Positions 1 through 64,000 of a DNA stretch of 64,000 nt are shown in pieces. The first letter of the stretch is position 1, and each line of letters opens with the position of its first letter. A program made the translations under genes and the position numbers. This DNA is from an uncultured delta proteobacterium (GTDB lineage: Bacteria > Myxococcota_A > Polyangia > Fen-1088). The notes under the pieces were generated by a model. The model saw only the letters and a list, made by a program, of their open reading frames with translations, made no database searches and was not told the DNA's origin. Where the stretch lies: assembly GCA_963767925.1 (NCBI GenBank), contig CAVYGB010000013.1, positions 160,001 to 224,000 of the forward strand, written 5' to 3'.

Positions 1-101
1 CCGCCGTTGACCGCGGCCGCGCCGACCAGCAGCGTGGCCAGCAGGAACCACCAGCCCTCGCGCGTCGGAGGGAACCGTCGCGGGAAGCGGTACCGAGCCA
101 T
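1..101 (-). CDS. DUF58-family protein, 5' end only (runs off window)
   Basis: Manual translation from ATG at 101 gives MARYRFPRRFPPTREGWWFLLATLLVGAAAVNG, typical of the DUF58 N-terminal TM segment; lies directly downstream of a MoxR ATPase, the usual gene order. Confidence 0.7.
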   Translation of the reverse strand, partial: MARYRFPRRFPPTREGWWFLLATLLVGAAAVNG

Positions 102-114
102 GGCCCCGCCCGTT

Positions 115-1092
<978 letters not shown>

Positions 1093-1199
1093 TTGACCAA
1101 ATTATAACAGGAGGAGACGTAGCCCGGCACACCGGCGGCAGCGTCATTGCGGGTGTCATCTATGTGACGGTGCGGGCCAGCGCGCGCCGGAAGAACGCC

Positions 1200-1250
1200 G
1201 GGCGTACGTCGGGCGTACGTCGGGCGCACGTCGGGCGCACGTCGGGCGCG
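1200..1250. repeat. 11-bp tandem repeat GGGCG(T/C)ACGTC, 4 full copies plus a partial
   Basis: Read directly; lies in the divergent intergenic region between moxR and the lasso cyclase gene. Confidence 0.9.
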
Positions 1251-1423
1251 CCCGGCGGCGGCCTCCCGGTCGATTCCCTTCATATAAAGGGTGAGATCCC
1301 GTCGGGCCGGGGCCGAGGATTCTCGCGACGCTCAGCTCGGGCTACATCCCTTCCGTTGCCGCTCGTTGGTGGGTGGGTGTGGTGCGGGCGCGGGCGGGCG
1401 CGCCGGTGTGCTAGAGGGAGGCG

Positions 1424-3331
1424 ATGTCGATCCTCGCCGTCGTCGCCGCGTGGGCCGACGATCCGGCGCGCCGCGATCGGGCCCGCCGCATGATCGAGCC
1501 GCTGGCCGAGCGGGCTCCCGACGGCCGGGCCAGCGTCGAGGCTCCCGGCGCGGCGCTCGCCTTCGGCAAGCTCGTCGTCTCGCGCCGGCAGGGGCACGCC
1601 GCCCAGCCGCTCAGCGACGCGGCCGCCGGCCTTTACCTCGTCGCCGACGTGCGCATCGACAACCGCGACGAGCTCCGCCCGACGCTGGGGTTGCCCGCCG
1701 CCGCCACCGACGCCGAGCTCGTGCTGGCCGGCTACCGCCAGTGGGGCGTGGCCCTGCCCGATCACCTGGTCGGCGACTTCGCCTTCGCCGTGTGGGACGC
1801 CCGGGCCCGCCGCCTGTTCGCCGCCCGCGATCCCTTCGGCGTGCGCCCGCTTTATTACCGCCGCCTGCCCGATGGGGCGCTGCTCGTCGCCTCCGACGTC
1901 GAGTCGATCCTGGCCGTCGATCCCGGCGCCTGGAAGGTCGACGACCAGGCGGTGATCGACCACCTGCTGTCGGCCTGGCCCAGCCCCGAGCGGACCTTCT
2001 GGGAGCCGATCCGGGCGCTGCCCGCCGGCCATGCGCTGCTGGCCAGCGCCGCTGACTGCCAGGTGCAGCGCTGGTGGCGCCCGCCCGCCGTGCCCGCGAT
2101 CCTCGCCGACCACGAGACCTGTTACCGGGAGCTGCGCCGCCGCCTGCGCCAGGCGGTGGCCGACCGCCTCGACGCCGACCACCCGGTCCTCGTCCACCTC
2201 AGCGGCGGCTTCGACTCGACCGCCATCGCCACCCTGGCCGGCACGATCGAGGCCCGGGCGCCCCTGCGCGCGGTCGGCGCCGTCTACCCCGGCCTGGGCT
2301 GCGACGAGTCCCTCTACATGGACGCGGTCCGGGCGCGCCTGCCGTACCCCACCGAATACTGGGACGGCACCCGCCCGCTGTCCCTCGATCTGGACGCGCC
2401 CGCGCTGGCCGGGCCCGGCCTGCGCACCTGCCTCAACGACGGCACCCGGGGGGATCAGGAGATCGCCCGCAGGGAAGGAGCGCGGGCGGTGCTCTCCGGT
2501 CTGGGCGGCGACGTCTGGCAGCCCTGCAACGAGAGCCAGCGAGACTACCTGCGCCGGGGCCACTGGCGGCAGCTCTGGCAAGCGGCGTTCATGCGCCCCG
2601 GAATGTCCTGGGGAGGCAGGGCGCGGGTGCTGCGCTGGTCGCTCGGTCAGGAGACGCCGGAGGCGATCCGCGCGCTCGGCCGCCGCCTCCGCCGCCGGGC
2701 GCCCGCCGCGGCCCCGCCCTGGCTGGCGCGGCCAGCCACGCGCGATCCGCTGCCCCCCGCGCCCGAAGCGCAGGCCCTGGCGCGCTCACACGGGCTGGCC
2801 CAGGCCCGCCGCCTGCTCGATCTCGGCGGGCCGCGGCCGGTGCACGCGCTCGCGCGGATGCAGGTCGTCGCGGCGGCCAACCAGGTCGAGATGCGCTTTC
2901 CCTTCCTCGACGTGCGCCTGGTCGACCTGCTGTGGCGGCTGCCCCTCACCATCTGGGGCCCACCCGGATACCCGGCGCGCCTCCACCCCCTGGTGCTGCG
3001 CGACCTGCTGCCCCCCGAGGTGACGTCGCGCCGCTGGAAGACGGATTTCTCGGCCGCGCTGGCCGCCCGGGCCGCGCTGGCCTGGCGGGCGCTGCGGGCC
3101 CGCTCCGACCCGCCCGGTCACCTTCTCCTCGAACGCTACTGCCGGGGCTCCCACATCGCCGCGCTCGCCGGCGCCGACCTGCCGCAATCGCCGCTAAAAG
3201 CCGATCGCTGGAGCGAGATCTGGCGCCTGGCCGTCCTTGAGGCCTGGCTGGAGATGGTCTATGGTCAGGCCCGCAGTCGCCTAACTTCGAGGGGGGAACA
3301 TGGACACTGGCCCGAAAGCAACAATCGTTGA
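1424..3331 (+). CDS. Lasso peptide cyclase (C protein), asparagine synthetase-like
   Basis: RIDNRDEL, GDFAFAVWD, ARDPFGVRPLYY, LSGGFDS ATP loop, LSGLGGD, EMRFPFLD; N-terminus MSIL lacks the catalytic Cys of Gln amidotransferases; adjacent to precursor and B2; GGGAGG RBS. Confidence 0.88.
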   Translation: MSILAVVAAWADDPARRDRARRMIEPLAERAPDGRASVEAPGAALAFGKLVVSRRQGHAAQPLSDAAAGLYLVADVRIDNRDELRPTLGLPAAATDAELVLAGYRQWGVALPDHLVGDFAFAVWDARARRLFAARDPFGVRPLYYRRLPDGALLVASDVESILAVDPGAWKVDDQAVIDHLLSAWPSPERTFWEPIRALPAGHALLASAADCQVQRWWRPPAVPAILADHETCYRELRRRLRQAVADRLDADHPVLVHLSGGFDSTAIATLAGTIEARAPLRAVGAVYPGLGCDESLYMDAVRARLPYPTEYWDGTRPLSLDLDAPALAGPGLRTCLNDGTRGDQEIARREGARAVLSGLGGDVWQPCNESQRDYLRRGHWRQLWQAAFMRPGMSWGGRARVLRWSLGQETPEAIRALGRRLRRRAPAAAPPWLARPATRDPLPPAPEAQALARSHGLAQARRLLDLGGPRPVHALARMQVVAAANQVEMRFPFLDVRLVDLLWRLPLTIWGPPGYPARLHPLVLRDLLPPEVTSRRWKTDFSAALAARAALAWRALRARSDPPGHLLLERYCRGSHIAALAGADLPQSPLKADRWSEIWRLAVLEAWLEMVYGQARSRLTSRGEHGHWPESNNR

Positions 3332-3512
3332 GCCTGGCGAGGGTCAGCCGGCCCCGGCCTCGATCCCGTACGAGCCGCCGGCCGTCGTCCCGCTCGGCAA
3401 CGTGCACGAGCTGCTCGCGGGCGCCGGCAGCCGGACCTTCGACGCCATGATGGACACCCCGTCCTGCGGGACCTCGGGCGGCCGGTTCGACAACCCCCAG
3501 ATGGGTTGCTAG
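3300..3512 (+). CDS. Lasso peptide precursor (40-aa leader plus 30-aa core GAGSRTFDAMMDTPSCGTSGGRFDNPQMGC)
   Basis: Leader YEPPAVVPLGNVHELLA|G places Y at -17, P at -14, V at -12, G at -8; Gly1 and Asp8 in the core; between cyclase and B2 genes; G-rich RBS upstream. Confidence 0.88.
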   Translation: MDTGPKATIVEPGEGQPAPASIPYEPPAVVPLGNVHELLAGAGSRTFDAMMDTPSCGTSGGRFDNPQMGC

Positions 3513-3546
3513 CGGGGGGCCCGGGCTGCTCCCCGGCGCGACCCGC

Positions 3547-3942
3547 GTGACCGCCGCCGCGACGCTGCTGGCGCGCCTGCGCGCGGCCGCCGCCGACCTG
3601 TTGCAGGTGGCCGTCCTCGCGGTGCCCGTCGACCGGGCCCGCAGGCAAGAGGGCCCGCGCGATCTGATCGCCCGCCTGCGCCAGCGGGGCCGCCGCTTCT
3701 CCCCGCGAGACGCCGCCCGCCGGGCCGCCCTGCAGCGGGCGATCGCCCGGGTCGACCGCCTCTTCCCGGGTGGACCCAACTGCTACCGGCGCGTCCTCCT
3801 GGAGATCGCCCTCGACGGCGGCGCTGCCCGCGAGCCGATCTCCTTCGGCCTGCGGGCGGGAGGTGGCCCCGGGTCGGGGCACGCCTTCCTCGGCAGCGAG
3901 CCCCCTCCCTCGTCGAGCTACGACGCCGTCTTCGACCTGTAG
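3547..3942 (+). CDS. Lasso leader peptidase B2 (transglutaminase-like core)
   Basis: AIARVDRLFPGGPNCYRRVLL (catalytic Cys region) and FGL...GHAFL (variant of HAW); 131 aa; follows the precursor. Confidence 0.82.
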   Translation: MTAAATLLARLRAAAADLLQVAVLAVPVDRARRQEGPRDLIARLRQRGRRFSPRDAARRAALQRAIARVDRLFPGGPNCYRRVLLEIALDGGAAREPISFGLRAGGGPGSGHAFLGSEPPPSSSYDAVFDL

Positions 3943-4940
3943 ACCGCCAGCGCCCCGGCCAGCGCGGCCAGCCCGGCCGGCGCGCGGGCCCGCTCGCTCC
4001 GGACCAGCGCCCCCAGCGCCTGGCCGCTGGCGACGAACCGGCGCAGGCTCTCCGCTTCCTGGCGGCCCAGGAAGGTCGCCAGCAAGATGTCCCGCAGCGC
4101 CTCCGCCGCCGGAAGCGGCTCGGTCTCGAAGGCCGGCGCCCCCCGCCTCCCCGCGTCCAGGAAGATCAGCCTGGCGAGCGGGACCGCCGGCTGCCCGGCC
4201 GCCTGCGCCAGCCCCGCGCAGTCGAGCGGCTGATCGGGCTGCAGCGCCAGCGCGCGGGCGGCCTCCGCGCACCAGGCGTAGATCTCTTTCTCGGCCTCCG
4301 GGTGGCCCCAGGCCCGCCCGTCTCCGGCCGAGACCACCAGCAGCTCGTCGGTCCGCTTCGGCGTCTCGGGGGCGTCGAGCAGGCGGGCCACGGTGGACTT
4401 GCCGGCCCCGCTGGCGCCGCAGAAGGCGGTCAGCGCGCCCCCGATCTGACAGCTCGAGGCGTGAAGCACCAGGAGCCCCTGGGCGGCCAGGATCTTGGGG
4501 GCCAGCAGCCGCAGCCCGTGCTCGAGGGCGATCGGCAGCTCCTCGGGGCCGACGAGCAGGCGGAGATGACGGCCGTCACGGTCGATGCCGAGCAGCGCCC
4601 GCCCCCGGACGACCAGCGCGTATCCCCCCTCGGCCGGGCGGTAGGGGAGCTCGTCCGTCCAGACCGGCTCGCGGCGGGCGCTGGCCAGGGCGTCGCGCAC
4701 GCCGGCCAGCGCCGCGCGGGCCTGCTCGGGCGACAGGCCCCAGTGCCGGCGGGTGGCCGCCAGGACCTCCTCCCACGAGCCGCTCTCGGTGATGAACCGG
4801 CAGACCGCGGCCGCGCTGGCGTTGAGCGAGGAGTAGGTGCCGCTGTCGAGATCGAGGGCCAGTCCCCCTCCGGAAAACAGGGCGAAAACGTGGCGCGTGA
4901 CAAATTCCTGGATCGGCTCGGAGGCAGCAGAGACGTTCAC
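3918..4940 (-). CDS. HprK-like P-loop kinase with N-terminal PqqD/RRE-like domain
   Basis: GTG at 4940 overlaps the TGA of the upstream RRE gene (GTGA); N-terminal LALDLDSGTYSSLNASAAAVC...WGLSPEQARAAL; kinase motifs LHASS, GASGAGKST, TDE, PLARLIFL. Confidence 0.8.
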   Translation of the reverse strand: MNVSAASEPIQEFVTRHVFALFSGGGLALDLDSGTYSSLNASAAAVCRFITESGSWEEVLAATRRHWGLSPEQARAALAGVRDALASARREPVWTDELPYRPAEGGYALVVRGRALLGIDRDGRHLRLLVGPEELPIALEHGLRLLAPKILAAQGLLVLHASSCQIGGALTAFCGASGAGKSTVARLLDAPETPKRTDELLVVSAGDGRAWGHPEAEKEIYAWCAEAARALALQPDQPLDCAGLAQAAGQPAVPLARLIFLDAGRRGAPAFETEPLPAAEALRDILLATFLGRQEAESLRRFVASGQALGALVRSERARAPAGLAALAGALAVYRSKTAS

Positions 4941-5230
4941 CGCAGCCTCTCGGCCAGACCGCTGGTCTCGAGCTCGACGCCGAAGCGGCCCACGTCGGAC
5001 CGGAGCCGGTCGGGCGGGACGTCGAGGCTGACCTGCAACTCGGCGCACACCTCCTCGAGCGTGCGCAGGCCATCGAGCCGGCTCCAGACCTCGGCGCCGA
5101 CCTGGTTGAGCTCGAAGCAGCCGCCGGTGCGGCCGTCGAGCAGCAGCGCCTTCTCGGGCAGCCGGCGGCACTCGACCCCGTCACGCCGTCGCAGCCGGAG
5201 GGCCAGGATCGAATCCGACGAATCCGACAT
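4937..5230 (-). CDS. PqqD-family RiPP recognition element (B1/E protein), 97 aa
   Basis: Hidden at the 3' end of a long shadow ORF: MSDSS...ALLLDGRTGGCFELNQVGAEVWSRLDGLRTLEEVCAELQVSLDVPPDRLRSDVGRFGVELETSGL. Confidence 0.88.
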   Translation of the reverse strand: MSDSSDSILALRLRRRDGVECRRLPEKALLLDGRTGGCFELNQVGAEVWSRLDGLRTLEEVCAELQVSLDVPPDRLRSDVGRFGVELETSGLAERLR

Positions 5231-5359
5231 TGCCTGCGGCCATCGTACCATCGGGGGCGAGCGGGGTGCACTGGTTGCACTTGACGACCGTCGGGGATTC
5301 TGTCGTCCTGATACCGACATCCTGTGCCGTTCAGCGCACTTATGACGAAAGGAAAGCCT

Positions 5360-8300
5360 ATGCGCAGCCCTCGGAGGGACCCTGGTGACCGGAGGCCTGG
5401 TCTCGTGTCGGCGCGGATCGCGCCGGCGTCCCTCGTCCTGCTGGCGCTGGTCGGCTGTGGCGCTGGCAGCGCCCCCCCGGCGCCGCCGCCCGCCGCCGCC
5501 GAGGGCGCCGCGCGCCCGCCCGCCACCCGGCCGGGGTGGCTGGCGGAGGTGCGCGAGGCGGTCGCCGCCGGCGAATACCGGATCCGAGGGCAGGGGACCA
5601 CCTTCGAGGCCGTCAACCGCTTGCAGGGCCTGCGCGCCCGCTGGTCGCGGGGCGAGCTGGGGGTGGCGGCGCGGACCGGCCATGGTGCGGATCGCGCCGA
5701 GACCATCAAGCTGCGCACCGTCGGTCTGGTCGGCCGAGGTGGGGCCAGGGCCGCCGCCGGCCCGCACCACCTGGGCGACTGTGGCGGGCTCGCCGTCAAG
5801 GACGAGAACGGCCAGTGCCTCCGGCGCCTCGAGCGCGCGGGGAACGGCCTCGTCGAGCGCTGGGAGAACCGGCCCGACGGCCTCGCCCACAGCTTCCTGG
5901 TCTCGCCGCCTCCCGCTGGCGCCCGACCCGGGGCCGACGGCTGGCTGGCGATCGAGGTCGCGGTCACCGGCGCGCGGGTCGAGCTCGCCGCCGGCAGCAC
6001 CAGCGCCGAGCTGATCGGCAAAGGTGGCCAGCGCCTGCGCTACGCCGGCCTCGCCGCCTGGGACGCCGACGAGAAGCGCCTGCCGGTGCGCATGCGCCGC
6101 GCGGCCGGAGGGATCCGGCTGGAGGTCGACGATCGGGGGGCTCGCTATCCGCTGCTCGTCGATCCGGTGCTGACCGCGGGGGCCTGGACCTCGGAGGGCA
6201 ACCAGGCCGACGCCGGCGTGACGATGGTGGTGGCCGGCGCGGGCGACGTGAACAACGACGGGTTCGACGACGTGCTCGTCTCGTTCCCCCGCTACGACGG
6301 CGGCGGCACCGACGCCGGCGTCGTGTACCTCTATTTCGGATCGGGGACCGGACCCGACACAACCGCCGACTGGACCTCGCAGGGGACCAGCGCGGCCGGG
6401 GCGGCGGCGGCCAGCGCCGATTCGCGCTTCGGCAACTCGATCGCCGGGGCCGGCGACGTGAACAACGACGGCTTCGCGGACGTGATCATCGGCCAGCCCC
6501 GCTTCAGCAACGGCCAGACCTTCGAGGGCCGGGCCTACCTCTTCCCGGGCTCGGCGGCCGGCCTGCCGGCCGTCCCCGCCTGGACGGTGGAGAGCGATCA
6601 GGCCAACGCCTTCCTGGGGCTGACGGTGGCCGGCCTCGGCGACATCAACGGGCCAGCGGGCGGGGCCAGCTTCGACGACGTGGCGGTGACCGCCGGGTCG
6701 TTCGACAGCAACGGGCTCACCGACAACGGCCGGGTGCTGGTCTACCTCGGCGCGGCCGGCGGCCTGGCGGCCGCCCCCTCCGACACCATCGACGGCGCCT
6801 TCTCGGCCTTCGGCCTCGGCACCCTGGCCGCCTCCGCCGGGGACGTCAACGGCGACGGCCGCAGCGACGTCATCCTGGCCTCGCCCTACTACAGCAACGG
6901 CGAGATGGACGAGGGCATCGCCTACGTCCACCTCGGTCGCGCCGACGGCACGCTCGAGCGGACCGGGGCCTTCACCTTCGAGACCAACGAGGCGGGCGCC
7001 CCCATCACCTCGGTCGCCGGCGTGGGTGACGTCAACGGGGACGGCTACGCCGACGTGGCCCTGGGCGTCCCGGGCAAGAACAACGGTGTCTCGGACGAGG
7101 GCGCCGTCCTGTTCTTCGCCGGCTCGGCCAGCGGGCTGGTGGCGGTCCCCACGATCCTCGGATCCAGCGACGGCGGCTCGAGCTTCGGCGTCACGGTGGC
7201 GGGACCGGGCGACGTCAACGGCGACGGCTACGCCGACATCGCCGTCGGGGCCTATCGCCGGGATACGCCCGGGCTGGCCAACGTCGGCAGCGTGACCCTG
7301 ATCGCCGGCTCGCGCGGCGGGCCGGCCATCACCGCCGCTACGCTTGCTGACACAATCCTGTACGGCATCGCCGCCGAAGACAACCTGGGCAACGCCCTGG
7401 CGGGTGCCGGCGACGTCAACGGGGACGGCTACGCCGACGTGATCGCCGGGTCCACCGGGGCCGACAACGGCCAGGCCAACGAGGGGCGGGCCTCGATCTA
7501 CTTCGGCTCGGCCAATACCAGCGGGCTGCGCGCGCTCAGCGATCTCGGGATCGAGAGCAACACCGCGGGCGCCGGGCTGGGGACGGCGCTGTCGGCAGCG
7601 GGCGATCTGAACGGCGACGGCTTCGGCGACTTCGTCGTGGCGGCGCCCAGCTTCGGCGGGGCCAACAACGGCACGGTGTTCGTCCACCTCGGCGCGGTGG
7701 GCGGGCCGGATGGCACGGCCGACGGCACCTTGACCGGGCCAGCGGGGGCCGGCTTCGGCGAGGCGGTGGCCGCGGCCGGGGACGTCAACGGCGACGGCTT
7801 CGCCGATCTCCTGGTCGGCGCCCCCAACTTCGGGGACGGGCAGGTCGACGAGGGGCGGATCTATCTCTATCCGGGGGCCAGCGGCGGCATCACCGCGGCC
7901 ACTGTCCCGGTCACCTTCGACAGCAACGTCGCCGGGGCCCTGCTGGGCTCGGCGGTGGGCGCGGCCGACGTCAACGGCGACGGCCTGTCCGACGTGGCGG
8001 CCGGGGCTCCCGGGCTGGCCAACGGACAGGTCGGCGAGGGGCGGGTCTACGTTCTGCGCGGCAGCCTGGCCGGCCTGACGACCGCCAGCCCGATCACGGT
8101 GGAGAGCGACCTCGCCCTCTCGCGCTTCGGCGCCGCGCTGGCCGGAGTCGGGGACGTGAACGCCGACGGCTACGCCGACCTCGCGGTCGGGGCGCCGGGC
8201 TACAGCAACGGGGAGATCGGGGAGGGTCGCCTCTACATCTATCCCGGCAGCGCCGCCGGCCTCGGCGCGCCCATCACCCGGGAGGTCGACGTGGCGGGCG

Positions 8301-10360
8301 CCGCGCTCGGCACCTCGGTGGCCGGCGCGGGCGACGCCGACGAGAACGGCTACGCCGACGTGATCGCGGGCGCCCCCGGATCGAACAGCGGGGCCGGGGT
8401 TGTCTACGTCTACGAGGCGACCGCCGCGGGGGTCACCGACACCCCCTTCTCCTACGCCTCGGCGGTGGCCGGCGCCAGCCTGGGCGCCGCGGTGGCGGGG
8501 GCGGGTGACCTCGACAACGACGGCGTGGGCGACGTTGTCGTGGGCGCGCCCGGCTACGCCAACGGCCAGGCCGGCGAGGGGGCCCTCTACGTCTTCCTCT
8601 CGGGCGGCACGGTGCTGCCCGGCATGCCTTCGGCGATCATCGAGGGTGGGACGGCGGACCTCCGCCTGGGCAGCGCGGTGGCCGGCGCCGGCGACCTCAA
8701 CGGCGACGGCGTGAGCGACGTCGTGGTGGGCGCGCCGGGCTACGCCAGCGGGCAGGCCGGCGAGGGCCGGGCCCTCGTGCACCTGGGGAACACGAACGGC
8801 CGGCCCTATCGGCTGCGCGCCCTGCGGCCGGGGACCAGCACCCCGGTGCAGGCGGGCAACGTCGTGCCGAGCTCGATGGCCGCCTTCGACATCGCGATCT
8901 TCGCCACCGGCCCGCTCGGGATCACCAACGTGCGGCTCGAGACCGAGGTCAAGCCGGTGGGCGTGCCCTTCGACGGCAACGGCACCGTGCTCGACCCCGG
9001 CTTCACCAGCACCGGGCTCGCTGGCGTGACCCTCACCCGCAGCGTCACCGGCCTGGCCGGGCGCACCCGTTACCACTTCCGGGCGCGCCTCCATTACGAC
9101 CCGGCCCAGCGCACGCTGCTCGGCCTGACCACCCCCTGGATCAACGGGGGCGCGCTGGGCGACGCCGGCGGCGTCCACCTGCGCACCGACGGGGTGGGCC
9201 TGGGGACCGCCTGCACCATGGCCAGCGACTGCGGCTCGGGCTTCTGCGTGGACGGGGTCTGCTGTGACACCGACTGTGGCGGCGGCGCGACCGGCGACTG
9301 CCGGGCCTGCACCATGGCGGCCGGTGGCACCCTGGCCAGCGGCATCTGCAGCGACCGGGCGGTCGCCGCCACCTGCAGCGACGGCAACGGCTGCACGGCC
9401 GCCGACACCTGTCAGGCGGGCGGCGTCTGCCAGCCCGGGACTGCGGTCACCTGCACGGCGATGTCCCAGTGCCACGACCTGGGGGTGTGCAACCCCGCGA
9501 CCGGCATGTGCACCAACCCGACCAAGGCCGACGGCACCACCTGCAACGACAACAGCATGTGCACGACCGGCGAGACCTGCCAGGCGGGGGCCTGCGCCAG
9601 CGGCACCGCCACCGTCTGCCCGCCGATGTCGACCTGCCACGACCCGGGCGTCTGCAACCCGGGCACCGGCACCTGCTCCACCCCGGTCAAGGCGGACGGG
9701 TCGTCATGCAGCGACGGCAACCTGTGCACGCAGACCGACACCTGCACGGCGGGCGTGTGCAACGGCGCCAACCCCGTGACCTGCGCCGCTCCCAACGCCT
9801 GCCAGGATCCCGGCACCTGCGTGGCCGCCACCGGCCTCTGCAGCTACCCGCCCAAGCCCGACGGCACCGCCTGCAGCGACGGAAACCTGTGCACGGGCAC
9901 GGACGTTTGCACGGCCGGGTCCTGCGTGGGCCCCGCCGTGGACTGCAATGACGGCAACGTGTGCACCACCGACACCTGCGTCCTCGCCACCGGCTGCGTG
10001 CGCACGCCGGTGGTCGGCTGCGTGCCGACCGACGGCGGCGCTGACGCCTCGGGCGACGGGCCCCGCGACGGCGCGGGGGATGGGGCCGGCGACGCCTCGG
10101 GCGACGGGGCCCGCGACGGCGCCTCCGGTGACGCCCGCCCGGCCGATGGCGCGACCGGCGACGCCCGCGACGCCGCCCGGGACACCACCTCCGCCGATCG
10201 CCCCGCCGACACGCGAGCCAGCGACGGCGGCGCGTCCATCCGGCGGGTCGGGGGCGGCGGCGGCTGCGACTGCGACGTCGGGCGCGGCCAGGGCACCCTG
10301 CAGGCACCCCTGCTGCTGCTCGGCCTCGGGCTGATCTGGTACCGGCGGCGCCGCCGCTAG
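5360..10360 (+). CDS. Large surface protein: FG-GAP/integrin-like beta-propeller repeats, Cys-rich repeats, MYXO-CTERM-like anchor
   Basis: Possible lipobox LVGC; more than 10 AGAGDVNGDGxADxxVGAP repeats; CxDGNxCTxxDxC repeats; C-terminal GGCDCDVG..LLLLGLGLIWYRRRRR; start chosen on the AAAGGAAA RBS. Confidence 0.9.
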   Translation: MRSPRRDPGDRRPGLVSARIAPASLVLLALVGCGAGSAPPAPPPAAAEGAARPPATRPGWLAEVREAVAAGEYRIRGQGTTFEAVNRLQGLRARWSRGELGVAARTGHGADRAETIKLRTVGLVGRGGARAAAGPHHLGDCGGLAVKDENGQCLRRLERAGNGLVERWENRPDGLAHSFLVSPPPAGARPGADGWLAIEVAVTGARVELAAGSTSAELIGKGGQRLRYAGLAAWDADEKRLPVRMRRAAGGIRLEVDDRGARYPLLVDPVLTAGAWTSEGNQADAGVTMVVAGAGDVNNDGFDDVLVSFPRYDGGGTDAGVVYLYFGSGTGPDTTADWTSQGTSAAGAAAASADSRFGNSIAGAGDVNNDGFADVIIGQPRFSNGQTFEGRAYLFPGSAAGLPAVPAWTVESDQANAFLGLTVAGLGDINGPAGGASFDDVAVTAGSFDSNGLTDNGRVLVYLGAAGGLAAAPSDTIDGAFSAFGLGTLAASAGDVNGDGRSDVILASPYYSNGEMDEGIAYVHLGRADGTLERTGAFTFETNEAGAPITSVAGVGDVNGDGYADVALGVPGKNNGVSDEGAVLFFAGSASGLVAVPTILGSSDGGSSFGVTVAGPGDVNGDGYADIAVGAYRRDTPGLANVGSVTLIAGSRGGPAITAATLADTILYGIAAEDNLGNALAGAGDVNGDGYADVIAGSTGADNGQANEGRASIYFGSANTSGLRALSDLGIESNTAGAGLGTALSAAGDLNGDGFGDFVVAAPSFGGANNGTVFVHLGAVGGPDGTADGTLTGPAGAGFGEAVAAAGDVNGDGFADLLVGAPNFGDGQVDEGRIYLYPGASGGITAATVPVTFDSNVAGALLGSAVGAADVNGDGLSDVAAGAPGLANGQVGEGRVYVLRGSLAGLTTASPITVESDLALSRFGAALAGVGDVNADGYADLAVGAPGYSNGEIGEGRLYIYPGSAAGLGAPITREVDVAGAALGTSVAGAGDADENGYADVIAGAPGSNSGAGVVYVYEATAAGVTDTPFSYASAVAGASLGAAVAGAGDLDNDGVGDVVVGAPGYANGQAGEGALYVFLSGGTVLPGMPSAIIEGGTADLRLGSAVAGAGDLNGDGVSDVVVGAPGYASGQAGEGRALVHLGNTNGRPYRLRALRPGTSTPVQAGNVVPSSMAAFDIAIFATGPLGITNVRLETEVKPVGVPFDGNGTVLDPGFTSTGLAGVTLTRSVTGLAGRTRYHFRARLHYDPAQRTLLGLTTPWINGGALGDAGGVHLRTDGVGLGTACTMASDCGSGFCVDGVCCDTDCGGGATGDCRACTMAAGGTLASGICSDRAVAATCSDGNGCTAADTCQAGGVCQPGTAVTCTAMSQCHDLGVCNPATGMCTNPTKADGTTCNDNSMCTTGETCQAGACASGTATVCPPMSTCHDPGVCNPGTGTCSTPVKADGSSCSDGNLCTQTDTCTAGVCNGANPVTCAAPNACQDPGTCVAATGLCSYPPKPDGTACSDGNLCTGTDVCTAGSCVGPAVDCNDGNVCTTDTCVLATGCVRTPVVGCVPTDGGADASGDGPRDGAGDGAGDASGDGARDGASGDARPADGATGDARDAARDTTSADRPADTRASDGGASIRRVGGGGGCDCDVGRGQGTLQAPLLLLGLGLIWYRRRRR

Positions 10361-10517
10361 CCCCCTGGAAAGGTGATTTCTTGCATATCTCGCCGGTCCT
10401 CTTCGTCCCTGGCGGCGTTGCTCGCCGGTCGAATACGCCAGGTATTCGCCCTTCTCGCGCCTTGCCAGGAACGAAGATGCCTCGCCGACATACGCAAGAC
10501 TTCACCGTTCCAGGGGA
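10361..10517. repeat. About 157-bp imperfect palindromic element (MITE-like)
   Basis: Arms CCCCTGGAAAGGTGA..CTTCGTCCCTGGC and GCCAGGAACGAAG..TCACCGTTCCAGGGG; inner hairpin GAATAC/GTATTC. Confidence 0.7.
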
Positions 10518-10538
10518 TTGAGCAGACCGAACGGTCTT

Positions 10539-10724
10539 CCCGGAGCCCCCTCACCCCTCCCTGTCCCCGCTTGCGCGGGGCGAGGGCGAACGGGTTAGGG
10601 GAGGCCGAGATCCCGGAGGAACGCGGCCGGGATCGTTTGCCCGGGAGATGAGGGTGGCAGTCTCCGCGAGCTGTTCGCCCTCGCCCCGCGGCAGCGGGGA
10701 GGGGGGGGGTGAGGGGGCTCCGGG
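10539..10724. repeat. Inverted pair of REP-like elements
   Basis: CCCGGAGCCCCCTCACCCC..GCGAGGGCGAAC (10539-10591) and its reverse complement (10673-10724), between convergent genes. Confidence 0.75.
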
Positions 10725-10725
10725 G

Positions 10726-11592
10726 TCAGCGGGGACGCCGGGTCAGGCGTTCCCGCAGCCAGGGCAAGCCGTAGGTCGCCGCCACCCGGGGCAGGGCGCT
10801 GGGTCGGTCGGAGAGCAGGGGCTTGAGGACCAGGTGGCGCAGGTAGCGGGACACGCCCGCCCGCAGGTGGAGCTGGGGACGGGTGGCCACCCAGCGCTCC
10901 ACCAGATGCCGCCGCAGCCGCAGCGGCCGGTGCCGCTCGAGCGCGAGCGGTGGGATGGCGCTGCCGCCGGCCCGCAGGGTATCGGCCAGCAGGACCAGGG
11001 GCAGGCTCAGCGCCGCGCGCCGGGCGCGCGCCTCGCACAGGTCCCAGTCGATCGGCTGCCGGGCCAGCAAGTGGCGGCAGTCGGCGGTGTGCCGGTCGTC
11101 GAGCGCGTAACAGTGGTTGGCGTGGTGGGCGGCGGCGTAGAGGATCTGGTCCTCCGCGCACAGCGAGAGGATCGGCCCATCGACGCTGTCCCAGGCCACC
11201 GCCCGGGCCAGCAGCTCGCGGGGGGCCAGCTCGAACCAGACCGGCTCGGTGAGGCCGCGGTGTAGATCGACCGTGAGGGCCCCCGCCGGCGGCTGGAAGG
11301 TCCACTCCTTGTGTCCGAAGTAGCGGTCGTAGGCCGTGGCGCCGTTGAAGTCGTAGCGCTGGAACCCGCGCGCCGTCAGCTCCGTCGCGAAGGCGGCGAA
11401 GGCCTCCGGCTGCACGAGGATGTCGACGTCGCAGCCGGTGCGCGCGCCCCGGCCGCCGTACAGCACCGGGTCGGCCCAGGCGGCCTTGAGGTAGACCACC
11501 TTGCTGCCGACCTTGCGCCCGATCTCGTCCAGCGCGCCCCGCTGGGCCTTGATGAGCAGGCTCTGGACCAGGCCGGCGTTGCTTGCCTTCAC
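10726..11592 (-). CDS. Nucleotidyltransferase family protein (NTP_transf_5-like)
   Basis: VVYLKAAWA..LY....R...DVDILV, VDLH, and a helical C-terminal part with IDWD. Confidence 0.8.
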   Translation of the reverse strand: MKASNAGLVQSLLIKAQRGALDEIGRKVGSKVVYLKAAWADPVLYGGRGARTGCDVDILVQPEAFAAFATELTARGFQRYDFNGATAYDRYFGHKEWTFQPPAGALTVDLHRGLTEPVWFELAPRELLARAVAWDSVDGPILSLCAEDQILYAAAHHANHCYALDDRHTADCRHLLARQPIDWDLCEARARRAALSLPLVLLADTLRAGGSAIPPLALERHRPLRLRRHLVERWVATRPQLHLRAGVSRYLRHLVLKPLLSDRPSALPRVAATYGLPWLRERLTRRPR

Positions 11593-11605
11593 CTGGCCGT
11601 CACCT

Positions 11606-11653
11606 GCTCATCGGCTCATCGGCTCATCGGCTCATCGGCTCATCGGCTCATCG
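11606..11653. repeat. 8-bp tandem repeat GCTCATCG x6
   Basis: Perfect copies, read directly; 13 bp separate it from the nucleotidyltransferase start. Confidence 0.95.
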
Positions 11654-11691
11654 GCGCACGGCTGTCGCCGTGGGCGCTGATCAGCCCCTGG

Positions 11692-12663
11692 TCAGCCCTT
11701 GCCCTTGGCCTTCTTGATCTCGGCGATGAGGGCGGGGATGGCGGTCTCCCAGGTGGCCACCAGGCCGTAGTCGGCGACCTGGAAGATGGGGGCCTCGGGG
11801 TCCTTGTTGATGGCGACGATGACCTTCGAGCCCTTCATGCCGGCCAGGTGCTGGATGGCGCCCGAGATGGCCACCGCGATGTACAGGTTGGGCGCCACCA
11901 CCTTGCCGGTCTGGCCCACCTGCAGATCGTTGGGCACCATGCCGGCGTCGGCCGCGGCCCGGCTGGCGCCGAGGGCGCCGCCCAGCAGGTCGGTCAGCTC
12001 CTCCAGCACGCTGAAGTTCTCGCCGGTCTTCATGCCGCGCCCGCCCGAGACGACCACCTTCGCCTCGGTCAGCTCGGGGCGAACGCTCTTGGTGGCGTGG
12101 ACCGCCACCAGCTCGGCCCCCAGCGTCTCGGGCGCCGCCACCGTGCCGGTCTCGACCGCCCCCGCGGCCGCCGCCGGCGCCGCCGGCGGGAACTCGGTCT
12201 GGCGCACGGTCGCCACCACGAGCGGCGTCAGCACCTCGACGTCGGCCAGCGCGTTGCCCGCGTAGGTCGGTCGGCGGAAGCTCTTCGGGCCGCAGCACCT
12301 TGGAGACGTCGCTGGCCATGCCCGCCTCCAGCAGGGCCGCCACCCGGGGCAAGATGTCCTTGCCGGTCGAGGTGGCGGAGCCGAGCAGCGCTGCCGCCCC
12401 CGCCTGCTTGACCGCCGCCGCCAGCACCGGCGCGTAGGTCTCGGCCAGGACCGGCCGCCAGGCCCGGGGCCTCGAGGCGGATCACCTTGTCCACGATAGG
12501 CGGCCGTCTGGGTGGCGGCGGCGCCGGTGTCGGCGCCCACCAGCAGGGCCACCACCGGACCGCCTGGTGTTTGGCCAGCTCGCGCGCGGCGGTCACCGCC
12601 GGCAGCGCGCTGGACTGCATCCCCTCGGGGCCACTCTCCACGAAGACCGCGACGCGCGCCCAT
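11692..12663 (-). CDS. etfA: Electron transfer flavoprotein alpha subunit (frameshifted in this sequence)
   Basis: [55 protein letters not shown]; the N-terminal half is spread over several frames. Confidence 0.92.
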
Positions 12664-13487
12664 CAGAGCACCTTCGCTTCGGTTCGTGAGCTTGGCCACC
12701 AGCTCCTCGACCGAGGCCACCTTCTGACCCGCCTTGCGCGCCTCGGGCGCGGCGTGGCCGGTGGTCTTGACGAGCTGGGCGCCCGTCGACCCCCAGTGAC
12801 TCGGCGGTGATCTCTTTTATCTCTTTCTTCTTGGCGGCCATGATCCCCTTCAGCGAAGCGTAGCGCTGGCTCTCCTCCCACTCGGCCTCGGCGGGCGCGA
12901 GGGCGGCGTTGCGGACCGCCTTCTTGCCGATGATGCGCAGGTCGACGGTCAGCACCGCCGGCAGGGGGACCCGCTTCTCCTCGACGCCGGCGTCCACCTC
13001 GCGTGTGACGGTGGCCGACTTGCCGTCGGCCGCCAGCATCACGCTGGCCAGGAAGGTCGCCTGGGGCCAGCCCAGGTAGCCCGCCAGGAGCTGCCCCACC
13101 TGGTTGGAGTCGCCGTCGACCGCCTGCTTGCCCAGCACCACCAGGTCGGGCGACTCGGCCTTCACCAGCGCCGCCAGCGTGCGCGCCACCTCGTCGGCGT
13201 CGAGGGCCGTGTCGTCCCCCGCCACCAGGATGCCCGCGGTCGGCGCCCATGGCCAGCAGACCTCGCATCTGCTGGGTGACCTCCTTGGGGCCGATGCTCA
13301 CGAGCACCACCTCGCCGGCGTGCTCGCCGCCCTTGCCCTTCTCGGTCAGTCGAAGCGCCGTCTCGACCGCGTATTCGTCGAAGGGATTGACCTGCCAGCT
13401 CGCGCCAGACAGGTCCAGCCCGCCCCCGGCGAACTTCAGCTTCTGTTCCGGGTTGGGCACCCGCTTGATGGGAACGAGTATTTTCAC
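12663..13487 (-). CDS. etfB: Electron transfer flavoprotein beta subunit (frameshifted in this sequence)
   Basis: [57 protein letters not shown] overlap with etfA. Confidence 0.92.
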
Positions 13488-13531
13488 GCGTCCTCCGAGG
13501 TCTCTGCGAGGTGAAGCGGCGCTGGCGCCGG

Positions 13532-14047
13532 TCAGGGTGGATCCGCTCTCAGCGGTGCGACGAGCGCCTCTTCGAGACAGCGCAAGATGTTGTCGTTCAG
13601 GTCGACGAGGTAGACGGTCGTCGGCTTGGGCTGCCGGTGGGCGCGCAGCTCGTCGACGATGGCCCGGCGGCGTCCGAGGGGTCGACGCCGCCGAGGCCGG
13701 TCCCCATGCCCGGCAGGGCGATGGTCTCGAAGCTCGTGATGTGCGGCGGCGATCAGGGCGGCGCGGGTCGCCCGCCGCACGTTTTCGACCCCGACCTTCT
13801 CGCCCGGCTCTTCCATGGTCGGCGCGTGAATGACGTGTTTCGCCCAGAGCTGCCCGGCGTCGTGACCACCGCGGCGCCAACCGCGATGGGGGCCAGCGAC
13901 ATGGCCTCGCGCTGGATGCGACGGCCCGCCCTTGCGGGACAGGGCGCCGGCCACGCCGCCGCCCATGATTCCCAAGGAATTCGCGGGGTTGACCACGGCA
14001 TCCACCGGCATCTCCGTGATGTCGCTCTTGGCGATGTGGATCACCAT
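13532..14047 (-). CDS. Macro domain (ADP-ribose binding/hydrolase) protein (frameshifted)
   Basis: DITEMPVDAVVNPANSLGIMGGGVAGAL, AVGAAVVT, VIHAPTM and PGMGTGLGG motifs split over frames; 3' end approximate. Confidence 0.85.
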   Translation of the reverse strand: MVIHIAKSDITEMPVDAVVNPANSLGIMGGGVAGALSRKGGPSHPARGHVAGPHRGWRRGGHDAGQLWAKHVIHAPTMEEPGEKVGVENVRRATRAALIAAAHHELRDHRPAGHGDRPRRRRPLGRRRAIVDELRAHRQPKPTTVYLVDLNDNILRCLEEALVAPLRADPP

Positions 14048-14197
14048 CGACGCGCTCGCAAGCTGCCCCGACGGCCGACCCGCCAGCCACCCCGACGACT
14101 GAGCTTGAGCGTTCGGACGATCAATTCGCCGGACACGGTAGCACTGGGCGGCGCGACCCAGCAAGCGTCGCGGCCACCCGCCCCGCCGGGCCCACGC

Positions 14198-14286
14198 CCG
14201 GACTTCGGTTCCGGACTTCGGTTCCGGACTTCAGTTCCGGACTTCGGTTCCAGACTTCGGTTCCAGACTTCGGTTCCGGACTTCGG
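14198..14286. repeat. 13-bp tandem repeat CC(G/A)GACTTCGGTT, about 7 copies
   Basis: Read directly; abuts the cdnL stop codon. Confidence 0.95.
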
Positions 14287-14287
14287 C

Positions 14288-14788
14288 CTAAGAGGTCCCC
14301 TCGGACAGCACCTGCTCGAGCTCCTTCACCACCGCGGCCTCGTCCGCCTTCCGGGCGGCCGAGATCTCCTGGACGATGAGCCCGCGGGCGGTGTCCAGCA
14401 TGCGCCGCTCGCCGAAGGAGAGCGTCTTGGTGGTCTTGAGCCGGAATAGGTCACGAAACACCTCCGCAACCTCGAACAGCGAGCCGCTCTTGATCTTCTC
14501 CATGAAGCCCCGATAGCGGCGGTTCCAGGTGTGCCGGTCGCAGCGCACCGCCTTCTCACGCAGGATCTGCAGGACCTCCTCGACGTCGTCGGCGCCGGCG
14601 ACCGGCCGCAGCCCGACCTGCCCGGCCTTGTCGGTGGGGACGAGGATCCGGAGCCCGTTGTCCTCCAGGCGCAGGACGTAAAAGCTCTGGACGCTGCCGT
14701 GGATCTCCTTCTTCTCGATGCCGAGAACCTCGGCGATCCCCCGCGACGGATAGACGGCCTTCTGACCGATGGCGAACGTGACCGACAC
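14288..14788 (-). CDS. cdnL: CarD/CdnL family RNA polymerase-binding factor
   Basis: FAIGQKAVYPSRG, WNRRYRGFMEKIKSGSLFEVAEV, LSFGERRMLDTAR; GGAGGT RBS before GTG at 14788; no HMGA tail. Confidence 0.9.
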   Translation of the reverse strand: MSVTFAIGQKAVYPSRGIAEVLGIEKKEIHGSVQSFYVLRLEDNGLRILVPTDKAGQVGLRPVAGADDVEEVLQILREKAVRCDRHTWNRRYRGFMEKIKSGSLFEVAEVFRDLFRLKTTKTLSFGERRMLDTARGLIVQEISAARKADEAAVVKELEQVLSEGTS

Positions 14789-15235
14789 TGCTTTACCTCC
14801 GAACGCGGAAGGTTGACGGACCCGGGCGTCCACAGGGGCGCAAAGGTAGGATATACAACTCTACTCCATAGAAAGAGTCGGGGTCCACCCCGTGTGCCAG
14901 GAACGCCTGCCCGCAAGCGGCATCTCCCGGGAACGTGAACGAATTTTTACCGAGAGAAAACCCGACGCGGATCCGGAGGGCTCCGGAAGCACCACGGCGC
15001 GATCGCGCTGAGCCGTCGCCGCCGCCGCGCTGCCGTCACGGAGAAATTCAGCGGCGAAGTCCAGGGCTTCCCGGCCGCCGCGATGGCTGACGCGCGCTTG
15101 CCCCCACCGCCGCTCGACCGGTACCCTTACATGCATGTCCCGCGACCACCGTTGCGGGGCAGGGAGGCAGAGCCGGTGTGGGGTGGGATGGGGAGGAAGC
15201 CAGCGGGGCTCGGTCGCCTCCGTGCAGGAACACTG

Positions 15236-18200
15236 ATGAACTTAGCGAAGCCTCTCTCCGCGGCGCGGCCGCGACAGCTCCACGTTTGCCTCGCAGCGCT
15301 CGCGCTTGTCGCCGCGGCCTGCTCCGGCAAGTCGGGCGCCCGACCGACGGCGCGCTCGGACGGCGGCGCTGACGCGCGCGACGGCATGGGCGCCGTGGCG
15401 GGCGACGCCCGGATCGGTGACGCCGGCGCGGGCGACGCGTACGTTCGCCCCATCGTCGGATCCTGCGAGACCGTCCCGGTCACGAAGAAGGCCCGGGGAG
15501 AGGTCTGTAGCTGCCACGACGAGTGTCTCACCGGCAACTGTGTCGACGGGGTCTGCTGCAGCAGCGCCTGCAGCGGACCGTGCTTGGCCTGCAACCTGGC
15601 GGGCACGGCCGGCCAGTGCACGCCGGTGCCCGACGGGCTGCCGCCGGTCATCCCCACCCAGTGCCCGCGCGAGCCGGTGGCGAGCTGCGGGCTCGACGGC
15701 CTGTGCAACGGCCGCGGCGGGTGTCGCCGTTTTCCCGATGGCACCGCCTGCGAGCCCGGCACCTGCCAGGGCAACTCGCTGGTGGGGGCCAAGCAGTGCA
15801 GCGCCGGAAAGTGCGCCGCCCCGGTCATCGTGACCTGCTCGCCCTACGGCTGCGACGCCGGCGCCAACCGCTGTCACGACCGCTGCACGGACGGCAGCGC
15901 CTGCGCCGGAGGGGCCTGCCAGGCCGGGAGCTGCGGCAAGAAGGCGGCGGGCGCCACCTGCCAGGCGGCGGCCGAGTGCGAGTCGGGCTTCTGCACCGAC
16001 GGGGTCTGCTGCAACAGCGCCTGCAGCGGCCCCTGCGTGAGCTGCCGCGAGCCCGGGCGCTTCGGCCAGTGCGCGCCGGTGTCGGCGGGCCACATCGATC
16101 CCCACGGCCAGTGCCAGCGGCAGGGCCCCGAGACCTGCGGTCAGACCGGCGTCTGCAACGGAGAGGGCGGCTGCGCTCGCCACGCCTCGGGCACCCGCTG
16201 TCGCCCCGGCTCCTGCTCGGGCGCCAGCTTCGTGCCGCCGAGCGTTTGCGACGGCGTCGGCTCCTGCGTCCCGAGCGCGCCGATAAGCTGCGCGCCCTTC
16301 ATGTGTGCCCTGGGGGCTTGCCGGGGGACCTGCGGCACCAACGCCGACTGCATCCCGCCCAACTCCTGCCAGGGGGGGAGCTGCGGCAAGAGGGGGCTGG
16401 GCCAGCGCTGCGAGGGGAGCAGCGAGTGCCAGTCCAACCAGTGTGTCGACGGCGTCTGTTGCGACTCGGCCTGCGGGGGCAAGTGCGTCTACTGCGCCCT
16501 GCCCGAGGCGCTGGGCCGCTGCGTGAACGTCCCCGCCGGGGTGAACGACCCGCGCGCCGCCGCCGGCGTCAGCGAGCCTTCGCGCATCTGCGTCGACGAG
16601 GGGGTCGAGGCCTGCGGCAGCAACGGCCGCTGCGACGGGCAGGGCGGCTGCCAGACCTACCCCAACGGATCGATCTGCCAGCCGGAGAGCTGCGACCCGG
16701 GGGCCAACCGCTTCGCGGTGGGGACCTGCCGCAACGGGGCCTGCACCGTCGCCTCCCGGAGCTGCGCGCCCAACCGCTGCAACGGCAGCCGCTGCGGCCA
16801 GCGCTGCGCCGAGGACCCCCAGTGCGCCACGCCCAACGTCTGTCTGCGCGGCTCCTGCGGCAAGAAGCCCAACGGCGAGCCCTGCTCGGAGAGCACGGCC
16901 AGCGAGTGCGCCTCGGGGATCTGCGCCCAGGGGGTCTGCTGCGCGGGCGCCTGCGGCGGCTCCTGCGTCTCCTGCGCCTTGCCCCAGTCGGCGGGGGTCT
17001 GCTCGCCGGTGCCGGCCGGGCAGGCCGACCCGGCCCGGGCCTGCACCGACGCGGGGGCCTCGACCTGCAAGGGCGACGGGCTGTGCGACGGGCGGGGCAA
17101 GTGCCGCCTGTACGGGGAGGGGACCATCTGCGCCGCCGCGACCTGCGGCAGCGGGGTGGCCCGCCGGGTCTCGCGCTGCGATGGCGAGGGGGCCTGCGTC
17201 CCTGGCGCCACCGAGGCCTGCGCCCCCATCGTTGTCTGCGATCAGCCGGGGGTGGCCTGCGAGAAGACCTGCACCTCCGACAGCCAGTGCGTCTCGGGCA
17301 GCCGCTGCTTCGAGGGGCGCTGCGGGCTGCTCGAGAACGGCAAGGCCTGCACCGGCAGCGGCGACTGCAAGTCGGGCTTCTGCGTGGACGGGGTGTGCTG
17401 CGATCGGGCCTGCGGCGGCAACAACCAGAACGACTGCCTGGCCTGCGCCCGCGACGCCGGGGCCACCGCCGACGGCAAGTGCGGCGCGCGCGGCGGCGGC
17501 ACCCGCTGCAGCGACGGCAACGCCTGCACCGAGAACGACGCCTGCTCGGGCGAGACCTGCGCGGGGGTGACGGTTGTCTGCACCGCCAAGAGCCGGTGCC
17601 ACGACGCCGGCACCTGCGACCCGGTGACCGGTCGCTGCACGACGCCCGCCCGCAGCAACGGCGCGCCTTGCGACGACGCCAACTCCTGCACCAGCGCCGA
17701 TAGCTGCAGCGGCGGGGCCTGCGGCGGCGTGGCGGTGGTCTGCCCGGCGGGGGGCCAGTGTGCGGTGTCGGCCTGCGATCCCGCGACCGGCATGTGCGCC
17801 AGCCAGCCTCGCGCCGACGGGACCACCTGCAGCGACGACAGCCGCTGCACCCGGGCCGACACCTGCCAGCGGGGACAATGTGTGGGCAGCGATCCGGTCG
17901 TGTGCCAGGCGGGGGCCTGCCACGAGGCGGGGGTCTGCGAGGCGGCCACCGGCGTCTGCACCCGACCGGTGCGGGCGGATGGGACCCTGTGCGAAGACGG
18001 CAACCGCTGCACGCTCGAAGATCGCTGCGCGGGCGGGGCCTGCCTGGCGGGGCCGCCGAAGTCCTGCGCCAGCGCCGGCGTCTGCCAGACCGCCGGGAGC
18101 TGCGATCCCGCCGACGGCCAGTGCAAGGGGGGGACCGCCCGGCCCGACGACAGCCCCTGCGACGACGACAACCTGTGCACCACCGCCGATCGCTGCCGGG

Positions 18201-18991
18201 GAGGCCTGTGCGCCGGAGCGAGCGTGAGCTGCCCGGGGGCCACCCCCTGCCGGGTCGCCTCGACCTGCAACCCGCTCACCGGGATCTGCGCTCCGGGGGC
18301 GCCCCGGAACCCGGGGACGGCCTGCGACGACGCCACCCGCTGCACCCAGGACGACGTCTGCCGCAGCGACGGCGAATGCCGGGGCGACCCGGTGTCGTGC
18401 CCGCCCGCCACCGCCTGCCTGGCCGCCTCGGCCTGCAACCTCGAGAGCGGGGTGTGCGCCGAGCGGGCCCCGCTCAACGAAGGCGGCGCCTGCGATGACG
18501 GCAGCTCCTGCTCCGAGGGGGACGTCTGCCGGCAGGGCACGTGTGTCGGTCGGGCCAAGACCTGCACCTCCAGCAACGTCTGCGTGGGCCCGGGGGCCTG
18601 CGATCAGGCCAGCGGCCTGTGCACGGTGGGCAGCTTCCTCGACGGCACGAGCTGCAGCGATGGCAACGCCTGCACCGACGACGATAGCTGCTCGGGGGGG
18701 AGCTGCCGGGGAAGTCCCCGCTCCTGCCCGGCCACCGTCTGCCACGCCCCGGGGAGCTGCAACCCCGCCACCGGCCAGTGCTCGGGGGGCGTCCCCCTCA
18801 GCGGGGCCGAGTGCGACGACAACGACGCCTGCACCACCACCTCCCTCTGTCAGGCGGGGGTCTGCCTGGGGACCGCCCCCAAGGACTGCAGCGACAGCGA
18901 TCCCTGCACGCTGGACGCCTGCGCCGCGGGCGGCTGCGTGCACACGCCCATCGCCGGCTGCCTGCCCGACGCCGGCGCCGATGGGCCCTGA
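15236..18991 (+). CDS. Large Cys-rich repeat lipoprotein
   Basis: Lipobox-like ALVAAAC; four CxxGxCVDGVCCxxAC-type modules, then many CDDxNxCTxxDxC repeats. Confidence 0.85.
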   Translation: MNLAKPLSAARPRQLHVCLAALALVAAACSGKSGARPTARSDGGADARDGMGAVAGDARIGDAGAGDAYVRPIVGSCETVPVTKKARGEVCSCHDECLTGNCVDGVCCSSACSGPCLACNLAGTAGQCTPVPDGLPPVIPTQCPREPVASCGLDGLCNGRGGCRRFPDGTACEPGTCQGNSLVGAKQCSAGKCAAPVIVTCSPYGCDAGANRCHDRCTDGSACAGGACQAGSCGKKAAGATCQAAAECESGFCTDGVCCNSACSGPCVSCREPGRFGQCAPVSAGHIDPHGQCQRQGPETCGQTGVCNGEGGCARHASGTRCRPGSCSGASFVPPSVCDGVGSCVPSAPISCAPFMCALGACRGTCGTNADCIPPNSCQGGSCGKRGLGQRCEGSSECQSNQCVDGVCCDSACGGKCVYCALPEALGRCVNVPAGVNDPRAAAGVSEPSRICVDEGVEACGSNGRCDGQGGCQTYPNGSICQPESCDPGANRFAVGTCRNGACTVASRSCAPNRCNGSRCGQRCAEDPQCATPNVCLRGSCGKKPNGEPCSESTASECASGICAQGVCCAGACGGSCVSCALPQSAGVCSPVPAGQADPARACTDAGASTCKGDGLCDGRGKCRLYGEGTICAAATCGSGVARRVSRCDGEGACVPGATEACAPIVVCDQPGVACEKTCTSDSQCVSGSRCFEGRCGLLENGKACTGSGDCKSGFCVDGVCCDRACGGNNQNDCLACARDAGATADGKCGARGGGTRCSDGNACTENDACSGETCAGVTVVCTAKSRCHDAGTCDPVTGRCTTPARSNGAPCDDANSCTSADSCSGGACGGVAVVCPAGGQCAVSACDPATGMCASQPRADGTTCSDDSRCTRADTCQRGQCVGSDPVVCQAGACHEAGVCEAATGVCTRPVRADGTLCEDGNRCTLEDRCAGGACLAGPPKSCASAGVCQTAGSCDPADGQCKGGTARPDDSPCDDDNLCTTADRCRGGLCAGASVSCPGATPCRVASTCNPLTGICAPGAPRNPGTACDDATRCTQDDVCRSDGECRGDPVSCPPATACLAASACNLESGVCAERAPLNEGGACDDGSSCSEGDVCRQGTCVGRAKTCTSSNVCVGPGACDQASGLCTVGSFLDGTSCSDGNACTDDDSCSGGSCRGSPRSCPATVCHAPGSCNPATGQCSGGVPLSGAECDDNDACTTTSLCQAGVCLGTAPKDCSDSDPCTLDACAAGGCVHTPIAGCLPDAGADGP

Positions 18992-20198
18992 GGACCGCGA
19001 CGAGATCCGGGTCGAGATCACCGGCCTGGCCCACGGAGGAGACGCGGTCGGCCGCCAGCAGGGTGGGGCGGCGGACGGGCGCGTGACCTTCGTGCCGCTC
19101 GCCGCGCCCGGCGAACGGGTGCGGGCCCGGATCGTGCGCGCCCAGCCCCGGGTGGCCTGGGCCGAGCTGCTGGAGATCGAGCGCCCGGGACCGGGGCGGG
19201 TCGCGCCCCCCTGTCCCCTGTTCGGCCGCTGCGGCGGCTGCCAGTGGCAACACGTCGGCGCCGAGGAGCAGCGCCTGGCCAAGGGCGCCGCCGTCTCCTG
19301 GGCCCTCGGCATCGAGGTGGGCGCGGCGCGCGCGGTGGGCCCTCCCTACGGCTACCGCGAGCGGGCCCGGCTCACCGTGGGGCGAGGCTCGGCGATCGGG
19401 TTCCGGGCGCGTCGCTCGCACGAGGTGATCGACGTGCCCGCTTGCCCCTTGCTCGCCCCCAGCCTGGCCCGGGCCCTCCCGCTCGTGCGCGAGCGGGCGG
19501 CCGGGGCCCGCCCCGGCGAGCAGGTGTCGATCCAGGGCGGTCGGGAGGGCGAGGTGGTTTGGCGGCTCGGTCCCCGCGCCTGGCGGCTGGATCCCGGAGG
19601 GAGCGGCGAGGCCACCCGTCCGCGGGAGATCGATGGCAGCGACCCGGCGCTCTGGCCCGACGTCGCCGAGCCGGGTGGGACCGCGCTGCGGGTGCCGCCG
19701 GGCGGCTTCTCCCAGGTCGGCGGGGCGGCCAACGCCGCCCTGGTGGCGGCGGCGCTGGAGGCGGTGGGCCCCGATCCCGGCCGCCTGCTCGAGCTGCACG
19801 CCGGGTCGGGCAACTTCACCCGCGCCCTGGTTGGCCGCACCCCCACGGTGATCGCCAGCGACGGCGACCGGGCGGCGGTCGCCCGCGGCCGGCGCAACGT
19901 CCCCGCCGCCCGCTGGTACCCGGAGGCGGAGCTGCCCGCCGAGCCGGTCGACACCGCCCTGGTCGATCCGCCCCGCGAGGGGCTCGAGGCCGGCAGCCTG
20001 GCCCGGGCGGCCGCCGCTGGCCGCCGCCTGGTGTACGTCTCCTGCGATCCCCAGACCCTCGCCCGCGACAGCAAGCGCTTGCAGGCCCGGGGCTGGCGGC
20101 TGCAGGGGGCGCTCGCCCTCGACCTCATGCCCCAGACCCACCACGTGGAGGTGGTGGCGGTGTATGTGGCCGATCCTGCGCGGGCGCCGTCGGTGTGA
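18981..20198 (+). CDS. TRAM-domain class I SAM-dependent RNA m5U methyltransferase (RlmD/TrmA family)
   Basis: ITGLAHGGDAVGR, CPLFGRCGGCQWQH, FSQV, LELHAGSGNF, DPPREG, YVSCDPQTLARD, PQTHHVE. Confidence 0.9.
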   Translation: MGPEDRDEIRVEITGLAHGGDAVGRQQGGAADGRVTFVPLAAPGERVRARIVRAQPRVAWAELLEIERPGPGRVAPPCPLFGRCGGCQWQHVGAEEQRLAKGAAVSWALGIEVGAARAVGPPYGYRERARLTVGRGSAIGFRARRSHEVIDVPACPLLAPSLARALPLVRERAAGARPGEQVSIQGGREGEVVWRLGPRAWRLDPGGSGEATRPREIDGSDPALWPDVAEPGGTALRVPPGGFSQVGGAANAALVAAALEAVGPDPGRLLELHAGSGNFTRALVGRTPTVIASDGDRAAVARGRRNVPAARWYPEAELPAEPVDTALVDPPREGLEAGSLARAAAAGRRLVYVSCDPQTLARDSKRLQARGWRLQGALALDLMPQTHHVEVVAVYVADPARAPSV

Positions 20199-20275
20199 GC
20201 CCAGCCGGGCCGGCTCTTTTTCGCCGCGCGCAGCGTTTCGTTGCTCCGGCGCGGATCGTTTCGAATGCTTGGGAG

Positions 20276-20890
20276 GTGCGGGCTAACGGACGTCGGGGTC
20301 GACAGGCTGGGTTTTCACTCATCGAGATGCTGATCGTCGTGGCGATCATCGGGGTCCTCGCGGCCCTCGCCACCGTGGGTTACAAGCGCTACATCGGGCG
20401 CGCCCGGGTCAGCGAGGCGATCACCTTGATTGCGGAGATGGCCAGCAAGCAGCAGATCTACTTCCTCGAGTTCGGCAGCTACTTGCCCCTGCGCGCCGAC
20501 AACATGACGATCCCCAGTCCCAACGAGGACGCCACCGGCTTTTACCCGACCGACCCCACCACCAGCACCTTCTCGTCCGCGCGCACGGCGACCTCGATCG
20601 CCAACCCCACCGGCTGGCCCGCCGCCTGGCGGGCGGTGGGGCTGCGCCCGCGCCTGCAGAGCCTGTATTGCACCTACATGCTCAACGTCGGCCGGGCCGG
20701 CGACGCGGCACCCGCCTCCTCGACCTACGGCCCCGCCTTGCTCGGAACCATCGCTGCCGCCAGCCCGCCCTGGTTCTACACGCTGGCGGCCTGCAACCTG
20801 AACGGCGCCACCGGCTGGCCCAGCAACGTCATGGTGCTGGGCATGAGCAGCAACGCCTCGGCGCTGCGCACCTTCAACGACGGGCAGTGA
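20276..20890 (+). CDS. Type IV prepilin-like protein
   Basis: QAG|FSLIEMLIVVAIIGVLAALA N-methylation motif; two Cys in the C-terminal part; start approximate. Confidence 0.88.
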   Translation: MRANGRRGRQAGFSLIEMLIVVAIIGVLAALATVGYKRYIGRARVSEAITLIAEMASKQQIYFLEFGSYLPLRADNMTIPSPNEDATGFYPTDPTTSTFSSARTATSIANPTGWPAAWRAVGLRPRLQSLYCTYMLNVGRAGDAAPASSTYGPALLGTIAAASPPWFYTLAACNLNGATGWPSNVMVLGMSSNASALRTFNDGQ

Positions 20891-20903
20891 GCGCCCGCGC
20901 CAC

Positions 20904-21512
20904 CTACATGGTGGTGACGCAGCGACCGTTCATGCAGGCCCGGTTGGGCGGCTCGCAGTAGTTGCCGTTGCAGCACAGCTCCCCGGTGTTGCCGCAGGTC
21001 TCGCAGCGGGCTCCGGCGTCGGTGCGCAGGCAGACCGTGAGCTCGCGGGCGCAATAGCCCCCGTCGGCGCCCTGGCAGCAGCTCTCGCGCAGGCCGCCGC
21101 AGATGCTGCCGCAGGTGGTGGTCAGGCAGCTCGCCGCGACGCCCTTGCACATGTCGAAGGCGGCGGTGCAGGTGCCGTCGGTGCAGCAGCCGTTGCTGTT
21201 GCAGCGGTTGCCGGGGCAGCACTTCTGGTCGGGGGCCCCGCAGGCCTCCCCCGCTTCGACCAGGCTGGCGTCGCCGGGCCGGTCGGTCACCCGGCTGTCG
21301 TTGGGGTCCTGGCCATTCGCGTCAACGGGCGGCGGATTCGAGGAGTCGTTGCTCCCGCCGACGCCACCCCGGCCTCCGGTTCCTCCGCTTCCGCCGATCC
21401 CGGCCAGCGGGCCGGCGTCGACGGGCGGTCGGACGTATTTGCGGCAGGCGGGCAGCGGTGCGGCCAGGACGGCCAGCAGGGCCGCAGCGGGAAGCCATCT
21501 CGCTAAGTGCAT
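20904..21512 (-). CDS. Cys-rich putative lipoprotein
   Basis: Signal peptide ending PLPAC, Gly-rich linker, three CGxxxxxCC modules. Confidence 0.75.
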   Translation of the reverse strand: MHLARWLPAAALLAVLAAPLPACRKYVRPPVDAGPLAGIGGSGGTGGRGGVGGSNDSSNPPPVDANGQDPNDSRVTDRPGDASLVEAGEACGAPDQKCCPGNRCNSNGCCTDGTCTAAFDMCKGVAASCLTTTCGSICGGLRESCCQGADGGYCARELTVCLRTDAGARCETCGNTGELCCNGNYCEPPNRACMNGRCVTTM

Positions 21513-21706
21513 GTTTTGTCTAACCCTCGATGTCCTACTACGCGTGGCAAGCGCCCCGGCTGCCCCGGACGAAGCCTCATACTACTTCACTACTGGCTTG
21601 CCTACCGACTTGTGCGCAAACCCGGCCCCGCCGACGCCGGCCAGCGACGCCCATCACGCCGCCCAGCTCGTTTCCGCCGGCGGTGGCGCCATATAAACTG
21701 CGCTGC

Positions 21707-22926
21707 GTGCCAGACCCAGCCAGCCAGGAGACAGCCAGCCAGGACCGCGTCCTCGTCACCGTGACCGGACGGGATCGCCCCGGCGTGACCGCCATGTTGA
21801 GCGAGCATCCTCGTCCAGAAGGGAGCGGTGCTCACCGACATCGAGCAGGTGGTCGTGCAGGGGCAGCTCACGCTGTGCCTCCTCGTCGATCTCCCTCGCT
21901 CCAGCGACGTGCTCAAGGAGCTGCTGTTCGCCGCCAAGCAGCTCGGCATGTCGCTCGACTTCAACCCGGTCAGCGACGAGCCAGCCGCCGGGCAGGTCGA
22001 TGTCTCCTCGAGCCAGCGCTACGTCATCACCGCCATCGCCCGCAGCCTGGGGGCCAGCCACATCCACGCCATCGCCTCCACCCTGGCGGGGGAGGGGGCC
22101 AACATCGAGAAGATCTCGCGCCTGTCCGAAGGGGCCCTCGCCTCGGTCGAGATCCACGCCACGTTGGCCCCCGGCGGCGATCCCGACCGGCTCAGGCGGG
22201 CCTTGCTGGGGGTGGCCACCCGCTCCTCGTTCGACGTGGCCCTGCAGCGCGAGGGGCTGTTTCGCCGCTCGAAGCGCCTCGTCGTGATGGACATGGACTC
22301 GACCCTCATCCGGATCGAGGTGATCGACGAGCTGGCCCGCGCCGCCGGCGTGCTACGAGCGGGTCGCCGCCATCACCGAGCAGGCCATGCAGGGGGAGAT
22401 GAACTACGACGAATCCCTGCGCCAGCGGGTGGCGCTGCTGGCCGGGCTCGAAGCGTCCGCCCTCGAGCGCATCGCCGCCGAGCTGCCCCTTGACCGAAGG
22501 GGCCGAGACCCTGGTGCGGGTGCTCAAGCGGCTCGGCTACCGGCTGGCCATCATCAGCGGTGGCTTCTCTCACGCCGCCGAGGCGCTCAAGCGCCGGCTG
22601 GGGATCGACTACGCCTTCTCCAACAACCTGGAGATCGAGGGCGGCAGCTGACCGGGCGCGTGCTGGGCCCCATCGTCAACGCCCACCGCAAGGCCGAGCT
22701 GGTGGAGATCATCGCCCAGCTCGAGGGGGTGGTGCTCGACCAGGTCGTGGCGGTGGGCGACGGGGCCAACGACATCTTCATGCTGGAGAAGGCCGGCCTG
22801 GGCATCGCCTTTCACGCCAAGACCAAGCTGCGCGAGGCGGCCGACACCTCCATCTCGGGCGCCGGCCTCGACGCCGTCCTGTACCTCCTCGGCATCACCG
22901 CCCGCGAGATCAAGGAGATCCGCTGA
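21707..22926 (+). CDS. serB: Phosphoserine phosphatase with ACT domains (frameshifted)
   Basis: [44 protein letters not shown] over several frames. Confidence 0.92.
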
Positions 22927-22949
22927 CGCCCGGTGCTCCCTGACCGCGT

Positions 22950-22980
22950 GACGTTCGGGTTCGACCGCAACCCGAACGTC
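22950..22980. terminator. Hairpin between convergent serB and nadB
   Basis: GACGTTCGGGTT / AACCCGAACGTC 12-bp perfect stem; no U-tract. Confidence 0.55.
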
Positions 22981-22990
22981 GCCCGGGCGC

Positions 22991-24584
22991 TCAGGCCATG
23001 GGGCCGTCGCCGCGGGCGAGGACGGTGTCCTGCTCGAGGCGGGGGTCGCGGTCGGGGTGGTCGAGGTTGAAGTGCAGGCCCCGGCTCTCCTGCCGGCGGC
23101 GGGCGCTGTGGATGATGAGGTCGGCCACCAGGGCGATGTTGCGCAGCTCGAGCAGGTCGTTGTTGACGAGGAAGTTCCAGTAGTACTCGCGGATCTCCTC
23201 GCGGATGAGGCTGATGCGCCGCTGCGCCCGCTCGAGCCGGGCGTCCGAGCGCACCACCCCCACGTAGTTCCACATGAGCCGCCGGATCTCGTCCCAGGTG
23301 TGGCTGACGATGACCGCCTCGTCGGGCAAGCTGGCCTCGCCCGGCGTACCAGGGGGCGACGTAGGGCGGCCGGCTCACCTGCGACGCCGCGGACGTCGTC
23401 GGCGGCCCGCGCGGCGTAGACCAGGGCCTCGAGCAGGGAGTTGGAGGCCAGCCGGCAGGCGCCGTGCAGCCCGGTCATCGACACCTCGCCGATGGCGTAC
23501 AGGTTGCGCACGCTGGTGCGTCCGGGCTCGTCGACCAGCACGCCCCCACAGCTGTAGTGGGCGGCCGGCACCACCGGGATCGGCTCTTTCGCCATGTCGA
23601 TGCCCAGCTCGAGACAACGGCGGTGGATGTTGGGGAAACGCTCGGCCAGGAAGGCGGCCGGCAGGTGGGTCATGTCGAGCACGACGTGGTCGTCGCCGGT
23701 GCGCTTCATCTCGGCGTCGATGGCCCGGGCCACGATGTCGCGGGGGGCGAGATCGCGCAGCTCGTGGTAGCGGGGCATGAAGGCCGATCCGTCGCGCAGC
23801 CGCAAGATGCCGCCCTCGCCGCGCAGGGCCTCGCTGATCAGGAAGGACTTGGCCTCCGGGTGATAGAGGCAGGTGGGGTGAAACTGGAAGAACTCCATGT
23901 TCGCCACCCGGGCGCCCACCCGGTAGGCCATCGCCACCCCGTCGCCGGTCGCCACGTCGGGGTTGGAGGTGTAGAGGTAGACCTTGCCCGCGCCGCCGGT
24001 GGCGATGATCACCGCCCGGGCGACGATGGTCTTCACCTCGCCGGTCTTCTGATCGAACACGTAGGCCCCGAACACGACGTTGGGCCCTCCGTATTTGGCG
24101 GTCGTGAGCAGGTCGATGGCCATGTGATCGCGCAGCACCGTGATGCGATCGCTGCGCTCCTGCGGTGCGGGCCAGCAGCGCGGTCAGGATCGCCTCGCCG
24201 GTCGTGTCGCGGGCGTGGACGATGCGGCGCGCGCTGTGCCCGCCCTCGCGGCCCAGCGCGAACTGTCCGTCGGCGTCGCGGTCGAACTGGACCCCGAGCT
24301 GGTTGGCCAGGTTGCAGGATGTGCTCGGGCCCCTCACGCACACAGCGTTCGACCACCTCGCGCTGGCACAGGCCATCGCCCACCTTCAGGGTGTCGTCGA
24401 TGTGCTGCTCGGGGCTGTCGTCGGGGCCGAGCACGCCCGCCACCCCGCCCTGGGCGTATTGGGTGTTGGCCTCGTTGGGGGCTCGCTTGGTCACCACCAC
24501 GACGCGGCCGTGTTCGGCCGCCCGCAGGGCGAAATACAGTCCCGCCAGGCCGGAGCCGAGGACGAGGTAGTCGGTTTCCTCCAC
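22991..24584 (-). CDS. nadB: L-aspartate oxidase (frameshifted)
   Basis: [66 protein letters not shown]. Confidence 0.93.
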
Positions 24585-24664
24585 GCGCCGAATCTACTCC
24601 AGGATCCAGGTCCAGGGCTGCGGCCTGCAGACCTGGTACGTGTTACGATCAGCGCTCTGTCGTG

Positions 24665-25561
24665 ATGCCCCGATCCGATCCCGCTCCTGTGCGCGCTGGC
24701 CGTGCTCTGCGCGGCCGTCCCGCGCAGGGGCGGCGGTCTGGAAACGCGTGCGCCCCGACGGCACCGAGGAGTTCACCAACATCCGCCCCACCGGCAAGGA
24801 GTGGAAGCGGGTCAAGGGGGCAGGCGGTCCCGAGCGCAGCAGCGCCCCGCCGGTGCGCGAGTCGGCGGGCAAGCTGCCCATGGCCGCCGCCGCGGCCTCC
24901 AGCACCCGCACCGGCAGCACCATCTGGGGCCGGGAGAACGAGGACGGCACCCTCGAGTTCACCAACCTGAGCCCGGTGGGCTCGCGCTGGCGCGTCCTCT
25001 ACCGCACCGGCCCGGGCAAGGCCGCCTCGACCCGCGGTCCTTCCGACCTGGTGCCGCCGCGGGATCGCTCGAGCGCCCGCTTCTCGCCGCTACGACGAGC
25101 ACATCCGCGACCAGCAGGCGTTCTTCGGCATCCCCCAGGCCTTCGTGCGCGCGGTGATCAAGGTGGAGTCCGACTACGACCCCCGGGTCGTCTCCAGCGC
25201 CGGCTGCGTGGGGCTGATGCAGCTCATGCCGGAGACCGCGCGTCATATGGGCGTGACCGACATCTGGGATCCCCGCCAGAACATCATGGGCGGCTCGCGC
25301 TACCTGCAGGTGCTGGCCCGCCGGTTCTGCCGGACCCCGGCCCGGCAGGGCGCCCCCGGCTTCATGTGCTCCTCCGAGGAGCTGGTGCGGGTCATCGCCG
25401 GCTACCACGCCGGCCCCGGGGCGGTGGAAAAATACGGGGGCATGCCGCCCTACGAGACCACCCGGGCCTACGTGACCAACGTCTTGCAGCGGTACGAAGA
25501 GTACCGCCACCGCGAAGGGCAGAGCCGGGACGGCTCGACCCTCGCGGCGACCAAACCCTGA
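24665..25561 (+). CDS. Lytic transglycosylase (SLT) with duplicated DUF4124-like motifs (frameshifted)
   Basis: AVIKVESDYDP, GLMQLMP, AGYHAGPGAV, PPYETTRAYV; two DGTxEFTN motifs in the N-terminal part. Confidence 0.85.
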
Positions 25562-25578
25562 GGGTGGGAGCTGGCGCC

Positions 25579-26760
25579 GTGTCGTCGCTGACTTCGCCCG
25601 TGGCGTCCGGGGAGCTGCCCCGGCCGCCCGCCCCCGACGCCTCCGCCCGCATGCGCCGGGCCGGTCAGCTCGTCTCGGAGCGGCGGCTGGCCGAGGCGGA
25701 GGTCGAGATCCTGGAGGCGCTCGGGGAGGCGCCCGACGACCTGCGGGCCCACAAGCTGCTGGCCCTGGTTCGGTTCCGCCTGGGGCGGCTGGTCGACGCG
25801 CGGGCGTCGTACCAGAAGGTTGTCGAGGCGGCCCCCGAAGACGCCGCCGCCCGCCTCAACCTGGGGCTCATCGCCCTCAAGCTCGAGCGCTTCGAGGAGG
25901 CGACCGACGAGCTGGCTGGCCGCCGTCCGGCTGCGCCCGAGATGCCCGGACGCTCGCCTACCTCGGCCATGCCCAGGCCCGCCTGGGCCGCACCGGCGAG
26001 GCGGCGCGCGCCTTCCGGCAGGCGGGGCAGCCCGATCTGGCCGCGAGATCGAGACCCGGGCCAGCCCGCTCGACTCCCCCTTCGACGCGCAGGAGGCACC
26101 GGCGCCCGATAGCCGCCCCGCGGCCGGCCAGCCGCTCACCGGGTTCGTGCACGCCCGGCTGCTCGACATCGCCGCCCCGGCCAGCCCGTCGGACGGGATC
26201 TACCGGATGGCGCTGGACCCCGACGCCGACACGAAGCCCCCCGCCCAGGCCTTCGTGCAGGCCGACCGGCTGCTCGTCGCGGTGGGGGCGGTGGCGGTGG
26301 AGCCCGCCCGCCGGCGCCAGCGCGGGCAGCAGACCGAGGCCCCCCTGGGCGGGACCGACGGCCCTTTCCTGTTTTGCCGGGGCCGGGGCGAGCTCTGGCT
26401 GACCCCCGCGGGCCCGCCCGGCAGCCTCGACGCCCTCGACCTGGAGGAGGACGTGCTGTTCGTGCGCGAGTCCTCGGTGCTGGCCTTCTCCGGCGAGCTG
26501 GTCTGGGAGTCGGGGGCCATCCCCCGCTCGGACGTGCGCCTGTTGCACCTGCACGGCAGCGGGCGGGTGATCGTCGACTGGTCGGCCCGCGACGTGGTGG
26601 CCCTGCGCCTGGTCGAGGGAAGACCCCTCGACCGTGTCGGCCGAGCGCCTGTGCGGCTGGATCGGACATGTGGTCGTGAGCCTCACCGGGGACAGCGTCC
26701 CGGGGCCTCTGGTCGCCTGCGAGGGCGAAGGGGTGCTATTGATCGCCCGCAATGGGCAAG
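25579..26760 (+). CDS. TPR + AIM24-like domain protein (frameshifted, end approximate)
   Basis: TPR-like helices (LLALVRFRLG, ARLNLGLIALKL); C-terminal GRGELWL, LFVRESSVLAF, GSGRV. Confidence 0.6.
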
Positions 26761-27362
26761 CTGGCGAGCGAGTTCACCAACGCGCCGAACCTGGTCACGA
26801 TGGGCCGGGTCATCCTGATCCCGGGCGTGCTGTTCTTCATCGATAACTACAGCCCGCTGCGCAGCTTCATCGCGGCCCTGCTGTACCTGGTGTCGGCGGC
26901 CACCGACGCCCTCGACGGCTACCTGGCCCGCCGCCGCGGGCAGGTGAGCGTGCTCGGCAAGTTCCTCGATCCCCTGGCCGACAAGCTGATCGTCACCGCC
27001 GTGCTGGTGGTGATGGTGGGGCTGGGGCGGGTGCCCGCCTGGGTGGTGGTGGTGATGATCGCCCGCGACCTGGCGGTCAACGGCCTGCGCGGGCGTGGCC
27101 TCGGCCCACGGGCTGGTCATCGCGGCCAGCGAAGGGCGGCAAGGTGAAGACCGCCCTGCAGCTGGTGGCCATCGTGATGCTGCTGATCCACTTTCGCTAC
27201 CCGGTGCTGGGGATGGAGGTCAGCGTCGACTACCACGCGGCCGGCATGGTGACCCTCTACGTCTCGCTGGCGATGTCGATGCTCTCGGGCGTCGAATACC
27301 TGCGCCAGTTCGTCGCGGTGCTGGGGCGCGAGGGCGATTCGGCGGGAAGCCCCGCGCCTTGA
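26752..27362 (+). CDS. pgsA: CDP-diacylglycerol--glycerol-3-phosphate 3-phosphatidyltransferase (frameshifted)
   Basis: PNLVTMGR, TDALDGYLARRRGQVSVLGKFLDPLADKL, KTALQ. Confidence 0.9.
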
Positions 27363-28698
27363 TCGTCCTGCCGCTCGACGCCGCCGCGGCGTCCCGGCGG
27401 TCGGGAGGTGGCCCGGCGGCTCGGGCGGGGCCGGGCTCCCTGCTGGCTGATGTCGCCCGGCGCGGGCGAGCTGGGGCTGCACCGCGAATACCTGGCCAGC
27501 GATCCGGTCCAGGTCGTGCGCGGCGATTCCCTGCCCGAGCTGGAGCAGGCCTGGCAGCGGGCGCGCGCCGCCTGGGCGGCGGGGCCCGAGACGCCGGTGG
27601 CGGTGGGCTACCTGTCTTACGATCTCGGCCGCCAGCTCGATCGGCTGCGCAGCCGGCCTCCCGGCCGCCTCGAGCTGGGCGCCCCTCGAGTTTCGCTTCT
27701 ACGACGCCTTCTGGGTGCAACGAGCCGGCCCGGGGGGCCAGCGCGATCTGGGCGGTCGACCGGGCGGCGGCCGAGGCGCTGCGCGTGCGGCTGGCGGTGG
27801 TCCCGCCCCCGCCGGCGCCACCCCACGCTGGACCCCCTGCTGCCGGTGGAGCCACCCGAGCGCTACCTGCGCGCGGCCGAGCGGGTGCTGGGCTACCTGC
27901 AGGCCGGCGACGTCTACCAGGTCAACCTGGCCCGCCGGTTGCGCGCCCGCTGCCGGGGCGACGGGCCGCCCGGCCTCGAGCTGTTCGCCCGGCTGGTCGA
28001 GCGGGCGCCGGCCCCCCACGCCCTGTGGCTGGCGGGGGAGGGCGGCCGGGCGCTGCTCGGCAACTCGCCGGAGCGGTTCCTGCGCCTGCAGGCCGACGGC
28101 GCCATCTCGACCGCGCCCATCAAGGGGACCCGCCCGCGCGGCGGCGCCGAGGACGCCGCCCGGATCGCCGAGCTGGTCGGCGCCCCCAAGGACCGGGCCG
28201 AACACGTCATGATCGTGGATCTCGAGCGCAACGATCTCGGGCGGATCTGCACCGGTCGGCTCGGTCACCGTAGAGGACCCCCTGCGCCTGCTGTCGCTGC
28301 CCAGCGTGTTTCACCTCGTGAGCACGGTGCGCGGCCAGCTCCGCCCCGGCCTGGGCCTGGCGGAGATCTTGCGAGCGACCTTCCCCGGGGGATCGATCAC
28401 CGGCGCGCCCAAGCTGCGGGCGATGGAGATCATCGACGAGCTCGAGCCAGCCAGCCGCGGTCCTTACACCGGCGCCAGCGGCTGGCTGGGGGCTGCCGGG
28501 GACTTCGATCTGGCGATCGCGATCCGCACCGCCCTGCTGGAGGACGAGACGCTCACCCTCTGGGTGGGCGGGGGCATCGTGGCCGACTCGTCACCGGAGG
28601 CCGAGCTGGAGGAGACGACGGTCAAGGCCGCCGCCTTCGCCGGCCTGGTCACCGAGCGCGGCGGCGCTACTCCCGCGGGCGCTCCACCACCCCGCTGA
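27359..28698 (+). CDS. pabB: Aminodeoxychorismate/anthranilate synthase component I family (frameshifted)
   Basis: GDVYQVNL, SPERFL, PIKGTRPR, AEHVMIVDLERNDL, FPGGSITGAPK, IAIRT, VGGGIVADS; the PIKGT motif favours PabB over TrpE. Confidence 0.8.
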
Positions 28699-29041
28699 CG
28701 GCCATCGGCCGCGCCTCCACGGTGGCGTCCTCGGGGTTGGATTCGTCGACGCCCTCGGCGAACTCCTCCGCGGAGGAGGTCTCCAGGAAAGGTCCCCCGA
28801 TCTCCTCGGACACGATCTGGTTCATCACCTCGTCGTCGACGTTGCCCCCGGTGGTCGCGGAGGCGACGAAGTCCTCGGCCAGCGTCTCGGCCAGGTCGTC
28901 GGGCGCGCGCGAGGGGCCGCCTTCCTGAGGATCGGGAAAAAATGCGTCAGCGGAATCGCTGCGCGCCGTCCGCTGGGCCAGCGTTCGGCGATCGTCGTTT
29001 GTGGAAAATTGCCGTCCGGATTGCTCGTCACGTTTGGCCAT
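28667..29041 (-). CDS. Small acidic hypothetical protein
   Basis: Asp/Glu-rich ORF (AETLAEDFVASATTG..EEIGGPFLETS) with coding-like codon usage. Confidence 0.65.
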   Translation of the reverse strand: MAKRDEQSGRQFSTNDDRRTLAQRTARSDSADAFFPDPQEGGPSRAPDDLAETLAEDFVASATTGGNVDDEVMNQIVSEEIGGPFLETSSAEEFAEGVDESNPEDATVEARPMAVSGVVERPRE

Positions 29042-29253
29042 GAAGCTGTCTCCCCGGGTCTTCTCTCCCTCTGCGGGTTGCTCTGCTGCAGTCAAAGATG
29101 GGTCGAGAAACGTCGCGTGGCCCTAGTTTTGTCGTCATCGGGGGCAGGCCTGTTACCTGCAAAACGTTCGTTTTAGCCGGCCGCCGTGCGGGACCGCCGA
29201 GGCCCATTGCGGGAGGTGCGGAACCCTCCTAGGGTTCTGCCCAGAGAAAACAC

Positions 29254-32200
29254 TTGGGGCGGGCAGTTCTTCGACGGAGTTTTCAGGTCGCGGCGTGGGC
29301 CCTCGCCGCGATGGTCGGCCTCATCGCCCTGTGCGCCGTCCTGTTGCCGCTCGTCTTCCGGGGGCCCCGCCTGGCCTGGGCGCTGGGCAAGGCCTTGCCC
29401 CCCATGCAGGGGGAGATCCACCTCGGCGGTGGGCGGCTGGGGGTGGGGGCGCTGTTTTCGCTGGCCCTCGGGCGCCCGACCAGCCTGGTCCTGCAGGATC
29501 TGCGGGTGCTGGATCCGGAGGGGGTGGAGGTGTTCTGGGCGGCCGATCTGCGCGCCGCGCTCGCGGTGGAGCGCGCGCCCCTGCGGATCGTGATCCACGA
29601 CCTGCGCCCGGGTGTGTCGCGCTGGCGGCTGGCCCGCATGCGCACGCGGGGCGGGATCGGGTTCTTGGCGGCCTTCGTGCCGCGGGGCCGGCGTCCCGAG
29701 CTGGCCCCGCCCGGTCGGCCCGCCCCGCCGGTCGAGCGCGAGCGGCCCGTCCGGCCGGAGGGCGCGACGCGGCCCCCGGGTGAGCCCCGGCTGCAGTTCG
29801 CCATCGCCAGCGCCCACCTCGACGGCACCCGTGCCACCTTCGACTTTCCCGGCTGGGGGCTCGACCTGCAGGACATCCGCGCCACGGGCAGCTTCTGGGC
29901 CGGCCTGCGCGGCGACGGACGCCCGCCGATCGGCTTCGAGGTGCGCGATATCCACGCCCGCGGTGGCGGCGGCCTGCGCATCGGCGCGGGCCGCCAGGCC
30001 GCCCAGGTGCCCTTCGACAAGGCGCGCCTTCACTGGATCGGCACGCCGTCCCACGCGCCCGCCGACCTGCTGCTGCTCGTCTCGGGCGCCACAACCGGGC
30101 GCTCGCGGCTGTCGGGGCGGGCCCAGTTCGTCTCGCTGTTCGCTTCGCGGCGCGCCCTGACGGCGGCGCCCGGCCTGCCCCGGCCGGGCATGGAGATCGA
30201 CGCCGACTGGGAGGAGGCCGCCGACGCTCTCGACGCCCTGGTCAAGCAGCGGGGCCTGCGCGGCGTCGCGGTGGCCGGCGAGGGGGCCCACGTGGAGGTC
30301 CGGGTCCGGGGCCCCTTCCGGCAGCTACAGGGCCGCTTCGAGGCGGAGAAGCTGGATCTCACGGTGGCCGGGTTCCGGCTGCGCGACCTGGCCCTCGACC
30401 TCGGCCTGCGCACGTCGCCGCTGCGGGTCGGGCTCGACCGCCTGTCCTTCAAGTCGCCCGGCGGGGGCGGCATAGAGGCCTACGGCGTGTTCTCCGGATC
30501 GGGCAACGCCCGCCTGCGCATGCAGGTCGACCGGCTGGCGACCGGCGCGCTGGTGCCGCCCTACCTGCGCCCGCTGGTGGGGGGCACCGCCCAGGGCTGG
30601 CTGGCGGCGCGGGCGGACATCCCGCGCCAGTCGTTCGTCCTCGAAGGGATGGAGCTGACGCTCGAGCGAGATCGGCGCGGCCCGCTGCCCCGGACCATCC
30701 GCCTCTTCACGGGCGCGCCCAGCGGCGCCGCCACCACCGGCGACGTGCTGCACGGCAGCCTCGAGGGGGTGCGCTACCAGCGGGGGACGCTGAGCGTGCG
30801 GCGGGCGGCGGCCAGCGCCTTCGGGGCCCAGGTGGCGGCCTCGCTGGCGCTGCACACCCGCGGCCTGGACCGCGACGGCAAGACGCCCCACCTCGAGTTC
30901 GGGTTCGATGCCCGCAACCTCGACCTGCGCAAGGCCCTGCCCCGGTTCCCCGTCTCGGGGAGGCTGTCGATGTCGGCCCGGGCCAGCGGACCGCTCGACG
31001 ACCTCACGGCCCACCTGCGCTTCTTGCCGCCCGGCCGGCTGACCGTGTTCGACCAGCCCTACGGGCTGCCGCCGCAGGTGGATCTGCGGGTGCGCGGCGA
31101 TCTGCTGGTCCTCTCGCCGTTTTCGCTGGCTCCGCCCGGCGGGGGCCAGCTCACGGTGGCGGGCAAGCTGGTCTTCGACCGCGAGGTCGAGCTCGATCTC
31201 GATCTGCGGGACCACCGGCTGGATCGCCTCCCGGTCCTGGCGCGCCGGATGGTGGGGGTGGCGGGCGACGTGTCGGCCAGCCTGCGGCTGCGCGGCCGCC
31301 CCGAAGAGCCCCGCCTGTCCGGGACCCTCGATCTCGACGCGCGGGAGGTCCCGCTGACCGCGCTGCTGCCCGGCGTGCCCGGGCTGGATCGGGCCGGCCT
31401 GCGCCTGGCGGGCGGGTTCGAGCTGGCGGTGTCCCGGCGCAAGCCGATGCAGATCGGGGCCGAGATCCGCGACCTGCAGCTCGCCTACGGCTGCTCGGGC
31501 GCGCGCCGGCCGGTCCGGGCCGGGAGCTGCGTGCGCTTCCAGAATAGCGGTCCGATGCGGCTGCGTTCGGTGGGCGGCATGCGGCGGATCGAGCTCGACC
31601 GGACCCGCCTGCGCACGGCGGGCAGCGACTTCTCGCTGGCCGGCCGGCTCTCCGAGGGGGACCTCGACGCCCGGCTCGAGGGTCGCTTCGCGGTCGGCCT
31701 GTTCGAGCCCTTCTACCGCCGCTGGCCCGTCTCGGTCGCCGGCACCATCGGGGCGGCGCTGCACGTCGGCGGCTCGACCCGGGCGCCTCGGGTCGAGGGC
31801 ACCCTCCGCGTCGCCGAGCCGCTGGTGGTGCGGCACCGCTCGGGCCGGATCGAGCTGCAGATGGTGGAGGGCGAGCTGGCCCTGCGCGGCGGCCGGCTGT
31901 TCGCCTCCGGGGTCCAGCTCCTGGGCCACGGGGTGCGCCTGCGGCTCGACGGCGAGGCCCCGGGCGGGCGCGCCGATCCCGACAGCCCGCTGCGCCTGCG
32001 CCTCGGCGGCGAGATCGACACCGCTCTGCTGGCCCGCTCGTTCCCCGAGGTCGTGACCCGGGCCAGCGGCACCGTCCGGCTCGACGGCAAGCTCGAGGGC
32101 AGCCTGGCCGCTCCCCGCCTGGACGGGCAGGTCGAGATCGGCGCCCTGTCGGCCCGGCTCCGCCAGCGGGACCTCGAGATCACGGTCCAGCCGGCGCGCA

Positions 32201-32778
32201 TCGAGGTGCGCGAGAACCGGGTCACCCTGAGCGGGCTCACCGTCGACACCCGCCCGGGCGGGCGGCTGGTGGTGGGGCCACCCGGGGCGCCCGCTCAGCT
32301 CGAGATCCTCAAGCTCGTCCCCTTCGTGATGGGCCAGGTCCGGCTGCCGGTCGCGGGGCGCGGCCTGAACGTCGCCTTGCCCTGGCTCACCTTGCAGCAA
32401 GGCGCCTTCGACGTGATCCTGCAGGGGGACGCCGACCAGGGGCCGATCTGGCTGAAGGGTCGGGCCGAGGTCGGCGCCGGTCGCTACTGGCCCCTGCGGG
32501 GGCCCCGCACCGGCGGGGCGGGGGGCAACGCCGCCGCCCGGGTCCAGCGCCGGCTACCCCGCTCGATGCGCCCGGCGAGCTTGCCGATCCAGCTCGACCT
32601 GCAGGTCGTCGGCGACGGCCAGCGCTTCGTCATCGATCCGGGCTGGCTGCCCGACCTGCACCTCGACCTCGACGTCCGGATCGGCGGCACCGCCGCCCGC
32701 CCGCGCGTGGTCTGGGACGCCGATCCCCGCGGGTTGTGGACCCGGTTCGTGATGATGATCTACCGCTGGGTCTCCTGA
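29254..32778 (+). CDS. AsmA/TamB-like envelope protein
   Basis: N-terminal TM anchor and long runs of alternating beta-strand pattern; repeated GxxxxPRLxG motifs. Confidence 0.6.
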   Translation: MGRAVLRRSFQVAAWALAAMVGLIALCAVLLPLVFRGPRLAWALGKALPPMQGEIHLGGGRLGVGALFSLALGRPTSLVLQDLRVLDPEGVEVFWAADLRAALAVERAPLRIVIHDLRPGVSRWRLARMRTRGGIGFLAAFVPRGRRPELAPPGRPAPPVERERPVRPEGATRPPGEPRLQFAIASAHLDGTRATFDFPGWGLDLQDIRATGSFWAGLRGDGRPPIGFEVRDIHARGGGGLRIGAGRQAAQVPFDKARLHWIGTPSHAPADLLLLVSGATTGRSRLSGRAQFVSLFASRRALTAAPGLPRPGMEIDADWEEAADALDALVKQRGLRGVAVAGEGAHVEVRVRGPFRQLQGRFEAEKLDLTVAGFRLRDLALDLGLRTSPLRVGLDRLSFKSPGGGGIEAYGVFSGSGNARLRMQVDRLATGALVPPYLRPLVGGTAQGWLAARADIPRQSFVLEGMELTLERDRRGPLPRTIRLFTGAPSGAATTGDVLHGSLEGVRYQRGTLSVRRAAASAFGAQVAASLALHTRGLDRDGKTPHLEFGFDARNLDLRKALPRFPVSGRLSMSARASGPLDDLTAHLRFLPPGRLTVFDQPYGLPPQVDLRVRGDLLVLSPFSLAPPGGGQLTVAGKLVFDREVELDLDLRDHRLDRLPVLARRMVGVAGDVSASLRLRGRPEEPRLSGTLDLDAREVPLTALLPGVPGLDRAGLRLAGGFELAVSRRKPMQIGAEIRDLQLAYGCSGARRPVRAGSCVRFQNSGPMRLRSVGGMRRIELDRTRLRTAGSDFSLAGRLSEGDLDARLEGRFAVGLFEPFYRRWPVSVAGTIGAALHVGGSTRAPRVEGTLRVAEPLVVRHRSGRIELQMVEGELALRGGRLFASGVQLLGHGVRLRLDGEAPGGRADPDSPLRLRLGGEIDTALLARSFPEVVTRASGTVRLDGKLEGSLAAPRLDGQVEIGALSARLRQRDLEITVQPARIEVRENRVTLSGLTVDTRPGGRLVVGPPGAPAQLEILKLVPFVMGQVRLPVAGRGLNVALPWLTLQQGAFDVILQGDADQGPIWLKGRAEVGAGRYWPLRGPRTGGAGGNAAARVQRRLPRSMRPASLPIQLDLQVVGDGQRFVIDPGWLPDLHLDLDVRIGGTAARPRVVWDADPRGLWTRFVMMIYRWVS

Positions 32779-34544
32779 AAGACGGCGCCGGCGGCCAGCG
32801 TGAGCACCACCTGCTTGAGGTGGTTCATGTCGACCGGCTTGGCCACGAAGCTGTGGAACCCCGCCGCCATCGCCCGGGCCCGGTCGTCCTCCCGGGCCAG
32901 GGCGGTCAGGGCGATGGCGGGCACGTCGCCGCCCTGGTCGGGCGCCAGGGCCCGGATCTTCCGGAGCAGGCTGCAGCCGTCTTCCCCGGGCATGGCGATG
33001 TCGCTGAGCACCAGGGTCGGCTGGAACTCGGCGACGAGGGCGAAGGCGGCGGCCGCCGAGTCGGCCACCTGCACCAGCGCCCCGGCCTGGGCCAGCATCT
33101 CGGCCACCGCCTCGCGCGTGTCGCGATCGTCGTCGACAACCAGGATGCGCGGGCGCACCGACCCGCTGGGGCCCCGCGCCCGCAGGCCCGACCAGCCCGG
33201 CATGCGGGTCAGGGACATCGTCGCCAGCTCGTGGGCCTCCGTGCGCACCGCCAGCCGGGGCAGCCGCACCGTGAAGGTGGCGCCGCTGCCGGGGCCCGAG
33301 CTGTCCGCCTCGATCGACCCGCCGTGCAGCTCGACGAGGTGGCGGGCGATGGTGAGGCCGAGGCCCAGGCCGCCGTGGGCCCGGGTGGGGGACTTGTCGG
33401 CCTGGGTGAAGCGCTCGAACACCTGGGGCAAGAACGCCGGATCGATGCCGATGCCGGTGTCGCTCACCGAGAGCAGGGCCTCGTCGCCGTCCTCGGTCAG
33501 CGCGACCCGCACCCGCCCCCCTTCGGGCGTGAACTTGATGGCGTTGTTGATCAGGTTGGCCGCCACCTGCTCCAGCCGGACCGGGTCGCCCTCCACCATG
33601 CCCACCGGCTGCAGGTCGCTCTCCACCGTGATCTGCTTGCGCTCGGCCCCCACCTTCGCCGACTCGAAGGTCAGCGCCACCACCGCCCGCAGGTCGACCG
33701 CCCGCAGGTCCATCCGCACCTTGCCGCTGACGATGCCCGAGACGTCGAGCAGGTCGTCGATGAGCTGCTTTTGCATGCGGGTGCCGCGGGCGATCGCCTC
33801 GTAGGCCCGCCGCCGGCGGGGCAGGTCCGGCTCCTTCTCCAGCAACATCTGGGCGTTGACCAGGATGCTCGTGAGGGGCGTGCGCAGCTCGTGCGAGAGG
33901 GTGGCGAGGAACTGATCTTCGGCCCCGTTGGCCCGCTCGGCCTCGGTGCGGGCGGCCACCGCGTCGGCCACCGAGCGGCGGAGGGCGTCGATGTCGACGA
34001 GCGAGAGGATGGCCCCGTCGATGCGGTTGTCGGCGGTCCGGTAGGGGCGGATCTGCAAGCGGTGCCAGCGCCCCTCGCGGTCGCGCACCTCCGACTCCTT
34101 GACCGGCACGCCGTCCATCACCTCGGCGATCTGGCCGTCGAGGTCGGGGACGCCGAGCACCTCGTAGGCGAAGCTGGCCATCGGCCGCCCGACGTCGGTG
34201 GGCTGCAGGTCGAACAGCAGGCGGGCCTTCGGCGTGAAGCGCCGGATGCGCTGGAAGGTGTCGACGATGAGCATCGGGACATCGATCGCCGACACCAGGT
34301 TGAGGAGGTCGCCGTTGATGCGCTCGCACTCGTGGTTGCGCCGGGCCAGCTCCTCGTTCACCGAGGAGAGCTCCTGGTTGACCCGGGTCAGCTCATCGTT
34401 GGTGGCCTCCAGCTTGTTCTGGGCGGCCTGCAGCTCCTCGTTGAGCAGCCGGAGCTCGTCGTTCGCGGTGGCGAGATCGACCGGGCGTGGAGGCACCGCG
34501 CTCGGCACCGTGGTCGAAGAGGGGGATAGGCTGCTCCCTTTCAC
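32760..34544 (-). CDS. Hybrid sensor histidine kinase (coiled coil-PAS-HisKA-HATPase-receiver)
   Basis: SHELRTPL, NLINNAIKFT, DTGIGI, GGLGLGL, ILVVDD, SDIAMP, KP. Confidence 0.92.
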   Translation of the reverse strand: MKGSSLSPSSTTVPSAVPPRPVDLATANDELRLLNEELQAAQNKLEATNDELTRVNQELSSVNEELARRNHECERINGDLLNLVSAIDVPMLIVDTFQRIRRFTPKARLLFDLQPTDVGRPMASFAYEVLGVPDLDGQIAEVMDGVPVKESEVRDREGRWHRLQIRPYRTADNRIDGAILSLVDIDALRRSVADAVAARTEAERANGAEDQFLATLSHELRTPLTSILVNAQMLLEKEPDLPRRRRAYEAIARGTRMQKQLIDDLLDVSGIVSGKVRMDLRAVDLRAVVALTFESAKVGAERKQITVESDLQPVGMVEGDPVRLEQVAANLINNAIKFTPEGGRVRVALTEDGDEALLSVSDTGIGIDPAFLPQVFERFTQADKSPTRAHGGLGLGLTIARHLVELHGGSIEADSSGPGSGATFTVRLPRLAVRTEAHELATMSLTRMPGWSGLRARGPSGSVRPRILVVDDDRDTREAVAEMLAQAGALVQVADSAAAAFALVAEFQPTLVLSDIAMPGEDGCSLLRKIRALAPDQGGDVPAIALTALAREDDRARAMAAGFHSFVAKPVDMNHLKQVVLTLAAGAVFQETQR

Positions 34545-34807
34545 CAGAGTCTCCCACCTGCCGTGGTTGCACCTTCCTCGATAGCCCCTGTGCTGCGCTG
34601 GGGTGCTATCGATGGTCTCACCCTGCTTTCATCTATGAGGCCTGCCTGGCGCATCCGTCAACGGCAAAGGGCCGCCGCCGCCGCCGGCCCAGCCGAGCGC
34701 GCCGACGACAAAGGTTGCCGCTGGCCCACCTTCCCAGATAACGTCGCCGCCCCTTGGCCGGCGAGGATGACAGACAGGCCGCCCCGCGTGCCGAGACGAC
34801 AGGCGCG

Positions 34808-36130
34808 GTGAAGCTCGTCGCCGCCGCCCTGTTGCTGGGCCTGGCCCTGCAGATCCGCAGCGGCCGCCTCGACCCGATCGCGATCGTCCTGGTGGCGGTC
34901 GCGCTGACCGCTGTCCTGCTCGCGCTGGTGGGTCGACCCTGGCCCGCGCTCGAGCAGCGCGGGGAGCAGGCGGTCGAGCTGGCGCTCGGCGCCGCCCTGG
35001 CGATCACACTGCTGGCCCACCTGCCGCGACCTCCCGGGATTCACCTCACGGTCGTGGGCTTCGCCGGAAGGGCGCCTTTTTTGATCGGGTTGGCGCTGAC
35101 CGCGGCGCTGCTGGGCTTCGACTTCTGGCGACCGGCGCGGGCGCGGGCCTGGCGCGCGCCGCTGCTGATCGGCCTCTTCCTCCTGCTCGGGGGCTGGGTG
35201 GTCCGGCATTCGCCCGACCCTCAGATCGACGTGTTCATCTTCCAGCGCGACGCCGCCGCCGCTCTCCTCGCCGGCGACAACCCGTACCGCCTGACCTTCC
35301 CCAACATCTACGGCGACCGGCCCTACTACGGCGCCGGGCTGGCCTCGGCGGGGCGCCTCAACTTCGGGTTTCCCTATCCGCCCCTGAGCCTCTTTCTGGC
35401 CCTGCCTGGCGCGCTCGCCGGCGACTTCCGCTACGCCCAGCTCGTGGCGATGGCGGGGGCGGGCGCCATCATGGCGGCGCTTCAGCGGGGGCGGATCGGG
35501 TTCCTCGCCGCCGCCCTCTACCTGTTCTCACCGCGGACCTTCTTCGTCCTCGAGCAGGGGTGGACCGAGCCGTTCCTGGTGCTGCTGGCCGCCGCCGTGT
35601 TGCTGGCCGCCCGCCGCGGGCGGGCGCTGCTGCCGGTCGCCATCGGGCTGTTCGTCGCCAGCAAGCAATACCTGGTGCTGGCCCTGCCGGTGTTGCCGCT
35701 GCTCTGGCGGGACCGGCAGGCCCGCCCGCCCTTCGGCCGCAGCGCCGTCCTCGCCGCCGCGACCGCCGCGCTGGTCACGCTCCCGCTCGCCCTGTGGGAC
35801 TGGCCCCCCTTCTGGCACAGCGTCGCCCTGCAAACCGCCCAGCCCTTCCGGGACGATGCGCTCAGCTTCCTGGCGGTGGTGGCGTACCTGACCGGTTACC
35901 GCCCGTCCAGCCTGATCGCCTTCGTAGCCGCCGCGGCGGCGATGGTCGCCGCCTGGCGCCGCTGTCCCCGCACCCCCGCCGGCCTCGCCCTGGCCCTCAG
36001 CCTCGTGTTCTTCGGCTTCTTCGCCTTCAACAAGCAGGCGTTCTGCAACTACTACCACTTCGTCGTCGGCACCTTGTGCCTGGCCATCGCGGCCTGGCCC
36101 CCGGTCGCTCCCGATCGCGCGCGCACCTGA
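34808..36130 (+). CDS. Polytopic membrane protein, GT-C/GT87-like glycosyltransferase
   Basis: Many TM segments; IDV..GDNPY, FPYPP, GWTEP, ASKQY, NYY motifs; start uncertain. Confidence 0.6.
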   Translation: MKLVAAALLLGLALQIRSGRLDPIAIVLVAVALTAVLLALVGRPWPALEQRGEQAVELALGAALAITLLAHLPRPPGIHLTVVGFAGRAPFLIGLALTAALLGFDFWRPARARAWRAPLLIGLFLLLGGWVVRHSPDPQIDVFIFQRDAAAALLAGDNPYRLTFPNIYGDRPYYGAGLASAGRLNFGFPYPPLSLFLALPGALAGDFRYAQLVAMAGAGAIMAALQRGRIGFLAAALYLFSPRTFFVLEQGWTEPFLVLLAAAVLLAARRGRALLPVAIGLFVASKQYLVLALPVLPLLWRDRQARPPFGRSAVLAAATAALVTLPLALWDWPPFWHSVALQTAQPFRDDALSFLAVVAYLTGYRPSSLIAFVAAAAAMVAAWRRCPRTPAGLALALSLVFFGFFAFNKQAFCNYYHFVVGTLCLAIAAWPPVAPDRART

Positions 36131-36167
36131 GGGCCGCCCCGCCCGCGGCGGTCTATATTTGCCGGGC

Positions 36168-37985
36168 ATGTTCCGGGCATCCGAGGTCGCCGTCCGCCGC
36201 TCGCCGATCTGGTTGACCGCCTGGCTGGGCCTGGCCCTCGCGCCGGGGTGCCTGTGCGCGCGCCCGCCCGCGACCGACGCGCCCCTGGCGGCGGTCTGGG
36301 CGGTGGGCGACGGGACGGCGATCGCCCGCGACGCCGGCGATCCGCCCGCCACCTCCCTCGTGTGGGACGGGACGCGGGTCAACCTGTTCGCCGCCAGCAA
36401 CGAGATCGTCGCCTTCCAGCTCGTGGTCCGCGCCGGCCGCCGGGGCATCCGGGAGCTGCGAGCCGAGCTGCCCCACCTGACCGCCGCGACCGGCGGGCGC
36501 ATCACCTACCGCCCGCCCGGGCCCGATCCCTCCGACTTCGCCGGCCGGCCGATCCAGATCTTCTCGGTCGGGTACCAGGACATCCGCCGGCCCAGCCGGG
36601 CCGACTGGATCTACCACCCCGGCGGCCCCGACGCGCCCCGCGATCCCCTGGGGCCCAAGCCGGTGCAGCTCATCCCGGAGAACGCCCGCGCCGGGCGCGG
36701 GGGTTTTCCCCTGGCGGTGGCGGCCGGGCAGAACCAGGCGCTCTGGTTCGAGGTGTACACCGGCGGCGCGCGCGCGCCCGGCCGGTACCGGGGCGACCTC
36801 CGCCTCACCGCCGACGGCCAGACCACCCTGGTCCCGGTCGAGCTGGAGGTGCTCGGCTTCCGCCTGCCCGACGAGAACGCGGTGGCGGCGATGGTCTACT
36901 ACGAGAGCGAGCAGCCGCGCCTCTATCAGGGCCAGGACCTCGACCCCGTCTACCACCGCTTCGCCCACCGCCAGCGCATCGAGCTGGTCCAGGGCCACGA
37001 CCTGGCCAGCGTCCGCGCCGCCCTGGGCCGCTTCGACGGGCGCGACTTCGCGGCCGAGCGCTACGAGGGGCCGGGGCAGGGGGTGGGAAACCGGATCGTC
37101 CCCGCCTCGTTCTACGGCCCCGGCAAGGAGTGGGACGACCGGGCCAGCGCCTGGTCGCGCGCCGACGCCTGGATGGGCTTCCTCGCCGAGCACCTGCCGC
37201 GCGCCATCACCTTCCTCTACATGCCCGACGAGCCGCCGCCCGAGCAGTTCCCCTACATCCGCACGCTCGCCGACAACGTCCGCTCGAACCCGGGGCCCGG
37301 CCGGCGCCTGCCCATCCTCGTCACCCGGCCCTTCACGCCCGAGCTGACCGGGGCGATCGACATCTGGTGCTCGACGGCGCTCGACTTCGACCCGGGGCAG
37401 GCGGCGGCGCAGCGGGCGGCCGGGCGGCAGTGGTGGCTCTACAACGGGGGGCGGCCCGCCGGTCCCGCCCTCGTCATCGAGGCGCCGCCCAGCGACGCGC
37501 GCGTGCTGGGCTGGGCCGCTTTCAAGGCCGGGGTGCAGGTCTACTTTTTCTGGCACGCGGTGCACTGGCGCCACAACCACCAGAAGCGGGTCGGCGACCG
37601 CAACCAGAACGTCTGGGCCGAGCCGATCACCTTCGACGCGCGCGACGCCAGCGGCAAGGGCGACTTCGCCAACGGCGAGGGCGTGCTGCTCTACCCCGGC
37701 ACCGACCGCCTGCACCCCGACCAGGACCGGGGCATCGCCGGCCCCATCTCCACCCTGCGCCTGGCCAACCTGCGCCGGGGCCTGCAGGATCACCTCTACC
37801 TCACGCTGGCCCGGCAACGCGGCCACGAGGCCCTGGTGGCCGAGGCCCTGAGCGCGGTGGTCCCGGTCCTGTTCACGGAGGCCAAGGGCAAGGTCCGGTT
37901 CGCCGAGGAGACCGACACCTTCGAGCGGTTCCGCCTGCGGCTGGGGCGGGCGCTGGCCGGCGGATCCGACGCCCGGCCCCGCTGA
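36168..37985 (+). CDS. Secreted DUF4091/GH123-like protein
   Basis: Signal peptide; NEIVAFQLVV, YMPDEP, NGEGVLLYPG, STLRLANLRRGLQDHLYL. Confidence 0.75.
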   Translation: MFRASEVAVRRSPIWLTAWLGLALAPGCLCARPPATDAPLAAVWAVGDGTAIARDAGDPPATSLVWDGTRVNLFAASNEIVAFQLVVRAGRRGIRELRAELPHLTAATGGRITYRPPGPDPSDFAGRPIQIFSVGYQDIRRPSRADWIYHPGGPDAPRDPLGPKPVQLIPENARAGRGGFPLAVAAGQNQALWFEVYTGGARAPGRYRGDLRLTADGQTTLVPVELEVLGFRLPDENAVAAMVYYESEQPRLYQGQDLDPVYHRFAHRQRIELVQGHDLASVRAALGRFDGRDFAAERYEGPGQGVGNRIVPASFYGPGKEWDDRASAWSRADAWMGFLAEHLPRAITFLYMPDEPPPEQFPYIRTLADNVRSNPGPGRRLPILVTRPFTPELTGAIDIWCSTALDFDPGQAAAQRAAGRQWWLYNGGRPAGPALVIEAPPSDARVLGWAAFKAGVQVYFFWHAVHWRHNHQKRVGDRNQNVWAEPITFDARDASGKGDFANGEGVLLYPGTDRLHPDQDRGIAGPISTLRLANLRRGLQDHLYLTLARQRGHEALVAEALSAVVPVLFTEAKGKVRFAEETDTFERFRLRLGRALAGGSDARPR

Positions 37986-38063
37986 TGGCGCGCGGATCGC
38001 ACGGCGGTACCCCCATGTATTCCCTTCGTTTACAACCGGCCGGAGACGGGCCAAGGTTGGGGC

Positions 38064-39980
38064 ATGGACATCCCGAGAGATCGCGCCTGGCGCCCCCTGC
38101 TTCCCGCGCTGTTCCTTGGTGCTGTCGGGGGTGCTGTCGGGCTGGGGGCCTGCCGGACCACCGGCGATCTCCCGGCCATCGCCCCCCCGGGGAGCCCCAC
38201 CTCGGAGGCCGTCCCCAAGGACGAGCACACCTGGTCGCAGCCCAACCAGGTCCGCGTCAAACACGTCAAGCTGGCTCTGACCCTCGACTTCGAGGGGCGC
38301 AACGCCGTCGGCAACGTCGAGCTCTCCTTCGATCGCAAGAACCTGACCGCGCCGCTGGTGCTCGACGCCCGCGGCCTGGAGATCCAGAACGTCTCGGGGG
38401 CGAACGGCAAGGGTCGCTCCTTCCAGCTCGGCAAGGAGGTCGAGGGCCTGGGCGCCCCCCTGACCATCACCCTCGAGCCCGACGACACCCAGGTCCGGAT
38501 CGGCTACCGCACCACCGCGCGCGCCGAGGCCCTGCAGTGGCTCGAGCCCGAGCAGACGCGCGAGAAGCGCAAACCCTTCCTGTTCACCCAGGGGCAGTCG
38601 ATCTTGACCCGCACCTGGATCCCGCTGCAGGACACCCCCGGGGTGCGCGTGACCTACGAGGCCAGCGTGCGCGCCCCCGAGGGCATCACGGTGGTGATGA
38701 GCGCCGAGCAGCTCGGCCGGGGCGCCGACGGCGCCTGGCGCTTCCGCATGACCCAGCCCATCCCCTCGTACCTGATCGCGCTGGCGGCGGGAGACCTGGC
38801 CTTCGAGGCCATCTCCCCCCGGGCCGGCATCTGGGCCGAGCCGTCTCTCGTGAAGTCGGCGCGCGACGAGCTCGCCGACACCGAGAAGATGATCCAGGCG
38901 GCCGAGGCGCTGTTCGGGCCCTACCGCTGGGGCCGCTACGACATCATCGTGTTGCCCCCCTCGTTCCCCTTCGGCGGGATGGAGAACCCCCGCCTGACCT
39001 TCGCCACCCCCACCATCTTGGCCGGGGACAAGTCCCTGGTGACCCTGGTGGCCCACGAGCTGGCCCACTCCTGGTCGGGCAACCTCGTCACCAACGCCAC
39101 CTGGCGCGACTTCTGGCTCAACGAGGGCTTCACCAGCTACTTCGAGGGGCGAATCATGGAACGGGTGTTCGGCGTCGAGCGCGCCAAGCTCGAGAAGCAG
39201 CTCGCCCGCGACGAGCTGGAGCGCGAGCTGGTCGAGCTGCAGCCCTGGCAGCAGGTGCTGCACGTCGACCTCACCCAGCGCCACCCCGACGAGGCCTTCT
39301 CCGGCGTGCCCTACGAGAAGGGCTCCCTGTTCCTGCAGCGGCTCGAGGCGGCCTTCGGGCGGCCGGCGTTCGACGTCTTTCTGCGGAGCTGGTTCGACAG
39401 CCACGCCTTCCGCAGCGTGACCACCGCCGACTTCGTCGGCTTCATGAAGCAGAAGCTGTTCCCGACCAACCCGGGCAAGGCCGCCGGCATCGACCTCGCC
39501 ACCTGGCTGGAAAAGCCCGGCCTTCCCGCCGACGCGCCCCGCACCGCCAGCCAGGCGCTCACCCGGGTGGACGCCGAGCGGCAGCGCTTCCTGTCCGGGG
39601 TGGCGGCCGCCAAGCTCGACACGAAGGGCTGGGTCACCCAGCAGTGGCAGCACCTGATCAAGACCTTGCCCGCCGACATCGCCCTCGACCGCATGGCCGA
39701 CCTCGACAGCGCCTTCCGCCTGACCGCCTCCGGCAACAGCGAGATCCTCAGCGACTGGCTGCTGCTCGCCATCAAGCGCCGCTACGCCCCCGCCGACGAC
39801 CGCCTGGCCGAGTTCCTCCTCACCTGCGGCCGCCGCAAGTTCCTCAAGCCCCTCTACACCGAGCTGGCCCGCACCGAAGACGGCAAGAAAAAAGCCCGCG
39901 CCATCTACGCCCGCGCCCGCCCCCTCTACCACGCCGTCTCCACCGGCACGATCGACCAGATCCTGGGGTGGAAGAGCTAG
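38064..39980 (+). CDS. M1 aminopeptidase, leukotriene A4 hydrolase-like
   Basis: GGMENP, HELAH(18)E, PYEKG, C-terminal GRRKF..PLY; lipobox-like LGAC. Confidence 0.95.
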   Translation: MDIPRDRAWRPLLPALFLGAVGGAVGLGACRTTGDLPAIAPPGSPTSEAVPKDEHTWSQPNQVRVKHVKLALTLDFEGRNAVGNVELSFDRKNLTAPLVLDARGLEIQNVSGANGKGRSFQLGKEVEGLGAPLTITLEPDDTQVRIGYRTTARAEALQWLEPEQTREKRKPFLFTQGQSILTRTWIPLQDTPGVRVTYEASVRAPEGITVVMSAEQLGRGADGAWRFRMTQPIPSYLIALAAGDLAFEAISPRAGIWAEPSLVKSARDELADTEKMIQAAEALFGPYRWGRYDIIVLPPSFPFGGMENPRLTFATPTILAGDKSLVTLVAHELAHSWSGNLVTNATWRDFWLNEGFTSYFEGRIMERVFGVERAKLEKQLARDELERELVELQPWQQVLHVDLTQRHPDEAFSGVPYEKGSLFLQRLEAAFGRPAFDVFLRSWFDSHAFRSVTTADFVGFMKQKLFPTNPGKAAGIDLATWLEKPGLPADAPRTASQALTRVDAERQRFLSGVAAAKLDTKGWVTQQWQHLIKTLPADIALDRMADLDSAFRLTASGNSEILSDWLLLAIKRRYAPADDRLAEFLLTCGRRKFLKPLYTELARTEDGKKKARAIYARARPLYHAVSTGTIDQILGWKS

Positions 39981-40243
39981 GAAGCGGGGAAGAGGGCGCA
40001 GCAGACTGCGCCCCCTCCCCCGAGCCCTCTCCCCGGAGGAGGTAAGGCGAAACCGCGGCTGCGACGCCGTGTCTCTCCGGCAGGCGGAGCCCGCCTCCGA
40101 ACGCAGAAAGTGGAGCGCTTGGTGAGGCGAAGGCAGGTGGTGGAAGGAGGGCAGGTTGGTCGGAGGATCACCCCGCGCGGGGGCGTCCAGCCATCACCTT
40201 TCCCCGCGGTTCGCGGTTGGTGCCGGGCGGGGGTGCCCCCCCT

Positions 40244-40380
40244 ATCACCTCTCCCCGCGGTCTGCCGTGGGGAGAGGTCGGCGCGTCTGCGCGCCGGGTG
40301 AGGGGCCTCCGGCGTGGCAACCGCCCCTCACCCTCGACCCTCTCCCCGCGGCCGCAGACGTCCGCGGGGAGAGGGCAAAC
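40244..40380. repeat. Inverted pair of REP-like elements
   Basis: CCTCTCCCCGCGG..CCGTGGGGAGAGG..GGGTGAGGGG and CCCCTCACCC..CCCTCTCCCCGCGG..CCGCGGGGAGAGGG; same type as 10539-10724. Confidence 0.75.
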
Positions 40381-40384
40381 GGGC

Positions 40385-40653
40385 AGCGGGTTGGCCGACG
40401 TCATCGCCCGAGCCCGCGCCGGGAGCGAACAACGGATCAGCGGTGTTCAGGGTGGCTCCGGGCCGCTCGCTCGAGCGGGTTGGCCGACGTCATCGCGAGC
40501 CTGCGCCGGGAGCGAACAACGGATCAGCGGTGTTCAGGGTGGCTCCGGGCCGCTCGCTCGAGCGGGTTGGCCGACGTCATCGCGAGCCCGCGCCGGGAGC
40601 GAACAACGGTTCAGCGGTGTTCGGCGTGGCTCCGGGTCCGCTCGCTCGAGCGG
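40385..40653. repeat. Three tandem units of 87-89 bp
   Basis: Units start AGCGGGTTGGCCGACGTCATCG at 40385, 40474 and 40561 and are near-identical throughout. Confidence 0.93.
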
Positions 40654-40700
40654 CCCGTGGGGGGGGCTGAGAGTGGTGGGAGGGGAGGTAGAATGGGCGG

Positions 40701-41054
40701 GTGATTGAAGCGCTGGTGGCGGTGCTGTTGCTGGTGTTCGTGGCCGCGCTGGGCTGGATGAGCCCGGACGGCCTCCTGGCCTTCGGCACCGCCGTGGCCG
40801 TGGCCGGCCTCGGCGCGAGCCTCGTGGTCGGCGTCGTCTACCACCTCCGCCTGCGCGCCGCCGTGGCCCGCAAGCGCCTGCTTCCCCCCCGCTGGTGGCT
40901 AGCCCCCTCCCGCCTCCACAGCCTCCTCGACGCCGACGAGCGAATGACCGTCCTCCCCTTCTTCGTCGCCGGCGTCGTCCTGGTAGCCATCTGCTTCGCC
41001 GGCCTCCTCCTCGTCACCCTCGGCGCCATAAAAGCCTACGTCCTCACCCGCTAG
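40701..41054 (+). CDS. Small membrane protein (about 3 TM)
   Basis: Hydrophobic 117-aa ORF with an LPPRWW.AP..LH loop. Confidence 0.7.
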   Translation: MIEALVAVLLLVFVAALGWMSPDGLLAFGTAVAVAGLGASLVVGVVYHLRLRAAVARKRLLPPRWWLAPSRLHSLLDADERMTVLPFFVAGVVLVAICFAGLLLVTLGAIKAYVLTR

Positions 41055-41078
41055 TCCCCTGGAACAGTGAAGGGTGTT

Positions 41079-41396
41079 CTAGCGACGCTCGCGTAGCTGG
41101 TCCAGCGTGCTCTGGAGAGAGCTCTTCAGCCGGTCCGCCGCACCGGCGACAGCCTGGGCCAGGGTGGCTGCCTCGCAAGTCACCGCCGTGGGTTGCCGTC
41201 CCATGAGGCGGGCTTCCAGCATGCACCGTTTGTCGTTTTGGCCACTCTTGTCACCATTTTCGTCGCTGAGATGAACTTCCACGCGTGTGACGTGAGCGCT
41301 CAAGTGGCTCAGCGATCTGGTGATCGTGGCCTCCACCTGGGCCACGAGCCCCTCGTGTCCTTCAATGTTCTTGTCAGTGTTAACTTGAATTTGCAT
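41079..41396 (-). CDS. HPF/RaiA family ribosome-associated protein (short form)
   Basis: MQIQVNTD, VTRVEVHLSDENG.K...DKRCMLEAR, AVAGAADRL; AAGGA RBS. Confidence 0.88.
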   Translation of the reverse strand: MQIQVNTDKNIEGHEGLVAQVEATITRSLSHLSAHVTRVEVHLSDENGDKSGQNDKRCMLEARLMGRQPTAVTCEAATLAQAVAGAADRLKSSLQSTLDQLRERR

Positions 41397-41422
41397 GGGT
41401 CTTGTTCCTTCGTTGGAGTGGG

Positions 41423-42574
41423 TCAATATCGATAGATTGCGGCCACACCGGTACGCGTGGGCATCCTCGCCGCCTGGATGACCAGGACCTCGCCACCCAT
41501 CTTGCTGACCAGCTCGGCCAGGTCATCGAGCACGTCATCGACTCGCGGGTTGTTTAGCGCGCCGCCGACGACCTTCCCGGTCCCCTTGTCGAGGTGACCA
41601 GCGACCTGACGATCCGCCCCGATGAATAGCGTGGCGACGCGCCCTGACGCGGCGGCCGCGGCGATCTGAGGCAGGTCGTCGCTGCCCCGGCCAGTCGTTC
41701 TGGCTTGCTCGAAGCCGTTCGTCAGTCCAGCGAGCCGCGCCTCGTACTGCGGCTCGACGGCCTGCCACGCGAGTGCTCGCAGGGCGTCGTTCGTCACGAA
41801 ATTCGGATTTACCGTGATCCCCTCGGCCATCAGAAATGGATTGTGACTGAGGCCCCGGAAACGATGGTGATGCTCCGGTAGCGCTGCCAGGATCAGGGGC
41901 AGGCCCGTGGTGCGCGAGTGATGCTCCAGCACGGCCCGATCAATCGAGCGGAAGAACCTGTCCGCATCGATGTCGACTTCGTCGGCCTTTCCGCCGTGGC
42001 CGTGGTGCATCGCGTTGTTCGCCCCGCCGACTCCCCCGTAGGAGGCGACCGTCTGGTGCGGCTCGGTGAGCTTCGAGCCAAGCGCGTCTGTGATCGTGCG
42101 AGGCACCCCGGCGGCCAGCTCGACCTCGTCAAGGGCGTCGCGATCTCCTTCGAAAAGGCGAATCTTGTCGAGGCTCAACCCGAGCACCTGGTAGCGGTCG
42201 ACCGACTGGAGGAATTGCCACAACGGCTTGATGTGAAACCTGTCGGCCACGACAACCAGTTCGGTGACCGGACGAGGTAGGCGGAACACTCGAAAGAGGT
42301 CCGGCGCGCCCAGCACCGCCAGCCCGTCGAGCGTGTGGTTCCAGAAGTCGTGGTCGTGCGCGAGTGCGTCAAACGGCTTCAGAAGCAATCGAGCCTCGGC
42401 CGCGGGATAGGCATGCAGGAGAGATGCCTCCATCTCCTTGACGAGGTTTCGAAATCGGATCGTGTCCTCGCGGTTCTCGGGATGCCGTCGGTGCGTCGGC
42501 TGGTACAGCGACAGACACGGTGCCGGGTGAGGGGCCAAGAGCTCGGTAAGCGATTCTTTCGTCGGTGAGGTCAT
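41423..42574 (-). CDS. Bacterial aeRF1-like protein (baeRF3-type)
   Basis: CLSLYQPTHR..IRFRNL, GLAVL, FHIKPL, RFFRSID, PLILAA, GRVATL, DDVLDDLAELV..GGEV, GVAAIYRY; 383 aa. Confidence 0.82.
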   Translation of the reverse strand: MTSPTKESLTELLAPHPAPCLSLYQPTHRRHPENREDTIRFRNLVKEMEASLLHAYPAAEARLLLKPFDALAHDHDFWNHTLDGLAVLGAPDLFRVFRLPRPVTELVVVADRFHIKPLWQFLQSVDRYQVLGLSLDKIRLFEGDRDALDEVELAAGVPRTITDALGSKLTEPHQTVASYGGVGGANNAMHHGHGGKADEVDIDADRFFRSIDRAVLEHHSRTTGLPLILAALPEHHHRFRGLSHNPFLMAEGITVNPNFVTNDALRALAWQAVEPQYEARLAGLTNGFEQARTTGRGSDDLPQIAAAAASGRVATLFIGADRQVAGHLDKGTGKVVGGALNNPRVDDVLDDLAELVSKMGGEVLVIQAARMPTRTGVAAIYRY

Positions 42575-43090
42575 CGTCGTTCCTTGCCTGGAATATGCGT
42601 CTGCCGGGGCTCGTTGTTCTGCGCTTCTCGAACTTCGGCCCGGTGAGAGTCCAGTGGAAGCTACGGGTCTGGAGGCACAGCGTTCACTTGTGGCGCACGT
42701 CGGTCGGGCTGACGAGGTGGCGATCCGACGGCCGCGGCGACGAGTGGGCGCAGCAGCCGCAGGACTGACCGTCGACCCCCACTGGCCGCAGACTCGGAAC
42801 GCGCAATTGACTGCGCGGTCCAGATGGAATCGCGCAGATAGCTGCGTTCTGTCGGCTCCTGTCAGCCCCATCCCTCGGCGCAGCCGGTGGTACGTACGGG
42901 CACCAGCGGGGCCCAACAGCCTGGAGCTGCTCCTATCCGCGGCGGGAACAGGTAGAGGGGGGGTGCTGAGCCAAAGGGAGCTCAACGGCGGGAAGGATGA
43001 CCGGTTCTTACCGCCATCATTTCGGTGCGTGTCGAGGGGGAGGGTCGCGCGACAACACAGTGCGCATGATCGGCGCCGGGCCGGCTCGGT

Positions 43091-43816
43091 TCAGAGGCAG
43101 AAGCCGGGGGTGCAGCCTTGGGGGGAGGGGACGGCGACGCAGGTGGGGTCGGCAAGCGGGGTGGTGACGCCCTCGCAGGTGATGCTGCCGTTGCCGGCGC
43201 TGTCGAACACGCCGGCCGCGACCGGGACGCCGGCGGGCGTCTCCCAGACCACGTTGCGATCGGCGCTGCCGGCGGCCTGCGAGATGCGCGCCCGGTAGCA
43301 GTCGCTGCCGTCGGCGCGCTTGATCAGGCCGACGAGGTCTGGGAGCAAGATGCTCTCGCCGACGACCTTGATCCCGTTGGCGTAGCAGAACGTGATCGGC
43401 ACCGGCGTGAGGGCGTTCAACATGCAGCTTCCCATCGGGCGGCAGGGATGAACCAGGGCGAACAGGGCCGGGCAGGTCACGCCGCCACAGGTTTCGGGCG
43501 GCGGCGGCGGGGGCGGCGGCGGCGCAGCATCGGGCGGCAGCGGGGCCGGGCCGTCGGGCTCGGGCGTCACGGCCGGGCCGTCGTCAGGGGGGGCGAGGGG
43601 GGCGTCGGGGTCGGGAAGGCCGGCGTCGACGTCCGTGGGCTCGCCGTTCTCCGGGGGGATGGTCCCGGCGTCCGGATCGGTGGGCTCGGGCTCCGGCTCG
43701 GGATCGACGGTGACCGAGCCGTCTTTGTCCCGGACCCGGGTGCCGCCGCAGCTCGGGGCGGCAAGCGTCAACCCGAGGACCAGGCTCAAGGACAGCGCAG
43801 CGGTGAGCGGTCGCAT
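43091..43816 (-). CDS. Pro/Asp-rich putative lipoprotein
   Basis: Signal peptide ending APSC; PDA-rich linker; Cys-containing C-terminal domain; GGAGG RBS. Confidence 0.75.
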   Translation of the reverse strand: MRPLTAALSLSLVLGLTLAAPSCGGTRVRDKDGSVTVDPEPEPEPTDPDAGTIPPENGEPTDVDAGLPDPDAPLAPPDDGPAVTPEPDGPAPLPPDAAPPPPPPPPPETCGGVTCPALFALVHPCRPMGSCMLNALTPVPITFCYANGIKVVGESILLPDLVGLIKRADGSDCYRARISQAAGSADRNVVWETPAGVPVAAGVFDSAGNGSITCEGVTTPLADPTCVAVPSPQGCTPGFCL

Positions 43817-43887
43817 CAAATCCTCCAGCAGCGTCGAGCGCGGGGGCCTCGGCGAAGAGGAGATCTTTGTCGACGGATCGAAGGAGG

Positions 43888-45126
43888 TCAACCCGCGCCT
43901 GGCCGGGCCCGACGCGCTTGCAGGTACGGTCGCAGGGCGGGCAGCGCCACCAGGGCCGCCGCCGCCCAGGTCAGGGCGACGGTGGCGGTGCCGGAGCGGG
44001 CCCCGGCGACGAGCTGGCCGGTGAGGCCGAGGAGAGGCCCGACGCAGTAGCCGAGGCCGATCAGCGCCTCGAAGCTCCCGCCGGCGTCGACGGCGACGTC
44101 CCCGACCGCGAGGACGTAATACAGGGCGGCGTAGTAGGTGATGCCCATACCCGTGCCGAACAGGGCCAGCCCGGCGACAACCCCGGCCAGGCTGGGCGCC
44201 AGCAGCACCAGGGCCAGCCCGCCCGCGAGCGCGCCGCCGCCGACTGCCAGGGTCCCCCAGCGGCCGTGCCACAGGTGCACGCGCCACATGAAAAACAGGG
44301 TGGAGAAGCGGGCGATCATCCAGATCGCCGCCACCATGCTCTCGGGGACCTGGCCGCCGACCTCGGCCAGCCGGTGGGGCAGCACCGGAGAGAGGGTGGA
44401 GGACATGAGGTAGCTGAGGGGCAACAGCCAGGACGCCGTCCGCAGGAGCCAGCGGTACTCGGGGCCCACCGAGGCCGAGGCGCCCTCGCGCCCGTGGGGC
44501 GCCGGGTGGGCGGGCAGCCGGAGCAGCGCCAGCAAGGCGCCGGCGTTGGCCACCGCCGAGACGGCGATGGTCCACAGGACGTCTTGCCTCGCGAACAGCG
44601 GCAGCAGCAGCAGCGGCACCGCGGTGGCCGGCGTCCAGATGACGTTGAACCAGCCGATGGCCGCGCGCAGGCCGGTGCCGTGGCGCCCCCCGCCCAGGAA
44701 CCCTTCGACGAGCGGCCAGGTGAGGGCGGAGGTGGCGGCCCCCACCAGGGCCGCGACCCACAGGAGCGCTTCGCTCTCTCGCGCCGCCAGGGGCAGGAGG
44801 GAGACCAGGCCCCAGAGGGCGAGCGCGCCGCCCAGCAGCGCCCGGGGGCTGGCCCGGGTCTGCAGCGCGCGCGACAGGGCGCCGGTGGAGCGGGCCGCGA
44901 TCGCATAGATGAGCCCCATCGTCCCGGCCAGCAGCAGGTTGCGCGCGGTGGAGAACCGGTAGTGCTGGGCGGTCACGAAGAAGATGCCGGCCCAGAAGGC
45001 GCCCCCGCTGATCGAGCCCAGGAAGGTCACCAGCAACACGCTGGGGAGGGGCGCCGGTTCGACCCGCACGGGCGAGGCCGGGGCGAGATCCGCCGGTGGC
45101 AGCGGTGGAACGTCGGGCGCGCTCAT
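43888..45126 (-). CDS. MFS-like membrane transporter
   Basis: About 12 hydrophobic segments in a 6+6 layout over 412 aa. Confidence 0.75.
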   Translation of the reverse strand: MSAPDVPPLPPADLAPASPVRVEPAPLPSVLLVTFLGSISGGAFWAGIFFVTAQHYRFSTARNLLLAGTMGLIYAIAARSTGALSRALQTRASPRALLGGALALWGLVSLLPLAARESEALLWVAALVGAATSALTWPLVEGFLGGGRHGTGLRAAIGWFNVIWTPATAVPLLLLPLFARQDVLWTIAVSAVANAGALLALLRLPAHPAPHGREGASASVGPEYRWLLRTASWLLPLSYLMSSTLSPVLPHRLAEVGGQVPESMVAAIWMIARFSTLFFMWRVHLWHGRWGTLAVGGGALAGGLALVLLAPSLAGVVAGLALFGTGMGITYYAALYYVLAVGDVAVDAGGSFEALIGLGYCVGPLLGLTGQLVAGARSGTATVALTWAAAALVALPALRPYLQARRARPGAG

Positions 45127-45324
45127 CGTGGACGGCTCTGGCAGGGCAAGCTCGGACCCGGGGAGACCCCGCCGCGGACGGCGAGATCCGGCGGGTAGTC
45201 GAGCCGTACAGGAGCCCGACAGGAGCAGACCCGGTAAGGTCAACCGAAGAGGTTGTGAAGCGGGTTCCAGACCATGGCGAAGATTCTTTCTGGTGCCAAG
45301 CGGAACCGGCGATAATGTACGGCC

Positions 45325-45729
45325 GTGCAACAAGCCGACTACCTCGTGACCAACCGGGGCCGCCTGGTGGGCGTCCTCGACGGCAGCCCAGGAACCCTGA
45401 CGACGAGGGAGGGAGACAAGGCCTGCGTGGTGCGGGTACGGGTGGAAGAGAAGGTCTTCGACCGCACCGGCAAGCTCCGCAACGTGAACCGGAAGTTCAC
45501 GGTGGTGTTCTTCCAGCCCATGGCCGACTGGGTCTTCCTGCATGCCAAGCAGGAGGCCAATGTCGTTGTCATCATCCGCTTCGAGATGTACGCCCCCGAC
45601 CGGCAGCGGGCCGAGCTACGCCTGGTGGGTGAAGGGATCGAGATCTCGGCCGAGGGCACCACCCGGTCCGCCAAGCTCGACGTCTCGGAAGACAAGCCGG
45701 TCCTCAAGGAGGAGCCCCCGGACTACTGA
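45325..45729 (+). CDS. Hypothetical protein (start uncertain)
   Basis: Globular beta-rich composition with strong GC3 bias; no family recognised. Confidence 0.6.
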   Translation: MQQADYLVTNRGRLVGVLDGSPGTLTTREGDKACVVRVRVEEKVFDRTGKLRNVNRKFTVVFFQPMADWVFLHAKQEANVVVIIRFEMYAPDRQRAELRLVGEGIEISAEGTTRSAKLDVSEDKPVLKEEPPDY

Positions 45730-45741
45730 GTCGGGCTGGCA

Positions 45742-45929
45742 GGCGTCCTATTTGGGGCGGGGGCCTCCCCGCGTCCCCGTATTCGTCCCCGAGGCGCTCG
45801 GAGAGCGGGATCCAGTCTTTTGCTCCCCCCGAGTCCTGGTGTGCCCGCAGCCAGGCTCCTTGGCGGAGCCGACTTCGCCGTGCCGCCGCCTCGGGGACGG
45901 GGACGGGCGCCCCTTCAAATAGGGACGCC
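45742..45929. repeat. About 190-bp palindromic intergenic element
   Basis: GGCGTCCTATTTG / CAAATAGGGACGCC ends; inner arms CGTCCCCGAGGCG / CGCCTCGGGGACG. Confidence 0.65.
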
Positions 45930-46006
45930 CCCTGGCGGGAGGACCCGAGAGGGCCCCTCGTGCGTCCGGGTTGACTCGCCGGGAGGAAGGTGGGGAGATC
46001 GGGGGC

Positions 46007-47557
46007 ATGGGCAGCGAGGGCAAGACGCTCGGTGGGCCGGATCTGGAAAAGGGTGTTTCCTGGGGCGAGCTGGCGGAGGGGACGCCGCTGCTCGGGCACG
46101 GGTTCGGCGAGGCGGTGATGCTGGTGCGCCGGGGGCAGTCGGTGTTCGCCATCGGCGCCACCTGCACCCACTACAGCGGGCCCCTGGCCGAGGGGCTGGT
46201 GGTGGGCGAGACGGTCCGCTGCCCCTGGCACCACGCCTGTTTCAGCCTGCGAACCGGGGAGCCGCTGGGCGCCCCGGCCCTGAACCCGGTTCCTTGTTAC
46301 GAGGTCGAGCGCGCGCAGGATCTCGTGCGCCTGCGGGGCCCGCGGGCCGGCGCCCCCGTGCGGGTGCCAGCGCGGAGCCCCAGCGCGGTGGTCATCGTCG
46401 GGGCGGGACCGGCCGGGAACGCCTGCGCCGAGACGCTGCGCCGGGAGGGGTTCGACGGGCCGATCGCCCTGGTGGGGGACGAGCCGCCCGGACCTGTGGA
46501 TCGTCCCAACCTGTCGAAGGACTACCTGGCCGGGACGGCCCCCGAGGAGTGGATGCCCCTGCGCGGCCCGGAGCACTATGCCGGGCTGAAGATCGACTTC
46601 GTGCTGGGGGATCCGGCGGTGCGTCTGGACACCGCCGGGCACCGCCTGCACCTGCAGAGCGGCCGGGAGCTGGAATACGGGGCGCTGGTCCTCGCCACCG
46701 GGGCCCAGCCGCGGCGGCTGACGGTGCCGGGCGCCGATCAGCGACACGTCCACTACCTGCGCACGCTGGCCGACAGCCGGGCCATCATCGCGGCGGCCAG
46801 CGGGGCCCGGCGGGCGGCGCTCGTGGGGTCGAGCTTCATCGGGCTCGAGGTGGCGGCCTCGCTGCGCAAGCGCGGGCTGGAGGTGCACGTGGTGGGGCCG
46901 GAGAAGGTGCCGCTCGGGCGGGTGCTCGGCGACGAGGTGGGGGCCTTCGTGCGGCAGGTTCACGAGCAGAACGGGGTGCAGTTTCACCTCGGCGATGCGG
47001 TTGTGGAGATCCACGCCGACGGGGTCGGGCTACACAGCGGAGCGCGGGTAACGGCGGATCTGGTCGTCGCCGGGATCGGGGTGGTGCCGCGCACCGAGCT
47101 GGCCCAGGCGGCGGGGCTGGCGGTGGACAACGGGATCACGGTCGACGAGGGGCTGCGCACGAGCGCGTCCGATGTCTTCGCGGCGGGGGACGTGGCCCGG
47201 GTGCCGGATGCGCGGACGGGGAGCGCGGTGCGGGTCGAGCACTTCGTGGTGGCGGAGCGGCAGGGGCAGGCAGCGGCGCGCTCGTTGCTGGGGGTGGGGG
47301 GGCCCTATCGAGACGTGCCGTTCTTCTGGAGTCAGCACCACGACGTCACCTTGTCTTATGTCGGACACGCGCCGAGCTGGGACCGGATCGAGGCGCGGGG
47401 GAGTCTGGCGGCGCGGGACTACGTTGCGTTTTATCTGCGGCGGGGGCGGGTGCTGGCGGCGCTGACGGTGGGGCGGGATGGGCTCGGGTTGCGGGTGGAG
47501 GCGGCGCTGGCGGCGGGGGATGAGGCGGCGCTGGCGGCGCTGATCCGTAGCGCCTGA
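46007..47557 (+). CDS. Rieske 2Fe-2S + FAD-dependent pyridine nucleotide oxidoreductase
   Basis: CTHY..CPWH Rieske motif, GAGPAG, DRPNLSK, GSSFIGLE, AAGD, VPFFWS. Confidence 0.93.
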   Translation: MGSEGKTLGGPDLEKGVSWGELAEGTPLLGHGFGEAVMLVRRGQSVFAIGATCTHYSGPLAEGLVVGETVRCPWHHACFSLRTGEPLGAPALNPVPCYEVERAQDLVRLRGPRAGAPVRVPARSPSAVVIVGAGPAGNACAETLRREGFDGPIALVGDEPPGPVDRPNLSKDYLAGTAPEEWMPLRGPEHYAGLKIDFVLGDPAVRLDTAGHRLHLQSGRELEYGALVLATGAQPRRLTVPGADQRHVHYLRTLADSRAIIAAASGARRAALVGSSFIGLEVAASLRKRGLEVHVVGPEKVPLGRVLGDEVGAFVRQVHEQNGVQFHLGDAVVEIHADGVGLHSGARVTADLVVAGIGVVPRTELAQAAGLAVDNGITVDEGLRTSASDVFAAGDVARVPDARTGSAVRVEHFVVAERQGQAAARSLLGVGGPYRDVPFFWSQHHDVTLSYVGHAPSWDRIEARGSLAARDYVAFYLRRGRVLAALTVGRDGLGLRVEAALAAGDEAALAALIRSA

Positions 47558-47582
47558 ACGCCTTCTGCCTCTGAAAAGACGA

Positions 47583-47615
47583 AGCCCGCGTCCGGCACGA
47601 GGCCAGACGCGGGCT
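47583..47615. terminator. Hairpin between convergent genes
   Basis: AGCCCGCGTC / GACGCGGGCT stem. Confidence 0.55.
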
Positions 47616-47635
47616 CCTGATCAGTCAGCGGGCGC

Positions 47636-49204
47636 TCAGAGCATCGGTTCGCAGCGCTCCGGGCCGGTGGTGCCGGTGGGGACGCGGCAGACCAGGCCGT
47701 TGCCGCAGACGTCGTCCTCGCAGCAGGGCTGGGCGGCGCCGCCGCAGGCCTGGCAGGTGCCGTTGCCCATGCCCTGGCAGACGGTGGTGCCGCGGCAGGC
47801 CCGGCCCGCGCAGCAGACCTGGCCGCCGGCTCCGCAGGCCTGGCAGGTCTGGGGCAACACGCCCGCGTCGCCTGCGCCCGCAGCGCCGAGGCAGCGCAGC
47901 TCCGGCTGGCAGTTGTTGCCCGCGCAGCAGCCGGCGCTGGCCGCGCCGCAGGTGCTCACGCAGATGCCGGGCCCGGGGCCCGGATCGTTGCAGGCCAGCC
48001 CGGTCCCGCAGACCGAGCCCGGACAGCAAGATTCGTTGGCCTTGCCACAGGACAGGCAGATCGACTGCACGCCCATGCCCATCGCCACGCAGAGGAGGTT
48101 CTGATCGCAGGGCGAGTCCCCCGTGCAGCAGGGCAGGTTCGGACCGCCGCAGGCCCCGCACTGGTTCGGCATCCCCGAGGGACGGTCGATGCACTTGCCG
48201 GGGGCGGTGCAGGCGTTGCCGGCGCAGCAGCGCTGGTCCGTGCCGCCGCAGGCCTCGCAGGTGGTGGCCGCGCCCATGCCCGGGGCGTTGCAGACGCTGC
48301 CGGGGTTGCAGGTGTTGTTCGGCACGCAGCAGGGGTTGCCCGGGCTGCCACAGGCGCTCACGCAGCTATCGGGGCCGGCGGTGTTGCCGCAGACCAGGCC
48401 GACCTGGCAGCGGGTCTGGCCGCCCGCGGTGGGACAGCAGTTCTGGTTGGCGCCGCCGCAGGGCTGACAGATGTTGGCGGCGCAGGTGTTGCCGGAGTCG
48501 CAGGCCATCGCCGCGTTGCCGGTGCAGCAAGGCTGCATCGGTCCACCGCAGGTCCCGCACACGTCCGCCGCACCCATGGTGCCGTTCACGCAGCGGAGGG
48601 GCGCCTGACAGGCCGTGGCCGGTCCAGCTCCCGGGCAACAGGGCTCGCCCATGCCGCCGCAGGCGCGACAGCTCCCGCCGGTGCAGTTGTTTCCGGGATC
48701 GCAGGCGGTGGCGCCCATGCCGGCCACGCAGCAGGCCTGATCGCGGCCGCCGCAGGTGCCACAGGTGTCGAGCCCCTGGCCGGGGGCGTTGATGCAACGG
48801 AGCGGCGCCAGACAGGAGGTCGCGGGCCCGCCTTCACAGCAGGCCTGACCGTCGCCGCCGCAGGCCTGGCACAGGCCCGCCTGGTTGTTCGTGTCGCCCA
48901 CGCAGCTCGTGCCGCTCATGCAGGTGGTGGCCGGGCCGCCCCCGCAGCAGGGCTGGTCGGGGCCGCCGCAGGTGGTACAGGCTCCGGCCACGCAGCGCTG
49001 GCCCGCCAGGCAGACCGGGGTGCAGGTGTTCGTCACCACGCCGCCGAGCCCGGTGGCCGGGCTGGCGTCGATGCCCACGCTCGGCTTGGCCGAGGAGCAG
49101 GCCGCCAGGGCCAGGCCCAGCGCCATCCCCGCCCGTACGAGGAAGGTGGCTCCGGCGGCGGAGCGGGTTGTTCGGGACGGCGATCTGGCGGCGGCAAAAG
49201 GCAT
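47636..49204 (-). CDS. Cys-rich repeat lipoprotein
   Basis: Lipobox LAAC; more than 10 CGGxxQxCC repeats; AAGGAGGT RBS. Confidence 0.85.
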   Translation of the reverse strand: MPFAAARSPSRTTRSAAGATFLVRAGMALGLALAACSSAKPSVGIDASPATGLGGVVTNTCTPVCLAGQRCVAGACTTCGGPDQPCCGGGPATTCMSGTSCVGDTNNQAGLCQACGGDGQACCEGGPATSCLAPLRCINAPGQGLDTCGTCGGRDQACCVAGMGATACDPGNNCTGGSCRACGGMGEPCCPGAGPATACQAPLRCVNGTMGAADVCGTCGGPMQPCCTGNAAMACDSGNTCAANICQPCGGANQNCCPTAGGQTRCQVGLVCGNTAGPDSCVSACGSPGNPCCVPNNTCNPGSVCNAPGMGAATTCEACGGTDQRCCAGNACTAPGKCIDRPSGMPNQCGACGGPNLPCCTGDSPCDQNLLCVAMGMGVQSICLSCGKANESCCPGSVCGTGLACNDPGPGPGICVSTCGAASAGCCAGNNCQPELRCLGAAGAGDAGVLPQTCQACGAGGQVCCAGRACRGTTVCQGMGNGTCQACGGAAQPCCEDDVCGNGLVCRVPTGTTGPERCEPML

Positions 49205-49534
49205 GGCGACCTCCTTCAAGAGCAGGGAAAAACGCGTCCGAGCAGGGGGAAAAGGCTCGGTCCATCCGTCTGGGAAGGCGCGCGCCTCGTGAGGCCTCGA
49301 GGTAACGCCTTCGCACAGGCGCGTACATATTGCCCGAAAGGCTCACCCTGTCTTCATCAAACTCGCTCGTTGGCGGGAACCTTTGCGGATCGTCCCCCCC
49401 CCAGGTCGCCCAAAACGTCGCCCCGGACATCGTCCCAAACGTCGCTGCATCCTGGGTGCCCCCGGCCCGCGTCACAACAGAGAGATAACCCGGCGCGGGA
49501 TCGCGCCGGCCCCGCGCCGCGCAGGCGCCGCCGA

Positions 49535-51367
49535 CTACCGCGCCCGCTCAGCGCAGGACGAAGAGGCGGGCGCTGTGGGGGGGAGGGTCAGCTCGAGGTT
49601 GCCCTTCTTCTTGCCGAGCGCCTGGCCGCTCCAGAAGTCGGTGACCTCGGCGGGGCGCTCGAGGCGCGCGGAGAGGGCGCGCGGCTGGTCCTCGTCGTTG
49701 AACAGGCAGAGCATCGCGGTGCCGCCCACGGTCGACCGACCCACCCGCAGCGTCTCGTCGTCGAACTGCGCCGCCCGCGCCGTCGCGGGGAGCAGCTTGC
49801 GCAACATGGCCAGGCGGGCCGGCGGGATCGCGGTGAGGTCGTCGCCCGAGAGGATCATGCCCCCGCTGGCGAACACGGCGGTGGCGTGAAACTGGTACTC
49901 CGCCTCGGGCAGGTCGCCGGTGAGCACCACCGCGTCCGAGTCGTTCCACCACAGGCGGCCGTTTTGCCAGTTCCGGCTGAGGTTCTGGCGGGTGATCTTC
50001 TTGAAGACCGGCCAGGTGCGCTTGACGTCGCCGGAGCTGCGTGAGCCGTGGATCAGCCCGAACGAGCCCCAGATGGGGTGGTTGCAGCCCAGGATGAAGC
50101 TCGACCCGGCCCCCCGCAGGATCGCCTGCATGCCGCGCCGGTAGGCCTCGATGCGCGTCGCCTTGGGGTCGTGCAGCTTGCCCCCGTGCATGGCCCCCCA
50201 GAAGTTGGCGTCGAGCTTGAAATAGGTGCAGCCCCACTGCTCGCGCATGGTGCGAAAGAGCTGCTCGAAGTGCTTCTGGACCTCGGGGTGGCTGCCGTCG
50301 AGGGCGTACCAGGGACCGCGCCGCCAGCCCCCGAAGGTGACGGTGTTGGAGGGCAGGGGACGGCCCGCGTGTTCCCCCGACTGGCCCTTGATGAACCAGT
50401 CCGGGTGCTGCTGGAACACCTTGGACCCCGCCTCGGCCACGAATGGCGCCACCCAGATCGCCGGCTCGAAGCCGCGCTTCTTGATCTGGGCGAGCACGCC
50501 CTTGATGTCGCCGCCGAAGGCCTTGCCGGTGTCGAGCCAGTCGCCCATCGCCGACTGGTAGCCGTCGTCGATCTGGACGTAGCGCAGGGCCGGGACCTGC
50601 TTGGCGATGAAGTCGAGGTTGTCGCTCACCTGCTGGGCGGTCACCCGGGGCCCGAAGCAGTACCAGGAGCACCAGCCGGTGGGGGGCTTGTCGAACTTCA
50701 GCGGGGGGTGGTTGGCGTTGATCCGATCGGCGAGCCCGGCCAGCAGGGGCTCGCGCGCCGGGCCGGTGGCGAAGTACAGCTCCTCTAGGTCCCAGCTCTC
50801 GCCGGGGCCGAGGGCCAGCCCCTCGGCGTCGAGCACGCCCTCGAGGTTGCCCGGGCGCAGGTAGAACCGCCCCACGAAGCGGCGGCACGAGCTCCAGGCC
50901 AGGGCCACCGGGGCCTGGCCCGGGGCGGTGAGGGTGAGCAGCCCGGTGACGGCGTGGCGGACGTCCGCCGGCTGGGGCATGCGGTAATGCTTCACCTCGT
51001 CGTAGCCGAGGTTGACGGGGGCGCCGAGGCTGCCGCCGGTCTGCGACAGCATCTGGAAGCTCTCGCCGTACAGGCGGCTGTCGTCGGGGAGGTCGTGGCG
51101 GAGGGAGAAAAGGACGATCTCCTTCACCGCCACTGGCGCGGTCCCCGGGTTGGTCAGCCGGGCCCGGCAGGTGCCACCCGCCCAGGTCCGCTCGAGGCGG
51201 AGCTGCCGCCAGCCCGCCGCCTTGTCGTCGACCGGGACCACCCGCCCGGGGGCCGCCTTCAGCCGGGTCAGGCTCACGGGGGCGCTCCCCGGGCTGGCTG
51301 CCTCGGCGCGGGGGAGGGGGGCGAGCGCGCTCAGGGCCGCGAGGTCCAGGAACGTCCGGCGCTTCAT
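49535..51367 (-). CDS. Tat-exported alpha-galactosidase (GH36-like)
   Basis: KRRTFL Tat motif; GWCSWY, QIDDGYQ, IWVAPF, YFKLD. Confidence 0.88.
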   Translation of the reverse strand: MKRRTFLDLAALSALAPLPRAEAASPGSAPVSLTRLKAAPGRVVPVDDKAAGWRQLRLERTWAGGTCRARLTNPGTAPVAVKEIVLFSLRHDLPDDSRLYGESFQMLSQTGGSLGAPVNLGYDEVKHYRMPQPADVRHAVTGLLTLTAPGQAPVALAWSSCRRFVGRFYLRPGNLEGVLDAEGLALGPGESWDLEELYFATGPAREPLLAGLADRINANHPPLKFDKPPTGWCSWYCFGPRVTAQQVSDNLDFIAKQVPALRYVQIDDGYQSAMGDWLDTGKAFGGDIKGVLAQIKKRGFEPAIWVAPFVAEAGSKVFQQHPDWFIKGQSGEHAGRPLPSNTVTFGGWRRGPWYALDGSHPEVQKHFEQLFRTMREQWGCTYFKLDANFWGAMHGGKLHDPKATRIEAYRRGMQAILRGAGSSFILGCNHPIWGSFGLIHGSRSSGDVKRTWPVFKKITRQNLSRNWQNGRLWWNDSDAVVLTGDLPEAEYQFHATAVFASGGMILSGDDLTAIPPARLAMLRKLLPATARAAQFDDETLRVGRSTVGGTAMLCLFNDEDQPRALSARLERPAEVTDFWSGQALGKKKGNLELTLPPTAPASSSCAERAR

Positions 51368-51751
51368 CTTGCGTCACCTTTCTCGGGCCGCTGGCCCGGT
51401 CGAACCTTGGGGCTATCCAATCGCGGGGGGCGGGGAGCTCGCTTCTAGCCCGGAAGCGAGGCGGGCCTGAAACGGATTCGAAACCGGGTTGTCCGAATTA
51501 ACTGTAAAAGACGTGACATTTCAGACACGGGCTACAAATTTGCCGCCGCGGTCGGCCAGGACCCCGAAAACCGGCCCGCCGCTCCCGGGCGACCATACCC
51601 CTGAGCGTGCCGATTCGGACACGATTTCCGCCCTTTTCATAAACTTTTGGCTTCACACGGGCCACTGGTGATGCGAGGTTCGCCACTGGCCGGAAAACGT
51701 TCGAACCGGTCAATTTCGACCCATTCCCAAATCGGGGGAGAGAGGCTGACG

Positions 51752-54502
51752 ATGCGAATAGCCCTTGCTTGTCGTGTGCTGCTGGTTGCGTCGCTGTGTC
51801 TGCTTCCGGAGCTGGTGCATGCCCAAGGCGGCGTCCTCGGGAGCATCGTCGGTAACGTTTTCGACCAGACCGGTCAGCCGCTGAGCGGTGTGAAGGTCGT
51901 CGCCGAATCCCCCACCCAGATCGGCGGCGTGCGGGTCACGTACACGAACTCCGAGGGTGGCTTCCGCTTCAACGCCCTCCAGCCCGGGACGTTCTCCGTC
52001 ATGGCGACCGCGGTGAGGCTGAACGCCGTCCACCAGAAGGGGATCAAGGTCGGCACCCAGGCCCCCTCGGAGGTGACCCTGCTGATGGAGGTCGCCACCG
52101 CCACCGAGGAGGTCAAGGTCATCGAGCGCGCGCCCATCGTCTCGACCAGCACGGCGAACGTGAAGGAGCAGTGGGACGAGGAGTTCATCGACAACCTCCC
52201 GCTCGAGACCCGCACCTCGGTCGAGGAGCTGGTGGGGGCCTCCACCCCGGGCGCCAACTACGCCGGCGAGCGCCAGATGCGGGTGCGCGGTGGCAACACC
52301 CAGCAGAACCTGTTCCTCGTCGACGGCTTCAACCTCTCGGGCTTCAAGACCCTGTACAAGTCGGTCTCCTCGGTCGAGGTGTCGACCGCCGGCTATGGCG
52401 CCGACGGGGCCATCGCCCCCGGCGGCCTCGTCAGCATGGTGACCAAGGGCGGCTCCAACAAATACGAGCTCGACGTCAACGGCTTCCACGAGGACAGCCT
52501 GCTGCGGGCCGCCACCGATCAGAGCGACGAGGTGCCGCGCGACTGGCGCATGTACATCAACCCGAACTTCTCGGGCCCCATCATCAAGGACAAGCTCTGG
52601 TTCTTCGTCAACGGCGAGGCCCGCGACGAGCGCTACTCGCGCGGCGCCGACCCCAGCGGCTTTTTCCCCCGCCGGCCCACCCAGCACTACTGGAACTACC
52701 GGGCCACCACCAAGCTCACCTGGCAGATGTCCCCCCGCAACAAGCTGCAGCACTTCAGCTTCTGGAGCTGGGACTGGTCGCGCAACCGCGACGCCAACTT
52801 CGCCACCGACGAGGAGGCCCAGCGCAAGCGTGAGCGGACCGCCTTCTTCCAGGGCATCACCTTCGAGTCGCTCGTGCGCGACAACCTGTTCTTCAAGAGC
52901 CAGATCGGGTTCGGACTGCGCCAGGAGGCGCAGTCGCCCCAGTCCTGTCTCATCGACGAGGTGGGCTGCCTGCACACCGTCCCCATCGTCCAGACCATCC
53001 CCCAGACGATCAACCTGGCGAACTACAACCTGCTCCAGCAGGACGACATCAAGCAGATCGAGTTCGTCAACGAGATCCAGTGGTACCTCAACAGCAAGAC
53101 GTTCGGTGACCACGCCATCAAGGTGCAGTCCCGCTACTACAGCCAGGGCCAGTCGGTCGCCCAGGCCACCCCGGGCGACAAGGTGCTCCGGTTCGCCGGC
53201 GCGATGCCCGATCGCCAGACCACCTGGTTCTCCAACGACCCCCGCTTCGACGAGGCTCGCTACGGGTACGCCATCTTCACCAGCTCGGGGACCCGCTTCA
53301 CCAACTTCGTCCAGGACGCGGCCCGCCTGACCCGCTACTGGACGGTGACCCCCGGTCTCGCTCTGACCGCGGCCTCGTCCAGCAACAGCCGCGGGCTCAC
53401 CGTCACCGACGGTGTCTCGCTGACCCCCCACATCTCGACCGCCTGGGACGCCACCCACGACGGGCGGACCGTCCTGCGCGCCAGCTTCAACCAGTACGTC
53501 GATCCGGACGTGGGCCGGCTCGCCCGGCACTCGCTCGGCACCCGCGTCTCGCAGGAATGCCGCTGGAACGCGGCCAACCAGGCCTACACCGACAGCTGCG
53601 TCTATTCGGGCGGCGTGCCCGGCGCCACCGTGGGGCTGCCCTGCGGCCCGAGCGGCGTCGATGCCAACGGCAACTCCTGCCGGCAGGCGCTCAAGGTGCC
53701 CCGGACCTGGGAGTACACCGCGGGCGCCGAGCGGGAGGTCCTCCCCGGCCTGGGCCTGGGCCTCGACTTCGTCTACCGCGACTTCACCAACCCCTACGCC
53801 ACCAAGGAGACCAACCGGGTCTGGGATCGTTCGGCCGCAGGCTGGGAGCCCACCGGGGCCTACCGCAACGGCCGGCCCGAGGCCATCATCGATCTCGAGA
53901 CCCCGAGCGAGGCCCGCCGCAAGTATCAGGGGGTGACCTTCGCTGCCCACAAGCGCGAGGGCGAGCTCAAGATCAGCGCGAGCTACACCTGGAGCCACAC
54001 CTACGGCAACTCGTTCGACACCGAGAGCAACGCCTGGGGCGACATCCCCCCGCGCGACCTCTTCCTGTGGGGCGACATGCCGGATGACGCCCGCCACGTC
54101 ATCAAGACCACCCTGAACTACCGCTTCACCCCCTGGCTGTCCTGCGGCGTCCTCTACCAGTACCGCTCGGGCACCCCCTACAACCGCTGGTACTACAACA
54201 GCTCGACCAGCGCCTACGACGTCCTGCGGGCGCGGGTCGGCGTCAACCCCGGCACCAACATCAACGACCCCGGCGACGACCGCGCGCTGCGGCTGCCCGA
54301 CGTCCAGTCGTTCAACATCCAGCTCCGGGCCAACTTGCGGCCCATCCTCAAGACCGACCTCGAGCTCTGGTCGGACATCCAGAACCTGCTCGCCCTCCGT
54401 ACCACGACCAGCGTCGTCACCGAGGACGGGCCGCGCTTCGGAGTTCCCGAGGGGCGCATGGGCCCGATGCTGGTCCGTCTGGGTTTCCGGTACCGCTACT
54501 GA
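51752..54502 (+). CDS. TonB-dependent receptor, Oar-like, with N-terminal carboxypeptidase-regulatory-like domain
   Basis: Signal peptide; GSIVGNVFDQTGQPLSGV; plug LVDG..GG.VSMVTKGGSN; SGPIIKDKLWFF; C-terminal RLGFRYRY. Confidence 0.9.
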   Translation: MRIALACRVLLVASLCLLPELVHAQGGVLGSIVGNVFDQTGQPLSGVKVVAESPTQIGGVRVTYTNSEGGFRFNALQPGTFSVMATAVRLNAVHQKGIKVGTQAPSEVTLLMEVATATEEVKVIERAPIVSTSTANVKEQWDEEFIDNLPLETRTSVEELVGASTPGANYAGERQMRVRGGNTQQNLFLVDGFNLSGFKTLYKSVSSVEVSTAGYGADGAIAPGGLVSMVTKGGSNKYELDVNGFHEDSLLRAATDQSDEVPRDWRMYINPNFSGPIIKDKLWFFVNGEARDERYSRGADPSGFFPRRPTQHYWNYRATTKLTWQMSPRNKLQHFSFWSWDWSRNRDANFATDEEAQRKRERTAFFQGITFESLVRDNLFFKSQIGFGLRQEAQSPQSCLIDEVGCLHTVPIVQTIPQTINLANYNLLQQDDIKQIEFVNEIQWYLNSKTFGDHAIKVQSRYYSQGQSVAQATPGDKVLRFAGAMPDRQTTWFSNDPRFDEARYGYAIFTSSGTRFTNFVQDAARLTRYWTVTPGLALTAASSSNSRGLTVTDGVSLTPHISTAWDATHDGRTVLRASFNQYVDPDVGRLARHSLGTRVSQECRWNAANQAYTDSCVYSGGVPGATVGLPCGPSGVDANGNSCRQALKVPRTWEYTAGAEREVLPGLGLGLDFVYRDFTNPYATKETNRVWDRSAAGWEPTGAYRNGRPEAIIDLETPSEARRKYQGVTFAAHKREGELKISASYTWSHTYGNSFDTESNAWGDIPPRDLFLWGDMPDDARHVIKTTLNYRFTPWLSCGVLYQYRSGTPYNRWYYNSSTSAYDVLRARVGVNPGTNINDPGDDRALRLPDVQSFNIQLRANLRPILKTDLELWSDIQNLLALRTTTSVVTEDGPRFGVPEGRMGPMLVRLGFRYRY

Positions 54503-54532
54503 TCGGAGTCGGTCGACCGCGACCCGCGCCGG

Positions 54533-54557
54533 CGGGGGGGCCAGGCCCCCCCGTTTT
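54533..54557 (+). terminator. Putative intrinsic terminator
   Basis: G/C stem (CGGGGGGGCC..GGCCCCCCCG) followed by TTTT. Confidence 0.65.
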
Positions 54558-54761
54558 CGTCGGTGGGTCGCAAACGTTTTCCTCGATGAAAAAGCCCCTG
54601 AAATCCTCCTCCGGTGCAGGAAACCAACATGGTCTTCGAGCCGGATTCGCTGGCGCGCCCGGGGGCGATTCGCGACATTCGGGCGGCCGAACGACGACGG
54701 CGTTCCACCACCCTCGAGGCGGGCCCACCCCCGGCGGAGCATCCCCGAAAGGAGCGCGAGC

Positions 54762-55964
54762 GTGATCCGATACCTGCGTCCCATCTTGCTGGTGGCCACC
54801 GTGGCGGGGGCAGGGACGGCCCGCGCCCAGGACACCCCCCAGGTCCAGTCCGCCGGCGCGCCGCCGCGCACCGCCTTGCAGGAGCTGAAGGACCGCATCC
54901 AGATCAAGGGCCGGGTGTTCGCCCGGCTTGACTACGAGCAGGCCGATCTCGACCGGGGCGGCGGCGTCGTCGCTCAGCAAGAAGGGCTCACCCCCTCGGT
55001 GGCGAGCGCCCGCGCCGGGATCGAAGCCCGCATCGTCGACGGCCTCAGCCTCGAGCTGGAGGCCGACTTCGTCGGCCGGCCCGAGGTCAAGGACGCCTTC
55101 CTGGCGGTCAAGACCAAGCGCTGGCGGGCGAAGGCGGGGCGCTTCAAGATGCCGATCTCGGCCTTCACCCAGGAGTCACCCTGGCGGCTGGCCCTCGCCC
55201 GCCGCGGCTGGCTGGAGGAGATCCTCTCGGATCGCCTGTTGCTCACCGGGCGCCGGGAGGGGGCCATGGGCGGCATCCAGGGCGGCGGCTACTGGGACCC
55301 AGCCTTCTCGGCTTCGGTCTTCCAGTCGGTGCGCTGGGGCGAGCTCGACGGCGATCCCATCACGATGCGCAACCCCGCCCACCTCACCACGCTGGGGCGG
55401 TTCTCCGTCAAGCCGAGCGGGGTGGAGCTTGGGCTGGTCGGGCAGCGGCGGGTCACCTACGCCGGCCGCGACGGCGAGGGCCCGCTGTCCCCCCTGCGCG
55501 AGCGCGCCTTCTGGACCCTGTCGCTCGATGCGACCGCCGACGTCGAGTTCGAGCGCACGGGCCTGCGGGTGTGGGCCGACGCGTTCGTCGGATCGAGCTG
55601 GTTCGACGCGCGGAACCTGGTCATCGACGTGACCGCCGAGGGGACCGCGATCGAGACCAACCGCTTCGTCAGCGGGCGCGCCCTGGCCGCCTTCCGCTGG
55701 GGTGGCCTCGAGCCGGGCGCCGGCTACCTGGAGGCCTTCGCCAGCGCGGGCGTGCTGGAGCCGGACCTGGCGACCACCTCCGACCTGTTCCTCGAGGTGA
55801 TGGCCGGCATCAACCTCGGTCACTGGCGCGAGACCCGACTCACGGCGCAGATCGAGCACGGCCGGGCGGGGCGCAACTTTCCGTCGCAGATCTTCCGGCC
55901 CTTCGGCGATGACGTGTTGACCCGCTTCGTGGCGCTGGTTTTTCAGGTCGGTGCGGCGTTTTAG
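54762..55964 (+). CDS. Outer-membrane porin (OprO/OprP-like)
   Basis: Signal peptide; ARAGIEA, ELEADF, VKDAF, AGRFKMP; C-terminal Phe. Confidence 0.65.
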   Translation: MIRYLRPILLVATVAGAGTARAQDTPQVQSAGAPPRTALQELKDRIQIKGRVFARLDYEQADLDRGGGVVAQQEGLTPSVASARAGIEARIVDGLSLELEADFVGRPEVKDAFLAVKTKRWRAKAGRFKMPISAFTQESPWRLALARRGWLEEILSDRLLLTGRREGAMGGIQGGGYWDPAFSASVFQSVRWGELDGDPITMRNPAHLTTLGRFSVKPSGVELGLVGQRRVTYAGRDGEGPLSPLRERAFWTLSLDATADVEFERTGLRVWADAFVGSSWFDARNLVIDVTAEGTAIETNRFVSGRALAAFRWGGLEPGAGYLEAFASAGVLEPDLATTSDLFLEVMAGINLGHWRETRLTAQIEHGRAGRNFPSQIFRPFGDDVLTRFVALVFQVGAAF

Positions 55965-56026
55965 CCCCACTTTCAGCCGGGCCAGGCTTCGCATAGAGTT
56001 CACATATTCTTGGAAAGGACGACACA

Positions 56027-56956
56027 ATGACACGCTTGACCCCGCGCCTCCTTAGACTCATCGCGTTCGTTGCCCTCGCGGGTTGCGGTACGGAAGACCC
56101 CATGATGAACGGGACGGGGGGAACGGGCGGCGGCACCGGCGGGACGGGCGGCAGCCCGACCGGCGGCAGCGGTGGAGCCGGTGGCAGCGGCGGATCAACC
56201 GGAGGCAGCGGCGGCACACCCACCGGTGGCACGGGCGGGGGCGCGACCGATGCGGCCACCCAGGGTGACGCCCCGGCCAGCACCGAATATTTCCCCTTCA
56301 AGGCCGGCAACCGCTGGACCCTCCAGGTCACCGAGCCCTCCTCGGTCCCCTACCGCAAGGAGCAGGTGGTCGTCGGGCTCGAGCCGGTTGGCGGGACCGG
56401 ACCGCACGCCGCCAGGATGGCCTTGCGGGTCGAGACCCGCAAATACGCCGTCGGCAACCCCCAGATGCTCGAGGACGCCACCATAAGCTGGCAGCTCCGC
56501 GAGGGGGACAAGATCCTGCGCTACCGCGAGACGAGCTGCACCCGGTTCTCGGCGATGCTCACGAACGATCGCATCACCGCCTGCACCGTCGACGTGGAGG
56601 ACTCCTGGGATCCGCCCCGCCTGCGCCTGGACGAGCGTCCCAACGGGGCGGCGCCAGTCAACGGCGTGACCTGGAACGAGACGTACACCGAGAGCAAGAA
56701 GAGCTACAACTACGCGGTCAACCCGCCTGCGGTGACCATGTCGTCCGCCTCGAACACCGACACCTGGACCGTCCTCGAGGCCAACGCGACGGTGACGGTG
56801 CCGGCCGGTTCCTTCAGCAACTGCATGGTGGTGCAGAAGAAGACCGCGGTCGCCCAGAACACGAAGACGTACTCGTTCTGCAAGGGCGTGGGCAAGGTGA
56901 AGGAGGCGGGATCGGGCCAGAACGAGGATCTGGCCACCTTGCCGACCCTGAGGTGA
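56027..56956 (+). CDS. Lipoprotein with Gly/Thr linker
   Basis: Lipobox LAGC; YFPFKAGNRW, VTVPAGSF and GVGKVKE motifs. Confidence 0.8.
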   Translation: MTRLTPRLLRLIAFVALAGCGTEDPMMNGTGGTGGGTGGTGGSPTGGSGGAGGSGGSTGGSGGTPTGGTGGGATDAATQGDAPASTEYFPFKAGNRWTLQVTEPSSVPYRKEQVVVGLEPVGGTGPHAARMALRVETRKYAVGNPQMLEDATISWQLREGDKILRYRETSCTRFSAMLTNDRITACTVDVEDSWDPPRLRLDERPNGAAPVNGVTWNETYTESKKSYNYAVNPPAVTMSSASNTDTWTVLEANATVTVPAGSFSNCMVVQKKTAVAQNTKTYSFCKGVGKVKEAGSGQNEDLATLPTLR

Positions 56957-57010
56957 CCGGAGCGGGAGGCAGCCGAACGGCGACACGATGAAGAACGGAG
57001 CGGGACCGCA

Positions 57011-57919
57011 ATGAGCGCAGGACCGGCCACCGGCGTCGCCCTGCGCGAGGCTACCGAGGCGGATGCCCGCATGACCGCCGAGCGCGACGAGGTCAAGTAC
57101 CTCGTCGCGCGCGAGCACGCCCAGGAGCTGGCCCTGGCCCTCAGCCGCCAGCTCCCCTCGCACCGGTTCACCGGCGAGGGGGCCAACCCGCTGCCCCGCC
57201 CCCGCCACTTCGTCACCACCATCTACTTCGACACGGCCTCCCGGCACCAGTACCGGGCGGCCCGGGCCAACGGCCAGCAGAACCTCAAGATGCGAGCCAA
57301 GGAGTATTACGATCTGCACCCCTCGCTGGCCGAGCTGGCCACCGACCCGCGCCAGATCGTCCGCTACAAACCGGTCCTCTGGCTCGAGCTGAAGTTCAAG
57401 GACGGCACCCGAAGCGGCAAGCGCCGCATCGGCATCCCCAAGCCCCAGGTGCCCCACTTCTTCACCGACGGGCTGATCACCTCCGAGATGATCGACCTGC
57501 AGCGGGCCTCCTACGGCCAGGAGAGCGAGGCGATCCTGCGCGAGATCGCCGCGTACTGCGGCTGCTACGACGAGCCGATGCAGGCCGACGCCCTGGTGAA
57601 CTACCGGCGCATGCCCTGGCAGGACGCGGAGGGCAACCTGCGGGTCACCCTCGACGTGGGCCTCGAGTTCTACCCGCCGCCCGCCGATCTGTGGGACCGC
57701 CGCCACCCGCTGGTGCGCGAGAGCCTGGCCCCGGTCGCCGGCCGCCAGGAGGCCGCCGTGCTGGAGCTGAAGTCCCGGGGCGAGCCGCCCACCTGGCTGA
57801 CCGACCTGCTCACCCGCTTCCAGGCCCGCTGCATCCGCTTCAGCAAGTTCGAGTCCGCCTCGCAGGCGGTCCACGGCCCCGACCCCCAGCTCGACCGCGC
57901 CGTCACCGGCGAGGCCTGA
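57011..57919 (+). CDS. VTC domain (polyphosphate polymerase-like, CYTH/TTM fold) protein
   Basis: EVKY, TIYFDT, KMRAKEY, LELK, KRR, YRR, RVTLD, VLELK, FSKF. Confidence 0.85.
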   Translation: MSAGPATGVALREATEADARMTAERDEVKYLVAREHAQELALALSRQLPSHRFTGEGANPLPRPRHFVTTIYFDTASRHQYRAARANGQQNLKMRAKEYYDLHPSLAELATDPRQIVRYKPVLWLELKFKDGTRSGKRRIGIPKPQVPHFFTDGLITSEMIDLQRASYGQESEAILREIAAYCGCYDEPMQADALVNYRRMPWQDAEGNLRVTLDVGLEFYPPPADLWDRRHPLVRESLAPVAGRQEAAVLELKSRGEPPTWLTDLLTRFQARCIRFSKFESASQAVHGPDPQLDRAVTGEA

Positions 57920-57923
57920 TCGG

Positions 57924-58937
57924 TCAGGTCGCCTCGGCCGTGGCGAGCGCCTCGGCCTCGAGGTCGACGCCCGCCTCGCGCACCCGGTCGGCCAGTGGGC
58001 CGAGCGAGGCGGCGATCTGGGCGATCGAGCTGGCCCGGCGGGAGCTGAGGGCGACGGCCGTACTCTCCAGGATCGCCACCTGCAACGACAGGCGCGCCCG
58101 CAGGCGGTCGTGGGCGGCGCGCAGGGCCCGCAGCCGGTCCTGCAGCTCGGCGGTGGCGCGGCCGGCGCGGGCGAAGTCGTCGCGCGCGGCCGGGTCGGCT
58201 GTGGCCTCGGCCGCCCGGGCCAGCGCGCTCCCCCGCGCCTCCAGCTCGACCAGGTCCACGCTGTGAAGCTCCGCCCGCAGCTCGCGACACCGCTGTGCCA
58301 GGTCCACGACCTGCAGGGTGAGGTCGCCGGCGGCCGCCCGCAGCTCGACCGCGGCGGCGCTGCCGTCGCCGGTCAGGCCGGCCCGGGTCCGCGCGTGCGC
58401 GGCGGCCGCTCGCCGCACCAGGGCCCCCTCCTCGGCGGCGTCGGCGGGAAACCGTCCGGCCGCGGCCAGCCGCTCGCCGAGCGGGTCGCGGGCGGTCGGC
58501 CCGAGGTGACCGGGCAGCAGGCCCAGCGCTCCCACCAGCCCGGCCAGGGCGCCTGCGGCGGTGTTTTCACCGAGGGCTCGCCAGGTCAGCGCCGCCAGGG
58601 CCAGGCCAGGCAGGACCCCCAGCGTGGCCAGCAGGGCCCGCCCGCCCCGGTTGCGCCGCCCGGCCAGCACCGAGGCCAGGGCAGCGCCCCCCGCCAGCGC
58701 CAGCAGCAGCTCGCCCGGCCGGGGCAGGGGGACCACCTCGGCCAGCGCGCCCACCGCCGCGCCCAGCCCGATCAGGACCAGGGCCCCCCGCTGGAAGGCG
58801 CCGTGGTCAAGGATCTGCCAGCCACCCTGCCAGGCTTCGCCGGTCACAGCTTCGCCGGTCACAGCTTCGCCGGTCACAGCTTCGCCGGTCACAGCTTCGC
58901 CGGTCACAGCTTCGCCGGTCACAGCTTCGCCGGTCAC
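57924..58937 (-). CDS. Membrane protein with helical C-terminal domain and N-terminal (VTGEA)7
   Basis: About 4 TM segments then an Ala-rich coiled coil; GTG overlaps the vWA gene stop. Confidence 0.7.
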   Translation of the reverse strand: MTGEAVTGEAVTGEAVTGEAVTGEAVTGEAVTGEAWQGGWQILDHGAFQRGALVLIGLGAAVGALAEVVPLPRPGELLLALAGGAALASVLAGRRNRGGRALLATLGVLPGLALAALTWRALGENTAAGALAGLVGALGLLPGHLGPTARDPLGERLAAAGRFPADAAEEGALVRRAAAAHARTRAGLTGDGSAAAVELRAAAGDLTLQVVDLAQRCRELRAELHSVDLVELEARGSALARAAEATADPAARDDFARAGRATAELQDRLRALRAAHDRLRARLSLQVAILESTAVALSSRRASSIAQIAASLGPLADRVREAGVDLEAEALATAEAT

Positions 58938-58938
58938 A
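58834..58938. repeat. 15-bp tandem repeat GCTTCGCCGGTCACA x7
   Basis: Perfect copies, read directly. Confidence 0.95.
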
Positions 58939-60205
58939 GCTTCAGCCCCGCGGCAGGCTTGTCGGCCACCGACTGGCGGAGCGACTTCTTGGCCACCACG
59001 TCGAACCCGTCGCTGGCTCCCGCCCGGGTGGCGGCGGCCGCGTCGGCGTCGAGGTGGGCCTTGCGCTTGCGAGACAGCTCCGCGATCCGGCGGGCGATGT
59101 CGGAGCGCTCCTTCTGCTTGGCGGCCAGGGTGGCCTTCTGCTCGGCGGGCGCCTGGTTGCGCAGCTCGACCGGCAGCTCGTCGCGCGACAGGTCGTCCAG
59201 CTTGACCGTCCCCTCGCGGGCCGCCTCCAGCAGGTCGCCCTTGCCCCCCACCGCCTTGCCCCTGGCGATGAGAAACTGTGCCCGCTCGGCCTTCACCGAG
59301 GCGGGCGCCAGCGAGGCCACCGTGCGCGCCGCCGAGACGGCGCCCCGGTGCACGCCGTACCCCAGGGCGGTGGCGCCCAGCTCGTCGTGCAGGCGGGCCA
59401 GCTCCTCGTCGTAGGGCGTCCGCTCGTCGCGCATGCCGCCGTCCTGCTCGATCGACAGGAACTGCCCCCGGCCCAGCCGGGCGATCTGGCGCCAGACCGT
59501 CTCGGTCTGCAGGTCGCCGCCGCAGCGGACGGCGTGGACCTGGATCCCCTTGCCCGCCGCGGCCCGGGCCGCCCGCTGGTAGTCGAAGCCGTCCTGGTAG
59601 TCGGTGTGGGGCGGAGCATCCCCGACCAGGTAGACGATCTTAACCACGTCGCTGTCGGGGGCCCAGCTCATCTCGTGCACCGCCTCGTGCAGCGCGCGCC
59701 CCACGTGTTCGGGGGTGTCGCCGCCGCCGTCGGCCCGGAAGCGCTGCAGGCGCTGGTAGACCCGGTCGAGGTCGTCGTCCAGGTCGTGCCGGCGGGTGAC
59801 GTAGGCGTCGCCGCGATCGCGGTAGGCCACCAGCCCGACCCGCAGCTCCGGGGTGGGCTGTCCCTGGGCCACGAAGCTCGCCAGGCTCCAGATCTTCCGC
59901 TTGGCCCCCTCGAGGAGCCCGCTCATCGAGCCGGTCGTGTCGAGGGCGAAGACCAGCTCGACCCGGGGGCGCCTGACGACCGCGGGCGGGACCGGCGCGA
60001 GCTGGGGCGGGTCGACCCGCACGATGGGTCCGCTCGGCGCCGGCGGCGGCTGCGCCGGCGTGTGCCGGGCGCCGGCGGCCAGCGCCAGGCCGGTTGTGAT
60101 CAGCGCGGCGGCGACCAGCGCGTGGCTGAGGGCGCGGCGTCGGGGCGGGGCAGGGGGCGGGGCGTCGATCGAGGTGGGGGCGGGTGGGTTGCTCGGGTCC
60201 GGCAT
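58934..60205 (-). CDS. von Willebrand factor A domain protein
   Basis: FALDTTGSM MIDAS motif, VAYRDRGD, ADGGGDTPE, LVGDAPPH; N-terminal signal/TM segment. Confidence 0.9.
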   Translation of the reverse strand: MPDPSNPPAPTSIDAPPPAPPRRRALSHALVAAALITTGLALAAGARHTPAQPPPAPSGPIVRVDPPQLAPVPPAVVRRPRVELVFALDTTGSMSGLLEGAKRKIWSLASFVAQGQPTPELRVGLVAYRDRGDAYVTRRHDLDDDLDRVYQRLQRFRADGGGDTPEHVGRALHEAVHEMSWAPDSDVVKIVYLVGDAPPHTDYQDGFDYQRAARAAAGKGIQVHAVRCGGDLQTETVWRQIARLGRGQFLSIEQDGGMRDERTPYDEELARLHDELGATALGYGVHRGAVSAARTVASLAPASVKAERAQFLIARGKAVGGKGDLLEAAREGTVKLDDLSRDELPVELRNQAPAEQKATLAAKQKERSDIARRIAELSRKRKAHLDADAAAATRAGASDGFDVVAKKSLRQSVADKPAAGLKL

Positions 60206-60266
60206 GGCGAGGCTCCTTTCGCGTTCCGGGCCTCGAACGCACGCCCCCCCCGGAAAGATCTGCGCC

Positions 60267-61619
60267 TCAGGAAGGGCGCGCCGGCGCGGGCGTTGGCGCT
60301 GCGGGCCGCCCGTCCGGGCGGGGCGGCAACACCGGGGTGGTGGTCTGCAGCATCCCGTCCAGGCGGACCTCTCCGGTGATCAGGCGCGCGCCCCGCCGGA
60401 AGAACAGGTACGAGTAGGCCCAGTCGATCATCACCAGCAGGCGGTTGCGGAACCCGATGAGAAAGTAGAGGTGGATGAACAGCCAGCCGAGCCAGGCGAG
60501 AAGGCCGGTCACGGGCAGCCGGTCGAGCAGCCTGCCCACCGCCGCGCCCCGGCCGATGACGGCGAAGCTCCCCTTGTCGAAGTAGCGGAACGGCGCCCGC
60601 GGGCGGCGGGCCAGCGCCCGCTTGATGGTGCGGGCCACGTGCCGGCCGCTCTGGATGGCCGCCGGCGACACGCCGGGGACCGGCTTGCCGTCCTGGGTGA
60701 TGGCCGCCAGATCGCCCACCACGAACACCTCGTCGTGTCCCGGGATGCTGAGGTCGGGCTGCACCACCACCCGGCCGGCGCGGTCGAGCGGGACCCCCAG
60801 CGAGCGGCCCAGCGGCGAGGCCGCCACCCCGGCCGCCCACAACACCGTGCGGGCGGCCAGCCGCTCGCCCCCCATCTCCACCCCCGCGAGATCGATGTCG
60901 GTGACCCGCTGGCCCAGCCGCAGCTCGATCCCCAGCTTCACCAGGCGGCGCTCGGCCGCGCGCGAGAGCTTCTCGGGGTAGGAGGGCAACACCCGCGGCT
61001 CGCCCTCCACCAGCACGATGCGGGTCTGGGCCGGGTCGATGCTGCGGAACTCGCCCCGCAGGCTCTGCCGCGCGATCTCGGATAGCGCCCCCGCCAGCTC
61101 GACGCCGGTGGGGCCCGCGCCGATGATGACGAAGGTCATGAAGGCCCGCCGCTCGTCCGGGTCGGTGCTGCGCTCGGCGGCCTCGAAGGCGAGAAAGACC
61201 CGGCGCCGGATCTCGAGCGCGTCCTCGATGCTCTTGAGCCCGGGCGCCGCCGGGGCCCAGGTGTCCTTGCCGAAGTAGGAGTGGGTGACTCCGGTGGCGA
61301 GCACGAGGAAGTCGTAGGGCAGGTCGGCGCCGTCGTCCAGGTGCACCCGGCGGGCGGCGGCGTCGACCCGGGTCGCCTCGCCCAGCAGGACGCGCACGTT
61401 CTTCTGCCGGCGCAGGACGCTGCGGATCGGTACGGCGATGTCGCTGGGGTTCAGGGTCGCGGTGGCGACCTGGTAGAGCAGCGGCTGGAACAGGTGGTGG
61501 TTGCGCCGATCCACCAGCGTGATCTCCACCGGCTCGCGCGCGAGCGCGCGGGCGGCATACAGCCCGCCGAAGCCGCCGCCGACGATCACCACCCGAGGCC
61601 GCTCGATCCCCTGGTCCAT
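60267..61619 (-). CDS. ndh: Type II NADH:quinone oxidoreductase
   Basis: GGGFGG, HHLFQPLLYQVAT, GAGPTGVELAG, WAAGV, F.Y.DKGS.A.IGR. Confidence 0.92.
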   Translation of the reverse strand: MDQGIERPRVVIVGGGFGGLYAARALAREPVEITLVDRRNHHLFQPLLYQVATATLNPSDIAVPIRSVLRRQKNVRVLLGEATRVDAAARRVHLDDGADLPYDFLVLATGVTHSYFGKDTWAPAAPGLKSIEDALEIRRRVFLAFEAAERSTDPDERRAFMTFVIIGAGPTGVELAGALSEIARQSLRGEFRSIDPAQTRIVLVEGEPRVLPSYPEKLSRAAERRLVKLGIELRLGQRVTDIDLAGVEMGGERLAARTVLWAAGVAASPLGRSLGVPLDRAGRVVVQPDLSIPGHDEVFVVGDLAAITQDGKPVPGVSPAAIQSGRHVARTIKRALARRPRAPFRYFDKGSFAVIGRGAAVGRLLDRLPVTGLLAWLGWLFIHLYFLIGFRNRLLVMIDWAYSYLFFRRGARLITGEVRLDGMLQTTTPVLPPRPDGRPAAPTPAPARPS

Positions 61620-61674
61620 GGTTGCAAACTTAGCGGGCCGAGGCAGGCGCTTCCACTCCGGGGCGGTCGCTGAT

Positions 61675-62850
61675 TCAGGCTGAAGCCGGAAGGTGCCCCC
61701 TCGATTTTCCGCCTGCTGGACCTGCGGGAGCCGGCGGGGTGACGCCCAGCTCGAGCACGAGCTGGGCGCCGCCGCCGGGCCGGTTGCTGGCCCGGACCGA
61801 GCCGCCGTGAGCCCGGGCGATGCGGGCCACCAGGGCCAGGCCCAGGCCCAGCGAGGGGGCCGCCAGGCCGGCGCCGGGAGCGTCGTCCGGGCCGGCCCCG
61901 CTCTTCACGAAGGGGCGGAACAGGTCATCGAGGCGTTCGGGGGAGAAGCCCGGCCCCCGATCGAGCACCTCGAACACGACGAAGCCCGGGCGGGTGCTCA
62001 CCTCCAGCCGCTCCAGCCCGCCCCCGTGGTTGCCCGCGTTGTGGAGCAGGTTGGCCAGGGCCCGGCCGACCAGGGTGGGGTCAGCGGAGAAGGGCGCCGC
62101 CGGCAGCGCGCTCGCGAGACGATCGGCGGGCAGCCCGACGGGCTCGAGGGCCCGCCGGGCGGCGTCGACCGCGTCGAGCGGCCGGGGGGAGAGGGCCTGG
62201 AAGTCGAGCCGGGCCGAGGCCAGCAGCTCGCCCACGAGCTGATCCATCTCGAGCAGCTCGCGCTCGAGGTCGTTCCAGGTGCGGGCGCTGGGGCCCTGGT
62301 CCCGGGCGATGTCGAGCAGGACGCGCAGGTGCCCGAGGGGCGTGCGCAGCTCGTGCGACACCCCCGCCAGCAGCTCGCGCTGGTCGGCGATCTGGCGCTC
62401 GATGCGGCCGGCCATGTCGTTCATCGCCCGGGCCAGGATGGCGATCTCGTCGATCCCGGCGCAGGCCTGCTGGGCCCGGGCGGCGAGGTTGCCCCGGCCG
62501 ATCGCGCCGGCCACCTCCACCAGCTCGTCGAGCGGCCGGGCGATGCGGCGGGCGATCTTCCCCGAGAGCACCCAGAGCGCCATCACGGGCAGGGCCACCA
62601 CCAGCAGCCGGCTCGGCGGCTGGTCGCCCAGCCGGTGCGACAGCCGGAGCGCCCCGCCCACGACGAGGACGGTGATGAAGATGGCCGCCCCGAACCAGAA
62701 GAACAGCCGCCGGCGCAGATGGGAGGCGGTGTAGTGGCGCAGGTTGTCCCGCCAGCGCCAGCGATGGTGGTGATGGTGGTGGTCGTGGTCGCGGTGGTGG
62801 TGGCGGTGCCAGGGGTCGTGCCGCCAGGGCGGGCCAGACCAGTTCCTCAT
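61675..62850 (-). CDS. HAMP sensor histidine kinase with His-rich N-terminus
   Basis: 2 TM segments, HAMP, SHELRTPL, NLLHNA, DRGPG, GLGL. Confidence 0.92.
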   Translation of the reverse strand: MRNWSGPPWRHDPWHRHHHRDHDHHHHHHRWRWRDNLRHYTASHLRRRLFFWFGAAIFITVLVVGGALRLSHRLGDQPPSRLLVVALPVMALWVLSGKIARRIARPLDELVEVAGAIGRGNLAARAQQACAGIDEIAILARAMNDMAGRIERQIADQRELLAGVSHELRTPLGHLRVLLDIARDQGPSARTWNDLERELLEMDQLVGELLASARLDFQALSPRPLDAVDAARRALEPVGLPADRLASALPAAPFSADPTLVGRALANLLHNAGNHGGGLERLEVSTRPGFVVFEVLDRGPGFSPERLDDLFRPFVKSGAGPDDAPGAGLAAPSLGLGLALVARIARAHGGSVRASNRPGGGAQLVLELGVTPPAPAGPAGGKSRGHLPASA

Positions 62851-63182
62851 CGGTCGTCACTCCGGTCGTCGCCCCGGGCCAGCACGTAGCCTACCCCCCG
62901 CACGGTCTTGATCAGGCGGGGCGCCCGCGGGTCGTCGCCCAGCTTGCGCCGCAGGTGCGAGACGTGGACGTCGACCGTGCGGTCGCTGACCGCGACGTCG
63001 CCCCGGCCCGCCAGCTCGAGCAGGGTCTCGCGCGGCACCACCCGCCCGGCCCGCCGGACCAGGGCCACCAGGATGTCGAACTCCAGGCCGGTGAGGTCGA
63101 GCGGGGTACCGCCGCGCCGGGCGGCCCTGGCGTCGAGGTCGATGGCCAGGTCCCCCACGACGATCTCCTGCGCCGCCCCCAC
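62847..63182 (-). pseudogene. OmpR-type response regulator, winged-helix DNA-binding domain only
   Basis: LDLTGLEFDIL, DRTVDVHVSHLRRKL, IKTVRGVGY; only 90 bp to the upstream gene, leaving no room for a receiver domain. Confidence 0.75.
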
Positions 63183-63190
63183 CGCGGATC

Positions 63191-63205
63191 GTGAAGAAGT
63201 GTGAA
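63191..63205. promoter_or_regulatory. CpxR-box-like direct repeat GTGAA-N5-GTGAA
   Basis: GTGAAgaagtGTGAA resembles the GTAAA-N5-GTAAA box; immediately upstream of the regulator remnant. Confidence 0.45.
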
Positions 63206-63226
63206 GCCGCGTCCGTGCACGGGATC

Positions 63227-63254
63227 CGTCAGCCGTGCACGTGCACGGCTGACG
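63227..63254. repeat. Perfect 28-bp palindrome
   Basis: CGTCAGCCGTGCAC|GTGCACGGCTGACG. Confidence 0.9.
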
Positions 63255-63272
63255 TGCACGAATCTCTCCGCC

Positions 63273-64000
63273 TCACCAGCGGACGGGCACCGGGCTGGCC
63301 GAGAAACGCCCCCGCTCCACGGTCGCCGGTGCGTCGCCGAGCTGCCCGGCGTGGTTCTGCCCCCAGCAGGCGACCAATCCGTCAGCCAGGATGACGCAGG
63401 TGTGCTGGGCGCTCGACCCTCCCCCCAGCGCCACCACCGGTCCGGGCAAGCCGGTCACGACGGCCGGCGCCCGCACCTCCTCCTCGCTGGTCCCGGGCGC
63501 CGGGCCAACCTGGCCCAGGCTGTTGAGCCCGAAGCAGGCCACGGCCCCGTCGGCCCGCAGGGCGCAGGTGTGGCTGGCCCCCGCGCTCAGCTCGGTCACC
63601 GCCGCGGAGAGCGCGGTGGCGCTGCCAAACGGGGGCACGTCGACCGTGTCGCTGGGGGTGCCGCCCAGGCCGAGCTGGCCGTAGTAGCGCTCGCCCCAGC
63701 AGGAGAAGGTCCCGGCGGCGTGGCGGACGCAGGCGTGGTCCGCCCCGACGGTGAGCTGCTGGACGTCCCCCAGCGGGTTGCAGACCGGGCTGGCGTAGAT
63801 GTTGATGGCGTCCGAAGCGGTCACCAGGTGGGTGCCGTTGTGGCCCCAGGCGCACAGGCGATCGCCGCCCCCCGGGCCGTCGTGGCTGACCACGGTCAGG
63901 CCAGCGCCCAGAAAGATCGGGGGGCTGGGGTTGGCCAGCAGCGCCGCGGCGCTGGCGGTGACCTCCGGGGGCCGGGCGAGCGAGCCCTGGTCGTTGCGCC
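63273..64000 (-). CDS. RCC1/BLIP-II repeat protein, 3' part
   Basis: Frame is open to the window end; GxxHxC....G.V.CWGxNxxGQLG repeats. Confidence 0.88.
   Translation of the reverse strand, partial: RNDQGSLARPPEVTASAAALLANPSPPIFLGAGLTVVSHDGPGGGDRLCAWGHNGTHLVTASDAINIYASPVCNPLGDVQQLTVGADHACVRHAAGTFSCWGERYYGQLGLGGTPSDTVDVPPFGSATALSAAVTELSAGASHTCALRADGAVACFGLNSLGQVGPAPGTSEEEVRAPAVVTGLPGPVVALGGGSSAQHTCVILADGLVACWGQNHAGQLGDAPATVERGRFSASPVPVRW

Follow-up and report, generated by a model that had tools for sequence, protein, structure and literature searches.

Thr(-2), the threonine at the penultimate leader position, has served lasso precursor mining as a filter or scoring feature, and a precursor-centred lasso mining filter of 2012 is described in a review (PMC7327761). 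Ile, Val or Ala at this position have been predicted. The nearest tested system is the kinase-linked bsf cluster of Bradymonas sediminis FA350, in which Ile(-2) was validated biochemically (Duan et al. 2023, PMC10368454). According to that account, BsfB2 and BsfB1 cut after Ile(-2)-x, the cut was mapped by mass spectrometry, and replacing Ile(-2) of BsfA with Thr or Ala abolished cleavage, while Leu or Val nearly did. The same paper describes the -2 pocket as formed partly by the RRE B1 and not by B2 alone, and cites several Thr(-2) systems that still process T(-2)I variants with lower turnover. With Ile(-2) validated, Thr(-2) has ceased to count in the literature as a strict definition of lasso precursors.

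The window, by which we mean the whole 64-kb stretch of DNA analysed here, contains a lasso locus with the following features.

1424..3331, + strand: Asn-synthase-like lasso cyclase (C) of 635 aa; 3' end overlaps gene A by 32 nt
3300..3512, + strand: gene for the precursor peptide (A), 70 codons and a stop, ATG start
3300..3419, + strand: leader peptide, 40 aa, C-terminal GNVHELLA, register read from the sequence
3414..3416, + strand: Leu(-2) codon CTC (Leu39), read from the sequence; Leu in 137 of 144 homologues
3420..3509, + strand: predicted core peptide, 30 aa, GAGSRTFD..., with Ser4, Cys16 and Cys30; predicted Gly1-Asp8 macrolactam
3547..3942, + strand: leader peptidase B2, transglutaminase-like, 131 aa; Cys79 (3781-3783), His112 (3880-3882), Asp126
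3918..4940, - strand: K, a kinase-like protein of 340 aa; PqqD-like domain at the N terminus and P-loop domain (GASGAGKS, His160)
4937..5230, - strand: RRE, B1, PqqD family, 97 aa; Cys38 (5119-5117); Pfam PqqD 55.9 bits
10726..11592, - strand: nucleotidyltransferase (N-type accessory), Pfam NTP_transf_5 83.7 bits; cluster membership possible

The precursor gene adjoins a cyclase, and the locus also encodes a transglutaminase-like Cys protease and a PqqD-like RRE, as expected of a lasso cluster. The cyclase scored 97.6 bits against Pfam Asn_synthase, 85.9 bits against GATase_7 and 250.4 bits against the NCBIfam lasso cyclase model NF033535, whose cut-off is 525. The precursor ORF is preceded by the Shine-Dalgarno-like sequence GAGGGGGG, and its residues 24-41, as translated from the window, are YEPPAVVPLGNVHELLAG. 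Counted from the proposed cut between A40 and G41, the leader carries Y(-17), P(-14), V(-12), G(-8), L(-3), L(-2) and A(-1). The lasso leader motif Y(-17)xxP(-14)xL(-12)xxxG(-8) is present as YEPPAVVPLG (residues 24-33), and the Thr sought at the penultimate leader position is absent from this precursor, with Leu39 in its place. These results confirm the register with Leu at -2 proposed in an earlier note on this DNA, whose range is exactly the 40-residue leader. A pattern joining leader and ring (Y..P.[LIVMAF]...G, 7 residues, G/A/S/C, then Asp or Glu at 7-9) matched only once in six frames of the whole window, at the precursor ORF, and gave a mean of 0.16 matches (maximum 1) in 50 mononucleotide shuffles of the window.

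The locus shares much with bsf. By the published description, bsf likewise encodes B1 and B2 separately and has a nucleotidyltransferase and an FG-GAP protein, and its precursor likewise has a YxxPxL leader, an aliphatic -2 residue and Gly1 and Asp8 in the core (PMC10368454). Its kinase motif, H…GxxGxGKS…acidic pair, and its ring Ser have probable counterparts in K and Ser4. Current taxonomy places the two hosts in one phylum, and probable Bradymonadales relatives in our phylum sample read …LIR/G (the slash marks the cut) in the same register. However, as far as bsf is described there, it has Ile at -2 and Arg at -1, whereas the window family has Leu at -2 (Val in 6 and Ile in 1 of 144) and Ala at -1. 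Conserved N(-7) and D(-4) in the leader and two Cys residues in more than half of the precursors also set the family apart from bsf. The ring Ser/Thr lies at core position 4 or 5 in the family (Ser4 here) and at Ser3 in BsfA; BsfB1 keeps the Tyr (Tyr37) that the family's B1 never has; and no ABC transporter, a further difference from bsf, was seen in the 12 kb annotated at the window locus.

The control set comprised 78 loci of other phyla, related kinase-linked clusters found via their cyclase; 77 loci counted as non-family are compared here together with the paeninodin-type clusters. Their cyclases are 27-46% identical to that of the window over the best segment, and they share kinase homologues (in 59 frames), split B1/B2 and a leader motif that agrees as far as G(-8). 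Unlike the window family, they carry Thr(-2), found in 53 of the 63 regex candidates, which come from 53 loci. Kinases of the paeninodin type phosphorylate a C-terminal Ser (Zhu et al. 2016, as cited in PMC10368454), whereas the window family rarely ends in Ser: among 144 homologues the last residue is mostly C, G or P, and Ser in 13.

We then consider how widely Leu(-2) is conserved. Of 60 relatives searched, 15 have a homologous cyclase, and all 15 come from the window's own family. In eight of these 15 loci the cyclase is directly followed by a small ORF that encodes this leader. In six, a loose pattern found no such precursor within 1.5 kb, and four of the six were later matched by the precursor profile; the remaining locus is interrupted by a contig end. 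Of 89 family genomes, 37 matched the profile, and by profile the window precursor matches 30 other small ORFs adjoining homologous cyclases. In 31 distinct precursors from the family, position -2 is Leu in 27, Val in 3 and Thr in 1, and position -1 is Ala in 30. The family alignment (30 members) has invariant leader P and G, a nearly invariant Y and an invariant ring Asp. The sole Thr(-2) relative, …ITA/SMTMSGTD, aligns without a gap, so that its T falls at the Leu position and the Asp8 residues coincide.

A word-index homology search with the precursor peptide matched only the peptide itself, and a precursor profile search of 1.84 billion protein representatives gave 440 matches at E<=1e-3. 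The best 150 of these 440 were examined, and setting aside five long proteins and the two-copy P0023 left 144 short matches. Among these, position -2 is Leu in 137, Val in 6 and Ile in 1, position -1 is Ala in 136, and the leader-end consensus is G N x [RH] D L L A. With Val and Ile as the sole alternatives to Leu, selection on the side chain at -2 is indicated. Leu(-2) is thus conserved and not an error, and the non-Thr(-2) subfamily suggested in the earlier note is real and large. Of the observations that the note had named as refuting it, Thr(-2) in the homologues was not what we found, since they carry Leu, and a base-call error does not account for the codon, because CTC lies two base changes from a Thr codon (ACN) and one wrong base could not produce it. 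The Leu(-2) family is a real, new relative of the 2023 Ile(-2) case. By sequence comparison it is large, mostly unannotated and centred on Polyangia (Myxococcota), within a wider kinase-linked lasso clade.

The core region is similarly conserved. Lasso cores most often begin with Gly, and the window core combines this small first residue with an acidic residue at position 8, within the permitted 7-9. Among the homologues from the best 150 of the 440 matches, Gly occupies +1 in 120 of 145, core position 8 is Asp in 135 of 144, and Ser or Thr stands at core position 4 or 5 in 139 of 144. We infer that the cut site is LLA/G and that the product would contain a Gly1-Asp8 ring. Cleavage elsewhere had been the note's remaining doubt, and the proposed site agrees with Gly1, with Asp8 and with the register of the Thr(-2) relative. 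A cut after core T6-F7, which would restore Thr(-2), was also considered and rejected, because the core would then begin with Asp and lack an acceptor at 7-9, and because this Thr is not conserved.

The two proteins expected to handle the leader both differ from those of Thr(-2) systems. B2 scored 21.8 bits against Pfam PF13471 Transglut_core3 (gathering cut-off 26), and a PDB sequence search with it gave no match. In 21 family B2s, C79 and H112 are invariant and D126 nearly so; further invariant residues specific to the family, N78, R81, R82, S110 and G111, adjoin the catalytic Cys and His. By sequence, B2 is a divergent subfamily that keeps Cys79, His112 and Asp126. In B1, profile column 34 aligns with a Tyr in TbiB1 and TfuB1, whose structures are solved. 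Of 57 domains from Thr(-2) loci, 51 have Tyr in this column, and the six exceptions sit in frames of 400-663 aa. None of 20 family B1s has Tyr there (C 13, A 4, T 2, one other; Cys38 in the window). Within the same phylum, column 34 is Tyr in all five Thr(-2) clusters and C, C, C, C, L, T, Y and Y in the Ile/Val(-2) clusters, so that two Ile(-2) clusters keep the Tyr. Because the precursor family forms one clade, the loss of Tyr may be a single inherited event and not repeated covariation. The window B1 shares its fold family with the solved RREs TfuB1 (= FusE, of fusilassin/fuscanodin) and TbiB1 (6jx3, 5v1u; profile E 1e-17 to 1e-18), together with the β-strand motif G-x-[Y/C]-F-x-L-N; those systems combine Tyr with Thr(-2), whereas the window combines Cys38 with Leu(-2). 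FusE Tyr33 was equated with column 34 on its numbering and on remarks in PMC10368454. Matches of B1 to polyubiquitin were discarded as summed weak repeats.

A complex of B2, B1 and the precursor was predicted with a score of 0.84, compared with 0.49 for the best control; in calibration, 116 of 157 complexes of solved structure attained the mark applied to this score, as did 2 of 215 mismatched pairs. The partners had a pLDDT of 52 or more, and 68% or more of the contacts recurred between runs. The predicted interface involves precursor residues 24-41, B1 35-45 and B2 77-80 and 105-113, so that leader residues 24-41 would lie on B1 and on the catalytic residues of B2. B1-leader complexes have already been solved, and resemblance to them may account for the model's pass. 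In the 25 contacts with the lowest error, Cys38 touches precursor residues 31-34 (-10 to -7) and not Leu39, so the model does not demonstrate that Cys38 lines the -2 pocket.

We consider it likely that the gene at 3300..3512 encodes a lasso peptide precursor, that five genes together make the product, C, A and B2 with the converging K and B1, and that its Leu(-2) is selected and read by a changed pocket. A different outcome with the same genes would follow if B2 cut one residue later, LLAG/A, giving Ala(-2)-Gly(-1) and an Ala1-Asp7 ring, with 7 or 8 members family-wide. Ring sizes of 7 and 8 are both permitted, core position 2 is usually small (G 40, A 26, T 23 and S 15 of 144), and +1 is M, E, S, H, N or T instead of G in 9 of 31 family peptides. 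We nevertheless regard the later cut as improbable: the canonical Y(-17)/G(-8) spacing places the cut after LLA, the Thr(-2) relative aligns in the LLA/G register, +1 is mostly Gly, and the probable Bradymonadales relatives read LIR/G, the cut mapped by Duan et al. as described in PMC10368454. Even the later cut would leave the leader without Thr at -2.

Equally unlikely, in our view, is that Leu(-2) is tolerated and not read, with a relaxed pocket and recognition through N(-7), D(-4), L(-3) and A(-1). The conservation of the entire G-N-x-[RH]-D-L-L-A, and not of Leu alone, would fit such a pocket, as would the processing of T(-2)I variants at lower turnover in several Thr(-2) systems, as cited in PMC10368454. 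A relaxed pocket does not readily explain why the alternatives to Leu are Val and Ile only, or why B1 and B2 are both systematically unlike those of Thr(-2) systems, and in bsf, by the published account, little or no cleavage is left once -2 is changed (PMC10368454). An artefact, whether sequencing error, decayed pseudogene or chance ORF, has only a negligible chance of being the explanation. The assembly is a draft with 83.8% completeness and 5% contamination, and the word-index search returned the peptide alone, but the two substitutions between CTC and ACN, the ribosome-binding site, a place between C and B2 kept in 20 of 20 loci, and a motif found once against 0.16 expected all speak against it, and the retention of Leu in 137 of 144 independent sequences already refutes it.

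In the preferred reading, with Leu(-2) selected and read, B1 would bind the leader via the canonical Y(-17)xxP(-14)xL(-12) strand, B2 (Cys79/His112/Asp126) would cut between Ala(-1) and Gly1, and C would link Gly1 with Asp8. The probable role of K is to phosphorylate the conserved Ser/Thr of the ring (Ser4 here) while the precursor is still linear. The selected Leu(-2) would be read by a pocket changed through a B1 without Tyr (Cys38 here) and a divergent B2. The earlier note had suggested altered peptidase specificity; the changed B1 and the divergent B2 support this indirectly, and the specificity is probably altered, with Leu(-2) presumably required and not merely tolerated. A bolder proposal, which we hold tentatively and give somewhat less than even chances, is that Leu(-2) marks the largest natural non-Thr lasso lineage (hundreds of clusters, mostly from uncultured Polyangia), with a -2 pocket jointly rebuilt in RRE and peptidase, orthogonal to the Thr(-2) and Ile(-2) machinery, and with ring-phosphorylated, often disulfide-locked products. 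The pocket changes may then, just as tentatively, be Tyr to Cys/Ala in B1 and new residues flanking the catalytic Cys and His of B2. If true, this would provide a natural set of non-cross-reacting leader/peptidase pairs and a product type not yet isolated.

The note had also expected mining tools to miss this subfamily, and this is partly supported. The window precursor scored 14.9 bits (E 0.02) against NCBIfam NF033521 lasso_leader_L3, whose cut-off is 19, and the match covers profile positions 1-15 of 20, stopping before position -2; seven of nine family members match this model at E<=1. B2 likewise fell below its Pfam cut-off. Ten homologues were looked up, and the five that carry names are all called 'hypothetical protein'. 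A literature search that included Myxococcota and myxobacteria found no published Leu(-2) lasso family. The family of at least 440 sequence clusters represents chemical space that Thr(-2) rules and current family models under-call, its leader/peptidase pairs are candidate orthogonal pairs for engineering, and the matched change in B1 offers a concrete, testable hypothesis for how the -2 pocket is built. The finding is less novel than the earlier note implied, because Ile(-2) was validated in a related cluster in 2023, as described in PMC10368454, and the gain is incremental because the aliphatic -2 principle in kinase-linked clusters was published then.

The order C-A-B2 facing K is kept in 20 of 20 loci with 8-kb flanks, one of which lacks C at a contig end, and B1 adjoins K in family loci. 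In the window, K converges on B2 with a 25-nt overlap. Of 20 family loci, 5 have a nucleotidyltransferase homologue no more than 8 kb away and 3 have an FG-GAP protein, and both were rejected as core genes of the family. K scored 23.2 bits against Pfam PqqD and gave no significant kinase match of its own in Pfam or PDB, the PDB search returning P-loop noise; its homologues of other phyla give weak Hpr_kinase_C matches. Compared by motif, its spacing H-x14-G-xx-G-x-GKS-x15-DE matches the BsfK motif as given in PMC10368454: H160, G at +15, +18 and +20, K, S, then D-E at +38/+39, where the BsfK motif has D-D. That K is a new fusion was considered and rejected, as His160 sits about where that of BsfK does (148) and kinase homologues elsewhere are similarly N-extended. 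In 22 family K frames the acidic pair is ED in 12, DD in 3 and DE in 1, with another pair or no match in 6.

We examined the precursor ORF and found a leader with Y(-17), P(-14), V(-12), G(-8), L(-3), L(-2) and A(-1), counted back from the proposed cut between A40 and G41, followed by a core with Gly first and Asp at position 8. The Leu(-2) codon is CTC (3414-3416), and any Thr codon is two substitutions away. A six-frame scan of the window gave a single match to the leader-plus-ring pattern, located at the precursor ORF, against a mean of 0.16 in 50 shuffles of the window. The earlier note had read the leader correctly, both in its register and in having Leu in place of the usual Thr at -2. 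The genes of the cluster and its surroundings are as follows:

115-1092, minus strand: MoxR-type AAA ATPase, upstream of the cluster (AAA_3, 203.7 bits)
1424-3331, plus strand: cyclase C, Asn-synthase-like, 635 aa, upstream of A (Pfam Asn_synthase, 97.6 bits)
3300-3512, plus strand: precursor A, ATG start, 70 aa; ORF sequence MDTGPKATIVEPGEGQPAPASIPYEPPAVVPLGNVHELLAGAGSRTFDAMMDTPSCGTSGGRFDNPQMGC
3547-3942, plus strand: leader peptidase B2, transglutaminase-like, 131 aa, downstream of A (Pfam Transglut_core3, 21.8 bits; cut-off 26)
4940-3918, minus strand: kinase-like protein K, 340 aa, N-terminal PqqD-like domain and P-loop GASGAGKS, convergent on C-A-B2
5230-4937, minus strand: B1, PqqD-family RRE, 97 aa, directly upstream of K (Pfam PqqD, 55.9 bits)
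5324-10360, plus strand: FG-GAP repeat protein, 1678 aa, between B1 and the nucleotidyltransferase
10726-11592, minus strand: nucleotidyltransferase NTP_transf_5 (Pfam), past the FG-GAP repeat protein as seen from B1

The MoxR-type ATPase gene probably marks the cluster boundary. The cyclase gene extends 32 nt into the precursor gene (3300-3331) before its stop, and B2 and K, running toward each other, share 25 nt at their 3' ends (3918-3942).

To assess whether Leu(-2) is kept, we ran a word-index search with the peptide as query, which returned nothing but the peptide itself; homologues were therefore sought through gene context. Of 60 related genomes, 15 had a cyclase homologue (E<=1e-40); these 15 all belong to the window's own taxonomic family (15 of its 36 genomes), and in 8 of the 15 loci a small ORF with the leader YE(A/P)PxLxxxGNxx(D/E)LLA lay directly 3' of the cyclase. 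A profile built from nine such peptides matched in 37 of 89 genomes of that taxonomic family. The 31 distinct peptides taken from all these loci carried Leu at -2 in 27 cases, Val in three and Thr in one, with Ala at -1 in 30, Gly at +1 in 22 and an invariant Asp at core position 8 (9 in four of them). The lone Thr(-2) peptide, …GSLAAITA↓SMTMSGTD (arrow, proposed cut), aligned without gaps, T opposite L and Asp8 opposite Asp8, which supports the register of the earlier note. Its locus, in a genome of the same family, has a cyclase, and no B1, B2 or K was found in the 12.9 kb examined.

We then searched 1.84 billion representative proteins with a profile of 30 peptides, which gave 440 matches at E<=1e-3. 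We examined the best 150 and counted 144 of them, leaving out five long proteins and the two-copy protein P0023. Among these 144, from the best 150 of 440, position -2 was Leu in 137, Val in six and Ile in one, with Ala(-1) in 136, Asn(-7) in 133, Asp(-4) in 121, Asp at core position 8 in 135, Ser or Thr at core 4 or 5 in 139, and exactly two Cys in 83. Of 10 matches whose names were checked, five were named, each 'hypothetical protein', and two of the five were labelled Polyangia bacterium. Small ORFs beside homologous cyclases, the check proposed at the outset, mostly keep Leu, and the observation generalises beyond the window.

As a control, we compared the window cyclase with one genome per species, which gave 78 loci. 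The best was a Myxococcales MAG (46% identity), identical to a locus of the Leu(-2) family, as we call these lasso clusters centred on Polyangia; the others came from Gemmatimonadota, Acidobacteriota, Proteobacteria, Chloroflexota and other groups. The leader-plus-ring regex found 63 candidates in 53 of the 78 loci, and 53 of these candidates have Thr(-2); of the ten without it, one is a family member and most of the others look like chance ORFs. Kinase homologues occurred in 59 frames of these loci. The window's family is therefore nested in a broad kinase-linked lasso clade that otherwise has Thr(-2).

The order C-A-B2 facing K was found in all 20 family loci compared (8-kb flanks; in one, C is lost to the contig end). 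K has a stand-alone B1 as its neighbour in the window and 19 of the 20, the twentieth having only a fragment at the locus edge. We aligned every PqqD domain to one profile and read column 34. Tyr occupied it in 51 of the 57 domains that came from Thr(-2) loci and in none of the 20 family B1s (Cys 13, Ala 4, Thr 2, one other). The six non-Tyr domains of the Thr(-2) set all come from stop-to-stop frames 400-663 aa in length, and we took them for the kinase-linked second PqqD-like domain rather than B1. In the window B1 the residue is Cys38, within GGCFELN. The family B1 profile matched the solved RREs TbiB1 (5v1u, E 1.4e-18) and TfuB1 (6jx3, E 1.4e-17), and the Cys column aligned with their Tyr (GTYFGL and GEYWQLN). 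Duan et al. (2023, PMC10368454) describe an RRE Tyr (Tyr33 of FusE, Tyr37 of BsfB1) believed to belong to the S2 pocket and to contact Thr(-2) there; by their account it is not conserved among Bradymonadales B1s. Position and behaviour of column 34 fit this Tyr, and we infer that the two are the same residue. In a phylum sample of 400 genomes, B1 had Tyr in five of five Thr(-2) clusters, while probable Bradymonadales clusters with …LIR↓G or …LVR↓G, taken together with a single …LVG↓K cluster, had C, C, C, C, L, T, Y and Y.

The window B2 retains Cys79, His112 and Asp126. Family B2s also share invariant or nearly invariant N78, R81 and R82 (T, x and Q elsewhere), S110-G111 (x-A elsewhere) and A93 (G elsewhere), and several of these family-specific residues adjoin catalytic ones. 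We predicted the complex of B2, B1 and precursor, each entered as a family alignment. It scored 0.84 against 0.49 for the best control, passing a mark that 116 of the 157 solved complexes attained, as did 2 of the 215 mismatched pairs, with a partner pLDDT of at least 52 and a between-run contact agreement of at least 68%. Since RRE-leader complexes have already been solved, the pass may reflect likeness to them. The confident interface comprised precursor 24-41 (Y(-17) to G1), B1 35-45, and B2 77-80 and 105-113, Cys79 and His112 included, and the model thus places the proposed scissile bond at the B2 catalytic site. Among the 25 lowest-error pairs, B1 Cys38 contacted precursor 31-34 and not Leu39, so it does not follow from the predicted complex that residue 38 lines the -2 pocket.

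In the pathway we propose, B1 would bind the leader strand, K would phosphorylate Ser4, B2 with B1 would cut LLA↓G, C would close Gly1 to Asp8, and a tail disulfide Cys16-Cys30 may form. The kinase step is drawn by analogy with BsfK of the Bradymonas sediminis FA350 bsf cluster, reported to phosphorylate ring Ser3 of the linear precursor with B1 assisting (Duan et al., PMC10368454). K on its own gave no significant kinase match in Pfam or PDB; its homologues of other phyla gave weak Hpr_kinase_C matches (E 4e-4 to 1e-2). The window K has the spacing H-x14-G-xx-G-x-GKS-x15, then D-E, whereas this acidic pair is D-D in BsfK and in 39 of the 59 homologues from other phyla, and mostly E-D in the family. 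The two-Cys cores (83 of 144, from the best 150 of 440) often have one Cys just before the ring Asp (…CD) and the other at or near the C-terminus, a layout that suggests a ring-to-tail disulfide; in the window core, both Cys16 and Cys30 are in the tail.

Duan et al. also showed that the bsf precursor is cut in vitro after Ile(-2)-x, that changing Ile(-2) to Thr or Ala abolishes cleavage and that Leu or Val leaves barely any; they report Ile/Val(-2) precursors in Acidobacteriaceae and Sphingomonadales, always with a kinase alongside, and for predicted precursors with Ile, Val or Ala at -2 they refer to Kretsch et al. 2023 (PMC10368454). The principle of a non-Thr aliphatic -2 residue is therefore already known. 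Our literature search found no paper pairing 'lasso peptide' with 'Leu-2' (Kretsch et al. 2023, outside the search, may mention Leu), and searches on Myxococcota and myxobacteria found nothing relevant. As far as searched, Leu as the selected residue, the family size, the Polyangia centre and the consistent loss of the B1 Tyr are new.

The NCBIfam lasso leader model matched precursor residues 24-38 at 14.9 bits (cut-off 19) and covered just positions 1-15 of the 20 in the profile, ending short of -2. The B2 and cyclase models likewise fell below their cut-offs, the NCBIfam cyclase model giving 250 bits against a strict cut-off of 525. A review (PMC7327761) describes precursor-centred mining in 2012 that filtered on the penultimate Thr, and RODEO as defining clusters through Pfam matches to C, B and RRE. 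The earlier note had proposed a subfamily with altered peptidase specificity that mining tools may miss: the Leu(-2) subfamily and the sub-threshold models bear this out in part, and the B1 and B2 differences lend indirect support to an altered specificity.

Several further features were observed. K carries its own PqqD-like domain (residues about 25-90), giving two RRE-like domains per cluster; this second domain was found in 20 loci, the window plus 19 of the 20 family loci, and its column 34 is variable (commonest include Y 6, L 5 and V 3). Two loci of one genome of the same class, L179 and L184, have Leu(-2)-type leaders (…RDVLG↓KTGPTGD and …RDVLA↓KSGPSGD) in which the core begins with Lys and has Asp at position 7. 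At column 34, the B1 of L179 has Tyr and the second PqqD-like domain of that locus Phe. Neither locus fits a simple Tyr-loss rule. The genome of the window holds three more Asn-synthase-like paralogues, 29-37% identical to the cyclase, beside which a loose pattern found no such precursor. Three of 20 family loci have an FG-GAP homologue within 8 kb, and such a protein also borders the bsf cluster (Duan et al., PMC10368454), which may be coincidence or a loose link. P0023 (107 aa) contains two family leader copies; both have …LRDVAH at their end, with a Cys-rich, core-like stretch after it, and the protein may be a precursor with two cores or a pair that has fused. The longer matches P0015 (199 aa), P0028 (268 aa), P0011 (3307 aa) and P0044 (690 aa) contain 4-10 tandem lasso-leader-like segments, which may be multi-copy leader-like repeats; those of P0015 and P0028 read YE(P/A)P…G…(L/E)T, after which come short acidic runs and a spacer, 'D(A/E)RLK', that recurs.
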